Notes: a model not told the origin generated them from the letters alone. A stretch of DNA of 64,000 nucleotides from Verrucomicrobia bacterium UBA2281 (GCA_002347655.1 DDWR01000024.1:140971-204970); one strand, 5' to 3'; numbered from the stretch's first letter, positions 1 through 64,000 are shown. Made by a program: numbers and translations.

Positions 1-715
1 CGAGCATGGCGCGCCCATCGATGCCCGCAACGCGACCGGCTGGACCCCGCTCATGGCCGTCGCCAACAAAGGCCATCTCGAACTCGTCCAGTACCTCGTC
101 GAAAAGGGCGCCGACATCGAAGCCAAGAACCAGCACGGCTGGACCCCGCTCCTCTGGGCCGCGCTGAAGGGCTTCACGGACGTCGTCCGGCATCTCGCCG
201 ACCACGGCGCCGACCTCGACGCGCGCGGCGACGACGGCAGTCCGCCCCTGCACATCGCCGCCAGCGGCGGCTTCCTCGACGTCGTCCGCCTGCTGCTCGA
301 GCGCGGCGTGCCCGTGGGCGAGCCGAACAAGCTCGGTCAGCTGCCCCTGACCCTGGCCGCCCGGCAGGGCCATCTCGACGTCGTCCGCTGCCTCCTGGAA
401 AAAGGCGCGGACCTGAACGCCTGCGGCGCCGAAGGCAATCCCCCCCTGCTGCAGGCCGCCATCGGCGGACACCTCGACATCGTCCGCCACTTCGCCGACC
501 AAGGCGCGCAGATCGACGCCCGGAGCAAAAAAGGCCTGACGCCTCTCATGGCGGCCGCCAAAGGCGGCAACCTGGAAATCGTCCGCTTCCTGCTCGAACG
601 CGGCGCCGACGTCAACGCCCGCAACGACTACGGCAAGACCGCCCTGCGCCTCGCCGCCCTCGACCACCGCGACGACGTCGTCGTCTACCTCCAGCAGTGC
701 GGCGGTACGACCTGA
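1..715 (+). CDS. Ankyrin-repeat protein (5' partial, continues upstream of the window)
   Basis: ORF 53..715 plus in-frame upstream codons (EHGAPIDARNATGWTPLMAVANKGHLELVQYLVEKGADIEAKN...) form consecutive 33-aa ANK repeats (G-TPL--AA--GH--VV--LL--GAD). Confidence 0.85.
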   Translation, partial: EHGAPIDARNATGWTPLMAVANKGHLELVQYLVEKGADIEAKNQHGWTPLLWAALKGFTDVVRHLADHGADLDARGDDGSPPLHIAASGGFLDVVRLLLERGVPVGEPNKLGQLPLTLAARQGHLDVVRCLLEKGADLNACGAEGNPPLLQAAIGGHLDIVRHFADQGAQIDARSKKGLTPLMAAAKGGNLEIVRFLLERGADVNARNDYGKTALRLAALDHRDDVVVYLQQCGGTT

Positions 716-1059
716 TTCCTCCTGCTTCGACAGGATGAACTGGATTCTTCAGGATTCACAGGATTCCTCCCCCGCCTGAGTCCCGATTTTTGCCCCCCCT
801 TATAACCTCAACTGTCTTCCCGGCCATTCTGCGGCGAGAGGCGCATCTGCGATTCGGTGCCCCATTGGGGTCATATTGAGCGAAGGCGCGCCGCGCCGGA
901 GTCGAAATATCTGGGCACAATCCCGATGGCCAGCCTATGGGAACGGGCTGAGAACCCTCGACCCTCCTTCGCGCAAGGCTCCGGCGGGCAGGCAAGGCTC
1001 GGGATGACAGCCATGAATGATTAGGGCTTTTTGCAGGCATGCACCGAATCGCAGATGCG

Positions 1060-1084
1060 CACTGCGGCGAGCGCAGCCTTTTTC
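1060..1084 (+). terminator. Rho-independent terminator-like hairpin (CTGCG-gcgag-CGCAG followed by CC TTTTT) at the left edge of the low-GC R-M island
   Basis: GC stem and T-tract read directly from the sequence. GC content drops immediately downstream. Confidence 0.4.
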
Positions 1085-1094
1085 AGACGTTGAG

Positions 1095-2042
1095 TTAACC
1101 TAGTGATATCTTAAGGCTTGGATCCGTCTCGCACTCCTCGACTATCCCATTGTACGCCTCAACTAGCCTCCCGAGCGATCCCGAACGATCTTGGTTCTGG
1201 AATCCAATCCACTCGTAAACGTTGGTTGCCAAAAACTGACTGATTTCCAGTACGTCGATACGTCCTGAAATTCCTTCATTGTCGGCCAGCGCCTTGACCC
1301 CGCCGGTTCCGGCTTCGGTCGTGACAATCAAAGGGCGTAGCCCCTCTTGAAGATTGCGCTTGCACTTCCGGATCAAGGCATCGCTTGGGGCAACCGTGAC
1401 GTGAATGGCCGTGTCGCCGATTAAGAAATCACCTTTTGCGTGCACGGATGCATCCGCGGCAGAAAAACACTTGTGCTCCACTTTCGCCCGTGGAAGCGCC
1501 AACGAAAGCTTTGCCCCCACAAGATGCTCCAACACGGCGCCGACCACCATTGTTCCGCCGCTCTTCCTTTGCCTATCCAAGGCCAGCCCCAAAAGGTCCG
1601 CGACGATTTGACGCAAAGATGCTGATACATCCGCCTTAACTTTTATAGGCTGAGCGGCAAAATATGCTTTTACTTGCTCGATCCACCAGAGCTCTATTGC
1701 CGCATAATCAATCTTCGCCTGGCGTGCTAATTGATTAAGAAATGAAACATAAGCCCGCATTAAAGCCATACTCCCTCGACTAGTGCGTCCGCCTTCTTCC
1801 GAAAGGACGCGCTCTATGCCGTGTTCTTTTAGGATTGACTTAATCGCAGCGCCGCTTAGCCCGGCAACCTGCCCTTTTTTCCCCGTTAAAAACGAATCAG
1901 GAGAAAGAGGCATTGAAAGTCTGGATGCCATTCGGGTCAGAATAATAACCGTTGAGAGCGGCCCCTTGCCTTTCACAAAGTTATCTTCAGCAAACTTCGC
2001 AAGTAACGAGATGAGTTTTTGATTAGACGGCATTAGGAACAC
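1095..2042 (-). CDS. Putative type II restriction endonuclease (R subunit of the C-M-R cassette)
   Basis: 315-aa ORF in low-GC DNA immediately downstream of, and co-oriented with, the C5 methyltransferase (9-nt gap). Contains D...E-H-K / GD...E-x-K-like segments (KVEHKCFSAADASVHAKGDFLIGD). No family recognised with certainty. Confidence 0.45.
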   Translation of the reverse strand: MFLMPSNQKLISLLAKFAEDNFVKGKGPLSTVIILTRMASRLSMPLSPDSFLTGKKGQVAGLSGAAIKSILKEHGIERVLSEEGGRTSRGSMALMRAYVSFLNQLARQAKIDYAAIELWWIEQVKAYFAAQPIKVKADVSASLRQIVADLLGLALDRQRKSGGTMVVGAVLEHLVGAKLSLALPRAKVEHKCFSAADASVHAKGDFLIGDTAIHVTVAPSDALIRKCKRNLQEGLRPLIVTTEAGTGGVKALADNEGISGRIDVLEISQFLATNVYEWIGFQNQDRSGSLGRLVEAYNGIVEECETDPSLKISLG

Positions 2043-2050
2043 CCTTCATT

Positions 2051-3196
2051 TTAAGAGCTCTCTTTGCTTGCGATCTCATGCGCCAATGGATTTAGATAGT
2101 TATCGGCAATCCAATTGATTACAGGGACACATACTGCATCGCCAAATCCATACAACGCCTTGTCCAGCGCCACCTCTTTTAGACTGAACTCATCGGCCCC
2201 CATGAGTCGGGCGCATTCGCGCGCCGTCAACAAGCGCACTTTGACTTGATTGAAGCCAGCCTGAATTAGAATTTGCTTTGCGCTCCCGCCCTTAGGTGTC
2301 CTTAAACACCCCGCGATCCCATCCGTGCGAAGTTCGGCTTGAGACTTTCCATTTCGCACGCGGCGGAAAGCAGTACCATAGGACCACTTTCTCTGTCCCA
2401 TCATGGCCTTAAGTGCGGCTGCGTGCTTAACGCTCATTTGACTTAATAGATAATTAGTGCGCTTCTCGTTCCACCATATGGATGAATCATGTGGAACCGG
2501 CTCAATAATATCCTTCAACGTCTTCTCGGATTTTATCGGCGGCTCAGGAGTGGTTCTTATATGCCAAGAGATTTCCGGGTGTGAATATATGAATTCTGCC
2601 AACGCCCTAGGCCGAAGAGGTCCCTCATAGAAAACGGGGGTTTCGCGCACGATTTCGCAATATGGCTTACTCGGCAACGAACCAATTACAAAGAGCCGCA
2701 CCCTGCTTTGCGGCACAAAACGCGCAGCATCAATGATAAGAGCATCAACTTCATAGCCCAGCTCGTTCAATGCGAGCAACGCAGATTGAAAGTCTTTTCC
2801 GCCCTTCGAGGTCATGAATCCAACAACATTTTCAAGCATTACCAGCTTAGGTCTTCTTGGGCCAAGAGCTTCAAGGACGCGAATGAACCCCCAATAAGCA
2901 GATGATTGCTTTCCGCTTAAACCCATTCGCATTCCCGCCAACGATAAATCCGTGCAAGGAAATGATGCCGTTGCCAGTGTGGCCGCGGGAATTTTACTCG
3001 CATCAATTTTGTGGATGTCGTCGCATACAAAATGGGAAACAGCATCGGCAAAATGCCCGTCGTATAGAGCCTTCTTCTCTTCAGATATGTCGTTGGCGAA
3101 TACAACTTTCCACCCCGATTTTTCTAGTCCAAGGCGGACAAGTCCAATCCCAGCAAAATACTCTGCAACAGTTTTTTGTGTTTGCTCAGAAGCCAT
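2051..3196 (-). CDS. DNA (cytosine-5)-methyltransferase (Dcm-family type II MTase)
   Basis: Motif I FAGIGL, motif IV ASFPCTDLSLAG (catalytic PC), motif VI ENVVGF, and a C-terminal TRD. Low GC. Its start codon is 1 nt after the C-protein stop. Confidence 0.9.
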   Translation of the reverse strand: MASEQTQKTVAEYFAGIGLVRLGLEKSGWKVVFANDISEEKKALYDGHFADAVSHFVCDDIHKIDASKIPAATLATASFPCTDLSLAGMRMGLSGKQSSAYWGFIRVLEALGPRRPKLVMLENVVGFMTSKGGKDFQSALLALNELGYEVDALIIDAARFVPQSRVRLFVIGSLPSKPYCEIVRETPVFYEGPLRPRALAEFIYSHPEISWHIRTTPEPPIKSEKTLKDIIEPVPHDSSIWWNEKRTNYLLSQMSVKHAAALKAMMGQRKWSYGTAFRRVRNGKSQAELRTDGIAGCLRTPKGGSAKQILIQAGFNQVKVRLLTARECARLMGADEFSLKEVALDKALYGFGDAVCVPVINWIADNYLNPLAHEIASKESS

Positions 3197-3197
3197 G

Positions 3198-3422
3198 TTA
3201 TCGGCTTTTCCTTTCGATCTTTGCTACGAGATCGGAAGCTTTCAGTCCAAGGGCGAGCGCAATCTTGAAAATGGCTTTCAAGGTCGGGCTTTTCTTCCCC
3301 CGTTCAAGCTGGCTGATGTAGGTGCGGTGGTAGCCGCTTTCGAAGCCCAATTTTTCCTGCGTCAGGCCGCTTTTCTCGCGGGCTTTTTGCAGTTCTTCCC
3401 CGAACGCTTTTTCCAAAGTCAT
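3198..3422 (-). CDS. Controller (C) protein, XRE-family HTH regulator of the R-M system
   Basis: 74 aa with HTH segment LTQEKLGFESGYHRTYISQLERGKKSPTLKAIFKIALALG. Sits immediately upstream of, and translationally coupled to, the MTase (TAA-c-ATG). RBS AGGAAT upstream. Confidence 0.8.
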   Translation of the reverse strand: MTLEKAFGEELQKAREKSGLTQEKLGFESGYHRTYISQLERGKKSPTLKAIFKIALALGLKASDLVAKIERKSR

Positions 3423-3514
3423 GGTGTATTCCTAGAGCGCTTATTAAACCGCGCTGAACACTATTGATCTACAGACCATAGTATTCATTTCGCCGCTGAG
3501 AGCCTCTATTCATG

Positions 3515-3540
3515 GACGATAAGTCCATGGACGATGAGTC
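3515..3540 (-). promoter_or_regulatory. Tandem C-box operator (GACTCATCGTC-catg-GACTTATCGTC on the C-gene strand)
   Basis: Two 11-bp GACT-N3-(A/C)GTC boxes separated by 4 bp, about 95 bp upstream of the C-protein start. Closely matches known C-box consensus sites (GACTnnnAGTC pairs). Confidence 0.6.
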
Positions 3541-3660
3541 AGGTCGTCGCCCCCATTCGCGCTATTCCCGCCACGGGCGGGTAAGCCTTCCATTCGTAGT
3601 TGGCGCCCGTCCCCGCCCCCATCCTGTCCATCCTGTAAATCCTGTCTATGCTCCCCCGGA

Positions 3661-4230
3661 TTGCCTTCCGGGGCGGGGCGTGCCAGAGTGGGGGCCATGT
3701 CGGCGCCGGTTTCATTCACGACCCGCTATATCCGCGACGAGGAGCACTATGCGGAGGTGCTGCTGCGCGCGCGGGAGGCGAAGAAAACGCTCTGGATCGG
3801 CACGGCGGACCTGAAGGACGTCTTCGTGATGCGCGGCAAGCGCGCGCGGCCGTTCCTCGGCGAGCTGGCCGAGCTGATCGAACGGGGCGTGAGCGTCCGC
3901 CTGATCCACGCCAAGGAGCCCGGGCCCAATTTCCGGCGGGATTTCGACCGCTACCCCATCCTCGCGAGGGGCCTGGAACGGGTGCTGTGTCCGCGGGTGC
4001 ACTTCAAGCTGCTGATCGTCGACTTGCAGGCGGCCTATATCGGCTCCGCGAACCTGACCGGCGCGGGCATCGGCATGAAGAGCGACGGCAAGCGCAATTT
4101 CGAGGCGGGGATCTGGACGAACGAGCCGCAGCTGGTGGCCGCAGCCGTGGCGCAGTTCGATGCGGTCTGGATGGGCGCGCCGTGCGACGGCTGCCGGCGG
4201 AAGGAATTTTGCCGCGACGGGATCGAGTAG
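3661..4230 (+). CDS. Phospholipase D/Nuc-family (HKD) nuclease-like protein
   Basis: HKD motif HFKLLIVD...GSANLTGAG. TTG start at 3661 or ATG at 3697. Host-like GC. Located next to the R-M island. Confidence 0.8.
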   Translation: MPSGAGRARVGAMSAPVSFTTRYIRDEEHYAEVLLRAREAKKTLWIGTADLKDVFVMRGKRARPFLGELAELIERGVSVRLIHAKEPGPNFRRDFDRYPILARGLERVLCPRVHFKLLIVDLQAAYIGSANLTGAGIGMKSDGKRNFEAGIWTNEPQLVAAAVAQFDAVWMGAPCDGCRRKEFCRDGIE

Positions 4231-4332
4231 CCGGAAACGGGAAAACAGCCCCGGCCCCAACGGGGCCGGCTACAGGAAATCCAAGGCGGTGGGGTCCGCC
4301 CGAACGAAATCCTCCGGAAATCCGAAACGGGC

Positions 4333-6651
4333 CTAGTAGGTGTAGCCGATGGTGAAGCTGAAGCGGCCGCTGTCGCCGAGGTAGTCGTCGGTGTTGATGG
4401 GCCAGGCGTAGTCGAGCTGGATGGGGAAACCGGGGAAGTCGAAGCGGACGCCAATGCCGTAGCCGTCGCAGTATTCGCCGTCGCCCGTCGCGGGATTCTC
4501 GAGGTCCTCCTCGAACACGTCCTGCCAGACGATGCCGCCGTCGTAGAAGACCGCGAGGCGGATCTTCTCGAACACGGGGATGGTGTATTCGGCGGTGAGG
4601 GTCGCGGCGGAGCGGCCGCCGAGGGCTTCGCGGTCTTCGTCCTTCGGGCCGACCTTGCGATATTTGAAGGCGCGCACGGTGCGGGGGCCGCCCATGAACA
4701 GGCGGTCGAAGATCGGCACGCGGTCGGAATCGCCGTATTCCTCGATCATCGATCCCCAGCCGCGCAGGCTCAGGACGTGGTCGAACCACAGCGGGAAATA
4801 CTGGGCGGCGCGGAGCTGGAACTGGTAGGTATCGGTATCGCCGGCGAACGGCCCGCCGGCGAGCGTGGCGGCGACGGACCCGCGGAACCCGCGGGTGGCG
4901 ACGAACGTGCTGTCGCGGGTGTCGCGGATGAGTTCGACGGTGCCGTAGCTCTTCAGGCGGCCGCCGCCTTCCATCTGGATCAGTTCGCTGGCGTTGGTCG
5001 AGACGTCGTTGATGTCGATGTTTTCCAGGCCGTAGATCCAGTTGATGCGGTTGAAGCTGCGCAGGGGCTTGCCGAGGGTCAGGGCGCCGCCGGTGGTCAG
5101 CTGGTCGTACTCGTCGCTGTAGTAGCGGGCGTCGCGGCGGAACAGGTCCAGCCCGAGGGAGAGCCGCCGGTTCAGGAACCACGGCTCGACCAAAGACAGT
5201 TCCAGGTCGGTGCGCGAGCTGCCGATCTGGGCGCGCAGGCGCAGTTTCTGGCCGCCGCCGACCGGCCGCGGCCAGCCGAACAGGTCGAAGTTGCCCTGCG
5301 AGAGCTCCACGTAGCCGATGACGTTGTCGATGCTCGACACGCCGACGCCGACCATGAACTGGCCGGTGCGCTGTTCTTCGAGGTCGAAGACGAGGTTGAA
5401 GCGGTTGGAGACGGCGGTGTCTTCCGGATAGGCGTTGACGTAGGAGAAATAGCCCAGGTTCTGCAGGCGCCGCTGGCTGGAGCGGACCTTGACTTCGTTG
5501 TAGATCTCGCCGGGCGCGACGCCGATTTCGCGCCGGACGACCTTGTCCTGGGTCTGGGCGTTGCCGCGGATGTCGACGTTCTGGATGTAGGCCAAGGCGC
5601 CTTCGCGGATATGGTAGGCCACGGCGGCGGTGGCCGCGTTCGTGTCCAGGACGACGCGCGGGGCGACGTCGGTCTTGATGTAGCCGCGCGAGCCGTAGAA
5701 ATCGCGGAGGTTCTGCGCGCCGCGGTCGAGGCCGGCGAGCGCGGCGACGGCGCCGACCGGCACGGCGACGGCGCGGGCCATTTCGTTCGTGGGGAACAGG
5801 GTCGCGCCGTCGATCCGCCAGGCGCCCAGCTTGTAGAGCGGACCTTCGGCGACCGCGAAGGTCACGTCGATCTTCTTGCGGCCGACGTAGGCGATCGTTG
5901 GCTCGCCGACGACGGCGCCGAGATAGCCTCTGTCCATGAACACCTTGCGGATGGCCTCGCGGTCGGCCGCCAGACGGCCGGGCTCGTACATGCCGTCGCT
6001 GGTGAAGATGGACAGCCAATTGGACTGCCGCTGCATCATGACCTTGCGCAAATCGCGCGCGGAGACGTGGCGGTTGCCCCGGAAGCGGATCTTGCGGACG
6101 ATGGCGGGCTTGCCTTCGTCCACGGCCAGATCGACGTCGGCGAACTCGGGCTGGTCCTCGACGGGCCGGATGGTCCAGGTCACCTGGGCGTCGGGATAGT
6201 ATTCCTTGCGGTAGTGCTCGCGGACTTTCTGGGCCTTGAGGCCGAGGAGGGCGTCGTCGACGCGGTCGCCCGAGCCGATTTCCATCAGGGTGCGCACCTT
6301 CTTGTTGCCGACATGGTCCGCGCCCGCCACGGCGAGGCGGCGGATCCTGGGTTTGCCGGCCACGTGGAAGACGAGGATGGCCCCGCCGTCCGCCGCCGGC
6401 TCCAGACGGGCCTCGGCATAGGCGTACATGCCCGATTTCTGCAGCGCGCGGATGTCTTCGGAGAGCGCCGGGCGGTCGAGTTCGCGGCCGACGCGGGCGC
6501 TGACCTGCGCGAGCACCTGCTCCGCGTTGATCGGCACGGGGCCGATCGGCACGACGCGGACGTCCCGGATCGGGGCGGCGGCGGCCGCCGCCGCCCACGC
6601 GCCGAACACGGCCGCTGCGCAAACCCGGCGAAACAGGCGAAACCGGCTCAT
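4333..6651 (-). CDS. bamA: Outer membrane protein assembly factor BamA
   Basis: Signal peptide [31 protein letters not shown]-like N-terminal region and a C-terminal Omp85 barrel ending ...FSFTIGYTY. The six-frame track fuses it with upstream junk; the true ATG at 6651 overlaps the dnaB stop (ATGA). Confidence 0.9.
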   Translation of the reverse strand: MSRFRLFRRVCAAAVFGAWAAAAAAAPIRDVRVVPIGPVPINAEQVLAQVSARVGRELDRPALSEDIRALQKSGMYAYAEARLEPAADGGAILVFHVAGKPRIRRLAVAGADHVGNKKVRTLMEIGSGDRVDDALLGLKAQKVREHYRKEYYPDAQVTWTIRPVEDQPEFADVDLAVDEGKPAIVRKIRFRGNRHVSARDLRKVMMQRQSNWLSIFTSDGMYEPGRLAADREAIRKVFMDRGYLGAVVGEPTIAYVGRKKIDVTFAVAEGPLYKLGAWRIDGATLFPTNEMARAVAVPVGAVAALAGLDRGAQNLRDFYGSRGYIKTDVAPRVVLDTNAATAAVAYHIREGALAYIQNVDIRGNAQTQDKVVRREIGVAPGEIYNEVKVRSSQRRLQNLGYFSYVNAYPEDTAVSNRFNLVFDLEEQRTGQFMVGVGVSSIDNVIGYVELSQGNFDLFGWPRPVGGGQKLRLRAQIGSSRTDLELSLVEPWFLNRRLSLGLDLFRRDARYYSDEYDQLTTGGALTLGKPLRSFNRINWIYGLENIDINDVSTNASELIQMEGGGRLKSYGTVELIRDTRDSTFVATRGFRGSVAATLAGGPFAGDTDTYQFQLRAAQYFPLWFDHVLSLRGWGSMIEEYGDSDRVPIFDRLFMGGPRTVRAFKYRKVGPKDEDREALGGRSAATLTAEYTIPVFEKIRLAVFYDGGIVWQDVFEEDLENPATGDGEYCDGYGIGVRFDFPGFPIQLDYAWPINTDDYLGDSGRFSFTIGYTY

Positions 6652-8057
6652 GTGTCCTCCCCATCGGAACCGCCCAGGCGGTTGGAAAACCGCGTGAAGC
6701 GGTCGTCGAAATCCAGGCGGACTTCGCCCGTCGGCCCGTTGCGGTGCTTGGCGATTTCCACGATCGCCAGCCGCAGGTCGCCCGACTCCTTGTCGGAGGG
6801 ATACTTGCAGGGCCGCCGCAGCAGCATCACGACGTCGGCGTCCTGCTCGATGGCGCCGGAGTCGCGCAGGTCGGACAGCTTGGGCACGGCGGTCTTTTCG
6901 CGCGTTTCCGGCGCGCGGCTCAGCTGGCTGAGCACGAGGACGGGCACCTTCAGCTCCTTGGCCATGCCCTTGAGGGCCTGGGAAATGGCCGCGGTCTCGC
7001 GCTGGCGGCCTTCGGCGGCGAACTTGGAGAAATTCATCAGCTGCAGATAGTCGACGACGATGAATTCGACGCCGTACTTGCGCTTGAGGCGGCGGGCGCG
7101 GGCCCGCAGATCCAGCGCTTCGAGGCCGGCCGTGTCGTCCACGTAGATGGGGGCCTTGGCGAGGACGTCCATCGCCCCCATCAGCAGGCCGTGTTCCTCC
7201 TTGCCCACGTTGCCCGTGGACAGGTTCTGCGCGGGCACGCCCGCGTGGCAGCACACCATGCGGCGGACCAGCGATTCGGCGGACATTTCCAAGCTGAACA
7301 CGGCCACCGCTTTCGGCGGCTGGTTGCGCGCGCCCAAGGCGACGTTTTCGGCGACGTTGAGCGCCAGGGAGGTCTTGCCCATCGAGGGCCGGGCGGCCAG
7401 GATGATCAGGTCGCCGCCCTGCATGCCCAGCAGCATCCGGTCGATGTCCACGAACCCCGTCGAGATCCCCGTGATCCCCTTCTTTTCCGTGATGAGCCGC
7501 TCGACTTCGACCGCTTCCTGGTCGATCAGCTGCTTCCAGGTGCGTTCGACGCCGACCTTGCGTTCGCTCAGGCCGAAGAACGTCGACTCGGCCTCGCTGA
7601 GGAGCGATTCGGCTTCGGCCTCGCCCTGGTAGCAATTTTCGGTCACCTCGCGGGCGGCGGCGATGATGCGCCGCAGCAAGTGGTTTTCGTAGACGCGCTG
7701 GAGGTAGTATTCGGCGTGGGCGGTGGTCGGCGTGCCGGAGATGAGGCGGGCGAGTTCGTCCTCGCCGCCGACGGTCTCGAGATAACCCGTCTCGCGCAGC
7801 CGTTCGGCCACGGTGACGAAATCGACGGGTTTGCGGGCCTCGTGCAGGGCCAGCATGGCCTCGTACAGCGCCTGGTGGCGCTGCACGTAGAACGACTCGG
7901 GCGAGATCTGCCGCTCGACGCACAGATCGAGGACGCGGGCGGCGTCCTGCAGGGCGCAGCCCAGCACGGCCCGTTCGGCCTCTTCGCTGTGCGGGGGGAC
8001 GCGGTCGCCGGGACGCGGCGTCCGGGCGCCCGCACCCGCCTCTCCCGCTCCAGCCAC
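6648..8057 (-). CDS. dnaB: Replicative DNA helicase DnaB
   Basis: N-terminal PHSEEAERAVLGCAL, Walker A GARPSMGKTSLALNVA, and IVVDYLQLM motifs. Confidence 0.95.
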   Translation of the reverse strand: MAGAGEAGAGARTPRPGDRVPPHSEEAERAVLGCALQDAARVLDLCVERQISPESFYVQRHQALYEAMLALHEARKPVDFVTVAERLRETGYLETVGGEDELARLISGTPTTAHAEYYLQRVYENHLLRRIIAAAREVTENCYQGEAEAESLLSEAESTFFGLSERKVGVERTWKQLIDQEAVEVERLITEKKGITGISTGFVDIDRMLLGMQGGDLIILAARPSMGKTSLALNVAENVALGARNQPPKAVAVFSLEMSAESLVRRMVCCHAGVPAQNLSTGNVGKEEHGLLMGAMDVLAKAPIYVDDTAGLEALDLRARARRLKRKYGVEFIVVDYLQLMNFSKFAAEGRQRETAAISQALKGMAKELKVPVLVLSQLSRAPETREKTAVPKLSDLRDSGAIEQDADVVMLLRRPCKYPSDKESGDLRLAIVEIAKHRNGPTGEVRLDFDDRFTRFSNRLGGSDGEDT

Positions 8058-8070
8058 GTTCCGGCCTCCG

Positions 8071-8556
8071 CTATTCCGCGGCCGCGGGGGCTTCGGGCGC
8101 CTTCTCGGCGACGACCTTCACCTTCAGCGCGCCGCGCACTTCGGGGTGCAGGTGCAGGGGCGCTTCGTGTTCGCCGAGCGCCTTGAAGGGTTCGTACATC
8201 GCCAGCTGCTTCTTGGCCAGGACGACGCCGGCTTCGGCCAGCTTCGCGAGCACGTCGGCCGGGCTGACGGAGCCGAACAGGCGGCCTTCGGCGTTCGCCT
8301 TGACGGCGCAGGTCACCGTCAGCTTCTCCAGCTTCTGGAGCAGGGCTTCGGCCTCTTCCTTTTCCTTCGCGAGGCGGACGACCGCTTCGGCGCGCTTCTT
8401 CTCGATGAGCCGCTTGGTGCCGGGCGTCAGCGTGACGGCGAGCTTCTGCGGAAAGAGAAAATTGCGGGCATAGCCCGAACGGACGCGGCACGCATCGCCG
8501 GAACGGCCCAGTTCCGGCACGTCGTCCAGCAAGATCACTTCAATGGATTTTCCCAT
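8071..8556 (-). CDS. rplI: 50S ribosomal protein L9
   Basis: MGKSIEVILLDDVPELGRSGD... Confidence 0.9.
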   Translation of the reverse strand: MGKSIEVILLDDVPELGRSGDACRVRSGYARNFLFPQKLAVTLTPGTKRLIEKKRAEAVVRLAKEKEEAEALLQKLEKLTVTCAVKANAEGRLFGSVSPADVLAKLAEAGVVLAKKQLAMYEPFKALGEHEAPLHLHPEVRGALKVKVVAEKAPEAPAAAE

Positions 8557-8578
8557 GGCCCAATGCCTTTCCGCCGCC

Positions 8579-8821
8579 TTACGGCAGCAATCCCATCACC
8601 CGCGCGCGCCGGATGGCGCGCTTGACCTGGCGCTGTTGCTTCGCGTTCGCGCCCGTGACGCGCGCCGGCACGATCTTGCCGCGTTCGGTCATGAATTTGC
8701 GCAGGAATTCGTAGTCGCGATAGTCCACCACCTGGTCGGCTTTCAGCAGGCGCACGCGCGTCCGCGTCGCGTCGTCTTGCTTGGCGCGCCGCCCGGGCCG
8801 TTTCTTGTTGTCTTTTTTCAT
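8579..8821 (-). CDS. rpsR: 30S ribosomal protein S18
   Basis: [24 protein letters not shown] motif. Confidence 0.9.
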
Positions 8822-8839
8822 GTCTTTTCCGCTCCGTGT

Positions 8840-9274
8840 TTAAAAGGGGATGTCTTCGTCGGCCGCCGGCTTGGCCAGCGGCTCTTCGTAGGCCGGCGCC
8901 GCAGCGGCGGGGGCCGTGTCGCGGCCGGCGCCGTCGCGGCGGGGGCCGCTGAGGAACTGGACGCGTTCCGCGCGCACCTTCAGGCGCGTGCGCTTCTGGC
9001 CGGTTTCCTTGTCGTCCCAGCTGTCCATCTGCAGGCGGCCTTCCACGAAAATGGGCGAGCCCTTGGACAGGTATTGCTGGCAGGTTTCGGCCTGGCGGTC
9101 CCAGACGTCGACGTCCAGGAACACGGTGCGCTCGACCTTCTCGCCGCTCTTGTTCTGGAACGACTCGTTGACGGCCATGCGCAGCGTGGAAACGGCCGTG
9201 CCCGACGGGGTCCGGCGCACTTCGGGATCCTGGGTGAGGTTCCCGATCAGCATCACTTTATTCAGCGCCGCCAT
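8840..9274 (-). CDS. ssb: Single-stranded DNA-binding protein
   Basis: MAALNKVMLIGNLTQDPEVRRTPSG... OB fold with acidic tail DEDIPF. Confidence 0.9.
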   Translation of the reverse strand: MAALNKVMLIGNLTQDPEVRRTPSGTAVSTLRMAVNESFQNKSGEKVERTVFLDVDVWDRQAETCQQYLSKGSPIFVEGRLQMDSWDDKETGQKRTRLKVRAERVQFLSGPRRDGAGRDTAPAAAAPAYEEPLAKPAADEDIPF

Positions 9275-9605
9275 CGTCCGCTTCCTTTCTGGACGGCGGC
9301 GCGACGACCGGGGCCGTCACCACCTGCACGCGGAAAATCCGCTCGTCGAGCTTCAGGCGCGCCTGCAGGGCCGCGACCTTGTCGCCCGCCAGCTGGAACG
9401 CGATCAAGCCGTAGTGGCCGCCTTGCCGCTTCTGCATGACCCGCGCGAATTCGCGCTTGCCCAGCCGCGTGCTGCTGGTCATCTTGCCGCCCTGTTTTTC
9501 GATTTCCGCGCGGACGGCATCGACCGCCCCGTCCCAGTCCGTTTCCTTCAGGGTCTCCTGAAAGATGATCATCGCCTCGTATTTGTTCACCTCATGCCTC
9601 CTCAA
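9258..9605 (-). CDS. rpsF: 30S ribosomal protein S6
   Basis: YEAMIIFQ... and acidic C-terminal tail. Sits in an rpsF-ssb-rpsR-rplI context. The exact start is uncertain (ATG at 9605 or an internal start). Confidence 0.8.
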   Translation of the reverse strand: MRRHEVNKYEAMIIFQETLKETDWDGAVDAVRAEIEKQGGKMTSSTRLGKREFARVMQKRQGGHYGLIAFQLAGDKVAALQARLKLDERIFRVQVVTAPVVAPPSRKEADDGGAE

Positions 9606-10165
9606 TTATACTCGTTCATCGCGCGGTCCGTTCCCTGGGCGAGGATGCACTCCACGGCGTCCGCCGCCCGCGCGGCGGCCTCCGCCAGCGCCCGGCGTTC
9701 CCCGGGATCCATCCGTTCCAGCACGTGATCCTTCAAATCCTTGCCTTCTTCCCGTTCTCCGACTCCGACGCGCACCCGGACGAACTCCTCCGTGCCGAGG
9801 CGCGCGATCACCGACTTCAGGCCGTTGTGGCCGCCCGCGCCGCCGCGGGCCCGGATCCGCAACTTGCCCAAGGGCAGGTTGACGTCGTCGGCCACGACGA
9901 TCAAGTCTTTTGCGGCCAGCCCCGCGGGGCGCATCAGCGCCGGCAGGACGTTCCCGCTCAAGTTCATGTACGTCAGCGGTTTCGCCAGCAGCAGGTTGCC
10001 GACGCCTTCCAGCGCGGTCTTGGCGGTCTGGACGGGCCGGCACCAGGAACGGCGGAACGCCGCTCCGCGGCGCCGCGCAACCTCGTCGAGGACCTGCCAC
10101 CCGGCGTTGTGCCGCGTGTGTTCGTAGGCCCGTCCGGGATTGCCCAACCCCACCACCAGTTTCAT
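9602..10165 (-). CDS. pth: Peptidyl-tRNA hydrolase
   Basis: MKLVVGLGNPGRAYEHTRHNAGW...GGHNGLKS motifs. ATG at 10165 (a GTG at 10192 is also in frame). Confidence 0.9.
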   Translation of the reverse strand: MKLVVGLGNPGRAYEHTRHNAGWQVLDEVARRRGAAFRRSWCRPVQTAKTALEGVGNLLLAKPLTYMNLSGNVLPALMRPAGLAAKDLIVVADDVNLPLGKLRIRARGGAGGHNGLKSVIARLGTEEFVRVRVGVGEREEGKDLKDHVLERMDPGERRALAEAAARAADAVECILAQGTDRAMNEYN

Positions 10166-10198
10166 GCGCGGAATCCGTCGGTCGCCCGCCACGGCGGG

Positions 10199-10915
10199 TT
10201 ACTTCTTCTCCTTCTTCTCGGCGGCCGGGGCCTTGGCGGCTTCCTTGCCCTTCTCCGCGCCCGCTTCGCCTTCCTCTTCCTTCTTCTCGGTCAACACTTC
10301 CGGCCCGGCGGCGGCTTCGGTCTCCGTCGCGGCCTTCTCTTCTTCTTCCGTGCGCGGCGCGGCGACGGCGGCGACCACCTGGTCGGGGTCGCTGAGCACC
10401 TTGTACTTGGCCGCATCGACCGGGACGTCCCGGACGCGCAGCGTCTTGCCGACGTGCAGGTCCGCCACGTTCAGTTCGAATTCCTCGACCATGTCGCCCG
10501 GCAAGCACTGCACCTCCAGCGTGCGCAGCACGTGCTCGAGAATGCCGCCTTCGTTCGCGACGCCCGTGGGGACGCCGACGAGCTTGACCGGCACTTCGAT
10601 CTCGATCTTGCGGGTCATGGACACTTCGTAGAAGTCCACGTGGATGACGCGGCCGGTCAGCGGATGGTGCTGCATGGCCTTGAGCATCGCCTTGAGGGGC
10701 TGCTCGCGGCCTTCCACCGCCAGATCCACGATCATGTTTTCGCTGCGGTGGGTCCGCAGCATCACCACGAAATCGTGCTCGTTGAGCTGGATGTCCAGGC
10801 CCGGGCGTCCCTCGCCGTAGACCACCGCCGGGAACCAACCCGTGCGGCGCAGGCGGCCGGCCGACGCGCTGCCCTTTTCCGCGCGCGTCTTGGCTGTCAG
10901 TTTCGTCTCTTTCAT
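10199..10915 (-). CDS. rplY: 50S ribosomal protein L25 / general stress protein Ctc
   Basis: 238 aa starting MKETKLTAKTRAEKGSASAGRLRRTG, with an acidic/lysine-rich tail. Start at 10915 verified in the sequence. The longer 656-aa frame in the ORF track is a GC-driven artefact. Confidence 0.85.
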   Translation of the reverse strand: MKETKLTAKTRAEKGSASAGRLRRTGWFPAVVYGEGRPGLDIQLNEHDFVVMLRTHRSENMIVDLAVEGREQPLKAMLKAMQHHPLTGRVIHVDFYEVSMTRKIEIEVPVKLVGVPTGVANEGGILEHVLRTLEVQCLPGDMVEEFELNVADLHVGKTLRVRDVPVDAAKYKVLSDPDQVVAAVAAPRTEEEEKAATETEAAAGPEVLTEKKEEEGEAGAEKGKEAAKAPAAEKKEKK

Positions 10916-11874
10916 TGCGTTCTCCCTTGATGAATCTCGAACAGCTTGGAGACCGATTCGTCTCCGTAGATCCGCTTGATCGCGTCGCCGAGCAGGTCCG
11001 CGACGGTCAACACGGTGATCGGGAACCCTTCCCAGCCCGGCTGGGGCGGGATGGTGTCGGTGGTGATGAGCTCCTCGATGGCCGAATCGCGCAGGCGCTG
11101 GATGCCCAGCGGGGTGATCGGGCAGTGGCTGACGACGGCGCGCACGGACTTCGCGCCCTGCTCCTGCGCCAGCTTGGCCGCCGCGCACAGGGTGCCGGCG
11201 GTGGTGGTCATGTCGTCGGTCAGGACGCAGTCCTTGCCCTTCACGTCGCCGACGAGCTCGATGGCCTCGACTTCGGTGGCGCTGGTGCGGTGCTTGCCGG
11301 CGAGGGCGAGGCCCGCGCCGAGGAGCTGGGCATAGGAATAGGCCATCTTCAGGCCGCCCGGATCGGGCGCGACCACCACGCGGTGGTCCGCGGGCAGCTT
11401 TTCGCGCAGGTAGCGCACCATCAGCGGCGCGGCGTAGAGGTGGTCCACCGGAATGTCGAAGAAGCCCTGGATCTGGGGCGAATGCAGATCGACGGTCAGC
11501 ACGCGGTCCACGCCGGCCGCGACGAGCAGGTTCGCCACCAGCTTCGCGGAAATCGGCACGCGAGAGCGGTCCTTGCGGTCCTGGCGCGCGTAGGCGTAGA
11601 ACGGCATCACCGCGGTGATGCGCTTGGCCGAGGCCCGGCGCGCGGCGTCGGCCATGATCAGCAGCTCCATCAGGTATTCGTTGGGCTGCATGCCGGTCGG
11701 CTGCACGATGAAAACGTCGCGCCCCCGCACGGTCTCTTCGTAGGTCACGGAAATCTCGCCGTCGGGAAAGCGCCCGATGCTGGCCACGCTCAAGGGAATG
11801 CCGACGCGCGCCGCGATCTTTTCCGCCAGCGGCCGGTTCGCATTTCCCGCGAAAATCTTGATGTGGTTTTCCAT
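10912..11874 (-). CDS. prs: Ribose-phosphate pyrophosphokinase (PRPP synthetase)
   Basis: MENHIKIFAGNANRPLAEKIA...DLHSPQIQGFFDIPVD. ATG at 11874 has better RBS spacing; 11880 is also possible. Confidence 0.9.
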   Translation of the reverse strand: MENHIKIFAGNANRPLAEKIAARVGIPLSVASIGRFPDGEISVTYEETVRGRDVFIVQPTGMQPNEYLMELLIMADAARRASAKRITAVMPFYAYARQDRKDRSRVPISAKLVANLLVAAGVDRVLTVDLHSPQIQGFFDIPVDHLYAAPLMVRYLREKLPADHRVVVAPDPGGLKMAYSYAQLLGAGLALAGKHRTSATEVEAIELVGDVKGKDCVLTDDMTTTAGTLCAAAKLAQEQGAKSVRAVVSHCPITPLGIQRLRDSAIEELITTDTIPPQPGWEGFPITVLTVADLLGDAIKRIYGDESVSKLFEIHQGRTQ

Positions 11875-11904
11875 GTCCATGTTTCCTGGTTCGGCCCGGC
11901 GCAA

Positions 11905-11978
11905 TGGTTGCCCGACTAGGATTTGAACCTAGACTCTGGCCTCCAAAGGGCCGTGTGCTGCCATTACACCATCGGGCA
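11905..11978 (-). tRNA. tRNA-Gln (anticodon UUG), CCA encoded
   Basis: Read by hand as TGCCCGATGGTGTAATGGCAGCACACGGCCCTTTGGAGGCCAGAGTCTAGGTTCAAATCCTAGTCGGGCAACCA. 7-bp acceptor stem, GGTGTAATGG D-loop, anticodon loop CTTTGGA, and a GGTTCAAATCC T-arm. Confidence 0.8.
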
Positions 11979-12245
11979 ATGCGAGCGATGGCATTCCTCG
12001 GCCGCGCGTCGGCGCCACCCGGCGCCGCGCCCGGCCGCGACAAAGAACCAATCCGGCTCCGCCCCGAGGCGGACCCGTTCAAAAACCCGCGCACCTTACC
12101 CAGCCCCTCCCGAAAAGTCAACCCCCCCCTTTTCCGCGCCCGGGCCGCGCCGGACCCAACGACATCCATTTTAACGCTTTGCGCCCGTTTTGCGCCGTGC
12201 TACCTTGCCTTCGCTGAACCACCCCATGTACGCAGCGAGGCCCTC

Positions 12246-14126
12246 ATGATGAATTTTGCGAAGCGGCTGTTTCCGGCCGCGGCGCTGGCGGGACTGCTCC
12301 TGCAGACCGCCGCCGCCGTCGAACGGGAAACCCACGGCGCCCTCAAGCTCTTCCCCCTCGTCTACCAGCGCGCCACCGAAGATTCCTACGACCTCGAAGC
12401 CCTTTTCGGCCTTGTCGGCGTCCATTCCCGGGGCGAGGAATATTCCCGCCGCGTCGGGCCGCTGTTCTGGGGCGACGACCATCTGCACCTCGCGCCCGTC
12501 TACTGGAATTGGGGCGACAACTGGCTCGTGCCCCCGCTGGCCTGGAACGTCCACGGCCACAAAGGCGTGGGCCCCGTCTGGTGGGGCGACGATTATTTCC
12601 ACGCCGCGCCGCTCTTCTGGAGCTGGAACGACAACTGGCTCCTGCCGCCCGTCGCCGGGCGCCTCCGCGGCACCACCGCCCTCGGCCCCGTCTGGTGGAA
12701 CGACCGCGGCGAATCCGGCCTGTTCCCGCTCTGGTGGAAGAATCCCGACGGCTGGACGCTCCTGCCGCTGGGCTATTCCCACCAAGGCGAAGGCATGTTC
12801 GGCCCCGTCGCGTGGGACGCGCAGCATCTCGACGTCTATCCGTTCTTCTTCAGCGGCGGCGGCGACTGGCTTCTGCTGCCCTTCGGCGGCAAGCTCGACG
12901 ACGACTATATCGCCGGCCCGCTCTGGTGGGGCACCGCCGAATCCGGCCAGCGCTACCTGCATCTGGCGCCGTTCTTCTGGAGCCGCGGCGACAGCTGGCT
13001 CGTGCCGCCGCTGGCGTGGCACGTCGGCGACCACGCGGGCGTCGGCCCCGTCTGGTGGGGGAAAGACTACGTCCACGTCGCCCCGCTCTACTGGAGCTGG
13101 CGGAACAACTGGCTGCTGTTCCCCCTCGCGTGGAACGTCGACGGCCACAAGGGCCTCGGACCGCTGTGGTGGAGCCGCGACTACTTCTGCCTGGCGCCGA
13201 TCTTCTGGAGCAGGCAGGACGACTGGCTGCTGTTCCCGCTGGCCTGGAATATCGGCGGCAACGGCGGCGTCGGCCCGATCTGGTGGGGCCACCGCTATTT
13301 CCATATTGCGCCGCTGCTGTGGACCTGGGAGGGCAACGCGGTGCTGTTTCCGCTGGCGTGGAGCATCGACGGCAACCGCGGCGTCGGGCCCGTCTGGTGG
13401 GGCCGGGACTACTTCCACGTCTTCCCGCTGTTCTGGAGTTCGGGCGGCGACTGGACGCTCCTGCCGCTGGCGTGGAACGGCGCGAACCACAACGGCTTCG
13501 GCCCGCTCTGGTGGGGCGAGGATTATTTCCACGTCGCCCCGCTCTACTGGAGCTGGGACGGCAACCAGCTGCTGCTGCCCCTGGCCTGGAACCTGAAGGG
13601 CAACAAAGGCGTCGGCCCCGTCTGGTGGGGCAAGAACCATTTCCACGTCGCCCCGCTCTTCTGGAGCTGGAACGAGGACTGGCTGCTGTTCCCGCTGGCC
13701 TGGAACCTCGACGGCCAAAAAGGCGTCGGCCCCGTGTTCTGGGGCAAGGATAAAAACGGCGAATCCTATCTCAACGTCTTTCCCCTGTGGATCCGCAAGG
13801 ACCGCACCACCTGGATTCCGCCGCTGCTGGGCTGGATGAACCGGCCCGAAGAAGGCGGCGTCGATTTCAAGCTGGGCCTGCGCCTGCTGCGGTGGGCTTC
13901 CGACGACAAGGGCTACACTTTCGAGCTCCAGCCGCTGCTCGACGTCTCGGGCGGCGACGTCCGCCACTTCTCGCTCGTCTGGCGCCTGTTCGAGTACCAC
14001 CGCGACGCGGACGAACGCTACTGGCGCGCGCTCTTCATCCCCCGCAAGTTCAAGCTGAAGCCCAAGCAAGCCGCCGCCCGCCCGCCCGCGGGCACCGTCG
14101 CCGACGCCTATCTCCCGCGGAATTGA
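12246..14126 (+). CDS. Secreted Trp-rich tandem-repeat protein (about 12 repeats of a 38-aa unit); function unknown
   Basis: Signal peptide MMNFAKRLFPAAALAGLLLQTAAA, followed by repeats of H-x-APL-F/Y-WSW-xx-NWLLFPLAWN-x-DG-x-KGVGPVWWG-x-DYF with a 12-13-aa PLxW periodicity. Start ATG at 12246 verified in frame. Confidence 0.75.
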   Translation: MMNFAKRLFPAAALAGLLLQTAAAVERETHGALKLFPLVYQRATEDSYDLEALFGLVGVHSRGEEYSRRVGPLFWGDDHLHLAPVYWNWGDNWLVPPLAWNVHGHKGVGPVWWGDDYFHAAPLFWSWNDNWLLPPVAGRLRGTTALGPVWWNDRGESGLFPLWWKNPDGWTLLPLGYSHQGEGMFGPVAWDAQHLDVYPFFFSGGGDWLLLPFGGKLDDDYIAGPLWWGTAESGQRYLHLAPFFWSRGDSWLVPPLAWHVGDHAGVGPVWWGKDYVHVAPLYWSWRNNWLLFPLAWNVDGHKGLGPLWWSRDYFCLAPIFWSRQDDWLLFPLAWNIGGNGGVGPIWWGHRYFHIAPLLWTWEGNAVLFPLAWSIDGNRGVGPVWWGRDYFHVFPLFWSSGGDWTLLPLAWNGANHNGFGPLWWGEDYFHVAPLYWSWDGNQLLLPLAWNLKGNKGVGPVWWGKNHFHVAPLFWSWNEDWLLFPLAWNLDGQKGVGPVFWGKDKNGESYLNVFPLWIRKDRTTWIPPLLGWMNRPEEGGVDFKLGLRLLRWASDDKGYTFELQPLLDVSGGDVRHFSLVWRLFEYHRDADERYWRALFIPRKFKLKPKQAAARPPAGTVADAYLPRN

Positions 14127-14481
14127 TGCCGCGCATCTCGGAGCGGCACCCTGGCGGCATTGCGGCTTTCATTTTTCTCTAGCTTGGCGGCCGGGTTTCT
14201 GCGATATATTCGGCAGTTCCGCGGCGATTCTCGGCTCGGACGTTGTTCTTTCCATTTTGCGTTTTGAAGTCTTCCCCGCGCGAGCGGGGAGTCGTTCTAA
14301 TCGAAAACCAGCAATTTTCTTATTCCAGAACGAGACTTGTGGACGCGCCCAACCCTGGGCGCGGCCCCTTGTCTTGTGTTCTGGAAAGGGGCTTGCTGGT
14401 CCCTCGATTAGGGCATGGGCCTGGGGTTCGCGCCTCTTTTCATTTCGTGCGGCACCGGGTCCATGCCACCCATTCGGGAGC

Positions 14482-17400
14482 ATGCCCATGAGAAATCCGA
14501 GGATGAAAAACAAGCCCGCCATCGGGATCGGAATCACTGCTGCCATCGCCGCGCTTGGGCTTGTGGCTTTGGCCTCGGATTCCGCCCGGACCGAAAAGCC
14601 GGCCGCCGTGGATGCCCAGGAATACGCCGATTTCATGGCGAACGAAGCGCTGGACGTGCAGGACCTGGCGGAAGGCGCGGAACTCCAGCGCCGGACGTTC
14701 AACCGCATGACGCCGCCGGGCCTTTCCTGGGTCCAGCCGATGTTTCCTCTCACGGTTCCGTTCGACGCCGCGAATTTCAACGAGAAGTTCCTCGACGAGC
14801 TGCTGGGCGAGGACCGGAACAGCGTGGCGGTCTATCCGCTGACCTTGGCGCTCGATCCCAAGACCCGCGAGACTTGGATCTATAACGCCGAGGGCAAACC
14901 GATCGCCGCGCTGCCGCCGGAAAAGATTTCCCGGGCGTGGCCCGAGGGTTCCGATCCAGCCCGGGTGGTCTTGCGGCTGGATCTGTTGCCCGCCGAGGAC
15001 GTGGAGCCGTACCTGTACGTGGAGGATCGCATGGCCGAAACCGTCTCCGCTTTTTCCGAAAAAGCGGCCAAGTCCGCGCGGAAAGAAGCCGTCGCCAAGA
15101 GCGGCCTGTCCGGCGGGCAGTTCGGATTTGCCGATGCCCGGAAACTGACCAACGGGAACTTCCGGCTGACGGTGACGAACGGGCCGGCTGCGGCGGAAAT
15201 CTTCTCCTACACGATCTGGCACACCTCGTCGGTGGTGGTCTCCACTTGGACCAACGACTTGGACGAGGTCGTCGTGAGCACGAATGTCGTCTGGACGCCC
15301 GTGTCCCCGCCGTATGCCGGGCTGGAAAGCGCATGGGAAGTCGAAACGACGAACTTGCTTCTGACCAACGGCGTGGGCATTTGGGAGGACGCAAGCGCCA
15401 CCGGCAGCGCCCGGGTGCGATTCTACGGGACCACCCAAAGGGCGGATTCCGACGAAGACGGCTTGACCGACGGCGCGGAAATCTTCCTGCACCGTACCGA
15501 TCCATCCTTGTCCGACACCGATGGCGACGGCATGCCCGACGGCTGGGAGGTGACTTACGGCTTGAATGCCCGTTCCGGCCTCGACGAATCCTTGGTCGGC
15601 TGGTGGAAGCTGGACGACGGCGCGGGCTCCAACGCCGTCAATTCCGCCCAGGACGCCTACCATGGTGAACTGGTGGGATTTTCCGGTTTGGGCGGCGGCT
15701 GGACGGGCGACGGGTGTTTAGGCGGCGCCCTGCGATTCGACGGCATCGACGACTGGGTGCGGATTGCGCAGGATCCGGCGATGCTGACGGGTGGTCCCTT
15801 CACCGTGAGCGCGCAGGTGTGGCTGGACCCGGATTGTGCCTCGGCTTGGCCCGAAGCGGTCGCCGATTACGAGGCCTCGACCTATAACGGCTATTGCCTC
15901 GGCTTCAACGAAAACCGCGCCTACGCCATGGTGGGGCCGTACGGCTGGCTCATGGACTCGAACGCGCTCGCGGGCCGGTGGGTCTGGACGGCGCTGGAAT
16001 ACGACGGCGCGCAGATGCGGCTCTATCTCGACGGCGTTTTGGCGGGAGCGACGCCCGTCGCGTTCGTACCAGCGACGAACGGATTTTTCGCCATCGGCAA
16101 CGGACAGGACGACAGCTTCGGCTCCGAATTCTGGAAAGGCCGGATCGACGACGTGCGCCTGTACCGGGCGGTCCTCGGCACGAACGGTCTCGCCGGCATG
16201 TACGACGCGCAGGCGGACCCGGACGGCGATGGCTGGCTCAACCTTCAAGAAAGCGCGCACGGCACCGATCCGTTCCGCGCGGACACGGATGAAGACGGCA
16301 TTTCCGACGGCGACGATCCCGAACCCCTCGTGGCCAATCAGGAACCGATCATGCGGTTCCGGCATCCGCTGGACGGCCAGACGTTCCTCGGCCCGGCCAA
16401 AATCGAACTGAGCAGCGAGTGGATCTACGGCACGCAACCGCCCTCGCAGGCGGTTTATCGGATCGAATCGCTGCTCGACGGCGCCACGAACGAGATCGCG
16501 GTCGCCGCCGGAAGCGATCAGAAAACGAACTGGTACGCGCCTCCGGGGGTCTTCCGCTTGACGGTCCGGGGTGTGGATGCGGGCGGACGGACGGGCGAAA
16601 CGCGCCGGGTGGACGTCGCCGTGGCGGAGAGCGGTTCGTTCGCGGCGCTGACGGCCGCCGAAAAACAAACCGTTCTGGAAAACGGGCCCCGGGCCGTCGA
16701 AGGAGTGGAAGAATGGACGTACGGATATTCTGGCGCGCGGACCGGCAGCCTGCCCGTCGCCGCGGCCGGCAGCCGCATCCTTGCGGGGTTTGCCCAAGCG
16801 ACCAATTTCACCGCCGTGCCGGTGAGCAACTCGTATCTGGACGTTGACTACCATGATCGCGACGCGACGTATGCGACGGTCGTGCCTGGCAACACGCCGA
16901 CGACGAACCTGTTCGCCACCTTGTACGGCGCGGCGCGCTGGGGCGCGCGCCTGGAGGCGAATCTGCCCCCGCCATCGTCTCCGCGCGGCTGGCCGGTGGC
17001 TTACGACTCGTTCTTGGTTTTCGACCAGAATGAACGCGGCGAATGGGTCGGGAAGGTTTATCCCAGTTTGAACAACCTGGCCACGAATGATCCGCATGCC
17101 CTGCTGCATATGGGCTACGGGGCGGAACGCGATGCTTTCTTCTATAGAAACGGAAGCTACCAAGTGCTTCTGGGACCGACGAATTTCAATGGAGAGTTCG
17201 ACTACCGATTGGTCTTCGGCCTGAACAACGCAGGTCTCGTTGTCGGGGCCGGCCTCGATTACGAAGCGCATGGCGGAGGGATGTATCTGGGCCTGGAGGA
17301 ATTTCGTCCCATCGTCTACGGAATCGGCCAAACCGGAACGGTACTGGCGGTCAGCACGCAGGCGATAGGCGGCGCGGCCTATGCGGTCAACGACAAGGGC

Positions 17401-19815
17401 GTCATCGTCGGCTGCGAGATCGCATCCAACGAAATGCCCCGCGCCGTCCGATGGGTGAATGGCCAGGTCGCCGCCGTGGGCGGCCTGACGGGGGCGACGC
17501 AAAGCGTCGCCTTCGATGTCGGCGAAGATGGAACCATCGCCGGCATGCAGAAAATCGGCGGTCAATGGCGACCGTTCCTGGCGGATGCCGCGAGCGGCGA
17601 CGCCTTTTCGCCCGCCATGCTTGGCGGCGTGGATTTCCGGGAATTCTGGCATGTCGGCAAGTTCGGCGCGTTGGGCTGGGGCGCCAGCAACGACGCCCAG
17701 CGCCTCTACTGGGTGTTCCCGGACGACGATCAGGACGGTTTTTCGGACGTCGTCGAGCAGGAGATCGTCGCTGCCGACCCGTTCGACACCCTGATCACCA
17801 TTGCGGGCGTGCTCGGAAGCGACGATTTCGACGGCGACGGGCTGACCAACGCTCAAGAGTGGGAAAAACAGAGCGATCCGGTGCTCAAAGACAGCGACGG
17901 CGACCGCCTTCCGGATGGGACCGATCCTTGGCCTTTGACCCGGCGGGACCGGGACGGCGACGGTTTGCCGGACGACTGGGAAACCCACCACGGCCTCAAC
18001 CCCTTGTCGGCGACGGGCGCGAATGGCGCTGCGGGCGACCCGGACGGCGATGGATTGGTCAATCGCCTGGAATTCGAACTGGATACCGTTCCGACCGGTC
18101 CAAATGGCCCGGCATTTCGGTTCCACCGGGATAAGCTCAATCAATTGCAGGTATCCATCGAAGACTCGCTGAATTGCCCGAACGGAACTCAGGATTCGCG
18201 GCAAATCGTCGAGCGCAGCATCCGGTTTGTAGAAATATTGGATACCAACTTGCCGCCGCTCGACATCAATTTCCTGGTGGGCGTCGCGGGACGGGTCGAA
18301 CGCCAGGATGCTGGTTATGACTTGGTCAGCGTCAACGGCGTTCGGGCCTTTGCCGGATCGAGCGAAGGCTTGGGCTGTGAAATGGCCGAAAAATCCGAAT
18401 GGGTTGTTGTGCCGGTGTCGGTGCCGCCGGGCGACCTCGTCTTGACTTACGATACATACGACGGTGCATTTCATACAGGGGCCTTTGCGAGAGTGACAGG
18501 AATCGCACTAACCCAGGCCGAGACGAACGTGCCTTCAGTGGAAGTCGCCGAGACCGAAATATTCGTCTGCGCGGGATGTACGAACGGTTGCACCGCGACA
18601 TTCCACTTGACGAACGGAAACCCCGTCGGTGTTTCTGCGGATTGGTACGGAGGACCCAGCAATGCCCTGCTCGGCACGGGTACGAGCGTGACCATCGACT
18701 ACACGGCATGGCCCCCCGCCAGCTACCGCATCGTCGCCTGCGCCACCGGCAACGTGGCCTATGCCGATGCCGCCGTGTTGCACGTACTTAAAGTGGAGAC
18801 CGCTTTCGCCGATCCGGACGACGCGAACTGGGCCGACCTGGCGGAAGAGAAAGTCATCCTCTCGGACAAGGACACCCGGATCAAGATCAAGGTCACGCCG
18901 CAACTGGCCGATTTGCAGACCATTTTCTATGCGATCGGCACGACCGTGAATATCAAAACTTCCGGGACCGCTCCGAACGGCCAGGACTTCACGATGACTT
19001 CGCAGAATACAACGCTGGTGCAGGAGAGCGGCTACTCCGAGTTGCGCGTTGCGCTGACGCGTAGCCAACTCATTTCCCTCGGCGTCTTGCCGAGTCAGGA
19101 GAGCGATTCCGTCACGGAGAAAGCTTGGTATGACACTGGTTTCGACACGGACGTGTCGTGGCCGAACCTTCTGGATGGCCACGCTTTCGACAATGGCATG
19201 TCTGCGGAAACGCGCGGGCAATGCACTCAGGCCATATATGGCGGGTTGGACAGCACGCCGCCCAACAGTCCGCTGGACAATTCCTTTTTCAAGGCCGGCG
19301 GGGTCGAAATCATCACGGCGGAATGCTGCTCGGGAGTGTCCGACAAACGCCAGCTCATGAACCAGGCGGATTATTTCTACTACTCCGGCCACGGGTGGAT
19401 CTTAACGGGCGCAGTCTATCCCGGCGGGCCATCTGATGTGAGCGGTTATTGGGACAAGGATTTGAATGTCATCATTTTTGCTGGATGTTCTGTTTTGGAC
19501 ATCAACGATTACAACGACAATACGAATGGTGCGGCCCATCTAGCTTCTCCAGGAAAACTGTGGGAGCCAATTGGCCCTGAATATTTTCTAGGCTATAACT
19601 GGAAAGCACCGACAGACCTGCAAAACTCAGATTCAATTATCTCAAGTTGGCTCTCAAATCGAGGGGCGCTTGGAAATATTGAGGCGTGGCGGGCGGCTAA
19701 CGACAACTCCAACGGACACAACGCCTGTGCAATCATTAAAAATACGAGCTACTTCTATTTTAGAAGAATACTGGGAATTCCCGTATGGACCGAAGTTCAA
19801 AAGGCGGATTGGTGA
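14482..19815 (+). CDS. Large secreted multidomain protein (about 1,777 aa) with TSP3-like Ca-binding repeats, a LamG domain, HAF-type repeats, and a foreign low-GC C-terminal module
   Basis: Signal peptide MKNKPAIGIGITAAIAALGLVALA. Several DxDxDG runs (DSDEDGLTDG, DTDGDGMPDGWE, DPDGDGWLNLQE, DTDEDGISDGDD, DSDGDRLPDG, DRDGDGLPDDWE, DPDGDGLVN). A LamG/ConA-like segment (GGALRFDGIDDWVRI...RLYLDGVLAG...GRIDDVRLYRAVL). A HAF-like segment (AAYAVNDKGVIVG...AVRWVNG). Alternative ATGs at 14488 and 14503. Confidence 0.85.
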   Translation: MPMRNPRMKNKPAIGIGITAAIAALGLVALASDSARTEKPAAVDAQEYADFMANEALDVQDLAEGAELQRRTFNRMTPPGLSWVQPMFPLTVPFDAANFNEKFLDELLGEDRNSVAVYPLTLALDPKTRETWIYNAEGKPIAALPPEKISRAWPEGSDPARVVLRLDLLPAEDVEPYLYVEDRMAETVSAFSEKAAKSARKEAVAKSGLSGGQFGFADARKLTNGNFRLTVTNGPAAAEIFSYTIWHTSSVVVSTWTNDLDEVVVSTNVVWTPVSPPYAGLESAWEVETTNLLLTNGVGIWEDASATGSARVRFYGTTQRADSDEDGLTDGAEIFLHRTDPSLSDTDGDGMPDGWEVTYGLNARSGLDESLVGWWKLDDGAGSNAVNSAQDAYHGELVGFSGLGGGWTGDGCLGGALRFDGIDDWVRIAQDPAMLTGGPFTVSAQVWLDPDCASAWPEAVADYEASTYNGYCLGFNENRAYAMVGPYGWLMDSNALAGRWVWTALEYDGAQMRLYLDGVLAGATPVAFVPATNGFFAIGNGQDDSFGSEFWKGRIDDVRLYRAVLGTNGLAGMYDAQADPDGDGWLNLQESAHGTDPFRADTDEDGISDGDDPEPLVANQEPIMRFRHPLDGQTFLGPAKIELSSEWIYGTQPPSQAVYRIESLLDGATNEIAVAAGSDQKTNWYAPPGVFRLTVRGVDAGGRTGETRRVDVAVAESGSFAALTAAEKQTVLENGPRAVEGVEEWTYGYSGARTGSLPVAAAGSRILAGFAQATNFTAVPVSNSYLDVDYHDRDATYATVVPGNTPTTNLFATLYGAARWGARLEANLPPPSSPRGWPVAYDSFLVFDQNERGEWVGKVYPSLNNLATNDPHALLHMGYGAERDAFFYRNGSYQVLLGPTNFNGEFDYRLVFGLNNAGLVVGAGLDYEAHGGGMYLGLEEFRPIVYGIGQTGTVLAVSTQAIGGAAYAVNDKGVIVGCEIASNEMPRAVRWVNGQVAAVGGLTGATQSVAFDVGEDGTIAGMQKIGGQWRPFLADAASGDAFSPAMLGGVDFREFWHVGKFGALGWGASNDAQRLYWVFPDDDQDGFSDVVEQEIVAADPFDTLITIAGVLGSDDFDGDGLTNAQEWEKQSDPVLKDSDGDRLPDGTDPWPLTRRDRDGDGLPDDWETHHGLNPLSATGANGAAGDPDGDGLVNRLEFELDTVPTGPNGPAFRFHRDKLNQLQVSIEDSLNCPNGTQDSRQIVERSIRFVEILDTNLPPLDINFLVGVAGRVERQDAGYDLVSVNGVRAFAGSSEGLGCEMAEKSEWVVVPVSVPPGDLVLTYDTYDGAFHTGAFARVTGIALTQAETNVPSVEVAETEIFVCAGCTNGCTATFHLTNGNPVGVSADWYGGPSNALLGTGTSVTIDYTAWPPASYRIVACATGNVAYADAAVLHVLKVETAFADPDDANWADLAEEKVILSDKDTRIKIKVTPQLADLQTIFYAIGTTVNIKTSGTAPNGQDFTMTSQNTTLVQESGYSELRVALTRSQLISLGVLPSQESDSVTEKAWYDTGFDTDVSWPNLLDGHAFDNGMSAETRGQCTQAIYGGLDSTPPNSPLDNSFFKAGGVEIITAECCSGVSDKRQLMNQADYFYYSGHGWILTGAVYPGGPSDVSGYWDKDLNVIIFAGCSVLDINDYNDNTNGAAHLASPGKLWEPIGPEYFLGYNWKAPTDLQNSDSIISSWLSNRGALGNIEAWRAANDNSNGHNACAIIKNTSYFYFRRILGIPVWTEVQKADW

Positions 19816-19819
19816 TCTT

Positions 19820-20512
19820 ATGAAAATGCACTATATATTTCTGTTGATTTTCCTGATGCTCGTCTCAATCGCGTTAGGACAACAGCCAGTCAAGATGGCC
19901 GATATTCTTAATACAGTTCGGCAGCAGGGCCATTTGAAAGATCCCGAAATTGCTATTTCCGCTGAAAAAATAATTGCGGGTTCTACTAACCTTGAAGAAG
20001 TGGGTGCGGCCAAGATGCTACTTGCGCAATCTCTGGCCGACTCTGGGAGCCATCGTTTGAATGCTGATGCTCTTGAAAGAGCAAGAACGCTTTGGGAAGA
20101 AGAGCTCCGCGACAGTCCGAGTTCTTGGGAAGGGCAGTTGGCTCGATTTAATCTGATCGCCGACCTCGGTACACAGGGGTCAAACTCGGCCATAATCGTT
20201 TCGGCTCAAGACGCCTTGAAAGACATGAACTTTGACATATTGGAAAATTCCTCTAGTCCTGTGTTGAAAACGCTTCGCCAGCTTTTTGGGGATCGGCCAA
20301 ACCTTTTCCGTGAAGGAATGAAGCTTGCCCTTGCAAACGCACTCTGCAATGAACTCCGCATTGCAGAAGCACGAAATGTTTTCGATACCATTACGGATCC
20401 TGAATACAAAAACATCATTCAATCCCGTATCGTTTTGGCGGAGAAGTCGCTGACCGAGAAAGAACATTTAGCCGCTGAACATCTGAAATCTGCCCCGGGT
20501 TCAGTTCCGTAG
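19820..20512 (+). CDS. Small secreted protein of unknown function (low-GC, candidate immunity/inhibitor partner of the upstream C-terminal module)
   Basis: 230 aa with an N-terminal signal/anchor MKMHYIFLLIFLMLVSIALGQQP. Start lies 4 nt after the upstream stop. GC about 46% against about 68% for the genome. Confidence 0.7.
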   Translation: MKMHYIFLLIFLMLVSIALGQQPVKMADILNTVRQQGHLKDPEIAISAEKIIAGSTNLEEVGAAKMLLAQSLADSGSHRLNADALERARTLWEEELRDSPSSWEGQLARFNLIADLGTQGSNSAIIVSAQDALKDMNFDILENSSSPVLKTLRQLFGDRPNLFREGMKLALANALCNELRIAEARNVFDTITDPEYKNIIQSRIVLAEKSLTEKEHLAAEHLKSAPGSVP

Positions 20513-21127
20513 TCTAGTGGTTTCTTGGAGGTCGGCGGGGTATTCCACGGTGTTGATAAATTCTTGGGGCGGTCGCCTCGCGTAAGCCGACCTTACACTC
20601 CGCTCGCTGCGCTCGCGGGTAGTAGGCGCGCCCAGGAGCCGCGCCAGCGCGGGGACGCGCTGTCACGTCTCCTGCGGGGCTGCGGGCGCGCCGCTGTCCC
20701 CCGTGCCGCTTCCCTTCGGGACGCGCGGCCCGTGGGTTTTGGCGCGGCGGGGAGGCGGTAGGCTGCGGTTTCCCCCGCCTTGGTTTTCCCCCCGGCGCCC
20801 CCCTTTCGGAGGCGCCCCCTTTCCGAGTGCGGATCATCGGCCGGGGGGCAAACCCATCCCCGTTCGGTCGCTTGCGCTCCCTCACTGGGGGCAACCGCAC
20901 GGCGGCCATTTTCGTTTATGGTGCCGCCGCCCTTCGGGTCCCCCCGCCGAAATCTCTCTGCCGCTTGCTGAACACCCCCATCCCCCCGCAGTCTTGCGGG
21001 GGCCGGTCGCGCGTACGCCGGCGGGACGCGTCCCGCACGGCTCCCGCGCTTCCACGGTCGCCGCCGACCCGCAACCAGTTTTCGCCGTCCTTGCCCTCGG
21101 GCGGGCGCTTGGGCTATCGTGCGCCCC

Positions 21128-22240
21128 ATGGACGTGTCCGTCATCCTGACCTACCGCTGCAACTCGCGTTGCTCGACGTGCCACGTCTGGCAGCACCCCA
21201 CCCTGCCCGCGGAAGAAGTGACCCTCGCCGTCCTCGCCAAGCTGCCGGGCGGGCTCGACCGGCTCGTGCTCACCGGCGGCGAGCCCACGCTCCGCGCCGA
21301 TCTCGGGGAAATCGTCGATTGCCTCCGCCCCAAGGCCCGCCAGCTCGAGATCTCCACCAACGGCCTGCAGGCCGACAAGCTCGAGCCGATCGCCGCGAAG
21401 CATCCCGACGTCCGGTTCCGCCTTTCCCTCGACGGCCTCGGCGCCCGCAACGATTCCATCCGCGGCGAGAAAAACGGGTTCGAGCGCAAAATGGCGACCC
21501 TGCGCCGGCTCGTCGCGGCCGGCGCGCGCGATCTGGGTTTCGCGGCCACGCTGCAGGACGAGAACGCCGACCAGCTGCTCGAACTCTACCGGCTCTGTTC
21601 CGATTTCGGCGGCGAGTTGGCCGTCGCCGCGCTGCACAACGGCTTCCTGTACCACAAGATCGACAACGAGTCCGCCAACCGCGTGCGTCTCGCGCGCGCC
21701 GTGCAGCCGCTGATCGCCGCGCGGCTCCGGTCCCGCCGGCCGCGGAACTGGTTCCGCGCCCATTCCGAACTCGGTCTGATGCGGAAAATCCTCGGCCAGC
21801 CGCGCGGTCGGCCCTGCACCGCCGGGCGCGACTGCGCCTGCGTCGATCCCTGGGGCCGCGTCTACGCCTGCCCGATCCGCCCCGACCTCGAGATCGGGGA
21901 TCTGGCCGCGCAGACCTGGCGAGAGATCCTTCGCGGCCCGCGCGCCGCCGAGGCCCGCACCCGCGTCGCCCGCTGCACCCACAACTGCTGGCCGGCCGGA
22001 ACCGCCGGGCGCCCCGGGCGGTTCCCCGGGCTCCGGCCGTTCGCGTGGATCGCGGCCCACCGGCTGCGCGGCGTGGGCGGCGGCCCCGTCGATTTCGACC
22101 GCGAAGTGGATTTCGCCGACGTCGCCCAGTCGCCCGTCGTGCCCCGCCGCGAAAGCTGGCTGGGCAAGCCGTTCCGGCCGGCCTTCCAGCGCAAGTCGGA
22201 ACGCCCGTACGGCGCGTTCAACAACGGCATGAACAGGTAG
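21128..22240 (+). CDS. Radical SAM protein with a C-terminal SPASM/twitch-like Cys cluster
   Basis: CNSRCSTC (CxxxCxxC) near the N-terminus. C-terminal CTAGRDCACVDPWGRVYACP...CTHNCW. An alternative GTG start lies at 21119. Confidence 0.85.
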   Translation: MDVSVILTYRCNSRCSTCHVWQHPTLPAEEVTLAVLAKLPGGLDRLVLTGGEPTLRADLGEIVDCLRPKARQLEISTNGLQADKLEPIAAKHPDVRFRLSLDGLGARNDSIRGEKNGFERKMATLRRLVAAGARDLGFAATLQDENADQLLELYRLCSDFGGELAVAALHNGFLYHKIDNESANRVRLARAVQPLIAARLRSRRPRNWFRAHSELGLMRKILGQPRGRPCTAGRDCACVDPWGRVYACPIRPDLEIGDLAAQTWREILRGPRAAEARTRVARCTHNCWPAGTAGRPGRFPGLRPFAWIAAHRLRGVGGGPVDFDREVDFADVAQSPVVPRRESWLGKPFRPAFQRKSERPYGAFNNGMNR

Positions 22241-22244
22241 CCCC

Positions 22245-23372
22245 ATGAAGATCGCCGTCCTCGGCAGCAAATCCCTCCCCGCCTTCGCCGGCGCCGACCG
22301 CGTCGCCGAAAACGTCGTGCAGCATCTGCCCGCCGACGGCGGCACCCGCTGCCACGTCTACGTCGTGCGCACGCCGGCCCAGCCGCGCGCCTTCGATTTC
22401 GCCCCGAACGTCCGCGTCATCCCCGTCCCGGCCTTGAGCGGCAAGCACAGCAAGGCCACCACGTTTTTCCTGCTCAGCGCGCTGCACTGCGCGCTCGTCC
22501 TGCGGCCCGACCTCGCCCACGTCCACGATTCCGCCTTCGGACCCTTCGCGTGGATCCTGCGCATCCTGCGGCCGGGGCTGCCGCTCCTCGGCACCTTCCA
22601 CGGCAACCCCTACGAAAGGGCCAAGTGGAGCCGCTTCGCCAAGGCGTTCCTGCGCTTCTCGGAAGCCGCCTTCGTCCGCGGTTGCCACGCCCTCACCACC
22701 GTGGCCCGCGCCAAGGTCGCCGAGGTCCAGGCGCGGGTCAAAACCCCCATCGAGTTCATTCCCAACGGCGTCGAGCCCGCCCCGGCGATTCCCGCCACCG
22801 GCCTCGCCGCGCGGCTCGGCCTGGTGCCCGGCCAATACCTCATGTTCGCCGCCGGCCGCATGGACCCCACCAAAGGGCTGCACCACCTGCTCGACGCCGT
22901 CGAGCAGCTCAAGCTCGACCTGCCGCTGCTCGTCGTCGGCGGCTTCGAAGGCCACAACCAGGACTATTCGGAGAAACTCCTCGCCCGCTGCCGCGCCGTC
23001 CCGCGCCTCGTGCTGGTTCCCCGGCTCCTGCCCCAGCCCGAACTCTTCGAGCTCGTCGCCGGCGCCCGGCTCTTCGTGTTCCCCTCCGAAATCGAAGCCA
23101 TGAGCATGATGCTGCTCGAAGTGATTTCCTGCGGCGTGCCCGTGCTGGCCTCCGACATCGCCGAAAACGTCGAAGTCGTCGGCGCGGATTATCCGTGGCT
23201 GTTCCGGAACGCCGACGCCGCCCACCTGGCCGAAAAGCTCGCCCGGTTCCTGGGCGCCGGCCCCGGCCCGGAAATCGCCGCCCTGCGCGAACGCTGCGCG
23301 CGCGAGTTCAACTGGACCGCCATCGCCGGGCGCTACCTCGCGCTGTACCGCCGCCTTGCCGGCGGCGTTTGA
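22245..23372 (+). CDS. Glycosyltransferase family 1 (GT4-like)
   Basis: C-terminal GT1 signature ...LFVFPSEIEAMSMMLLEVISCGVPVLASD. Starts 5 nt after the radical-SAM stop. Confidence 0.85.
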   Translation: MKIAVLGSKSLPAFAGADRVAENVVQHLPADGGTRCHVYVVRTPAQPRAFDFAPNVRVIPVPALSGKHSKATTFFLLSALHCALVLRPDLAHVHDSAFGPFAWILRILRPGLPLLGTFHGNPYERAKWSRFAKAFLRFSEAAFVRGCHALTTVARAKVAEVQARVKTPIEFIPNGVEPAPAIPATGLAARLGLVPGQYLMFAAGRMDPTKGLHHLLDAVEQLKLDLPLLVVGGFEGHNQDYSEKLLARCRAVPRLVLVPRLLPQPELFELVAGARLFVFPSEIEAMSMMLLEVISCGVPVLASDIAENVEVVGADYPWLFRNADAAHLAEKLARFLGAGPGPEIAALRERCAREFNWTAIAGRYLALYRRLAGGV

Positions 23373-23398
23373 CCGTCCGGGCCCCGCCGCGGCGGACG

Positions 23399-25135
23399 TC
23401 AGTCCTTGTTTTGCGCGGGACGGAAGTCCTGCAGATGCAGCTGGAGGTATTCCTGGCCGTTGTAGCGGTTGAGGATGAGGTTGAAGGCGACGTCGAGCGG
23501 GCCGTCGGGCACCTCGCGGTCGCCCATGCCGAACCCGATGGCCTCGCGCTGCTTGCCGCCCAGCGAGAAGATCAGCTTGAGATGCTTGCCGCCGATGACG
23601 CGCGCCGGAAACAGCGGGGTCACGTTGCGGAGGGCCCAGACCGGCAGCGGGTTCGAGTGGCCGAACGGCCGCAGGCGGTTCTGGTCGTGGTAGAGGGGAT
23701 CGCCGATGTCGCCGGGCGCGATCCAGGCGTCCACCATCAGCTGCCGCCGCTGGTCCACCTGGCTGAGGGTGGCCGCGCAGACTTCGTTGAACCGCGCGGC
23801 GAATTCGGGGATGCGGGCCTGGTCCACCTCGAGGCCGGCCGCCATCGCGTGGCCGCCGTAGCGGCGGAGCATCGCCGAGCATTGCTGGAGATGGCTGAGC
23901 AGGTCGAACCCGGGCACGCTGCGGCACGAGCCGCGCCCGACGCCGTCGTCGTCCATGCCGATGACCACGACGGGCCGGTTGTAGCGGCTGGCGATGCGCG
24001 AGGCCACGATGCCGATCACGCCGGCGTGCCAGTGCGGATGCGCCACGACGAGGCCGAAGTCCTTGTCCGCGTCGAACCGCGCGTCGAGGTCCGCGCAGGC
24101 TTCGCCCACGATGCGGTCTTCGATTTCCTGCCGCTTGCGGCTGGCGTCGTCGAGCTGCTGGGCCAGGATCTTCGCGCGCGGCTCCTGTTCGGTCATCACC
24201 AGCTCCAGCGCGGCGTCGGCGTTGCCGAGCCGCCCGGCGGCGTTGATGCGCGGGCCGATCATGAACCCGATGTGGTAGGTGTCCACCGGCCCGGTGATGC
24301 CGGCGGCCTCGATCAGCGTGCGCAGGCCCACGGACTTGGTTTTGTTCAGCAGCATCAGGCCGTGGTAGACGAGGATGCGGTTTTCCTTCAGCAGCGGCAC
24401 GATGTCCGCGACGGTGCCGACGGCCACCAGCTCCATGTAGGTCTTGAGGTCCAGCTTCTCGGCGGCTTCCAGCTTGCGCTGGCGCGCGGCCTTGACGAGC
24501 CCGTGGCACACCTTGAACGCCACGCCGACGCCCGCCAGCATGCGGATGTCTTCCGGGCAGTTGCCCAGCTTGGGGTTCACGATGGCGCAGGCCTCGGCGA
24601 CGCCTTCCGCGGCGGGCTCGTGGTGGTCGGTCACCACCACGTCGATGCCCAGCCGCGCGGCTTCGCGCACCGCCTCGACGGAGCTGGTACCGCAGTCGAC
24701 GGTGATGATGAGGCTGGGCCGGAACACCTCCACGCAGCGGTGCAGGGTCTCGACGCCCAGGCCGTAGCCGTCTTCGATGCGGTGCGGCAGGAAGGGCGCG
24801 GCGATCGCGCCCAGCTCGCTCAGCACCCGGATCATCAGCGCCGTGGCCGTCACGCCGTCCACGTCGTAGTCGCCGTAGACGAGGATCGAACTGCCCTGCT
24901 CGACGTGCTGGAGGATCAGATCCACCGCCTTGTCCATGCCCGGCAGCGCGAACGGATCGGTCAGGTCCGCCAGCCGCGGCTGGAGGAACCGCTCGATCTC
25001 GGCGGAATCCGTCAGGCCCCGCGCCACGAGGGCGCGGGCCATCGCGCGCGAAAAGCCGAACTCCGCGGCGATGCCCTCCGCCGTTTCGGGCGGGGCCGAC
25101 ACCATCGTCCAGCGCTTTTCGGAGCGAACCACCAT
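23399..25135 (-). CDS. recJ: Single-stranded-DNA-specific exonuclease RecJ
   Basis: DHH motifs (ILVYGDYDVDGVTAT, VVTDHH) and a DHHA1 domain. The start is probably MVVRSEKRW at 25135; the longer frame is Arg-rich junk. Confidence 0.85.
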   Translation of the reverse strand: MVVRSEKRWTMVSAPPETAEGIAAEFGFSRAMARALVARGLTDSAEIERFLQPRLADLTDPFALPGMDKAVDLILQHVEQGSSILVYGDYDVDGVTATALMIRVLSELGAIAAPFLPHRIEDGYGLGVETLHRCVEVFRPSLIITVDCGTSSVEAVREAARLGIDVVVTDHHEPAAEGVAEACAIVNPKLGNCPEDIRMLAGVGVAFKVCHGLVKAARQRKLEAAEKLDLKTYMELVAVGTVADIVPLLKENRILVYHGLMLLNKTKSVGLRTLIEAAGITGPVDTYHIGFMIGPRINAAGRLGNADAALELVMTEQEPRAKILAQQLDDASRKRQEIEDRIVGEACADLDARFDADKDFGLVVAHPHWHAGVIGIVASRIASRYNRPVVVIGMDDDGVGRGSCRSVPGFDLLSHLQQCSAMLRRYGGHAMAAGLEVDQARIPEFAARFNEVCAATLSQVDQRRQLMVDAWIAPGDIGDPLYHDQNRLRPFGHSNPLPVWALRNVTPLFPARVIGGKHLKLIFSLGGKQREAIGFGMGDREVPDGPLDVAFNLILNRYNGQEYLQLHLQDFRPAQNKD

Positions 25136-25139
25136 GGCG

Positions 25140-27560
25140 CTACTTCTTGGCCGGCTCGAGCGCGACCTTGGGCCGCACCGCCAGCATCGTCGGCGACGCG
25201 ATGAACGCCGAGGCGTAGGTGCCGGCAATCACGCCGACGAAGATCGCCAGCGCGAAGTCGAAGATGGCCCCGCCGCCGAACAGCATCAGCATGGCCACGC
25301 TCAGCAGCGTGGTCAGGGAGGTCAGCAACGTGCGCGCCAGCGTCGCGTTGATGCTCTCGTTGACCACGGCGGCGTCGAGCCGGCCGCCGCGCAGCTTGCG
25401 CGTTTCGCGGATGCGGTCGAACACCACGATCGTGTCGTTGACCGAATAGCCCAGCACGGTCAGCAGCGCGGCGATGCTGGTCATGGTCAGCTGCCGGCCC
25501 AGCAGGCAATAGATGCCCACGGTGATCAGCACGTTGTGCAGCAGGCCCACCACGGCGCCGACGGCGAACGAGAATTCGAAGCGGATCGTGATGTAGACGA
25601 TCATGCCGACGAGCGAGAGGCCGATGGCCAGCAGGCCGCTGCGCTGCAGCTCCTTGCCGACCTGCGGACCGACGGTGTCTTCCTGCACCAGCCTGAAGCC
25701 GTTGTCCGCGAACTGCTCGGCCAGCGCCGCCTGGGCGGCCGCGCCTTCTTCCGGATTGGCCACCTTGATGGCCAGCACTTCGTTCTGCGCTTCGCCCACG
25801 CCGCTGCGCTGGTACTGGATGCCGGCGCCGCGGGGCAGGGCCGCGCGCAGCGCGTCCACGTCCGCCTTCTGCGCGAAATCCAGCGTCAGCTGCTGGCCGC
25901 CCGTGAAGTCCACGCCGAAGTTCGCCGCGCCGCGCTGCCAGCCGACGAACGCCGACCCCGCGAGGAGGAGGACGGACGCGACCGCCGCGAATTTCCGCAG
26001 GCCCATGAAGTCGATCTTCGTTTCCCGGACCCACTGGGTCATCCCGAGACGGTGCAGCCAGCCGCGGTGCTCGAGGAACTCGAACACCATGCGCGTGCCG
26101 ACGATGGCCGTGTACATGCTCGCCACGATGCCGGCGGAGAGCGTGATGGCGAAGCCCTTGACGGGGCCCGAGCCCTGCCAGAACAGGATGACGGCCGTCA
26201 GCAGCGTCGTGACGTTCGCGTCGAAGATGGTGGAAAACGCCTTCTCGTAGCCGGCGGAAAGCGCGGCGCCGAAGCGCTTGCCCGTGCGCATTTCCTCGCG
26301 GATGCGCTCGAAAATCAGCACGTTGGCGTCCACCGCCATGCCGACCGTCAGCACGATGCCGGCGATGCCCGGCAGCGTCAGCACCGGCAGCGTCGTGGCG
26401 GACCCGCCCATGCCGGCCCCGCCCAGCAGGCCGAAGAAGCCGGCGACGACGATCATGCCCAGCGGCAGCAGCACCAGGTTCAGGAACAGCGCCAGCACGG
26501 CCACGAGGCCGGCGAAGTGGTAGTAGATCGCCATGAACACCGCCACGGCCCCGAAGCCGATCGCGGCCGCCCGCCAGCCGCTTTCGATGGAGTCCGTGCC
26601 CAGCGTCGGATCCACGGTGCGCTCTTCCAGCACGCGCAGCGGCGCCGGCAGCGCGCCCGCCCGCAGCACCAAGGCCAGGTCGTTCGCTTCATCCAGCGAG
26701 AAGGCGCCTTCGATGACCGCCTCGCCGCCGGGAATCGACGTGCGGATGAACGGCGCGGAATAGAGCGTGTTGTCCAGCACGATGCCCAGATAGTGCCGCC
26801 CGTTGGGATCGGGGTTCTTCGCTCCGCCCGGCGCGTGGTCGGCCGTCAGCTTGGCGAAGATCTTGCGGCCCTTGGCGTCGAACGAAATCTGCACGACCTT
26901 CTGGCCGAACTGCTGGTAGTCCACGCTGGCGGACTTGAGGCTGTCGCCGGTCAGTTCCGCCTTGCGGCTGACGTAGAAGGGCACGAAATAGTCCTTGTTC
27001 TGCACGGTGGTCTTTTCGAGCAGCAGGTCGTAGCCGGCCTTTTCTTCGAAGCGGCGCAGCGCGGCGCGCTCGGCCTCGGTGGGCGGCGGGCCCTTGCGGA
27101 CCCAGCAGTCGACGTTCGCGCGGCCGGGCAGCACGGCGACGTCGTAGCCGCCGGGCACCTTGCGGTCCGCGAACAGGTTCTTCACCAGCTCGTCGTTCTT
27201 GGGATGCACCATGCGGAATTCGAGGAACGCGGCCTTGCGGATGTTGGCCGAGGCGCGCTCGCGGTCCTCCGCCTTCATGCCGGGAATCTGCACCACGATG
27301 CGCTTTTCGCCGTCCGGATAGATCGTCGGTTCAGCCACGCCCATGGAGTCCACGCGGTTGCGGACGACTTCCAGCGCGCGGTCGCGCGCGTCCGCCACGG
27401 AGCCTTCCAGGCCCTGGCTGTCGTCGATTTCCAGCGTGTAGCTCGTGCCGCCCTGCAGGTCCAGGCCCAGCTTGATTTTTTCCTTCGGCGGAATCACCAG
27501 CGCGACGCTCCACGCGGTCGCCACCACCAAGATCAGCCATTTCCAGATCGATGCCTTCAT
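25140..27560 (-). CDS. secDF: Protein translocase subunit SecDF (fused)
   Basis: 806 aa. SecD-like N-terminus MKASIWKWLILVVATAWSVALV... and a SecF-like C-terminus with two sets of six transmembrane helices. Confidence 0.9.
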   Translation of the reverse strand: MKASIWKWLILVVATAWSVALVIPPKEKIKLGLDLQGGTSYTLEIDDSQGLEGSVADARDRALEVVRNRVDSMGVAEPTIYPDGEKRIVVQIPGMKAEDRERASANIRKAAFLEFRMVHPKNDELVKNLFADRKVPGGYDVAVLPGRANVDCWVRKGPPPTEAERAALRRFEEKAGYDLLLEKTTVQNKDYFVPFYVSRKAELTGDSLKSASVDYQQFGQKVVQISFDAKGRKIFAKLTADHAPGGAKNPDPNGRHYLGIVLDNTLYSAPFIRTSIPGGEAVIEGAFSLDEANDLALVLRAGALPAPLRVLEERTVDPTLGTDSIESGWRAAAIGFGAVAVFMAIYYHFAGLVAVLALFLNLVLLPLGMIVVAGFFGLLGGAGMGGSATTLPVLTLPGIAGIVLTVGMAVDANVLIFERIREEMRTGKRFGAALSAGYEKAFSTIFDANVTTLLTAVILFWQGSGPVKGFAITLSAGIVASMYTAIVGTRMVFEFLEHRGWLHRLGMTQWVRETKIDFMGLRKFAAVASVLLLAGSAFVGWQRGAANFGVDFTGGQQLTLDFAQKADVDALRAALPRGAGIQYQRSGVGEAQNEVLAIKVANPEEGAAAQAALAEQFADNGFRLVQEDTVGPQVGKELQRSGLLAIGLSLVGMIVYITIRFEFSFAVGAVVGLLHNVLITVGIYCLLGRQLTMTSIAALLTVLGYSVNDTIVVFDRIRETRKLRGGRLDAAVVNESINATLARTLLTSLTTLLSVAMLMLFGGGAIFDFALAIFVGVIAGTYASAFIASPTMLAVRPKVALEPAKK

Positions 27561-27623
27561 AGTTCTTGCTTCCCGTGTTGCCCGGCGGACCCCGCCGGAA
27601 AATTCCCTGGTTGCCCCGGCGGC

Positions 27624-27974
27624 CTAGGCCTTCGGCTCCGGCTCCGGCGCTTCGCCTTTGTCGAGCACCTGCGAGACCGCCCCGCGGACGATCTCCACCT
27701 TCACGCCGTCGGCGATCTTGACGATCAGCGTCTTCTCCTTGACGTTCGCCACCACGCCGAGGAACCCGCCGCCGAAGAGCACGCGGTCGCCCGTCTTCAC
27801 GGCGCCCAGCAGCGCCTGGCGCTCCTTCTCGCGCCGCTTCTGGGGGCGGATGAGCATGAAATAGAACAGCAGGACCATCAGGCCCAGCCACACGAACATG
27901 AACGCACCCGACTGCTGCGGCGCGCCTTCGGCCCCGGGGGCCGGCGCCATCGCCAAGATCGCCATTCCATTCAT
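27624..27974 (-). CDS. yajC: Preprotein translocase subunit YajC
   Basis: LLFYFMLIRPQKRREKERQALLGAVKTGDRV... Confidence 0.85.
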   Translation of the reverse strand: MNGMAILAMAPAPGAEGAPQQSGAFMFVWLGLMVLLFYFMLIRPQKRREKERQALLGAVKTGDRVLFGGGFLGVVANVKEKTLIVKIADGVKVEIVRGAVSQVLDKGEAPEPEPKA

Positions 27975-27994
27975 CGTCGTTTCCTCTCTTGCCG

Positions 27995-29146
27995 CTAGGC
28001 TCCGGCCGCGGCGCCGGGTCCCGCCGCGTGCGGCCCGTACGCCTGGGCCGTCTCCGCGCGGAACGCTTCGAACGTTCCCTCCCGGAGGCTCTGCCGCATC
28101 CGGGCGATGAAATCAAAATAACACTGCATGTTGTGCAGCGCCGTCAGGCGGACCCCGAGGATCTCGCCCACGTTCAGCAGGTGCCGCACGTAGCTCCGGC
28201 TGAACCGCCGGCACGCCGGGCAGGTGCACCCTTCCTCCAGCGGCCGGTCGTCCAGACGGTTGAACGCCGCCCGCACCGAATACCGGCCCGCGCGGGTGAA
28301 CACCGTCCCGTGCCGCGCCAGCCGCGTCGGCATCACGCAGTCGAACATGTCCACGCCCAGCGCCACCGACTCGGCCATCTGCCAGAACTGGCCGACGCCC
28401 ATCAGGTAGCGCGGACGCTCCCGCGGCAGCAGATCCGCCGTCATGCGCACGCCCGGCATGATCAGGTCCTCCGGCTCGCCGACGCTCACGCCGCCGATGG
28501 CAAAGCCGTCGAAGGCGCCGAGTTCCCGCAAGCCCTTGGCGCAACGCTCCCGCAATTCCGGGTACACGCCGCCCTGGACGATGCCGAACACCAGCTGTCC
28601 CGCCGCGCGGGGCTGCTGGGCACATTTGGCCGCCCACGATAGGGTCCGGTCCACCGCTTGGCAAGCGTATTCCGGGGTGCACGGACACGGCGGGCACTCG
28701 TCGAACGCCATCGCGATGTCGGACCCCAAGATCCGCTGGATCGCCATGCTTTCCTTCGGCCCCATGAACATCTTCGTGCCGTCCACGTGCGACTGGAACC
28801 AGACCCCGTCCGGGGTCATCTGCCGCAGATGCGTCAGGCTGAACACCTGGTAGCCGCCGCTGTCCGTCAGGATCGCCCGCTTCCAGTCCTGGAACCGGTG
28901 CAGGCCCCCCGCCTTCTCGATCACGTCCATCCCGGGGCGCACGTTGAGGTGGTAGGTGTTCCCCAGCAGGATTTCGCAGTTCAGCGCCTCCAACTCCCAC
29001 GGCGCCATGGATTTCACCGTCGCCTGGGTGCCCACCGGCATGAACACCGGCGTGTCCACCGGCCCGTGCGCCGTCCAGAGCCGCCCCAACCGCGCCTGGG
29101 ACCCGGAATCCTCCCGCAAAATCTCGAATGTGCCGGTTTCGGACAT
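27995..29146 (-). CDS. tgt: Queuine tRNA-ribosyltransferase
   Basis: MSETGTFEILREDSGSQARLGRLWTAHGPVDTPVFMPVGTQATVK...TDSGGYQ...CTCPACRRF zinc site. ATG at 29146 verified. Confidence 0.9.
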   Translation of the reverse strand: MSETGTFEILREDSGSQARLGRLWTAHGPVDTPVFMPVGTQATVKSMAPWELEALNCEILLGNTYHLNVRPGMDVIEKAGGLHRFQDWKRAILTDSGGYQVFSLTHLRQMTPDGVWFQSHVDGTKMFMGPKESMAIQRILGSDIAMAFDECPPCPCTPEYACQAVDRTLSWAAKCAQQPRAAGQLVFGIVQGGVYPELRERCAKGLRELGAFDGFAIGGVSVGEPEDLIMPGVRMTADLLPRERPRYLMGVGQFWQMAESVALGVDMFDCVMPTRLARHGTVFTRAGRYSVRAAFNRLDDRPLEEGCTCPACRRFSRSYVRHLLNVGEILGVRLTALHNMQCYFDFIARMRQSLREGTFEAFRAETAQAYGPHAAGPGAAAGA

Positions 29147-29331
29147 GAAGGGGGGCACTCTACCCTCCCCGCCCCCCCTTGTCGAGGCCCAGAAACCGCC
29201 TTTTCTCCAAAATTCCCAGCGATTTACATGACGTTTGCCCCGGCCTGTGCTAGATTGCGCCCATCGAAACGGCGGAAGCCCCGCGCTCTCCGCCGACAAA
29301 CCATGGAAACACAACGAAAGGACCCCATCCC

Positions 29332-29826
29332 ATGATCAGCAAGAAAATGGCCCAGGAAATCAACGCCCAGATCAACCGCGAATTCTTCTCGGCCTTCCTA
29401 TACCTCGCCATGGCTAACGACGCCGCCGACAAGGGTTTCCTCGGCACCTACAAATGGATGAGCATCCAGTTCAAGGAAGAGCAGGAGCACGCCCTCAAGT
29501 TCGCCAAGTACCTCCAGGACCAGGGCGAAAAGGTCGTCCTGAGCGCCATGGACGCCCCCCAGACCGAGTGGAAAGGCATCCTCGACATGTTCCAGGACGC
29601 CCTCCTGCACGAAAAGAAGGTCACGGCTTGGATCAACGACCTGAACACCCTCGCCCTCGCCGAAAAGGACTACGCCACCCAGAGCATGCTGCGCTGGTTC
29701 ATCGACGAACAGGTCGAGGAAGAAGCCAACTGCAACGAAGCCATCCAAGCCCTTTCGATGGTCGGCGCTTCCGCCAACGGCCTCTACATGATGGACCGCC
29801 AGCTCGGCAAGCGCGTCGCCGACTAG
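29332..29826 (+). CDS. ftn: Non-haem ferritin
   Basis: Ferritin-like di-iron residues (REFFSAFLYLAMA...EEQEHALKFAKYL...). RBS AAAGGA upstream. Confidence 0.9.
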   Translation: MISKKMAQEINAQINREFFSAFLYLAMANDAADKGFLGTYKWMSIQFKEEQEHALKFAKYLQDQGEKVVLSAMDAPQTEWKGILDMFQDALLHEKKVTAWINDLNTLALAEKDYATQSMLRWFIDEQVEEEANCNEAIQALSMVGASANGLYMMDRQLGKRVAD

Positions 29827-29846
29827 GCGTGCGGAGCGACGTCTCC

Positions 29847-29877
29847 GGCGGGCGGCCAAGGCCGCCCGCCTTTTTTT
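29847..29877 (+). terminator. Rho-independent terminator of ftn (CCGGCGGGCGGCC-aa-GGCCGCCCGCC then TTTTTTT)
   Basis: Perfect 11-bp GC stem followed by seven T. Confidence 0.8.
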
Positions 29878-29893
29878 GCCCCGCCGGGCGGGG

Positions 29894-30040
29894 TTTTACG
29901 TAGAACATAAAAAGTAGTTTTACGTGGAACGTAAAAACTTTCGCGCGGTTTTACGTGGAACGTAAAAACTTTCGCGCGGTTTTACGTGGAACGTAAAAAC
30001 TTTCGCGCGGTTTTACGTGGAACGTAAAAACTTTGCGGAC
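29894..30040. repeat. Tandem array of 31-bp units (TTTTACGTGGAACGTAAAAACTTTCGCGCGG), four full copies plus a degenerate leading copy. Each unit carries the 19-bp palindrome TTTTACGT-gga-ACGTAAAA.
   Basis: Read directly from the sequence. Units begin at 29918, 29949, 29980 and 30011; a degenerate copy sits at 29894. The array lies between the convergent ftn and potD terminators. Confidence 0.9.
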
Positions 30041-30052
30041 GGAATAAACGAC

Positions 30053-30079
30053 GCGGCCCGCCGGAGGCCGGCGGGCCGC
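30053..30079 (-). terminator. Terminator hairpin of potD (GCGGCCCGCCGG-agg-CCGGCGGGCCGC)
   Basis: Perfect 12-bp stem downstream of the potD stop. A T-rich run follows on the minus strand. Confidence 0.6.
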
Positions 30080-30100
30080 GCGGACCGTTTCCCGAAGCCG

Positions 30101-31138
30101 CTATTCGCCGGCTTTGATCTCGTCCCAGAGCTTGGTGTACTTGACGTTGTTCTCGCCGAGGTCGGCCAAGGTCTCGAGCTTGGCGACGACGTCCGCCGGC
30201 GGGAACAGGATGGGATCCTCCCGGATTTCCTCGGAGAGCAGCTCGTAGCTGGGCCGGTTCGGGCAGAGGAAGTAGATGAACTCGGTCAGCTCGGCGGCGG
30301 CCTGCGGCTCGAGGATGAAGTTGATCATCTTGTGGGCCAGCTCGGGCTGCGGCGCGCCGACGGGGATCACCATGTCGTCGAAGTTGATCTGCGAGCCTTC
30401 CTCGGGCACCGCGATCTGGATATCCTCGTTCTCGGCCTGCACGAGCATCAGGTCGCCGCTGTAGCCGTGGACGAGCAGGAATTCGCCGGAGGCGAGGCCG
30501 TTCTTGTATTGCTCGTTCTCGAACTTGGCGAGGTTCTTCTTCCAGCGCAGGACGACCTCCTTGGCCGCGGCCAGCTCGGCGTCGTCGATCGTGTTCAGGC
30601 TGTAGCCGAGGTGCTTGAGGGCGACGCCGATGACTTCGCGGTGGTCGTTGAGCATCGTCATGCGGCCCTTGAGGTCGGCGCGGTCGAGCATGGCCCAGGT
30701 GGGCTGGAAATCCTTCACCTTGCTGCCGAGATAGCCCAGGCAGGTGATCGTGACCGTGTAGGGCACGCTGTGGTCCATGGCCTGGTCGAACGCCAGCTTC
30801 ATGTAGTCCGGATCGATGTTCTTGCGGTTGGGGATCAGGTCCAGGTTCAGCTTCTGCAGCATGCCCTGGTCGTTCATGATCTTGACCATGTAGCTGCTCG
30901 GGAACAGCAGGTCGTAGCCCGTCGCGCCGGCCTTGAGCTTGGCGTACATTTCCTCGTTGGAGGCATAGGTGTCGACCACGACCCGGCAGTGGTTCTCGCG
31001 CTCGAACTGCTTCACGAGTTCGGGCTTGATGTAGTCCGACCAGGTGTAGACGTGCAGCGTCGGTTTCTTCTCCGCGCAGCCGGCCAGGGCCGCGACGGCC
31101 GCGGCCAGCGCCAGCGCCGTCCAGATGTTCTTCGTCAT
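30101..31138 (-). CDS. potD: Spermidine/putrescine ABC transporter substrate-binding lipoprotein PotD
   Basis: Lipoprotein signal MTKNIWTALALAAAVAALAGC. PotD-like periplasmic binding fold. Strong RBS AAGGAGGAAC before the ATG at 31138. Confidence 0.9.
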   Translation of the reverse strand: MTKNIWTALALAAAVAALAGCAEKKPTLHVYTWSDYIKPELVKQFERENHCRVVVDTYASNEEMYAKLKAGATGYDLLFPSSYMVKIMNDQGMLQKLNLDLIPNRKNIDPDYMKLAFDQAMDHSVPYTVTITCLGYLGSKVKDFQPTWAMLDRADLKGRMTMLNDHREVIGVALKHLGYSLNTIDDAELAAAKEVVLRWKKNLAKFENEQYKNGLASGEFLLVHGYSGDLMLVQAENEDIQIAVPEEGSQINFDDMVIPVGAPQPELAHKMINFILEPQAAAELTEFIYFLCPNRPSYELLSEEIREDPILFPPADVVAKLETLADLGENNVKYTKLWDEIKAGE

Positions 31139-31174
31139 GGTCCGTTCCTCCTTGGATGGTTTGTTCAAATCGGT

Positions 31175-31957
31175 TCAGGCCGCCGGCCGGCCGCGGTTGG
31201 ACAGGTACTGGCTGGCGATCACGCACAGGAAGGTGATGGCCAGCAGGATGGTCGAGAGCGCGTTGATCAGCGGCGGCGCGCCGTACTTGATCATGCTGTA
31301 GATCTTGATCGGCAGCGTCGTCGAGCCCGGCCCCGCCACGAAGAAGGAGATGACGAAGTCGTCGATGGAGAGCGTGAAGGCCAGCAGGCCGCCGGCGAGG
31401 ATGCCGGGCGCCAGCATGGGCAGCAGCACCTTCCAGACCGTGGTCCACCACCCCGCGCCGAGGTCCTGCGCGGCCTCGATGATCGCGAAATCGAAGTCCT
31501 GCAGCCGCGCCAGCACCGTCATGGCCACGTAGGACAGGCAGAAGGTCACGTGCGCGACGGCGATCGTCGCCAGCCCGAGCTGCACCTTCAGCGCCACGAA
31601 GAAGAGCAGCATGCTCAGGCCCATCAGGATTTCCGGCAGCACCAGCGGCGTGTAGATGATGCTGTAGTGCAGTTTCTGCAGCTTGCTGCCCGCGAACCGG
31701 TGCAGCGCGAACGCCGCCGACGTGCCCAGCACCATCGAGATCAGCGTCGCCGCCGTCGCGATGGCCAGCGTGTTGGTCAGCGCGTGCCAGATGCTCGGCT
31801 CGTTCATCAGGCGGACGTACCACTTCAGCGAGGTGGATTCCCACGAGCCGCCGAACCGCGACGAGTTGAAGGAGTTCGCCACCAGGATCACGATGGGCAC
31901 GTAGAAGAACGCGATCACCGCCCAGGTGACGATCAGGGGCAAGCGGCTGGGTTTCAT
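31175..31957 (-). CDS. potC: Spermidine/putrescine ABC transporter permease PotC
   Basis: Six transmembrane helices and the EAA loop IIEAAQDLGAGWWTTVWKVLLP. Confidence 0.9.
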   Translation of the reverse strand: MKPSRLPLIVTWAVIAFFYVPIVILVANSFNSSRFGGSWESTSLKWYVRLMNEPSIWHALTNTLAIATAATLISMVLGTSAAFALHRFAGSKLQKLHYSIIYTPLVLPEILMGLSMLLFFVALKVQLGLATIAVAHVTFCLSYVAMTVLARLQDFDFAIIEAAQDLGAGWWTTVWKVLLPMLAPGILAGGLLAFTLSIDDFVISFFVAGPGSTTLPIKIYSMIKYGAPPLINALSTILLAITFLCVIASQYLSNRGRPAA

Positions 31958-31961
31958 GGCC

Positions 31962-32840
31962 TCAGACCCCTTCTTCCCGCAAGGCGTCCTTGGGGCTTTC
32001 CTTCCGCCGCAGGGCGGTGATGGCCACCATCGGGATCAGCACCGCCACCGTCAGCAGGGCCGAGAGGCCCGCCGCGTGCGGCAGGTTGCGGTCCACGAAG
32101 GTCCGCTGCGCGATCTTGTTGCCGATCATCTCGCTGGTGGGCCCGCCGACGATGTCGGGAATCACGTAGGACCCCAGCGACGGGATGAACACCATCAGGA
32201 ACGCGGTCAGCAGCCCGACGCGGATGCCCGGCAGGAAGATCTTCCGGAAGGCCAGGAACGAGGTGGCGCCCAGGTCCTTCGCGGCCTCGATCAGCCGGAA
32301 GTCGAATTTTTCCGACGCGGCGTAGATCGGCAGGATGGCGAAGGGCAGCTCGGTGTAGACCATCACCAGCAGCACCGCGTAGGCGTTGTAGAGCAGCGAC
32401 GTCTCCGGCGCGATCAGGCCGAGCAAGACCAGCCCGTGCTTGAGCATCCCTTCCGGGTGCAGCAGGACTTTCCACGCGAAGATGCGCACGAGGAAGCTCG
32501 TCCAGAACGGCAGGATCACCAGCAGCAGCACCAGCCGCCGCCGCGCCGGGCTCACCCGCGCCATGTAGTAGCCCATCGGCGTCGCCAGCAGGATGCACAG
32601 GGCCGTCGCCGCCACGCTCAGCCAGAGCGTGCGCGCCACGATCGCCGGATAGTTCGGGTTGCCCAGCGTGCGCAGCGTGGCCAGCGTCCACCCTTCCCCG
32701 ATGCCGCCGTAGGGCGTCGCCGGCTTGAACATGATCGCGAACACCAGCGCCGTCGGCACCAGGAACAGCAGCAGCAGCCAGAGGAACGACGGCAGCGTGA
32801 CCAGCCACTCGGACAGCTTGCGGCGGCGCTCGGCCTTCAT
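31962..32840 (-). CDS. potB: Spermidine/putrescine ABC transporter permease PotB
   Basis: MKAERRRKLSEWLVTLPSFLWLLLLFLVP...IEAAKDLGATSFLAFRKIFLP. The ATG at 32840 overlaps the potA stop. Confidence 0.9.
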   Translation of the reverse strand: MKAERRRKLSEWLVTLPSFLWLLLLFLVPTALVFAIMFKPATPYGGIGEGWTLATLRTLGNPNYPAIVARTLWLSVAATALCILLATPMGYYMARVSPARRRLVLLLVILPFWTSFLVRIFAWKVLLHPEGMLKHGLVLLGLIAPETSLLYNAYAVLLVMVYTELPFAILPIYAASEKFDFRLIEAAKDLGATSFLAFRKIFLPGIRVGLLTAFLMVFIPSLGSYVIPDIVGGPTSEMIGNKIAQRTFVDRNLPHAAGLSALLTVAVLIPMVAITALRRKESPKDALREEGV

Positions 32841-34165
32841 CGCCCCGCGGCCCCCGCCGGGACCGCGCCGGCCGCCGGCGCGCGCACCAGGATCTGGTTG
32901 CTTTCGGTCGTCTCGCCGACTTCCTCGGGCGGCAGCTGGATGAGGTTTTCGTCCTGCTCGCTGTACTTCTCCAGCATGAACCCGTCGTCCGCGTGCCAAC
33001 TGACCCAGACCCGTTCCCCCCAGCGGATCGGTTTTTCGTCCAGCAGGAACCGGCTGTGCTGGCGGATCACCGAAATGCGGTAGTCGCCCGTCCGCACCCA
33101 GTATTTCGTCTGCGACCCGAGGTAGATCACGTCCTCCACCCGGCCTTCGATGACGTTCAGGTGGGGCCCGGGCTCCGGGCGCTCGCGCGAAATGCGCAGC
33201 TTTTCGGGCCGGATGCTCAGGAAGACGTGCTCGCCTTCCTTGATCTGCTTGTCGTTGAAGCATTCCAGGTCGGGGAAATCCTCGATCTTCAGGCGGCTGT
33301 AGTCCTTGTCCACCGCGACGGACAGGAAGCCGTCCAGCACGGAATTCTTCTCCAGCGGCTCCGCCACGGTGCCGTCGAAGAAATTCGTGTCGCCGATGAA
33401 GGCGGCGACGAAGCTGGACCGCGGCGCCTCGTAGATCTCCGCCGGCGTCCCCAGCTGCTCGATCTTGCCGAGCTTCATCACCGCGATGCGGTCGGAGAGG
33501 CTCATGGCCTCGCCCTGGTCGTGGGTGACGTAGAGGAAGGTGATGCCCACCTCGTCGTGGATGAGGTCCAGCTCGATCAGCATGCGCTGGCGCAGCTTGA
33601 GGTCCAGCGCGGCCAGCGGCTCGTCCAGCAGCAGGACGCGCGGCTTGTTCACCAGCGCGCGCGCGATCGCCACGCGCTGCTTCTGTCCGCCCGAGATCTG
33701 GTCGGGTTTCTTCCAGGCCTGGTCTTCCATCTGGATCAAGGTCAGCATCCGCGCGACCTCGTCCTTGATCTCCCGCTTCGGCCGCTTGGCCACCTTGAGG
33801 CCGAAGGCGATGTTGTCCCAGACGGACAGGTGCGGGAAGAGCGCGTAGCTCTGGAAAATGGTGTTGACCTTGCGCTCGTAGGGCGGCAGATCGGTCACGT
33901 CCTCGCCCCCCAGCAGCACGCGGCCGGTGTCCGGCTGCTCGAACCCGGCCAGGATGCGCAGCAACGTCGTCTTCCCGCAGCCGCTCGGCCCCAGCAGCGA
34001 GAAGAACTCGCCCTGCTTGACGGTCAACGACACGTGGTCGACCGCCTTCACCGCGCCGTAGTGCTTGGAAACGTCTTCGAATACCAGGAACTCGCTCACA
34101 GGCCTCTGCGTCCTCCGTTTTCGGACGCCGGAACCGCTGGTCTCCGCCGCCAGAATTTTTCGCAT
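32837..34165 (-). CDS. potA: Spermidine/putrescine ABC transporter ATPase PotA
   Basis: Walker A GPSGCGKTT, signature LSGGQKQRVAIARAL, Walker B LLLDEPL, and a C-terminal TOBE domain. ATG at 34165; an alternative GTG at 34099 carries a GGAGGA RBS. Confidence 0.85.
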   Translation of the reverse strand: MRKILAAETSGSGVRKRRTQRPVSEFLVFEDVSKHYGAVKAVDHVSLTVKQGEFFSLLGPSGCGKTTLLRILAGFEQPDTGRVLLGGEDVTDLPPYERKVNTIFQSYALFPHLSVWDNIAFGLKVAKRPKREIKDEVARMLTLIQMEDQAWKKPDQISGGQKQRVAIARALVNKPRVLLLDEPLAALDLKLRQRMLIELDLIHDEVGITFLYVTHDQGEAMSLSDRIAVMKLGKIEQLGTPAEIYEAPRSSFVAAFIGDTNFFDGTVAEPLEKNSVLDGFLSVAVDKDYSRLKIEDFPDLECFNDKQIKEGEHVFLSIRPEKLRISRERPEPGPHLNVIEGRVEDVIYLGSQTKYWVRTGDYRISVIRQHSRFLLDEKPIRWGERVWVSWHADDGFMLEKYSEQDENLIQLPPEEVGETTESNQILVRAPAAGAVPAGAAGR

Positions 34166-34308
34166 TATGAAACAGCCTCCCCCCAATTCAATCAAAACTT
34201 TCGCGGCGCGCTCGGCGTTTGACTTGGCGCCCCGGTTGCGCGATAAAAGGCACCGCGAAAGCCCTGGCCCGCACCGGGCGGATCCGGGGCCCGCGTGGAG
34301 TCCGAAAC

Positions 34309-35376
34309 ATGCACACATCGACCTCGTGGCTGGCCGCCTTCCTCTTTGTGGCCGGAACCCTGCCCGCCCTCCGGGCGGACGCGCCGCCGCTGTTTTCCCC
34401 GGACCCGCCCGAACCGGCCGCCGCCGCGCTCGTCGCCGCCTACCTGCCGCTGCTGGCGGCGGGCCAGTACGAACCGGCCCTCCAACTGGTCGATCTGCGC
34501 GGCATGCGGCAATATCTGCTCGACCGGCGCCTGGCCGACCTCCGGAAGAACAATCCGGAACTCACCGAGCCGGAACTCCAGGACATTTCCGCCCAGCTGC
34601 AAGTCGGCGACCTCAATCCCGTCCGGCTCCAAACCATCCTGACGGACATGCTCCGGGATGCCGCCTACGACGGCCTGACCTGGACCGTCGCCGGGTACGC
34701 CCCCGCTCCCACCGGCACCGGCTATCTCGTCCGCATCGATGGCCGCACGCCCGCGGGCCGGGAAAAACCCGTCCTGCTCGGCATCAAGAAACTGGGCGAG
34801 GACTGGCGCGTCGCCCCCGAAATCGTCGAGGAACTGGGCCGCAAGTCCGTCGTGGCCGCCACCCAGCCCGTGCCGCCGCCCCCGGCCGTGGCCGCCGCCG
34901 TGGACGCCTTCTGGACGCGGTGGCAAGCGGGCGATCTCGACGAAGCCTATGCCATGCACGGCCCCGAATACCGCCAGAAGGTGCCCCTGCTGGTCTTCCT
35001 GCAGCAAGCGCAGGAACTGACCGCCCAGATCGGCGCCCCGACCTCGTGGAGCATCGTCCAGTGCCGGCCCATCGCGCCCGCCACCCTCGGACTCGGCGTC
35101 GAGATCCAGGGAACGGCCGCCTCCCGGCCCACCATCATGATCTTCCGCAAACAAGGCGAAACCTGGGTGCTGGTGGACAGCCAAACCCGCATGCCGACGG
35201 CCGGCGACGCGCAACCGGCCGGATCCGCGGCGCCGGCCCGCCCCTTCCAAACCGATCTGCGGCCCGATCTGAAGCCCGCCCCCGCCGCCGCGGATTCCGC
35301 GCCGGCCCCGGCGCCGTCCGCCGCCCGCCCCGCGCCCGCCCAGCCGGACGCCCCCGTCGGCCCCGACGTCCCATGA
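34309..35376 (+). CDS. Secreted hypothetical protein with a Pro/Ala-rich C-terminal tail
   Basis: Signal peptide MHTSTSWLAAFLFVAGTLPALRA. No recognisable domain. The stop overlaps the next gene (ATGA). Confidence 0.65.
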   Translation: MHTSTSWLAAFLFVAGTLPALRADAPPLFSPDPPEPAAAALVAAYLPLLAAGQYEPALQLVDLRGMRQYLLDRRLADLRKNNPELTEPELQDISAQLQVGDLNPVRLQTILTDMLRDAAYDGLTWTVAGYAPAPTGTGYLVRIDGRTPAGREKPVLLGIKKLGEDWRVAPEIVEELGRKSVVAATQPVPPPPAVAAAVDAFWTRWQAGDLDEAYAMHGPEYRQKVPLLVFLQQAQELTAQIGAPTSWSIVQCRPIAPATLGLGVEIQGTAASRPTIMIFRKQGETWVLVDSQTRMPTAGDAQPAGSAAPARPFQTDLRPDLKPAPAAADSAPAPAPSAARPAPAQPDAPVGPDVP

Positions 35377-36875
35377 ACGCCGCCGCCGCCGAACCCGCCC
35401 GCCCCCCGTTTTCCGCCCACGGAAAGCGGCTGGGCGTGTTCGTCATCTCCTACAACGCCGAAAAGCTCATCCAGGACACCCTGCGGCGCATTCCGGACGA
35501 CGTCTGGCGCGCGGTGGAAGTCGTCTACGTCGTGGACGACTGCAGCATGGACGAAACCACCCGCCAGGCGCTGGACTATCCCGATCCCCACGGCAAGCTG
35601 AAAATCTTCCGCAACCGCGTCAACCGGCGCTACGGCGGCAACCAGAAATTCGGCTACCAGTACGCCATCGACCGCGGCCTCGACGCCGTCGTCATGCTCC
35701 ACGGCGACGGCCAGTACGCGCCGGAAATGCTGCCGGACCTGTTCGGCCCGCTGGTGGCGGGCGAAGCCGAGGTCGTCATCGGCTCGCGCATGATCCACCG
35801 CCGCGACGCGCTCCAAGGCGGCATGCCGAAATACAAGTTCGTCGCCAACATCTTCCTGACCTGGGCCGAAAACCTCCTCAGCGGCCTGCGCCTGTCCGAA
35901 TTCCATTCCGGCTACCGGGCCTATGCCACCGCCTTCCTGCGGCGCGTGCCGCTGTGGGACAACAGCGACGAATGGCACTTCGACACCCACATCCTCTTCC
36001 AGGCCCGCCAGGCCGGCGCCGCCATCCGCGAAATCCCCATTCCCACCCGCTACGGCGACGAGGTCTGCCACGTCAACGGCATCGCCTACGGCCTCAACTG
36101 CCTCCAAAGCGCCCTCCTCTTCCGTTTGCACCGCTGGGGCCTGATCCGCCTGAACCGCTACGACATCGCCCCGCGCGCGCTGGTCGAGGCCCGCAAGCTC
36201 GACGATCCCTATTCCTCCCACTCCATCATCCTGCGCCGCCTGCGCCGGATGAAGCTCGCCGGCGTCCAGGTGCTCGACCTCGGCTTCGGCTGCGCCGCCA
36301 TCGCTTCCGCGCTCCGGCCGGACGGCGCCGTCCTCGACGGCATCGAGCGCGATCCGCGGGCCGGCGCCGAATCCGGCGCCCTGTTCCGGCGGGTTTTCCC
36401 CAACGACCTGAACCGGCTGGACGACGTGCCCCTGGCCGGCAAATACGACGTCATTCTCGCCGCCGACGTCCTGCAGTTCCTGGTGGATCCCGCCGATTTC
36501 CTGTCCCGCCTGAAAAAGCACCTCGTCAAGGGCGGCCTGCTGGTCGTGGCCCTGCCCAACGTGGTCAACGTCCAGACCCGCCTGCGCGTGCTCTGCGGAC
36601 GCTTCCCGCTCCACCACCGCGGCATCCTGGAAGAACAGGCCCTGCATTTCTACACCCTCGACGGCATGCGCCGGCTGCTGGTCCGCGCCGGCTGGCAGGT
36701 GGAAGCGACGGACGTCACGTCCTTTCCCCTGACCTTGGTCTTTCCGTTCCTCCGCCGCCGGCGCTGGCGCCTGCCGCTGTGGATCTGCCGCGGCTTGACC
36801 CTCCTGTTCAAAGGCCTGTTCGCCTACCAGGGCGTGCTGTTCTGCAAGAACCCGAACGAAGCCGACCTGCTGTAA
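35373..36875 (+). CDS. Bifunctional glycosyltransferase family 2 / class I SAM-dependent methyltransferase fusion protein
   Basis: N-terminal GT2 (VFVISYNAEKLIQ...VVYVVDDCSMDET...LHGDGQY). C-terminal MTase-like motif (VLDLGFGCAAIASAL...DVILAADVLQFL). Confidence 0.75.
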   Translation: MNAAAAEPARPPFSAHGKRLGVFVISYNAEKLIQDTLRRIPDDVWRAVEVVYVVDDCSMDETTRQALDYPDPHGKLKIFRNRVNRRYGGNQKFGYQYAIDRGLDAVVMLHGDGQYAPEMLPDLFGPLVAGEAEVVIGSRMIHRRDALQGGMPKYKFVANIFLTWAENLLSGLRLSEFHSGYRAYATAFLRRVPLWDNSDEWHFDTHILFQARQAGAAIREIPIPTRYGDEVCHVNGIAYGLNCLQSALLFRLHRWGLIRLNRYDIAPRALVEARKLDDPYSSHSIILRRLRRMKLAGVQVLDLGFGCAAIASALRPDGAVLDGIERDPRAGAESGALFRRVFPNDLNRLDDVPLAGKYDVILAADVLQFLVDPADFLSRLKKHLVKGGLLVVALPNVVNVQTRLRVLCGRFPLHHRGILEEQALHFYTLDGMRRLLVRAGWQVEATDVTSFPLTLVFPFLRRRRWRLPLWICRGLTLLFKGLFAYQGVLFCKNPNEADLL

Positions 36876-36903
36876 ACGGCGGCGCGCCGCCCGCCGCGCG
36901 CAC

Positions 36904-37536
36904 TCAGGCGCCCGCGGCGCCCTGAAACGTCGGCTCAACCCCGAATTCGTCCGCGAGGACCTCCACCAGCTCCGTCAGCGGCAGCCCCACCACGTTGGTG
37001 TAGGAGCCGCGAATCTGCCGGATCATGTAGGCCGCCCGCCCCTGGATCGCGTAGGCCCCCGCCTTGTCCATCGGCTCGCCGCTGCGGATATAGGCGTCGA
37101 TCTCCGCGTCCGCCAGTTCCTTGAATTCCACGTCCGTGGAAACGGCTTGCGCGCGCACGGCCGGCGCGCCCGCGCGGTCCGGGCCCCGCACGCAAAAACC
37201 CGTGACGACTTGGTGGACCTGCCCGCTCAGGGATCGCAGCATTTCGTGCGCGTCGTTGGCGGACCGCGGCTTTTCCATGATCCGCCCGCGCAGCACCACG
37301 ACCGTGTCCGCCGCGATCACCACCGCGCCCGGCGCAACGCGCCCCGCGACGTCCGCGGACTTTTCCCGCGCGTTGCGCAGGACGTAGTCCGTCGGACCTT
37401 CCCCCGGCCGCGCCTTTTCTTCCGTGGCCGGCGTGACGACCTCGAAATGGTAGCCCAGCTGATGCAGGAATCCGCGCCGCCGGGGGCTGGCGCTCGCCAG
37501 CACCACAGACCGGGTTCCGCTGTTCGTCGTGTCCAT
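36904..37536 (-). CDS. maf: Maf-like nucleoside triphosphate pyrophosphatase
   Basis: VLASASPRRRGFL...IAADTVV...DKAGAYAIQG. Confidence 0.85.
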   Translation of the reverse strand: MDTTNSGTRSVVLASASPRRRGFLHQLGYHFEVVTPATEEKARPGEGPTDYVLRNAREKSADVAGRVAPGAVVIAADTVVVLRGRIMEKPRSANDAHEMLRSLSGQVHQVVTGFCVRGPDRAGAPAVRAQAVSTDVEFKELADAEIDAYIRSGEPMDKAGAYAIQGRAAYMIRQIRGSYTNVVGLPLTELVEVLADEFGVEPTFQGAAGA

Positions 37537-37570
37537 GCAAGTTCTCCGCTGTTCCGGCGCGGCGGCCGCG

Positions 37571-38785
37571 TCAGGCGTCGTCGCGCGGACAATTCCGCTT
37601 CTGGTCCCAGTAGGGCGACATGTTGCGCAGGTTCGCCACCACCTTGGGGAAAATTTCCGCGATCCGCTTCACTTCCGCTTCCGTCGTGTAGGCGCTGAAA
37701 CTCAGCCGCACGGACCCGTGCATGGCCGTGAACGGCACGCCCATCGCCTTCAAAACGTGGCTGGGCTCCAGCGAGCCGCTCGAACAGGCGCTGCCCGTGC
37801 TCGCGCAGACGCCGTAGCCGTTCAGTTCGTAGAGGATGCTTTCGCCCTCGATGAAATGGCACGCCATGTTCAGCGTGTTCGGCGTGCGCTCCGCGCCGCG
37901 GCCGTTGATCTCCACGTAAGGCACCGTCCGCAGGATTTCTTCCTCGAGCCAATCGCGCATTTTTCCGATCCGGAGCATGTCCGGCGCGTGTTCCCGCGCC
38001 AGTTCGCACGCGCGCGCCAAGCCCACGACGTAGGGCACGTTTTCGGTGCCGCCGCGCCGCCCGGCTTCCTGGTGCCCGCCGAGCAGGTACGGCCGCAGGG
38101 GCGTCCCGCGCCGGACGTACAGCGCGCCCACGCCCTTCGGCGCATGCATCTTGTGGCCCGAAAACGACAGCAAATCCACGTGCGCCAGCTCGCCGACGAG
38201 ATCCAGCGGCAACTTGCCCGCCGTCTGCGTCGCGTCCGTGTGGAACACGATGCCCGGATCGGTTTCCTTCGCGATCCGCGCCCACTCGCCCACGGGCCAA
38301 ACCACGCCGGTCTCGTTGTTCGCGTGCATCAACGTCACCAGCAGGGTATCCGGCCGCAACGCCCGCACGTAGTCGGCCACGGCGATTTGGCCCTGCCGGT
38401 CCACCGGCAGGATCGTCACCTCGTGGCCGCGGCGCTGCAGCTCGCGGCAGACTTCCAGCACCGCCGGATGCTCCACCGCGCTCGTCACGACGTGTTTCCG
38501 CTTCGGGTTCGCCGCCGCCACGCCGAAGATCGCCGCGTTGTTGCTCTCCGTCGCGCAGGAGGTGAACAGCACTTCCGAGGGCTCGACGCCGCCGAGAAAG
38601 GCCGCGACGGTCTTCCGCGCGGCCTTGAGCGCCCCGGCCACCTTCAGCGCCGGCTCGTACATGGAACTCGGATTGAAGAATTCCGGCCCGAAATAGGGTT
38701 GCATCGCGGCGACCACTTCCGGCGCCACGGGGGTCGTCGCGTTGTTGTCGGCGAAAATCAGCGGAGTATCGCTCATGGCGGCCAT
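37571..38785 (-). CDS. nifS: Cysteine desulfurase (NifS/IscS class)
   Basis: PLP-lysine motif SFSGHKMHAPKGVGALY and active-site Cys loop STGSACSSGS. Confidence 0.9.
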   Translation of the reverse strand: MAAMSDTPLIFADNNATTPVAPEVVAAMQPYFGPEFFNPSSMYEPALKVAGALKAARKTVAAFLGGVEPSEVLFTSCATESNNAAIFGVAAANPKRKHVVTSAVEHPAVLEVCRELQRRGHEVTILPVDRQGQIAVADYVRALRPDTLLVTLMHANNETGVVWPVGEWARIAKETDPGIVFHTDATQTAGKLPLDLVGELAHVDLLSFSGHKMHAPKGVGALYVRRGTPLRPYLLGGHQEAGRRGGTENVPYVVGLARACELAREHAPDMLRIGKMRDWLEEEILRTVPYVEINGRGAERTPNTLNMACHFIEGESILYELNGYGVCASTGSACSSGSLEPSHVLKAMGVPFTAMHGSVRLSFSAYTTEAEVKRIAEIFPKVVANLRNMSPYWDQKRNCPRDDA

Positions 38786-38789
38786 TCGA

Positions 38790-39728
38790 TCAGACGGGGA
38801 TCACCTGGATCCGCTCGTCCACCTGGTCCTTCAGCGTCCGCTCCACGATGAGCTGGAGCGTGCGGGACGCCCCCGCGCAGCCCGCGCACATCCCGCGCAG
38901 CGCGCAGTAGACCTTCCAGTCCTTGATGTCCACCAGTTCGATGTCGCCGCCGTCGCCCTTCAGCACCGGCCGCACCGTCTCGTCGATGATCTTCTCGATC
39001 TTGCGGTAGAGCTGGAACGGCGAAGGCCCGGCGGCCTCGACGGGTTCCGCGGCGACGGTCGTGGGCGCCGGCTCGCCGGTGCCCCAGGTCTCGTTGAGGA
39101 TGTCCTGCAGGCCGCCCGGCGCGTAGCGGCAGGCGCCGCACATGCCGCCGGCTTTCAGCGCCGAGACGATGTCGTCGATCGTCCGCAGGTTCAGTTCCTT
39201 GATCTTGCGCCGCAGGTAGGGTTCGGTGATGCCGAAGCATTTGCAGACCACGCGGCCATCGTCATCCGCCGTCTCGCCGGTGAGCTTCACGCCTTGCACC
39301 GCCAGATCCACGCCGCGCTTCTGGGCCCAATCCGCCACGGCCGCTTCGAGCGCCTCGGCGCCCATCACGGAACAATGGATCTTCTGCTGCGGCAGGCCTT
39401 CGAGGAAATCCACGATGTCCTTGTTCTGGATCTTCAGCGCCTGGATGGGCGTCAAGTTGTGGCCTTCGATCAGCGCGCACAGCGCTTCCGACGCCGCGAT
39501 GGCCGACGTGCAGCCGAACGTCAGGTATTTGGCCTCGACGATGACGTCCTTCAGCGGATCCGCGTTCTTCTCCACGCGGAAGGTGAACTTCAGCGCGTCG
39601 CCGCAGACGATCGACCCGTGCTGGCCCACGCCGTCGGCGTTTTCGATCTCGCCCAGATGCGTGCCGGGCTTGCCCTGCACCGCATCCATGAAAATCCGCT
39701 TCGTTTTTTCGCTGTATTCCCAAGCCAT
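38790..39728 (-). CDS. nifU: Fe-S cluster assembly scaffold NifU (three-domain)
   Basis: N-terminal IscU-like (GSIVCGDALKF...FGCTSAIAAS), central ferredoxin-like Cys cluster, and a C-terminal NifU domain. ATG at 39728 with RBS. Confidence 0.85.
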   Translation of the reverse strand: MAWEYSEKTKRIFMDAVQGKPGTHLGEIENADGVGQHGSIVCGDALKFTFRVEKNADPLKDVIVEAKYLTFGCTSAIAASEALCALIEGHNLTPIQALKIQNKDIVDFLEGLPQQKIHCSVMGAEALEAAVADWAQKRGVDLAVQGVKLTGETADDDGRVVCKCFGITEPYLRRKIKELNLRTIDDIVSALKAGGMCGACRYAPGGLQDILNETWGTGEPAPTTVAAEPVEAAGPSPFQLYRKIEKIIDETVRPVLKGDGGDIELVDIKDWKVYCALRGMCAGCAGASRTLQLIVERTLKDQVDERIQVIPV

Positions 39729-39817
39729 GCTTCCTTCTTTCCAGTCGGAGGAAGATACGCCCATTCGGCTAAAAATCAACTGCCGGAGCACTTTCCCCCA
39801 TCCGCCTGCCATTTTCC

Positions 39818-39845
39818 GACTTCATTGTTTACAAAACATGAAGTC
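39818..39845. promoter_or_regulatory. Candidate operator palindrome GACTTCAT-N12-ATGAAGTC in the divergent nifU/regulator intergenic region
   Basis: 8-bp perfect inverted repeat flanking TGTTTACAAAAC, read from the sequence. Confidence 0.4.
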
Positions 39846-39903
39846 AGTTGTTGTAACGATTGAAACCGTGCGATAGAAGTGGGTGCGGGAAAAGAGGCTC
39901 CGC

Positions 39904-40473
39904 ATGCAAAACCTGAACCCGACCCTTTGGCGCACCTGCAAAATGTTGGCGGGGCAAACGCGCATCCGACTGCTGAGGCAACTCTTCAGCCATCCGGGAG
40001 AATGCGTTTCCGCGCTGGGGAAACGGGCGGAAATCAAGGTGTCCGCCGCAAGCCAGGAGCTGCGCCGGATTCAATCGCGCGGCTTGCTGCAGGCGGAACG
40101 GCGGGGCGTTCATCTGATCTATCGCCTGGCCGCCGATCCGCAGGTGTCTTCCGCTGCCCCGCTTCTGAAAGCGATCCAAACGGCCTGCGCCACTCTTCCC
40201 CCGGAAAGAGACGGGGAAATGGCCGTCATTGCCGCCGGCTTGGCACATGAACGGCGCATCCGCATCGTCCGCGCTCTTCTGGGGGGAAGCCTTTCAAAGT
40301 CGGCCCTGCAATGCGCCGTGCGCATTCCCGACCATCCCTTCCACGCCCACGTGGACACGCTGCTGGAGAGCGGTTTCGTGATCCGCTCCCATAATCGCCT
40401 GCACGTCGCCGTTCCCGACCATCCTTTGGCCAAGGCTCTGGCCAAACTCCTCCGGCAAGGCGCGGCCCGTTGA
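39904..40473 (+). CDS. Transcriptional regulator with duplicated ArsR/SmtB-like winged-HTH domains
   Basis: Two wHTH-like halves (RIRLLRQLFSHPGECVSALGKRAEIKVSAASQELRRIQSRGLL and RIRIVRALLGGSLSKSALQCAVRIP...). Divergent from nifUS. Confidence 0.6.
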   Translation: MQNLNPTLWRTCKMLAGQTRIRLLRQLFSHPGECVSALGKRAEIKVSAASQELRRIQSRGLLQAERRGVHLIYRLAADPQVSSAAPLLKAIQTACATLPPERDGEMAVIAAGLAHERRIRIVRALLGGSLSKSALQCAVRIPDHPFHAHVDTLLESGFVIRSHNRLHVAVPDHPLAKALAKLLRQGAAR

Positions 40474-40474
40474 T

Positions 40475-41194
40475 TTACCCCTGGTCCTCCAGCCGCCGGC
40501 CATGGCGGAGGATTTTCCAGCCCTTGGCGACCAGCCGCTTGAAAAACGGCGGACAATCGCCCACGTGGCTGATCACCAGGGCCCGGTTCACGTACCGGAA
40601 GTCGCATTTCGCGCTCATCCGCTTCCAGAGGTCGTAGTCGTCGAAATAATCGGTCGGGTCCCAGCCCCCCACCTCTTCGATCAGCGACTTCTGGTGCACG
40701 ACGTTGGCCGTGTTGATGAAATTGTAGCGCAGCAGTTTTTCCCGGCTCCACCGGTGCAGCCACGGCTGGAAGGGATTCCCGAAAATGCGCCGGCCCGTCG
40801 CCTTGTCGCGGTACTGGCACCGGCAGTAGAACACCGGCTGCTCCGGATGCCGCGCAACTTCGCCCATCATGGCGCGCAGGAAGTCCGGATGGTACTCGTC
40901 GTCGTCGTCCAAGTAGGCGATGTACGGCGCCCGGGCCATCTGGAACACGCCGTGGTTCTTGGCGATCGCGCCGTGCGCGACCGGCGGCGACTTCTCGGGC
41001 AAATTGAAAAACCGCAGCCGCGGATCGCCGAACGACTTGACGACGGCTTCGCTGTCGTCGGGCGTGCAGTCGCCCACGATGCACATTTCCCAGGCGGAAA
41101 AATCCCGCTGGGCCAGGACGGACCGGATCGCGCGCGCCAGGACCGCCGAGCGGTTGTAGGTGCTCGTGACGATGCTGACCCGGGGCGCGTCCAC
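40475..41194 (-). CDS. Glycosyltransferase family 2
   Basis: VSIVTSTYNRSAVLARAIRSVLAQ...YIAYLDDDDEY (DxD). Confidence 0.85.
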   Translation of the reverse strand: MDAPRVSIVTSTYNRSAVLARAIRSVLAQRDFSAWEMCIVGDCTPDDSEAVVKSFGDPRLRFFNLPEKSPPVAHGAIAKNHGVFQMARAPYIAYLDDDDEYHPDFLRAMMGEVARHPEQPVFYCRCQYRDKATGRRIFGNPFQPWLHRWSREKLLRYNFINTANVVHQKSLIEEVGGWDPTDYFDDYDLWKRMSAKCDFRYVNRALVISHVGDCPPFFKRLVAKGWKILRHGRRLEDQG

Positions 41195-41207
41195 GTTCCC
41201 TCCGCCG

Positions 41208-41621
41208 CTACAGCGCCTGCAGGACCGCCAGGGCCGCGTCCACGTCCGACGGCACCAGCACCAGGCCTTTTTCGTTGCCCGGCCCGCCGGACGAATAGCC
41301 GTATTCGATGTTCAGGTTGTGCGCCGCCAGGGCTTCCAGCATCCGCGCCAGCTCGCCGGGCTCGTTGGCCACCTGGATCAGCAGCACGTCGCGCGCCGCC
41401 ACCAGTTCGCCCGAATCCTCCACCAGTTGCCGAGCCTTCTCGGTGTCGTCCACGATCAGCCGCGCGTAGCCGTGGCCTTCCGTGTCCGCCAGCGTCAGGC
41501 CGTAGATGTTGACGCCATGCTTGCCCAGGAACGTTGCCAGCGCGGAGAGCGTCCCCTTGCGGTTGTCGATGTACACCGTGAGCTGCGTGCCCTTGGCGAA
41601 AACGATTTTCGATCCAGCCAT
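41208..41621 (-). CDS. ACT-domain protein (tandem ACT)
   Basis: 137 aa with ACT-like bab folds (LTVYIDNRKGTLSALATFLGKHGVNI, LLIQVANEPGELARMLEALAAHNLNI). ATG at 41621 with a GAGGAGG RBS. The longer frame is an artefact. Confidence 0.7.
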   Translation of the reverse strand: MAGSKIVFAKGTQLTVYIDNRKGTLSALATFLGKHGVNIYGLTLADTEGHGYARLIVDDTEKARQLVEDSGELVAARDVLLIQVANEPGELARMLEALAAHNLNIEYGYSSGGPGNEKGLVLVPSDVDAALAVLQAL

Positions 41622-41631
41622 GCGCGCCTCC

Positions 41632-42894
41632 TCAGAAAACCAGGCCGGCTTGCGCCAGCCGGCGGCCCAGTTCTTCCAGCACGCGCGCGTCGTCCGCCCG
41701 CCCGGCCGACTCGAACGTCGCGCCGAAGCGCAGATAGGCGCCCGCATCGTCCCACGGCACCGTCGAGATGCAGTGCTCCTTGATCAGGAACTGCGAGGCT
41801 TCCTCCGCGTTGGCGAACGTCCGCCCGCCCGCGGCGCCCTTCGGCGCCGGCACGTAGAGGTAGAACGTCCCGCCCGGCATCTTCGCCTTGAAGCCCGCGC
41901 CCTTGAGCACCTTCACCAGCCCGCGCAGGCGCTTCTGGTAGTGCGCGCGGATCTTTTCGGACAGCCGGACGTCGGCGATGCCCGCGCAGGCCGCCATCTG
42001 GATGGCCTTGAACTGGCCGCTGTCGACGTTGTCCTTCACTTCGGCCACGGCGGCCACCGTCCGCACCGCGCCGGCCACGAAGCCCAGGCGCCAGCCGGTC
42101 ATGTTGTAGCTCTTGCTCATGGAGTGCAGCTCGATCGCCGCCTCCTTGCCGCCCAGCCGCGATAAAATCGACAGGCGCGGGCGCCCGTAGATCAGCGTCG
42201 CATAGGCCGCGTCCTGCACGATCAGGATGTTGTGCCGCTGCGCGAAAGCGATCAGCTCGTCGAAAAAGGCTTCCGTCGCCGCCGTGCCCGTCGGGTTGTT
42301 CGGATAGTTGACGTAGAACAGCTTGACCCGCGAGAGGTCCGTTTGCTCCAGCGCCTTCAGGTCCGGGAAAAAGCCGTTCTTCGCCAGCAGCGGCACCGGG
42401 ATCACCGTTCCGCCCAGATACTTCGTGTGCGTGGCCATGACCGGATAGCCCGGGATCGTCGCCAGCACCGCGTCGCCGGGATTCACGAAGCACAGCGGCA
42501 GCATCGCCAGCGCCGGCTTGGAGCCGATCGTGTGGTTGATTTCCGTCGCCGGGTCCAGGTCCGTCACCCCGAAGAAATCGGCCATGTACTTCGCCGCCGC
42601 CGCCTTGAATTCCGCGATGCCGTTGTCCGCGTAGCCGCGGTTCGCCGGATCGTCCACCGCCTTCTTCAGCGCCTGCCGGATCGCCCGGGGCGCCATCTGG
42701 TCCGGCTCGCCCACGCCGAAATCGAGCATTTCCACGTCCGGATGGGCTTCCTTGGCCGCCCGCTTGGCGCGCTTGATCTTCTCGAACTTGTAGATCGCCG
42801 TGCTCTGCCCGAACTGCGCCCCGCCGATCCGCTCCGCAAACAGTTTCTGGATGTCCATCGCTTCCTGCCTTTCGAAATCGCATGGATTATTCAT
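41632..42894 (-). CDS. dapL: LL-diaminopimelate aminotransferase (DapL, PLP aminotransferase class I)
   Basis: FGQSTAIYKFEKIKRAKR..., NPTGTAATEAFFDEL, and the PLP lysine in SMSKSYNMTGWRLGF. An alternative start lies at 42858. Confidence 0.75.
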   Translation of the reverse strand: MNNPCDFERQEAMDIQKLFAERIGGAQFGQSTAIYKFEKIKRAKRAAKEAHPDVEMLDFGVGEPDQMAPRAIRQALKKAVDDPANRGYADNGIAEFKAAAAKYMADFFGVTDLDPATEINHTIGSKPALAMLPLCFVNPGDAVLATIPGYPVMATHTKYLGGTVIPVPLLAKNGFFPDLKALEQTDLSRVKLFYVNYPNNPTGTAATEAFFDELIAFAQRHNILIVQDAAYATLIYGRPRLSILSRLGGKEAAIELHSMSKSYNMTGWRLGFVAGAVRTVAAVAEVKDNVDSGQFKAIQMAACAGIADVRLSEKIRAHYQKRLRGLVKVLKGAGFKAKMPGGTFYLYVPAPKGAAGGRTFANAEEASQFLIKEHCISTVPWDDAGAYLRFGATFESAGRADDARVLEELGRRLAQAGLVF

Positions 42895-43025
42895 GGCCCG
42901 CCTCGTTTGTCCAACGCTTTCCGCCGCGGTCGCCGTCCCGCCCGAATTTTAGCATTGTCTTCCCCCACCCTTTTGTGGCATCTACCAAGCCTTATTGTTC
43001 GTTTTCCCACCGATAGGAGCCCCGC

Positions 43026-43664
43026 ATGAATGTTTTGCACGTGATCGCCAACCCCCGCCCCGCGGAAACGTCTTCCTCCAAGAAGCTGGCCTTCGAGTTT
43101 TTCGCGGCCTTGACCGAGAAGAATCCCGACGTGGTGGTCAACAACGTCGATCTCTACCAGAACAAGCCCCCCTACGTGAGCGCCGAGGCCCTCAACTACT
43201 TCTGGGGCCCCGTCGCCAATCCCGCCTACATCCCCTCCAAAGCCGAGGAAACCGCCGCCAACTTCTCCAACAACAACGCCCAGGCCCTGATGGACGCCGA
43301 CGTCCTCGTGCTGACGATGCCCGTCTGGCTCAACAGCATGCCCGCCATCCTGAAGGCTTGGCTCGACCAGGTCCTCGTGCCCGGCAAGATGTTCGAGTTC
43401 GGCGCCGAAGGCCTCGTGCCCACCCACCACCTCCGCACCGTCGTCCTGCTCGTCTCCTCCGACCAGGTCTACAAGGAAGGCGACGTCCGCGACGGCCTCA
43501 CCCCCGCCCTCCGCGCCATCTTCGCCTATATCGGCGTCGAGGACCTCCAGATCGCCTGGGCCGACGGCCAGGACGCCTCCCGCCACTTCGATTCCGAGCA
43601 GCGCCGCGAAATGGCCGTCGAAGCCGCCAAGGAAATCGCCGAGGAAATCGCCGAAATGGCGTAG
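43026..43664 (+). CDS. FMN-dependent NADH-azoreductase / flavodoxin-like quinone reductase
   Basis: MNVLHVIANPRPAETSSSKKLAFEFF... flavodoxin_2 fold. Confidence 0.75.
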   Translation: MNVLHVIANPRPAETSSSKKLAFEFFAALTEKNPDVVVNNVDLYQNKPPYVSAEALNYFWGPVANPAYIPSKAEETAANFSNNNAQALMDADVLVLTMPVWLNSMPAILKAWLDQVLVPGKMFEFGAEGLVPTHHLRTVVLLVSSDQVYKEGDVRDGLTPALRAIFAYIGVEDLQIAWADGQDASRHFDSEQRREMAVEAAKEIAEEIAEMA

Positions 43665-43684
43665 CCCGCCCCCGCCCTCCCTCC

Positions 43685-43714
43685 GCTCCGCCGTTCCCGG
43701 CGGAGCGTTTTTTT
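43685..43714 (+). terminator. Rho-independent terminator (GCTCCGCCG-ttcc-CGGCGGAGC-g-TTTTTTT)
   Basis: Perfect 9-bp stem followed by seven T, after the azoreductase-like gene. Confidence 0.8.
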
Positions 43715-43740
43715 GTGCCCGCAGCCCCCCCGCGGGGCGG

Positions 43741-43790
43741 TTTTGCGTGCCACGTGATTTTCCGGCAAAGTTTTTACGTTCTACGTAAAA
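43741..43790. repeat. Second locus of the TTTTACGT-N3-ACGTAAAA palindrome family (TTTTTACGTTCTACGTAAAA plus a degenerate copy TTTTGCGTGCCACGTGATTTT)
   Basis: Same 8-bp arms as the 29.9-kb array. Again sits between a terminator and a convergent gene end. Confidence 0.8.
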
Positions 43791-43806
43791 GGCGCTTTCG
43801 GGGCCG

Positions 43807-46800
43807 TCAGGGCCCGGCCGGCGGCGGTTCGGCGGGGGCGCCGCGCCGCAGGACTGCGGCCACTTCGGCCTGCCCGGCGGCCACGGCCAGGTCCAGCGCG
43901 GTCTGGCCGGCGGCGTTCGTGGCGCCCTCGTCGACGTGCGCGTTCATCAGCACCTTCGCGCACTCGGCGTAGCCGTTGAGCGCGGCGTGGTGCAGCGGCG
44001 TCAGGCCGTCCGCATCCCGCCCATCGAGCGCGGCGCCGGCCTCGATCAGCAGCCGCGCCGACTTGGCGCACCAGGCTATGCGTTGCCGGCGGAAGCTCCG
44101 CATGCGGTCGTCCTCGCCGGGCTCGCGCCGGACGACGTCGAGCAAGAGCAGCGGGCTCCCGCCCTCTTCCGGCCGGACCGCCGCGCCCATCCGCAGCAAG
44201 TAGGGAATCTTCCAGCTCAGCCAATTGCTGGCGGCGCGGCGCAACGGCGTGTAGCCGTCGGCCCCGGGCGCGTTCAGGTCGGCGCCGTGCGCCAGCAAGA
44301 CCGGCACGACGTTGGTGGCCCATTGGTTCAGCGCCATTTCAAGCAGGCTCTCGTTGTCGGCATCGACGGCGCAGGGATCGGCCCCTTCCGCCAGTAGACT
44401 TTCCGCGGCTTCGGGATCGTCGGCGGCGACCGCCGCAAACAAGGCGGCTTCCTGGACGCACCGGCGCGAAACCTGGACGCGCACGTCGGTTTGCACGTCC
44501 CAGTCGTTCGTCAGGCACACGACCACGGGATCGTCCAGCCGCGAGACCGACGCAAAACGATAGCAGCCAGCCGTCTCCCCCCACATCCGGAACGAGCCGT
44601 CCGCCTCCGTCCGCACTTCCGCGTGCCCGCCCGCTTCGTTCATCCCGCTCGCCTGCCGCTGAACATGGAGAACGACGTCCCGCAACGGCGCGCCGTTTTC
44701 GTCCACGACGATCCCGCGGATCGTACCGCCGGGTTTGGGCGCGGTTAGCGTGCCCGGCGCACCCGCGGCGCGCAGCATCTTCGCCGCTTCCGGACGGTTT
44801 TCCCAAACGGCCTCGTCCAGCGGCGTCCGGCCCCAGCGGTTGGTTTGCGCCAGGTCGGCGCCGGCTTCGATCAGCTGCTTCACCGCGTTGCGGTTGCCGT
44901 TCTTGCAGGCCAGATGCAGCGCGGAACATCCGTCATCGTCGATCCGATCGACGTCCGCCCCGGCCTTCAGCAACAACCCGACGTTGCCGAACTGCCCTTT
45001 CTCGGCGGCGACCATCAGCGGCGTCCGGCCCCAGCGGTTCGTCGCATCGACCGGCGTGCCCGCGTCCAACTGTCGCTGCAAATTCCAGGGATGGTCCTCG
45101 GCGGCAGCTTCGTGCAGGGAGGGTTTTCCGTCCTGTTTCGAATCGCCGATGCTCGGCTTCCGGAAATCCACGTTCGCCACCGTTTCATCGCGATTGGAGA
45201 GCACGACCGTTTTTCGGTTTTCGGCGTCGAAGTCGATTTGGACTTCGTACATACCGAGCGGCAGCCGGCCGATGCGATAGCGACCGGCCCGGTCGGTCAT
45301 GTCGCCATAGCGGCTCTCGATTTCGTCGCCGACCAGCGCGCACAGCACCGACGCATGCGCGACGGGTGCGCCGGTTTCGTCCAGCACCGTGCCGCTCAAG
45401 GCGCCCATGGCCTTGGCTTCCGCCACGGAGCCCGGCGCCCCGTGCGCGCGGAGCAGTTGAGCCAACTCCGCGCGGCCTTCCCACACGGCGACGTCCAGCG
45501 GGGTGCGGCCGGCCCGGTTGGTCGCGGCCAGCTTCGCGCCGGCCGCGATCAGCCGCGCGGCGATATTCGTGTCGCCCCGCCGGCAAGCGAGGTGCAAGGC
45601 CGTCGCACCTTCCGGATCCGCCGCGTTCACCTCGGCGCCGGCGTCCAGCAGCGCCTGAACCGAGTCCGCGTATCCGTTTTCCGTGGCGATCATCAGCGCG
45701 GTCTGTCCGTGGGCATTGGTGCGGTTGGCATCGGCCCCGGCTTTCAGCACTTCCGCGACGTACGGCGAATCCACCTGGAGGTGAAGCCCTAGCGCGATAT
45801 CGACCGCCTCGGCGCGCGCGCACCGGAGCACCGCGTTCGTGACGGCGGAATCCGGTTCGGCCAGCGTCGCCGACAGCAGGATCCCGGTCGCGGAAATAAT
45901 CCGGACGTCGTACTCGCCGGGTTCCAGCCGGTCGAAACGGAAACTCCCGTCCGGTTCGGTGAACGCCAGGGGATCCAGCATTTTTGCTTCTTCACCGGCC
46001 GAGCATCGCAAGAAAATGCGCGGCAGCGGCCGGTCTTGCTCGTCCAGCAGGACGCCGCCGATCGTTCCGCGCGGCGGCGGCGCCAACGAACTCGGTTGGG
46101 CGCCCAGTTCCAGCAACAAGGCAATGGCATTGGTCTGGCCGCATTTCACAGCGAGATCCACGGCGGTGAATCCATCGGCGTCGGTTGCGCGCAAGTCGGC
46201 CCCGTTCTCCGCCAAAACCCGAACCAGATCTGCGTTGCCGAATTGGGCCTGTTTCATCAGGAGCGTCTGGCCGTACCTGTCGACGGCGTTCACGTCGGCA
46301 CCCTGCGCCACCAGTTCCGCGACGGTTTCCGCATCCAGCCGCCGGTACGGTTCCAGCATCTTCTGGGTCGGCACGACGCATTTTCCGATCCGCAGTAGCG
46401 GCATTTCCGCCTCGGGCGCTTCCGGCGTCAATTGCGCGACGAAGACGGGATTCGAGGCCATGCCGAGGATCGCGACGGCCAAGGGACAGGGCTCCACGGA
46501 AGGAAAGAAATAGACGCCATCCGCATCGGTTTTGGTCTGGCGATAGACTCGGCCGCGGGTGTCGTTCGACCACGTCAGCTCAACCGACAAATCCGGAACC
46601 GGCTGGTCGTTTTCATCCACGATCCGGCCGCGCACGGCCCCGGGCGGCGGCGCAAGCAGGTTGTTGGTCGATGCGCCGTGGGCGAGCAAATAGGCCGCCA
46701 TGTCCGGCAATCGGCGCCACAGGGCATGCTCATAGGGGGTCAGGGCGTCCTTGAACGGCGTGTCGGATATGCCGTGTTGATATCGCATGCGCCCAACGGC

Positions 46801-47379
46801 GTCCGGCGCCACGCAGACGTTTGCGCCGCCCTCGACCAGCGCCTGCACCATGTCCAAGCCGGAATTCGCCGCGGCCATCGTCAACAAAGACCCCGGCCAA
46901 GTTTCTTGATTGGGATCGGCGCCGGCCGCGATCCATTCCCGGACCTTGTCGACCCGATTTTCGCGAACCGCCCCTTGCAGCCGATCATTCAGATCCGCCT
47001 GGCGCGAGGTCGGCACCCGGAGATTTTCCAAGACCATCCGGTTTGCGTTGAGTTCGACCGCGAGCGGCGCGATCCCCTCGCCCATGCCGTGGAGTTCGTA
47101 GGCGCCCGCCGGAAGCCCGGAAAACTCGAAATCCAGGCCGGGATCCGCCGGCGGGACGTAGTTGGTGGATTCCGTCGAGCGCCAGTATGTTTCGCCGGTC
47201 AGCGCGATCCTCGCCTGCGCGAGGCGCTGCCCCTGTTCATCCACCGCGATGCCCCGGATGACGCCGGAGCCCTCTTCCGCGGCCCGCACCGGCCGTTCCA
47301 GCGCGAAAACGGCTAGTCCCAAGCTGAAAATCGGCAAGAAACGACGAAAAACGGCTGATTTTCCGGCAAAACGGCTCAT
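43807..47379 (-). CDS. Large secreted ankyrin-repeat protein (1,190 aa) with interspersed carboxypeptidase-regulatory-like beta-sandwich domains
   Basis: Signal peptide MSRFAGKSAVFRRFLPIFSLGLAVFALERPVRA. At least five ANK blocks (GQTALMIATENGYADSVQALLDAGAEVN...). About five CarboxypepD_reg-like segments (GVIRGIAVDEQGQRLAQARIALTG, RGRIVDENDQPVPDLSVELTW, GTIRGIVVDENGAPLRDVVLHV...). Confidence 0.85.
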   Translation of the reverse strand: MSRFAGKSAVFRRFLPIFSLGLAVFALERPVRAAEEGSGVIRGIAVDEQGQRLAQARIALTGETYWRSTESTNYVPPADPGLDFEFSGLPAGAYELHGMGEGIAPLAVELNANRMVLENLRVPTSRQADLNDRLQGAVRENRVDKVREWIAAGADPNQETWPGSLLTMAAANSGLDMVQALVEGGANVCVAPDAVGRMRYQHGISDTPFKDALTPYEHALWRRLPDMAAYLLAHGASTNNLLAPPPGAVRGRIVDENDQPVPDLSVELTWSNDTRGRVYRQTKTDADGVYFFPSVEPCPLAVAILGMASNPVFVAQLTPEAPEAEMPLLRIGKCVVPTQKMLEPYRRLDAETVAELVAQGADVNAVDRYGQTLLMKQAQFGNADLVRVLAENGADLRATDADGFTAVDLAVKCGQTNAIALLLELGAQPSSLAPPPRGTIGGVLLDEQDRPLPRIFLRCSAGEEAKMLDPLAFTEPDGSFRFDRLEPGEYDVRIISATGILLSATLAEPDSAVTNAVLRCARAEAVDIALGLHLQVDSPYVAEVLKAGADANRTNAHGQTALMIATENGYADSVQALLDAGAEVNAADPEGATALHLACRRGDTNIAARLIAAGAKLAATNRAGRTPLDVAVWEGRAELAQLLRAHGAPGSVAEAKAMGALSGTVLDETGAPVAHASVLCALVGDEIESRYGDMTDRAGRYRIGRLPLGMYEVQIDFDAENRKTVVLSNRDETVANVDFRKPSIGDSKQDGKPSLHEAAAEDHPWNLQRQLDAGTPVDATNRWGRTPLMVAAEKGQFGNVGLLLKAGADVDRIDDDGCSALHLACKNGNRNAVKQLIEAGADLAQTNRWGRTPLDEAVWENRPEAAKMLRAAGAPGTLTAPKPGGTIRGIVVDENGAPLRDVVLHVQRQASGMNEAGGHAEVRTEADGSFRMWGETAGCYRFASVSRLDDPVVVCLTNDWDVQTDVRVQVSRRCVQEAALFAAVAADDPEAAESLLAEGADPCAVDADNESLLEMALNQWATNVVPVLLAHGADLNAPGADGYTPLRRAASNWLSWKIPYLLRMGAAVRPEEGGSPLLLLDVVRREPGEDDRMRSFRRQRIAWCAKSARLLIEAGAALDGRDADGLTPLHHAALNGYAECAKVLMNAHVDEGATNAAGQTALDLAVAAGQAEVAAVLRRGAPAEPPPAGP

Positions 47380-47508
47380 GAACGACCTTTCGGGAGGCTA
47401 GGTTGACCGAGATTAGCCCGTTTTCGGGATTCGGGCCAATATTTTCTAATAAACCGGCCGGCCATCCGTTAACATGGCGAGGTCCGACATGCATCGCCCG
47501 AACTCCAA

Positions 47509-48033
47509 ATGAGCGCCAACCCGGAAAAACCGATGAAACCCGCCTCCTCCGAATGGATCGAAGCCCTCGTGGCGCGCTACGAGCGGCCGCTGTGCCAGTA
47601 CGCCTTTCGGCTGACCGGCAACTTCGACGCCGCCCGCGACGCCGTCCAGGACACGTTCCTGCGGCTGTGCCGCGCCGGCGTCCTGGAGGAAGCCCGCACC
47701 GCGCCGTGGCTGTTCCGGGTGTGCCGCAACCGCTGCATCGACCTCCTGCGAAAGGACCGCCCCATGCAACCGCTCACCGATGCCCAGGCCGCCGTCCTGC
47801 CCGCGCCCGGCCCCGACCCCGCGGAAGAAGCCGGCCGGCGCGAAAGCGCCTCGCTCCTCCTGCGAAAACTCGCGGAACTGCCCGCCCACCAAGCCGAGGT
47901 CATCCGCCTGAAGTTCCAGCACCAAATGAGCTATCGCGAGATCGCGGCCGTCACGTCGCTCAGCGAATCCAACGTCGGCTACCTCCTCCACGTCGGCATC
48001 CAAACCCTCCGCCAGCAGGCCGCCCAATTCTAG
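47509..48033 (+). CDS. ECF (sigma-70 family group IV) RNA polymerase sigma factor
   Basis: Region 2 FRLTGNFDAARDAVQDTFLRL and region 4 MSYREIAAVTSLSESNVGYLLHVGIQTLR. Confidence 0.85.
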   Translation: MSANPEKPMKPASSEWIEALVARYERPLCQYAFRLTGNFDAARDAVQDTFLRLCRAGVLEEARTAPWLFRVCRNRCIDLLRKDRPMQPLTDAQAAVLPAPGPDPAEEAGRRESASLLLRKLAELPAHQAEVIRLKFQHQMSYREIAAVTSLSESNVGYLLHVGIQTLRQQAAQF

Positions 48034-48043
48034 GAGACATTCC

Positions 48044-50164
48044 ATGAAGCCTCGCGATGAAGTTCAACTGACCGCCTACGCCCTCGGCGAAGGCTCCCCC
48101 GCCGAACGCGCCGCCGTCGAAGCCCGCCTCCGGAGCAATCCCGCCGCGCAAGCGGCCGTGGACGACGTCCGCGCCCTCGCCGCCCGGCTCGCAACGGAAC
48201 TGCAAGGCGAGCCCGACATCGGCCTGACCGATGACCAGCGCCGGAGCATCCGGCAGGCCGCCGCCCGCCCCGCCGGACGCCTCGTGCGCTTCCCGTGGCT
48301 GCGGCTCACCGGGTTCGCCGCCGTCGCCGCCGTCGTCACGCTCGTCTTCAGCGGCGCCCTGTGGAACGCGGCCCGGCATCTCCTCGACAGCCAGTTCGCC
48401 CGGTTGCAGGAATCCTCGATCAGCGTCGGCCTCGTCGAAGTCGACGAACAACAGCTCGATGAGCTCTTCGAAACCGTCGCCGCGCCGAAGGTCATGGAGA
48501 TGAAGCCGCCCGACCTGGACTGGAACATGGCGCCGCCCCCGGAAGTCCAGGATTTCTGCGCTGCGCCCGCGGAAAGCGTCGTGACGGAACTCCCCGTCGC
48601 GTCGGACGCCATCTCCCCCATCGTCATGAAGGGCTTGTCGCCGGGCGCGATGGCGAACCGGTCGGGCGCGGGCCGGGCCGCCAGCCTCGGCAGCTATGGC
48701 GGCCAATGGCATCCCTACCCATACCCCCCCCCGGCAAACACCGAGTCCTACGCCCCGATCCAAGGCAACACCTTCAAGCAGGTCGCGAACGAACCGCTTT
48801 CGACCTTCTCGATCGACGTGGACACGGCGTCGTACGCGAACGTCCGGCGGTTCCTGCGCGCCGGCCAGATGCCGCCCCCGGATGCCGTGCGCGTGGAGGA
48901 AATGGTCAACTACTTCCCCTACGACTACGCGCCGCCCAAGGGCAAAACGCCTTTCGCCGTCCACGTCGAATCGGCGGCGTGCCCCTGGGCCCCCGCCCAC
49001 GCGCTCGTGCGGATCGCCCTCAAGGGCAAGCCGCTCGACGCCGAACGGCGCCCGCCCTGCAACCTCGTCTTCCTGATCGACGTGTCCGGCTCCATGACGC
49101 CCGACAACAAACTGCCGCTGGTGAAGAAATCCATCAAACTTTTGGCCCGCCAGCTTGCGGCGCAGGATCGAGTGTCCCTGGTCGTCTACGCCAGCGCGAC
49201 CGGACTCGTTTTGCCCGCCACGCCCGCGAGCGACCTCGCGACGATCGACGCCGCCCTCGAGAGCCTCCAGGCCGGCGGCAGCACCGCCGGCGGCGCGGGC
49301 ATCCGCCTGGCCTACGACGAAGCGCGCCGGAATTTCCGGCGCGACGGCAACAACCGCGTCGTGCTGTGCACCGACGGCGATTTCAACGTCGGCATCGTAA
49401 ACTCGGAAGAACTGGCCGGGTTCATCGCCGAGCGCGCCAAGCAGGGCATTTTCCTCACCGTGCTCGGCTTCGGCATGGGCAACTACAAGGACGACCGCCT
49501 CGAAACGCTTTCCAACAAAGGCAACGGCAACTACGCCTACGTCGACAGCTTTTCCGAGGCGCGCAAGGTCCTCGCCGAACAGGCCGCCGGCACGCTCTTC
49601 GCCATCGCCAAGGACGTGAAGCTCCAGATCGAGTTCAATCCCGCCCAGGTTTCCGCCTACCGGCTGGTGGGGTATGAAAACCGCCTGCTGGCCAAGGAAG
49701 ATTTCAACGACGACAAGAAGGACGCCGGCGAACTCGGCGCCGGCCACGCCGTCACCGCTTTCTACGAGGTCGTGCCCGTCGGCGCCGAATCCGCCCCGGG
49801 CGTCGATCCGCTCAAATACCAGCCCGCCGCAGAGCGCACGCCGGTCGCGCGGAAACGCGCGAACGACAATCCCGAATGGCTGACCGTCAAACTGCGCTAC
49901 AAGCAGCCCCAGGCCGACACGAGCGCGAAGATCGAAGTGCCCTTCGTCGGTGCCGCCGTGCCCTTCGCCAACGCCTCCGCGGACTTCCGCTTCGCCGCGG
50001 GCGTGGCCACCGCCGGCTTGATGCTGCGCGGCGATCCGTCCGTCATGGATCTCGAATTCCCCGCCGTCGCCGCCTGGGTTTCCGCCGCGGTCGGCACCGA
50101 CCCCGGCGGCTACCGCCAGGAATTCCTCGGCCTGCTGCGCGACGCCGCCGCCCTCGCGCGCTGA
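48044..50164 (+). CDS. Anti-sigma factor with a periplasmic von Willebrand factor A domain
   Basis: N-terminal anti-sigma helix (VQLTAYALGEGSPAERAAVEARL), a transmembrane segment FAAVAAVVTLVFSGALW, a VWA MIDAS DVSGSMT, and a YfbK-like C-terminus. Starts 11 nt after the sigma gene. Confidence 0.8.
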   Translation: MKPRDEVQLTAYALGEGSPAERAAVEARLRSNPAAQAAVDDVRALAARLATELQGEPDIGLTDDQRRSIRQAAARPAGRLVRFPWLRLTGFAAVAAVVTLVFSGALWNAARHLLDSQFARLQESSISVGLVEVDEQQLDELFETVAAPKVMEMKPPDLDWNMAPPPEVQDFCAAPAESVVTELPVASDAISPIVMKGLSPGAMANRSGAGRAASLGSYGGQWHPYPYPPPANTESYAPIQGNTFKQVANEPLSTFSIDVDTASYANVRRFLRAGQMPPPDAVRVEEMVNYFPYDYAPPKGKTPFAVHVESAACPWAPAHALVRIALKGKPLDAERRPPCNLVFLIDVSGSMTPDNKLPLVKKSIKLLARQLAAQDRVSLVVYASATGLVLPATPASDLATIDAALESLQAGGSTAGGAGIRLAYDEARRNFRRDGNNRVVLCTDGDFNVGIVNSEELAGFIAERAKQGIFLTVLGFGMGNYKDDRLETLSNKGNGNYAYVDSFSEARKVLAEQAAGTLFAIAKDVKLQIEFNPAQVSAYRLVGYENRLLAKEDFNDDKKDAGELGAGHAVTAFYEVVPVGAESAPGVDPLKYQPAAERTPVARKRANDNPEWLTVKLRYKQPQADTSAKIEVPFVGAAVPFANASADFRFAAGVATAGLMLRGDPSVMDLEFPAVAAWVSAAVGTDPGGYRQEFLGLLRDAAALAR

Positions 50165-50243
50165 GCCCGGGATGCGTTTCGGGCTTCTTGACGATCCGGC
50201 CCGCGCGGCATAGGGTTGGGTTCCGAAAGGAAACTTGCCCCGC

Positions 50244-50642
50244 ATGAAAACCATCCTGTCGCCGATCGTCCGTTGGGTACTGTGTGCGTGCGCGGGCGCC
50301 GTTCTGGCCGGCTGCGGCGGCGACGACGGGGGCGGAGCCGACGCGGACTACGCGGGCGTTTGGCAGGGCCGCACCTCCAACGGCGGCAGCATCGTTTTCA
50401 CCGTGGAGGGCCGCTTGGTCGTTTCGCTGCGGTTGTCCGATCCCGGCGGGGAAATCTGGTTCCCGCAGCCGACGGACATCCGCGGCGATTCCTTTTCCGC
50501 CGAATACGCCACCGACACCGCCGCGACCGACGACGTGTCCCTCCAGGGCACCTTCGTTTCGGATTCCGACGCGACCGGCCGCTATGCGATGCGCAAGGGC
50601 GGCAACGTCCTGAACGGCACCTTCGCGGCCCAGCGGCCATAG
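50244..50642 (+). CDS. Small lipoprotein of unknown function
   Basis: Lipobox MKTILSPIVRWVLCACAGAVLAGCGGDDGG. RBS AAAGGAAA upstream. Confidence 0.65.
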   Translation: MKTILSPIVRWVLCACAGAVLAGCGGDDGGGADADYAGVWQGRTSNGGSIVFTVEGRLVVSLRLSDPGGEIWFPQPTDIRGDSFSAEYATDTAATDDVSLQGTFVSDSDATGRYAMRKGGNVLNGTFAAQRP

Positions 50643-50653
50643 GCCGGACGGCG

Positions 50654-51571
50654 ATGAGGTCCACCCGGCCAGGCGGCGATCCGCGCAGCGTGCGCGTACT
50701 GGTGAACCCCAAATCGGGACTGGGAACGTCGTTCGATGCGTTCTGGGGCGCGGTCGAAACCCATTTCGGCCGCACGGCCGACGTCGCCTACCAGTTCAGC
50801 CGCGACGTCGCCGACGGCCGCCGCAAGGCCGAACGCGCCGTGCGCGACGGCGTGGACGTCGTGCTCGTTGCGGGCGGCGACGGCATGGTCAACAGCATCG
50901 GCGGCGTGCTCGTCGGCACCGGCGTCGCCCTCGGCGTGATCCCCACGGGCAGCGGCAACGGCTTCGCCCGCCATTTCGGCATTCCGCTCGACGTCCCCGG
51001 CGCCGTCGCGGCGCTGGCCCGCGCCCACCGCCGCGCCATCGACGTCGGCACCGCCAACGGCCGGCCGTTTTTCGTCACCTGCAGCCTCGCCTGGGACGCG
51101 GCCATCGCCCAGCGGTTCGCCGCGTTTCCGTTCCGCGGCATCGCGCCCTACGTCTTCGCCGCGGCCGCTGAATTGATCACCTATGCGCCGCAGACCATCC
51201 ACGCCGTCCTCGACGGGGCACCCGCGCAGGTTTTTCCGGAGCCCATTTTGTTCACCGTCGCCAACCTCACCCAGTACGGCGGCGGCGCCCAGATCGCCCC
51301 CAAGGCCCGGCCCGACGACGGCCTGATGGAACTCGTCGTCGTCCTCCGCCCCGACCTGCCGCTGTTGCTCATGAACGTCGCCCGCCTGTTCAACGGCACG
51401 CTCGACGAACTGCCCCAGGTCGCCACGCGCCGGTTCCGGCAGCTGGATCTCCACCGCGCGAAAGCCACCCCCCTCCAGCTCGACGGCGAACTCGTGGAGG
51501 CCGGCCGGGACGTCCAGATCCGCCTGCTGCCCCAGGCGCTCGCCGTGCTGGTGCCCGCGGAAAAGCGCTGA
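50654..51571 (+). CDS. Diacylglycerol/lipid kinase catalytic-domain protein (YegS/BmrU family)
   Basis: VRVLVNPKSGLG...DVVLVAGGDGMVNS...GVIPTGSGNGFAR. Confidence 0.8.
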   Translation: MRSTRPGGDPRSVRVLVNPKSGLGTSFDAFWGAVETHFGRTADVAYQFSRDVADGRRKAERAVRDGVDVVLVAGGDGMVNSIGGVLVGTGVALGVIPTGSGNGFARHFGIPLDVPGAVAALARAHRRAIDVGTANGRPFFVTCSLAWDAAIAQRFAAFPFRGIAPYVFAAAAELITYAPQTIHAVLDGAPAQVFPEPILFTVANLTQYGGGAQIAPKARPDDGLMELVVVLRPDLPLLLMNVARLFNGTLDELPQVATRRFRQLDLHRAKATPLQLDGELVEAGRDVQIRLLPQALAVLVPAEKR

Positions 51572-51637
51572 CCGCGCGCTCTGTTCGTGCATTTTTTCCC
51601 GGGCCGTGGTAGGTTGGGGGCCAGGTAATCAGGACCG

Positions 51638-52195
51638 ATGAATTCGTATCTCGTCCGCAAAACCTCTTTCGGCCCCGTCGCCCTCGCCTGGCGTCCGACG
51701 CCGCGGGGCGCCGTGGTGTGCCAGGTCTTCCTGTCGGATTCCGCATCTCCGGCCGACGACAAGTTGCGCCACGCCTATCCGGACGCGGTCGTGGCGGCTT
51801 GTCCGGACGTCCGCGCCATCGGCGCCGGCATCCGCGCGCTGCTGGCGGGCGCGAACGTGGAATTCGACCTCGATCTCGTCGATCTGGACGCCTGCCCGCC
51901 GTTCCAGCGGGCCGTGCTGCGCGCCACCCACCGGATTCCCCGCGGGCGCGTCAGCGCCTACGGACTCGTCGCCGCGCAGCTGGACAAGCCCGGCGCCGCG
52001 CGCGCCGTCGGCAACGCGCTGGCGGACAACCCGTTTCCCCTCCTGATCCCCTGCCACCGCGTCGTGCGCTCCGACGGCGAACTCGGCGGGTTCGGCGGCG
52101 GGCCGTTCCTCAAAAGCGCCCTGCTCGCCCTTGAAGGCGTCGCCGCCGACGATTCCGGCCAGATCCGCCGCGCCCGTTTCCACTACGCCGGCTGA
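51638..52195 (+). CDS. ogt: Methylated-DNA--protein-cysteine methyltransferase
   Basis: Active-site PCHRVV with the conserved RAVGNALADNP upstream. Confidence 0.85.
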   Translation: MNSYLVRKTSFGPVALAWRPTPRGAVVCQVFLSDSASPADDKLRHAYPDAVVAACPDVRAIGAGIRALLAGANVEFDLDLVDLDACPPFQRAVLRATHRIPRGRVSAYGLVAAQLDKPGAARAVGNALADNPFPLLIPCHRVVRSDGELGGFGGGPFLKSALLALEGVAADDSGQIRRARFHYAG

Positions 52196-52267
52196 GCGCC
52201 GCACCCCCGATACGCCGAAACGGCATCCGCTTCCGGATGCCGTTTCGCGCAGGGACTGGAAAGAAAA

Positions 52268-52747
52268 CTACTTCTTCTCGTCGTCCTTCTTGGCCTTCTT
52301 GGCCGCGGGCTTCTTGGCGGGCTTTTCGGCCTTCTTCTCGGCCTTGGGCGCGGCTTCGGCCTTTTCGGCCTTGGCTTTGGGGGCCTTGGGAACGAAATCC
52401 ACCCACTCGAGGAGGCACATTTCGCTGCTGTCGCTGATGCGCTTGCCCAGCTTGACGATGCGGGTGTAGCCGCCGGCGCGGTCCTTCATGGCCGGGGCGA
52501 CGGCCGCGAACAGTTCCGCGACGGCCTTGTCCTGCTTGAGCCGGGAAAGGGCCAGGCGGCGGGCCGCCAGCGTGCCCTGCTTGCCCACGGTGACCATCTT
52601 GTCGGCCATGCGCTTGGCGGCGCGGGCCTTGGGCAGCGTCGTCTTGATGCGCTTGGCGAGGATGAGGTTGCTGACCAGACTCGCGAAGAGCGCCTCGCGC
52701 TGCGAGGACGTGCGGCCCAGTTTGACGGTGTTCTTGCGATGACGCAT
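52268..52747 (-). CDS. rplQ: 50S ribosomal protein L17
   Basis: MRHRKNTVKLGRTSSQREALF... with a Lys/Ala-rich C-terminal extension. Confidence 0.9.
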   Translation of the reverse strand: MRHRKNTVKLGRTSSQREALFASLVSNLILAKRIKTTLPKARAAKRMADKMVTVGKQGTLAARRLALSRLKQDKAVAELFAAVAPAMKDRAGGYTRIVKLGKRISDSSEMCLLEWVDFVPKAPKAKAEKAEAAPKAEKKAEKPAKKPAAKKAKKDDEKK

Positions 52748-52762
52748 GGAAAGTCTCCTGTG

Positions 52763-53770
52763 TTATTCTTCGGCGGCCTTGGGCGACTTCAGCAGGTCGG
52801 CTTCGAACGTCATGCCCAGCGCCAGGCCCAGTTCCGCCAGCTTCTGCTTGATTTCGTTCAGCGACTTCTTGCCGAAATTGCGGTACTTGAGCATCTCGGC
52901 CTCGGTCTTCTGCGCCAGTTCGCCCACGGTGGTGATGTTGGCGTTGTTGAGGCAGTTGGCCGCGCGCACGCTCAGCTCGATCTCGTTGACGCTGATGCCC
53001 AGCTTCTTGGCCAGCTCTTCGCGCGCCGGATCCACGGCCTTCTCGCTCTCCTGGAACTCGACGATGTCCTTGTCGTAGTTCACGAAGACGTCGAGATGGT
53101 GGCGCAGGATGGCGGCGGACAGCGTCAACGCCTCGTCGGGGTTGATGCGGCCGTCGGTCCAGACCTCCAGCAGAAGCTTGTCGTAGTCGGTGCGTCGGCC
53201 GACGCGGGTGTTGTCCACGGCGTACTTGACGCGGCGCACGGGGGAGAACAGCGAATCGATCGGAATCAGGCCGATTTCCTGGTCGGGCTTCTTGTTCCAT
53301 TCGGCGGGGCAGTAGCCGCGGCCGATCTTGACTTCGACTTCGGCGTCGAAAACGCCATCGACGTCCAGCGTGCAGATGTGCTGGTCGGGATTGAGCACCT
53401 CGACGGAAGCGTCGAGCTGGATGTCGGCGGCGGTGACGTCGCCCGGGCCCTTGACCTTGATGCGCAGCATCTTCGGCGTGCGGACGTACATCTTGAAGAG
53501 GACCTTCTTGAGGTTGAGGACGATGTCGGTCACGTCTTCGACGCACCCCTTCAGGTGGCAGAACTCATGTTCGGCGCCCTGGATGCGCACGGAGGCGATC
53601 GCGGCGCCTTCCAGCGACGACAGCAGCACGCGGCGCAGGGAATTGCCGATCGTGCGGCCGTAGCCGGCCTCGAAGGGCTCGGCGGTGAACTGGGCGTAGG
53701 TCGGGGTGGCCGTTTTTTCGTCCTTGACGACGAATTTGGGCATCTCGAACCGGTTGAGACGGGTACTCAT
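52763..53770 (-). CDS. rpoA: DNA-directed RNA polymerase subunit alpha
   Basis: N-terminal domain (...EPFEAGYGRTIGNSLRRVLLSSLEGAA) and alpha-CTD (...VNEIELSVRAANCLNNANITTVGEL). Confidence 0.95.
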   Translation of the reverse strand: MSTRLNRFEMPKFVVKDEKTATPTYAQFTAEPFEAGYGRTIGNSLRRVLLSSLEGAAIASVRIQGAEHEFCHLKGCVEDVTDIVLNLKKVLFKMYVRTPKMLRIKVKGPGDVTAADIQLDASVEVLNPDQHICTLDVDGVFDAEVEVKIGRGYCPAEWNKKPDQEIGLIPIDSLFSPVRRVKYAVDNTRVGRRTDYDKLLLEVWTDGRINPDEALTLSAAILRHHLDVFVNYDKDIVEFQESEKAVDPAREELAKKLGISVNEIELSVRAANCLNNANITTVGELAQKTEAEMLKYRNFGKKSLNEIKQKLAELGLALGMTFEADLLKSPKAAEE

Positions 53771-53834
53771 GGGCTTCTCCTTCCAGTTCCGGGCGTTGGC
53801 CGGAACGTATGGCGGGGGTGGGGTTGTGCGGATC

Positions 53835-54461
53835 TTACTTCGAATACAGTTCGACGATCAGCTGTTCGTTGACGACCGGCGCGATTTCCTCGCGGGTCGG
53901 CACGTGGTCGATGACCGCCTTGTGCTCGGCCTTGTCCACGCTCATCCAGACGGGCCAGCCGCGGCTTTCGGCCGCGTCGAGGTGCGCCTTGGAGTAGTCG
54001 CGGCTGCGCTTGACGTCGCGGGCCTGCACCACGTCGCCGGGCTTCGTCTTGTAGGACGGCACGTTGACCTTGATGCCGTTGACGCGCACGTGGCCGTGCA
54101 GGACGAACTGGCGGGCGGAGCGGCGCGAGGGCGCGAGGCCCATGCGGTAGACGACGTTGTCGAGGCGCATCTCGAGCGCCTGCAGCAGCAGTTCGCCGGT
54201 GACGCCGCGGGCGCGCAGGGCGCGCTGGAAGAACAGGCGGAACTGGCCTTCCTGCATGCCGTACATGTTGCGCAGGCGCTGTTTTTCCTGCAGCTGGATG
54301 CCGTAGTCCTTCAGGCGCGGGCGGCGGCCGCCGTGCACGCCCGGAATGGAGTGGCCCTGTTCGATCGGGCACTTGGCCATGTAGCACCGGTCGCCCTTCA
54401 GAAAGAGCTTCATTCCCTGACGGCGGCAGCGCTTGCACGCCGGTCCAATGTATCTGCCCAT
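53835..54461 (-). CDS. rpsD: 30S ribosomal protein S4
   Basis: MGRYIGPACKRCRRQGMKLFLKGDRCYMAKCP... ATG at 54461 verified. The longer frame is an artefact. Confidence 0.9.
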   Translation of the reverse strand: MGRYIGPACKRCRRQGMKLFLKGDRCYMAKCPIEQGHSIPGVHGGRRPRLKDYGIQLQEKQRLRNMYGMQEGQFRLFFQRALRARGVTGELLLQALEMRLDNVVYRMGLAPSRRSARQFVLHGHVRVNGIKVNVPSYKTKPGDVVQARDVKRSRDYSKAHLDAAESRGWPVWMSVDKAEHKAVIDHVPTREEIAPVVNEQLIVELYSK

Positions 54462-54486
54462 GAGTGGTTCCTTCCTCTTGAATCGG

Positions 54487-54969
54487 TTAGACGCGGCGGC
54501 GCTTGCGGGCGCGGCAGCCGTTGTGCGGCACCGGCGTGATGTCCCGGATGCCCGTGATGCCGAGCCCCGCCGCCTGGACGGCGCGGATGGCGGACTCGCG
54601 GCCGGAGCCGGGGCCCTGGACCAGAATCTCGACCTCGTGCAGGCCGTGGCCCAGCGCCACCTTGCAGGCTTCCTGCGTGACGATGGTGCCGGCATAGGCC
54701 GTGCTCTTGCGCGAGCCCTTGAAGCCGCAGCGGCCGCCGCTGCTCCAGGAAATCACGTTGCCGCGCGGATCGGTGATGCTGACGGTGGTGTTGTTGAACG
54801 AAGCCAGGATGTGGACCACGCCCACGGGAACGTTCTTGGAGCCCTTGGCGCGGCGGCGCACGACCTTGCCCTCGCCTTCGGCGGCGGGCGTTTCGGCGGG
54901 CGCGGGAGCGCCTTCGGCGGCGGCCGGCGCGGGCGCGGCTTTCACGTCTTCTTTTTTCTCTTCAGCCAT
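54487..54969 (-). CDS. rpsK: 30S ribosomal protein S11
   Basis: [23 protein letters not shown]... Confidence 0.9.
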
Positions 54970-54984
54970 GTCGGTTTTCCTTGA

Positions 54985-55398
54985 TTACTTGCTGGCGGGG
55001 GCGGCGCTCTTGGCGGCCGAACGGGCTTCCTTGCCGCGCACGGCGCCGACGGTCTTGCGCGGGCCCTTGCGGGTGCGCGCGTTGGTGCTGGTGCGCTGGC
55101 CGCGGACCGGCAGGCCCTTGCGGTGGCGGATGCCCCGGTAGCAGTTCACGGCGATCAGGCGGCGGATGTTGCCGGACACCTCGCGGCGCAGGTCGCCTTC
55201 CACCACGTACTCTTCCTGGAGCATCTTCGACAGCGCGGCGATTTCTTCGCCGGAGAGGTCGTCCGCCTTCTTGGCCGGATCGATCTTCAGCCGCTCGACC
55301 AGCTCCTCCGCGCGGGCCGGGCCCACGCCATAGATGTACCGCAGCGCGTACGCGACGCGCTTCTTCCCCGGAATATCGACACCAATCACTCTGGGCAT
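54985..55398 (-). CDS. rpsM: 30S ribosomal protein S13
   Basis: MPRVIGVDIPGKKRVAYALRYIYGVGP... Confidence 0.9.
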   Translation of the reverse strand: MPRVIGVDIPGKKRVAYALRYIYGVGPARAEELVERLKIDPAKKADDLSGEEIAALSKMLQEEYVVEGDLRREVSGNIRRLIAVNCYRGIRHRKGLPVRGQRTSTNARTRKGPRKTVGAVRGKEARSAAKSAAPASK

Positions 55399-55417
55399 TG
55401 CTTTGCTTCTCCTGACC

Positions 55418-55531
55418 TTATCCCTGGCGCTGCTTGTGACGCAGATTGGTGCAGATGACCCGCACCACGCCCTTGCGACGCACGATTTTGCAGCGCTCGC
55501 AAATCCGTTTCACCGACGTTCTGACTTTCAT
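55418..55531 (-). CDS. rpmJ: 50S ribosomal protein L36
   Basis: [40 protein letters not shown] overlaps the infA stop (ATGA). Confidence 0.9.
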
Positions 55532-55764
55532 GTTCCAACCTCTTCTTCCAAGATTTTTACGATTTCTCCGCGCGACAGGTCGAACGGCGACAGGGCCACG
55601 CGCACGCGCGCGCCCGGAGCGCAAGCCGCCCCGGACGCGGGAGTTTTCTCCCGCGGCACGAACGCCGTAAACTCGTGTCCGTTGCCCAGTCGGGCACGGA
55701 AAGCGCGAAGTTCTAGCACACCGACCACGACCGCGTCCAGCTCAATTATTTCTTTTCCGCGCAC
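55528..55764 (-). CDS. infA: Translation initiation factor IF-1 (divergent central segment)
   Basis: Hand-translated (M)[78 protein letters not shown]- and C-terminal parts match the IF-1 S1-fold; the middle does not. GTG start overlaps the map 3' end by 19 nt. Confidence 0.6.
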
Positions 55765-56504
55765 GTCAGGATCTCCGCCGGTCCGTCCGGCACCACCAGC
55801 ACCGTGTGCTCGAAGTGGGCGGACCGCTTCCGGTCGCAGGTCCGCACCGTCCAGCGGTTCGGCAGAACCTCCACCCGGTGCGTGCCCTGGTTGATCATCG
55901 GCTCGATCGCCAACGTCATGCCCGGCCGCAGGACGGGGCCCTTGCCGGGCAACCCGTAATTCGGGATCTGCGGATCCTCGTGGAGCTTGCGCCCCACCCC
56001 GTGCCCGCAGTAGTCCCGCACCACGGAAAATCCGGCGGCCTCGGCGACCGTCTGCACCGCGTGGCCGACGTCGCTCAGGCGGCGGCCCGCCCGGGCGGCG
56101 GCGATGCCCGCCGCCAGCGCCGCCGCGGTCACCTCGCACAGCCGCGCCGACTCGGCGTCCACCGCGCCCACGCGCACCGTCGTCGCGTTGTCGCCGATGA
56201 ATCCGTCGGCCACCACGCCGAGATCCACGCTGACGAGGTCGCCCGCGTTGATCGCCCGCGGCCCGGGAATGCCGTGCACCACCTCTTCGTTGAGGGAAAT
56301 GCACGTGTGGCCCGGAAATCCGCCATATCCAAAGAACGCGCTCTTGATCCCGAGTTCCCGCATCTGCGCGGCCGCGAACGCGTCGAGTTCCCCGGTGGTC
56401 GTGCCCGGCCGCACCTGCGCCGCGACTTCCGCCAGGAGCTGCGCGGAGAGGCGGCAGGCGACCCGCATGCGCTCCACCTCCGCCGCCGTCTTGATCGGAA
56501 TCAT
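55746..56504 (-). CDS. map: Methionine aminopeptidase type I
   Basis: MIPIKTAAEVERMRVACRL..., metal ligands in GHGVGRKLHE. Confidence 0.9.
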   Translation of the reverse strand: MIPIKTAAEVERMRVACRLSAQLLAEVAAQVRPGTTTGELDAFAAAQMRELGIKSAFFGYGGFPGHTCISLNEEVVHGIPGPRAINAGDLVSVDLGVVADGFIGDNATTVRVGAVDAESARLCEVTAAALAAGIAAARAGRRLSDVGHAVQTVAEAAGFSVVRDYCGHGVGRKLHEDPQIPNYGLPGKGPVLRPGMTLAIEPMINQGTHRVEVLPNRWTVRTCDRKRSAHFEHTVLVVPDGPAEILTCAEKK

Positions 56505-56517
56505 CGGCCGGGCCGGC

Positions 56518-57162
56518 TCAAGCCAGCTTGGAAAGCAATTCGGCCGTGGCCGCCTGCGGATTCGTCCCGGCGTCCACGCGGACCAGCACGCCCTTCCGTT
56601 CGTAGAAATCGACGAGGCTGGCCGTCTGGCGCTCGTACACTTCCAGGCGGTTCAGGACGGTGGCCTCGCTGTCGTCGGGCCGCTGGTAGAGCGGACCGCC
56701 GCACTGGTCGCAGACGCCCTCCACCTTGGAGGGGATGTTCGTCACGTGGTAGACCGCGCCGCAGCTCTTGCAGATCCGCCGGCCGCTCAGGCGGCTGACG
56801 ATCGTGGCGGTAGGCACTTCGAGCAAGAAGACCTGGTCGACGGCGCCGCCGAGCTGCGCCAGGACGGCGTCGAGCTGCCGGGCCTGCTCCAGCGTGCGCG
56901 GAAAGCCGTCGAACATGTACTGGTCGTCCGGCCGGCCCTGGGCCAGCCGCTCGCCGACGATGCGCAGGATGACGTCGTCCGGGACGAGTTCGCCCTTTTC
57001 CATGAACGCCTTCGCCTCGAGGCCCGTCGGGCTGCCGGCCTTGATCGCCGCGCGCAGCATGTCGCCGGTGGAGACGTGGAGGTACGCGGTGGCGTTCTTG
57101 ACGCCTTCGGCCAGGGTGCCTTTGCCCGCGCCGGGCGCGCCGAGGAGGATGATGGCTTTCAT
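56518..57162 (-). CDS. adk: Adenylate kinase
   Basis: MKAIILLGAPGAGKGTLAE P-loop. Zn-lid CKSCGAVYH...CDQCGG. Confidence 0.95.
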   Translation of the reverse strand: MKAIILLGAPGAGKGTLAEGVKNATAYLHVSTGDMLRAAIKAGSPTGLEAKAFMEKGELVPDDVILRIVGERLAQGRPDDQYMFDGFPRTLEQARQLDAVLAQLGGAVDQVFLLEVPTATIVSRLSGRRICKSCGAVYHVTNIPSKVEGVCDQCGGPLYQRPDDSEATVLNRLEVYERQTASLVDFYERKGVLVRVDAGTNPQAATAELLSKLA

Positions 57163-57186
57163 GCGTGCTCTCCCGTGTTCGCCGGC

Positions 57187-58539
57187 CTAGCGGCGGCCGC
57201 GCAGATGGCCCTTGCGGAGGAACCCGTCGTAGTGGCGGGTGACCAGGTGCGATTCCACCTGCCGCATGGTGTCGAGCATGACGCCCACGATGATCAGCAA
57301 GCTCGTCCCGCCGAAGAACTGCGCCACCATGCCCGGAATGTGGAAGGAACTGGCCAGGATCATCGGCAGCACCGCGATGCCCGTCAGGAACACCGCGCCG
57401 GCCAGCGTGATGCGCGTCATCACCCGGTCGAGGAATTCCGCCGTCGGCTTGCCGGGGCGGATGCCGGGCACGTAGCCGCCGTATTTCTTCAGATCGTCGG
57501 CGATCTGCACCGGGTGGAACTGGGTCGCGACCCAGAAGTAGGAGAAGAAGAGGATCATCAGCGAATAGAGGATGACGTAGACCGGCCCGCCGTAGCGCAG
57601 GTAGATCTGCGCGAAGGCCTTGACCGCGTCGATCGGCACCATCATCAGGATGCGCTCGGGGAACATCAGGATGGCCTGGGCGAAGATGATGGGCATGACG
57701 CCGGAGTAGTTCACGCGCAGCGGCATGTAGGTGCTCTGGCCGCCGTAGGTCTTGCGGCCCACCACGCGCTTGGCGTACTGCACCGGGATCTTGCGCTGCG
57801 CCTGCGTCACCGCGATCACGCCGCCGATCACCAGGAACGCCAGCACCAGCATCGCCACCAGCATGAAGATATTGGCCGAGCCGCCGCGGAACATGTTGAC
57901 CGTCTGCTGGATCGCGCCCGGCAACCGGCTGACGATGCTGATCGTGATGATCAGCGAAATGCCGTTGCCGATGCCGCGGGCGGTGATCTGCTCGCCCAGC
58001 CACATCAGCATCATCGTGCCCGTCGTCATGGTCAGGATGGCCAGCATCAGGAAGGGCACGCGGGACATCGTCACGATCGTCTCGCCGTCCAGCACCTGCA
58101 GGCCGAGCGCCTCGGGGCGCAGCAGGACCGAGGCCATCGCGTAGCCCTGCACGACGCACAGCGCCACCGTCAGGTAGCGGCCGTACTGGATGATCTGCTG
58201 GCGGCCGGAATCGCCTTCGCGCGCCAGCTTCTCCAGCGACGGGATCACCGCCGTCAGCAGCTGCAGGATGATCGAGGCGCTGATGCTGGGCATGATGCCC
58301 AGCGCGCCGATCGCCGCCTGCGTCAAGGCGCCGCCGCTGAACAGGTCCAGCAGCCCCATGAAGCCGATGTCGCCGCCCTGCGCCGCCATCCGGTCCATGA
58401 TGGCCCGCAGCGCGTCCGCGTCCACGCCCGGCACCGGAATCACGGAAATCAGGCGGCAGACGAAAATCAGCGCCGCCGTGAAGAAGATGCGCTGGCGCAG
58501 CTCCGGGATTTTAAGGCTGTTGGTGAAGGCGGAAAGCAT
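57187..58539 (-). CDS. secY: Protein translocase subunit SecY
   Basis: 10-transmembrane SecY with ...IPELRQRIFFTAALIFVCRL... Confidence 0.95.
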   Translation of the reverse strand: MLSAFTNSLKIPELRQRIFFTAALIFVCRLISVIPVPGVDADALRAIMDRMAAQGGDIGFMGLLDLFSGGALTQAAIGALGIMPSISASIILQLLTAVIPSLEKLAREGDSGRQQIIQYGRYLTVALCVVQGYAMASVLLRPEALGLQVLDGETIVTMSRVPFLMLAILTMTTGTMMLMWLGEQITARGIGNGISLIITISIVSRLPGAIQQTVNMFRGGSANIFMLVAMLVLAFLVIGGVIAVTQAQRKIPVQYAKRVVGRKTYGGQSTYMPLRVNYSGVMPIIFAQAILMFPERILMMVPIDAVKAFAQIYLRYGGPVYVILYSLMILFFSYFWVATQFHPVQIADDLKKYGGYVPGIRPGKPTAEFLDRVMTRITLAGAVFLTGIAVLPMILASSFHIPGMVAQFFGGTSLLIIVGVMLDTMRQVESHLVTRHYDGFLRKGHLRGRR

Positions 58540-58566
58540 CGGAAGACCCCTTTCGGTTCAGGTCGG

Positions 58567-59004
58567 TCAGGAAAGCGTTTCGCAGGACCCGCCGGCCTGC
58601 TCGATCTTGGCCTTGGCCGTCGCGCTGAACGCATGGGCCGCGACTTTCCGCGCGCCGGCGACCTCGCCGCCGCCGAGAACCTTGATGAGGCTCTTGGGGC
58701 CCACGCGGCCGGCCGCGACCAGGGCCTCCGGCGTGATGTCGCCCGGCAGGATCTTGGCCAGCTCGCCGATGTTCAGCGCCGCGTATTCCACGCGGTTCGG
58801 GCTCGTGAAGCCGCGTTTCGGGATCCGGCGGATCAGCTTCATCTGGCCGCCTTCGAACAGGGGCTTGTGCTTGTGGCCGGTGCGGCTCATCTGGCCCTTG
58901 TTGCCCTTGCCGGAAGTCCGGCCCTTGCCCGAGGACTCGCCCCGGCCGACGCGCATGCGGCGCTTCTTCGCGCCGCGGACGTTTTTCAGCGAATGCAGAT
59001 TCAT
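58567..59004 (-). CDS. rplO: 50S ribosomal protein L15
   Basis: MNLHSLKNVRGAKKRRMRVGRGESSGKGRTSG... Confidence 0.9.
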   Translation of the reverse strand: MNLHSLKNVRGAKKRRMRVGRGESSGKGRTSGKGNKGQMSRTGHKHKPLFEGGQMKLIRRIPKRGFTSPNRVEYAALNIGELAKILPGDITPEALVAAGRVGPKSLIKVLGGGEVAGARKVAAHAFSATAKAKIEQAGGSCETLS

Positions 59005-59025
59005 GATCGAATGCCCTTTCCGGTT

Positions 59026-59523
59026 CTATTGGCGCAGCGCGGCGATTTCCTCGCGGGAGCGCAGCTGCAGCAGGCCGTCCATGGTGGCCTTGACGACGTT
59101 GAGCGCGCTGGACGCGCCGAGCGACTTGGCCAGCACGTCGCGGACGCCGGCGAGATCCAGCACCGCGCGCGCGCCGCCGCCGGCGATGACGCCCGTGCCC
59201 TTCGAGGCGGGCTTGAGCATCACGCGCGACGCGCCGCAACGGCCGATCACCTCGTGCGGGAGGGTCCGTTCGTTCATCGTCACCTTGATCATGCTGCGGC
59301 GCGCCATCTCGGTGGCCTTGCGGATGGCGTCGGCGTTTTCGCGGGCCTTGCCCAGCGCGTAGCCCACCTGCCCGTTGCGGTCGCCCACGACCACGAGGGC
59401 CGAGAAGCTGAAGCGCCGGCCGCCCTTGACGACCTTCGCGCAGCGGTTCACTTCGACCACGCGCTCCATCGCCTCGCCGGGGCTCTTGGATTCTTCGTTC
59501 TTCTTGAATTCGCGTTTCATCAT
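59026..59523 (-). CDS. rpsE: 30S ribosomal protein S5
   Basis: [36 protein letters not shown]. Directly followed by rplO; no rpmD lies between them. Confidence 0.9.
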
Positions 59524-59547
59524 CCGTTTTCCTCGGGTTGGGAAGCT

Positions 59548-59904
59548 CTAGAACTGCAGGCCGCCGGCGCGGGCGGCGTCGGCCAGCGCGCGCAGGCGCC
59601 CGCCGAAGGCGAACCCGCCGCGGTCGAACACCACCGCGACGATGCCTTTTTCCTTCGCGGCCTGGGCGGCCAGCTCCCCGAGCTGCTTCGCCGTGGCGAC
59701 GTTCAGCGGCTGGCCCTTGAGGGGCCCGGCCACCGTGGACACCGCCGCCAGCGTCTTGGCCGCGGCGTCGTCCACGAACTGGACGTAGAGATGCTGGTTG
59801 GACACGAACACGCTCATGCGCGGCCGCGCGGCCGTGCCTTGCACCTTCCGGCGCAGGCGCAGGTGCCGGCGGACTCGATAATCTTTCAGGTTCTTCATTT
59901 TCAT
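59548..59904 (-). CDS. rplR: 50S ribosomal protein L18
   Basis: RLRRKVQGTAARPRMSVFVSNQHLYVQFVDD. Confidence 0.9.
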   Translation of the reverse strand: MKMKNLKDYRVRRHLRLRRKVQGTAARPRMSVFVSNQHLYVQFVDDAAAKTLAAVSTVAGPLKGQPLNVATAKQLGELAAQAAKEKGIVAVVFDRGGFAFGGRLRALADAARAGGLQF

Positions 59905-59906
59905 GG

Positions 59907-60443
59907 TTACGCCACCGTTTTGCCCGCTTTCCGACGCACGCGTTCGTCCTTGTAGCGCACGCCCTTGCCCTTGTAGGGCTCCGGCGGACGGAAGGAACGG
60001 ATGCGGGCGCTCACTTGCCCCACCAGCTGTTTGTCGATCCCGCTGACCTTGATGTTCGTGCCGTCGGTCACCGCCACGGCGATGCCCGCGGGCACCGCGT
60101 ATTCGACCGGGTGGGAATAGCCCACGTTCAGCGTCAGCTTGTCGCCCGCGATGCTGGCCTTGAAGCCGACGCCCTGGATTTCCAGTTCGCGGACGTAGCC
60201 GTCCTTGACGCCGACGACCATGTTCTGCAGCAGCGCCCGGGTCGTGCCGTGGTCCGCGCGGCTCTGCTTGTCGTCGCCCGTCCGGGCCACGGTCAGCTGG
60301 GAACCTTCGACGGCCACCGCCACGGTTTCCGGAACCCGCAGGACCAGTTCGCCCTTGGGGCCTTTCAAGGCCACGGCCCCGTCCGCCACTTGGGCGGTGA
60401 CGCCGGCGGGCAGCGCCACCGGCTGTTTGCCAATTCTCGACAT
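59907..60443 (-). CDS. rplF: 50S ribosomal protein L6
   Basis: MSRIGKQPVALPAGVTAQV.... ATG at 60443 verified. Confidence 0.9.
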   Translation of the reverse strand: MSRIGKQPVALPAGVTAQVADGAVALKGPKGELVLRVPETVAVAVEGSQLTVARTGDDKQSRADHGTTRALLQNMVVGVKDGYVRELEIQGVGFKASIAGDKLTLNVGYSHPVEYAVPAGIAVAVTDGTNIKVSGIDKQLVGQVSARIRSFRPPEPYKGKGVRYKDERVRRKAGKTVA

Positions 60444-60463
60444 GATGTTTCCTCGCCTCCCGA

Positions 60464-60862
60464 TTACCATATCTGGCAGAGCACTTCGCCGCCCACGTGG
60501 GCCGCGCGGGCTTCGCGGTCGCTCATGATGCCCCGGCTGGTGCTCAGGACCGCGGTGCCCAGACCGCCCCGCACGCGCGGGACCTCGGCCGCCGCCACGT
60601 AGCGGCGCAGGCCGGGCCGGCTCACGCGGCGGATCTGCTGGATGATGGGCTTCTCGTTGTAGTCGTACTTCAGGACCACGCGCAGCAATTTCTTGCCGGC
60701 GTCGTCGCTTTCGGCCACGTCGGCGACGTAGCCTTCCTTCTTGAGGATCCGGGCGATTTCCGCCTTGAGGCGGGAATGGCCCATTTCGGCGGCCGGCAAG
60801 CCGGCGCGGCTGGCGTTGCGGATGCGGGTCAGCATGTCCGCGATGGGATCAGAACAGCTCAT
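60464..60862 (-). CDS. rpsH: 30S ribosomal protein S8
   Basis: SDPIADMLTRIRNASRAG... Confidence 0.9.
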   Translation of the reverse strand: MSCSDPIADMLTRIRNASRAGLPAAEMGHSRLKAEIARILKKEGYVADVAESDDAGKKLLRVVLKYDYNEKPIIQQIRRVSRPGLRRYVAAAEVPRVRGGLGTAVLSTSRGIMSDREARAAHVGGEVLCQIW

Positions 60863-60877
60863 GGTTTTCCTCTCGTC

Positions 60878-61063
60878 CTACCAGCTGGCCTTCACGACGC
60901 CGGGGATCTTGCCCTCCGACGCCAGCTCGCGGAAGCAAATGCGGCAGAGCTGGAACTTCCGAATATAGGCGCGCGAACGCCCGCACCGCCGGCACCGGCG
61001 GTAGCCGCGCACGGCGAACTTGGGTTCGCGCGACGCCTTCACCATCCATGAAATCTTAGCCAA
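60878..61063 (-). CDS. rpsN: 30S ribosomal protein S14 type Z (61 aa, zinc ribbon)
   Basis: (M)[63 protein letters not shown] start at 61063 preceded by AGGAGGAAG; an alternative ATG lies at 61045. Confidence 0.85.
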
Positions 61064-61085
61064 GGTCTTCCTCCTGTTCCAAACG

Positions 61086-61625
<540 letters not shown>

Positions 61626-61628
61626 GGC

Positions 61629-61895
61629 CTATTCCTTCTCCGTCTTCTTTTCGGCGCGGGTGACCACCGCCAGCTTGGAAGCGGCCAAGGGCGCCTCTTT
61701 CTCGACGATGCCGCCGTTGGGATTGTCCTGCGACTTGCGCAGATGCTTCTTCACGAAGTTGAACCCTTCGACCAGCGCGCGGCCGGTCCGGGGGTACACC
61801 TTCAGGACCTTGCCGGTCTTGCCGCCGGCGGCGTCCTCGCCCGAAATCGCCCGGACGACGTCGCCGCGGCGCACGTGCAGCTTGGTTTTGTTCAT
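61629..61895 (-). CDS. rplX: 50S ribosomal protein L24
   Basis: [36 protein letters not shown] at 61895 verified. The track fuses it with an upstream artefact. Confidence 0.9.
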   Translation of the reverse strand: MNKTKLHVRRGDVVRAISGEDAAGGKTGKVLKVYPRTGRALVEGFNFVKKHLRKSQDNPNGGIVEKEAPLAASKLAVVTRAEKKTEKE

Positions 61896-62260
61896 CACAG
61901 CACCTCGGGGGCCAGGGAAATGACCTTCATGTAGTTCATCTCGCGCAGTTCGCGGGCCACGGGGCCGAAGATGCGGCTGCCGCGCGGGTTCTTCTGGTCG
62001 TCGATCAGGATCACGGCGTTGTGGTCGAAGGAGAGCGTCGAGCCGTCCTTGCGGCGGATCGGCGCGGCGGTGCGCACGATCAGCGCGCGGGCCACTTCGC
62101 CCTTCTTGACCATGCCGAGCGGCTGCGCTTCGCGAATGGACACCCGGATGATGTCCCCGACGTGCGCGACCGTCTTGCGCTGGCCGAGCACCTTGATGCA
62201 CTTGGCCAGGCGGGCGCCGGTGTTGTCGGCGACCGGCAGTTCGGTTTCCATCTGGATCAT
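61895..62260 (-). CDS. rplN: 50S ribosomal protein L14
   Basis: [26 protein letters not shown]. Confidence 0.95.
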
Positions 62261-62261
62261 G

Positions 62262-62537
62262 CTACACCTCGTTCCCGCCGGCGCGGATGGCGATCTCCAC
62301 CAGCCGCCAGCGCTTGGTCTTGCTCAACGGGCGCGTCTCGGCGATCACCACGCGATCGCCCTTCTTCGCCTCGTTCTTCGCGTCGTGCGCGTAGTACTTC
62401 TTGCTGTGCCGCAGCACCTTGCCGTAGACGGGGTGCACGTAGCGCTGTTCGGCCTGCACCACCACCGTCTTGTCCATCGCGTCGCTGACCACGACGCCCG
62501 TGCGCTCCTTGCGCGTATTTCGCTTTTCCGTCGCCAT
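62262..62537 (-). CDS. rpsQ: 30S ribosomal protein S17
   Basis: [27 protein letters not shown]... ATG at 62537 verified. Confidence 0.9.
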
Positions 62538-62542
62538 TTCGC

Positions 62543-62737
62543 TTACCTCGCGGCTTTCGCCTGGTTCATGACCGTCTTGACGCGCGCGATTTCCCGCCGG
62601 ACCGCGCGCAGGCGGTCGGGCTTCTCCAGCTGGCCGGCGGTCTGCTGGATGCGCAGGTCGAACAGTTCCTTTTCCAATTCCGCCAGCTTGGCCCCCTGCT
62701 CGTCGGGCGTCAGGTCGCGGACGTCTCTTGCCTTCAT
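62543..62737 (-). CDS. rpmC: 50S ribosomal protein L29
   Basis: [31 protein letters not shown]. Confidence 0.9.
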
Positions 62738-62755
62738 GTGGTCGCTCTCCTCGGG

Positions 62756-63175
62756 CTACAGGGTGACGCCGCGCCGCACGAACACGGTGCGGATCGGCAA
62801 CTTGGTCGCGGCCAGGCGCAGGCATTCCATCGCCATCTTCTCGGGAATGCCGTCCATTTCGAACAGGATGCGGCCGGGGCGGACCACGGCCACCCAGCCT
62901 TCGATCGCGCCCTTGCCCTTGCCCATGCGGACTTCGAGGGGCTTCTTCGAATAGGACTTGTCGGGGAACACGCGGATCCACAGCTTGCCCTTGCGCTTCA
63001 TCTCGCGGTTCATCGCCACGCGGCAGGCTTCGATCTGGATGTTGGTCATCCAGAAGCGCTCCATCGCGCGCAGGCCGTATTCGCCGAACGCCAAGGCATT
63101 GCCCGACTGGGCCATGCCCTTGCGCGAGCCGCGCTGGCTTTGGCGGTACTTCACCCGTTTAGGCATGAGGGGCAT
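62756..63175 (-). CDS. rplP: 50S ribosomal protein L16
   Basis: [46 protein letters not shown] before the ATG at 63175. Confidence 0.9.
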
Positions 63176-63827
63176 ACGACTTCTCCTTTCCCGAAGCCTT
63201 GGCTTCTTCGGGTTTCTGGCAGATCCAGCACTTGATGCCGATCTTGCCGGCCATCGTGTTCGCCTCGGCGAACCCGTACTGCACGTCCGCCCGCAGCGTC
63301 TGCAGCGGCACCTTGCCGACCATGTAGTGCTCCACGCGGGCCAGCTCCGCGCCGCCGAGGCGGCCGCAGGCCTGCACGCGGATGCCCAGCGCGCCCATGT
63401 CCATCGTCAGCTGCAGCGCGCGCTTCATCGCGCGGCGGAAGGCCACGCGCCGCTCCAGCTGCAGGGCGATGCTTTCCGCCACCAGCTGCGCGTTCGTGTC
63501 CGGGCTGCGGACTTCCTTGATCTCCACGTAGATTTCCTTGCCGGTCTTGGCGCTGAGCTCCTCGCGGAGCTTGTCGATGCCTTCGCCCTTGCGGCCGATC
63601 ACCACGCCCGGCCGGGCCGTGTAGACCGTCACGCGGGCGCGCTGCGCGTACCGCTCGATCACGACGTCGGCGAGGGCCGCGTCCTTCAGCTTGGCCTGCA
63701 CCATCTCGCGGATCAGCAGATCCTCGTTCAGCAGGTCGCCGAACTCTTTTCTCTCCGCGAACCAGCGGCTCTTCCACTGCTTGTGGACCGCCATGCGGAA
63801 CCCGATCGGATTGACTTTCTGGCCCAA
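63159..63827 (-). CDS. rpsC: 30S ribosomal protein S3
   Basis: (M)[30 protein letters not shown].... TTG start at 63827 with a GGAGG RBS. Confidence 0.9.
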
Positions 63828-63861
63828 AACGTGCCTCCTTCTTTCTCTCTACGTCCCGCCG

Positions 63862-64000
63862 CTATTTCCGCCGCGGCTTTTCGTCCGTCAACGTGATGCG
63901 GACGTGGGCCGTCTTCTTGCGGATCGGCGCCGCCGAGCCGCGCGCCCGCGGCCAGTACCGGGGAATCGTCGGTCCGTTCTCGATCACCGCTTTCGCCACG
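63862..64000 (-). CDS. rplV: 50S ribosomal protein L22 (3' portion; the 5' end lies beyond the window)
   Basis: C-terminal residues ...KKTAHVRITLTDEKPRRK* translated from the minus strand. Confidence 0.75.
   Translation of the reverse strand, partial: VAKAVIENGPTIPRYWPRARGSAAPIRKKTAHVRITLTDEKPRRK

Follow-up and report, generated by a model that had tools for sequence, protein, structure and literature searches.

A 31-bp tandem palindrome array downstream of a ferritin gene is one locus of a clade-specific, interspersed extragenic repeat family in uncultured Kiritimatiellia-type bacteria

The window analysed in this study is a stretch of 64,000 nucleotides from Verrucomicrobia bacterium UBA2281 (GCA_002347655.1, DDWR01000024.1:140971-204970), and its host belongs to an uncultured PVC lineage from bioreactor-type metagenomes. 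Near the middle of the window, a ferritin gene and a convergent gene for a PotD-type solute-binding protein are separated by a tandem array of a short palindromic unit. The features of this locus are as follows.

29332..29826, + strand: ferritin gene (PF00210), upstream of the array
29847..29877, + strand: intrinsic terminator of the ferritin gene, a 10-bp all-GC stem (29847-29870) followed by T7 (terminator scan)
29874..29893, + strand: second GC hairpin, CCCCGCCGGGCGGGG, which abuts the first unit and has the TTTT of that unit as its T tail
29894..29912, + strand: degenerate leading unit, TTTTACGTAGAACATAAAA; loop AGA, G>A in the right arm
29918..29948, + strand: unit 1, TTTTACGTGGAACGTAAAA followed by ACTTTCGCGCGG
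29949..29979, + strand: unit 2, a 31-mer identical to unit 1
29980..30010, + strand: unit 3, a 31-mer identical to unit 1
30011..30034, + strand: unit 4, the 24-nt core TTTTACGTGGAACGTAAAAACTTT, followed by the unique flank GCGGACGG
30051..30081, - strand: terminator-like hairpin assigned to the potD-like gene; its stem has 14 pairs and its T-rich tail is weak (terminator scan)
30101..31168, - strand: gene for a periplasmic PotD-type solute-binding protein (SBP_bac_1/8/11), convergent with the ferritin gene

The 31-bp tandem array proved genuine. Tandem Repeats Finder reported it at 29917-30034 with a period of 31, 3.8 copies and 100% matches (consensus GTTTTACGTGGAACGTAAAAACTTTCGCGCG). The 19-bp palindrome TTTTACGTGGAACGTAAAA occurs exactly at 29918, 29949, 29980 and 30011, where dinucleotide shuffles of the window gave an expectation of 0.00 matches. 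The copy at 29894, TTTTACGTAGAACATAAAA, has one mismatch and a different centre, and the next unit begins 24 bp on. Units 1 to 3 are identical 31-mers, and unit 4 shares their first 24 nucleotides before running into the flank. The four copies and the degenerate leading copy described in the initial annotation were thus confirmed, and both terminators that it placed around the array were recovered by the scan. The flank of unit 4 is conserved in the CALKWZ orthologue, and the ferritin terminator is structurally conserved in the CALMNW and JBFXHR orthologues. The sequence leading into the array is the same in four independent assemblies. Three independent short-read assemblies (L002, L003 and L004) end inside the array, and the only source for a copy number of four is thus the 382-kb JGI contig. 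No sigma-70 promoter was found in the array by scanning; by eye, neither an ECF-type GGAAC...CGT spacing nor a parS-like match fits.

The same genome carries two further arrays of the palindrome. The first lies in the window, at 43741-43790, after a terminator and with convergent genes on either side.

43741..43759, - strand: degenerate unit, TTTTGCGTGCCACGTGATT, at a spacing of exactly 31 bp to the perfect unit
43767..43790 (palindrome 43772-43790), - strand: perfect unit with a different centre, AAAGT-TTTTACGTTCTACGTAAAA on the + strand

A 1190-aa ankyrin-repeat gene has its stop codon 16 bp from the perfect unit, and the extended core ACGTAAAAACTTT matches this locus on the opposite strand. 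The other array was found by extending the native contig from a methyltransferase gene. It lies about 300 bp upstream of the window start (L111 13554-13634), with the stop codon of a CIA30-domain gene 13 nt before it; the array at the RZYG locus L091 is its orthologue. Its three units have the loops ACT, GGA and AGA and three different spacers. The native genome thus holds three arrays in about 72 kb. Adjoining the array in L111 is a tandem duplication of about 75 bp (ggtttggttttcgagtgccaggcagaacagccgcacgctgaagcgtggac..., L111 ~13390-13540), which is distinct from the palindrome family and inside which two short-read assemblies break (the ends of L112 and L113).

Two other regions of the window were noted in passing. 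The segment 1095-3420 is a low-GC island (49-57% against about 67%) with a restriction-modification module; synteny with related MAGs stops there, and the island was probably acquired horizontally.

1095-2042, - strand: DUF4928 protein
2051-3196, - strand: C5 DNA methyltransferase (PF00145)
~3240-3392, - strand: small HTH_3 controller-type gene

At 12969-13750 lies a 114-bp repeat of 6.9 copies with 72% identity, also scored with a period of 342, which is probably a repeated protein domain inside a coding region.

The array in the window belongs to a family of extragenic repeats that are interspersed in the genomes of uncultured Kiritimatiellia-type (PVC) bacteria and specific to this clade. 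An exact-match scan of a genome collection with one genome per species returned at least 105 stretches. About 70 of the 105 listed are in seven or eight related MAGs and are mostly arrays; the remaining matches listed are single sites in unrelated genomes. The carrier MAGs bear the label Kiritimatiellia, Verrucomicrobia or 'Spartobacteria' and mostly show two to four sites at 31-bp spacing; where their genes can be aligned with the window, identity is 81-91%. A metagenome scan with the 24-nt core added at least 120 further stretches, and the palindrome is also strongly over-represented in the source metagenomes of the related MAGs. The de-duplicated total is at least 171 distinct arrays with at least 508 units in 1.49 Mb of related DNA, the loci being ascertained by the palindrome itself. 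In the literature we found no description of the motif or of palindromic repeats in Kiritimatiellia, nor any repeat family on record for this PVC lineage, and the family appears to be previously undescribed.

Several matches outside the clade were considered and set aside. A phage origin of the family was rejected: the 16 stretches matched in the viral scan are nearly all single sites in AT-rich contigs, consistent with chance. Four Acidobacteriota sites (L009 1708, L017 3208, L018 2649 and L046 6162) were judged chance matches by a rough estimate of our own, given the very many terminator-like palindromes in the collection. In these sites the 19-mers are the tips of long perfect GC-rich palindromes with flanking A and T runs, an arrangement resembling bidirectional terminators. 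One viral-scan stretch, L124 (IMG/VR 3300042988_001951), has two perfect palindromes 23 bp apart (2639-2680) in an operator-like layout, 25-65 bp upstream of an XRE-family helix-turn-helix gene and beside an integrase gene, with two imperfect copies nearby. This contig is unrelated to the family genomes and is not counted as a member, and it illustrates the palindrome at an operator-like position. The XRE protein had no homologues in the protein collection searched and showed only generic helix-turn-helix similarity to proteins of the family loci. Judged from its position, this gene was the only lead to a cognate binding protein.

The family unit is an oriented 24-nt core, TTTTACGT-RGA-ACGTAAAA-ACTTT, followed by about seven variable GC-rich nucleotides with only a weak consensus. 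The 19-bp palindrome inside the core is an 8-3-8 dyad with TTTT/AAAA ends. Its arms are AT-rich in a genome of roughly 67% GC, four of the eight stem pairs being G-C. The gap between the half-sites was 3 nt in all 370 distinct sites, and 111 of the 138 oriented units carried the loop AGA (57), GGA (37) or AGC (17). The 171 de-duplicated arrays comprise one to six units each. Their centre-to-centre spacings were 31 bp (275 cases), 32 bp (13), 30 bp (3), 22 bp (42) and 21, 23 or 24 bp (4), and no others, so that 291 cases fall at 31±1 bp and 46 at 22±1 or 24 bp. Units 31 bp apart run head-to-tail (FFF or RRR strings), and the minority of pairs 22 bp apart are often head-to-head, forming 41-bp perfect palindromes. 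Between palindromes lie 12 nt, five conserved and seven variable, and 24 of the 31 positions of the unit are conserved. The inner spacers of adjacent units are 43% alike against 41% between different arrays, and their length is fixed. The RGA loop and the 3' ACTTT are asymmetric and co-oriented, which shows that the units descend by copying.

Against this background the array in the window is a locally amplified copy and not the typical state of the family. Among the 209 arrays before de-duplication, identical adjacent 31-mers occur in the window array only. This fact points to recent in-situ amplification or homogenisation, and we infer with good support that the identical units arose in this way, by replication slippage, unequal recombination or gene conversion.

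There is also a second type of half-site, TTTTCCAC/GTGGAAAA, which occurs in pure form or as a hybrid with the TTTTACGT type. Denoting the two types A and B, the 508 units comprise 384 AA, 51 BB, 38 AB and 35 BA combinations. Independent assortment would give about 15 BB units. Palindromy is thus enriched beyond independent assortment of the half-sites, which fits a hairpin as well as a protein site. The TTTTCCAC-NNN-GTGGAAAA variant and its hybrids usually stand at one end of arrays, paired head-to-head at a distance of 22 bp (for example L069 7307-7350, L028 5204-5245, L051 456-496 and L008 102-141). Most of them come from the CAZECJ and CALMNW genomes; the window has none.

The positions of the arrays relative to genes were assessed with crude ORF/GC3 gene calls of our own, counting neighbours within 300 bp. 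Where both neighbours were called (n = 38), 12 arrays lay in convergent, 26 in tandem and none in divergent gaps, against 25, 94 and 22 background gaps, respectively (chi-square p = 0.013, with orthologues among the loci and the counted arrays accordingly not independent). Arrays 3' of a gene show no orientation bias with respect to transcription (18 sense, 21 antisense). Many arrays directly abut stop or start codons, and some directly precede a ribosome-binding site. Because arrays abut stop codons at many loci, the position between two terminators seen in the window is not a property of the family.

Fourteen groups of orthologous arrays were found between species. The site downstream of ferritin is occupied in four genomes, namely the window genome, CALMNW, JBFXHR and CALKWZ, the last seen from the potD side, and the loops, spacers and unit numbers differ among the four. 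Judged from this comparison, the ferritin-downstream site is ancestral. In orthologous pairs the arms are 92.5% identical, against 64% for the loops and 70% each for the spacers and flanks, and we take this conservation to reflect probable selection on the arms. Orthologous arrays also differ by whole units (1 vs 3, 4 vs 3 and 5 vs 3). Of 18 fully flanked pairs, five share only one flank, a proportion that has no baseline rate beside it; arrays thus often lie at synteny breaks and appear to coincide with rearrangement junctions. Pairs with one shared flank include L059/L080, L063/L083/L079 and window/L043, and in L083 of CALKWZ the two flanks match two different loci in other species.

Other sequence elements accompany the arrays at some loci. 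A GC-rich insert of about 125 bp (...GACATAGCCGAGTGCCGAGCCCAAG...GGCGAGCGAGCGAGGCTCCGCGAGCGGAGCGGC) splits the unit, and in three genomes (L102 1166-1300, L109 4628-4760 and L097 6023-6150; partial in L055) the break falls at an identical position, with TTTTACGTAGAACG on one side and AAAAACTTT on the other. It matched no Rfam family, and it looks like a small mobile element targeting the palindrome. A conserved long hairpin (GGGTGGGTGAACGAG...CTCGTTCACCC, then CATGGCGCAAGGCCATGGGGGTC) adjoins an array at L028 ~5085-5165 and in the orthologous L072, L078 and L023. It is present in four species, has no Rfam match at the gathering score, and might represent a further repeat or a structured RNA not yet annotated. 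AT-rich short tandem motifs, namely GAATGAAGAAT/GAATTAAGAAT heptamer runs and AATATTCAATAT/CCAATATCCAAT runs, adjoin arrays in L031, L047, L094, L101, L109 and others; the window has none.

The stem-loop that a single unit can form is weak. Its free energy is -5.1 and -6.6 kcal/mol as RNA and -6.4 kcal/mol as DNA, with z-scores of -0.45 to -1.6 against shuffles, which is statistically unremarkable. On the + strand the unit hairpin is not the minimum-free-energy fold. The whole array folds better than shuffled sequence (z of -3.7 to -4.0). The terminator scan called the two flanking GC hairpins and not the units, which lack a GC-rich stem with a U tract. No Rfam family reached the gathering threshold in the window and 17 loci, the best sub-threshold scores being far below the cut-offs. 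A known RNA family was accordingly rejected, the Rfam matches at E up to 10 being noise only.

The explanation that we favour, with moderate confidence, is that the window holds a local amplification within a clade-specific family whose units are DNA-level binding sites for a dimeric protein, located at gene ends. Clustered sites of this kind had been offered by the initial annotation as an alternative to a REP-type array, and it is the geometry that now makes them the preferred reading. The most likely function would be a helically phased binding-site array for a predicted dimeric protein. Each 8-3-8 palindrome would be a DNA-level site for a dimer, probably of the helix-turn-helix type, and the fixed spacing of two or three helical turns would place successive sites on one face of the helix. 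The array could then nucleate a cooperative nucleoprotein complex. Such complexes, placed at gene 3' ends and in operon gaps, might have an architectural or insulating role similar to that proposed for BIMEs, and the element would act neither as an RNA hairpin or terminator nor as a CRISPR array.

Two properties expected of phased operators are found in the family: a dyad whose half-site separation is invariant (370/370), and spacing by integral helical turns regardless of the spacer sequence. Together with the conservation of the AT-rich core, the modular half-sites and the lack of strand bias, the dyad with its 3-nt gap and the fixed spacing with free spacer sequence favour a protein-binding role at the DNA level. 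Two counterpoints should be mentioned. A symmetric dimer needs no asymmetric, co-oriented loop and flank, and the fixed spacing could in part be an inherited unit length rather than a selected distance.

A broader reading, which we put forward tentatively and consider rather unlikely as a whole, is that the arrays are genome-wide, helically phased docking sites for a predicted clade-specific protein and form a chromosomal 'punctuation' at gene ends. Units would be added singly with a fixed-length but unrelated 7-nt spacer, by neither RAYT transposition nor simple tandem duplication. If this reading is true, the arrays might, for example, insulate convergent transcription units from each other, act as a roadblock between them, or serve as a centre of nucleoid organisation. 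Their interest would rise with a dedicated binding protein or a new mechanism of unit addition. Since the stem is too weak for a convincing RNA role and the geometry is very strict, protein binding and hairpin formation can be directly tested against each other. At a practical level, short-read assemblies break at the arrays, synteny breakpoints coincide with them, and their unit number varies; they thereby affect the contiguity of MAGs and could also serve as strain markers.

The main alternative, which we consider unlikely though well worth weighing, is that the family consists of true REP/REPIN elements, that is, hairpins of single-stranded DNA that a Y1 (RAYT-like) transposase, encoded elsewhere in the genome, would recognise and disperse. 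The arrays would then be BIME-like by-products, and effects on the host, such as protection of mRNA 3' ends or binding of gyrase or IHF, would be secondary. REP units are palindromes of 20-40 bp whose neighbours stand in opposite orientation, as in REPIN doublets and alternating BIMEs. REP elements lie mostly in convergent or unidirectional gaps and rarely in divergent ones, and their palindrome bears a GTAG or CGTC tag at one end (PMC3733652). In its distribution the family agrees with this description: the unit is short, palindromic, high in copy number, extragenic and clade-specific, and none of 38 arrays lies in a divergent gap. The 41-bp perfect palindromes of the head-to-head pairs are REPIN-like, the insertion of about 125 bp at the same position of the unit in three genomes recalls the insertion sequences that target REPs, and the co-orientation of loop and flank implies copying.

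Other characters of REP elements, however, are missing. The palindrome has no GTAG or CGTC tag at its end; GTAG arises only across the stem-loop junction in variants with an AG loop, and the four units of the window read GTGG there. Most units are head-to-tail, with opposite orientation of neighbours confined to the 22-bp minority. The 8-bp AT-rich stem is at best marginally stable, and strict spacing at 31 or 22 bp is not a REP property. The transposase, whose gene would be flanked by the repeats, was sought by tblastn with E. coli RayT (NC_000913), with an HMM built from 120 RayT homologues and by a scan for the HUH...Y-x-x-NP motif. The tblastn search gave nothing below E = 0.2, the best match lying inside a transporter gene. 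Because the protein-database search returned only Enterobacteriaceae homologues, the HMM gained little reach. No RAYT-like gene was found in the window and about 2.3 Mb of array-bearing loci by these searches, whose HMM is enterobacterial and whose sensitivity for distant Y1 enzymes is limited. The resemblance to REP/BIME arrays proposed in the initial annotation therefore stands for the extragenic location and the bias toward convergent and unidirectional gaps, and falls for the tag, the orientation and the stem. Since several of the tests that define REPs failed, the family was not filed as REP and is best described as REP/BIME-like in distribution. A MITE, which would have terminal inverted repeats around a unit and a target-site duplication, does not fit either: the arrays start and end with ordinary units, and neither the array listings nor the orthologue alignments show direct repeats at the flanks.

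An element acting at the RNA level is improbable in our judgement. Here, transcribed tandem hairpins would terminate convergent transcription or protect the upstream mRNA from 3' exonucleases. The arrays do adjoin gene 3' ends, and at several loci (for example L024, L033, L052, L063, L070 and L092) the array fills the whole convergent gap and leaves no room for another terminator. The palindrome reads identically on both strands, and the fold of the whole array is better than that of shuffled sequence. In addition, where an array occupies the gap from a stop codon to the following ribosome-binding site, it is almost certainly transcribed and might act at the RNA level. The single hairpin, on the other hand, is indistinguishable from shuffled sequence and is not the minimum-free-energy fold of the + strand. 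It has neither a GC-rich stem nor a proper U tract, and it corresponds to no Rfam family. The window array is placed past the terminators that the two genes themselves possess. Elsewhere, arrays directly upstream of ribosome-binding sites are in apparent operons, where termination would be harmful. Furthermore, spacing by helical repeats and an invariant 3-nt gap have no obvious rationale in RNA.

We also give little credence to a functionless minisatellite of the MIRU/STAR type, selfish or neutral, in which gene conversion keeps the core uniform and the array in the window is an ordinary VNTR. This explanation would account for head-to-tail units at many intergenic loci, for the variation of unit number between orthologous arrays and for the perfect homogenisation of the window array. 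The synteny breaks at arrays in five of 18 fully flanked pairs would also suggest recombination between copies. Conversion, however, should homogenise the spacers together with the core, whereas the spacers are unrelated even within an array; similarity over the whole length of the unit was seen in the window array as the sole exception. The AT-rich core persists at orthologous sites in species that are 82-95% identical in the flanks, despite GC-biased surroundings, and the lack of drift in spacer length argues for constraint.

The last candidate, a locus-specific accident in the form of a private tandem duplication or an assembly artefact without relatives, would fit the identical spacers seen only here and the short-read assemblies that break here. 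Apart from the copy number, it is refuted as a complete explanation, with next to no probability left, by the four independent assemblies that share the sequence leading into the array and by the recurrence of the core, which is present at a second site of the window, at a third close upstream of its start and in hundreds of arrays of related genomes; the concern that the motif might be restricted to this locus is thereby answered.

The family can finally be compared with known systems. CRISPR arrays have unique spacers of about 26-72 bp and adjacent cas genes. The family shares with them regular short palindromic repeats with non-identical intervening sequence at most loci. It was rejected as CRISPR on the 12-nt spacer length, the limit of six units, the dozens of loci and the lack of cas genes nearby, no Cas families being present in the Pfam-annotated 20 kb around the array. 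The initial annotation had also excluded CRISPR, and its conclusion is upheld; its reason, the identical spacers, applies to the window only, as the spacers elsewhere differ in seven of their 12 nt.

STAR elements of Staphylococcus aureus and MIRUs of Mycobacterium tuberculosis occupy scattered intergenic loci with a variable number of head-to-tail units, and the family is like them in this layout. STAR elements, moreover, have a short conserved core in alternation with variable spacers whose lengths recur, and this core is opposite to the genome in base composition. The STAR core, however, is GC-rich, non-palindromic and spaced at about 40 bp, and MIRUs measure 46-100 bp and are conserved over their whole length. 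To our knowledge, neither shows an 8-3-8 dyad or spacing by multiples of the helical repeat.

Dyads in helical phase are a feature of the phased operator arrays of oligomeric repressors, such as the ARG boxes (centres about 21 bp apart) and the NrdR boxes (about 31-32 bp), and of plasmid centromeres such as sopC; in these, dyad sites of 16-19 bp are set at two or three helical turns with free spacer sequence and fixed spacer length. Such arrays, whose binding proteins are known, are found on plasmids or at one or a few promoters. The family differs in having at least dozens of loci per genome, in avoiding divergent promoter regions and in that its binding protein is only predicted.

Most interspersed extragenic palindromes known so far come from Proteobacteria, and how they act is still under debate. 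Like REP, BIME and REPIN elements (PMC3733652, PMC3116915), the family consists of short palindromes in many copies that are extragenic, clade-specific and arranged in small clusters. Both prefer convergent and unidirectional gaps and hardly occur in divergent ones, both are occasional targets of insertions, and both are often conserved at orthologous sites. The family departs from REP/BIME in its AT-rich, perfect 8-bp stem, where theirs is GC-rich and imperfect, and in units that are mostly head-to-tail with a fixed 31-bp period and unrelated spacers.
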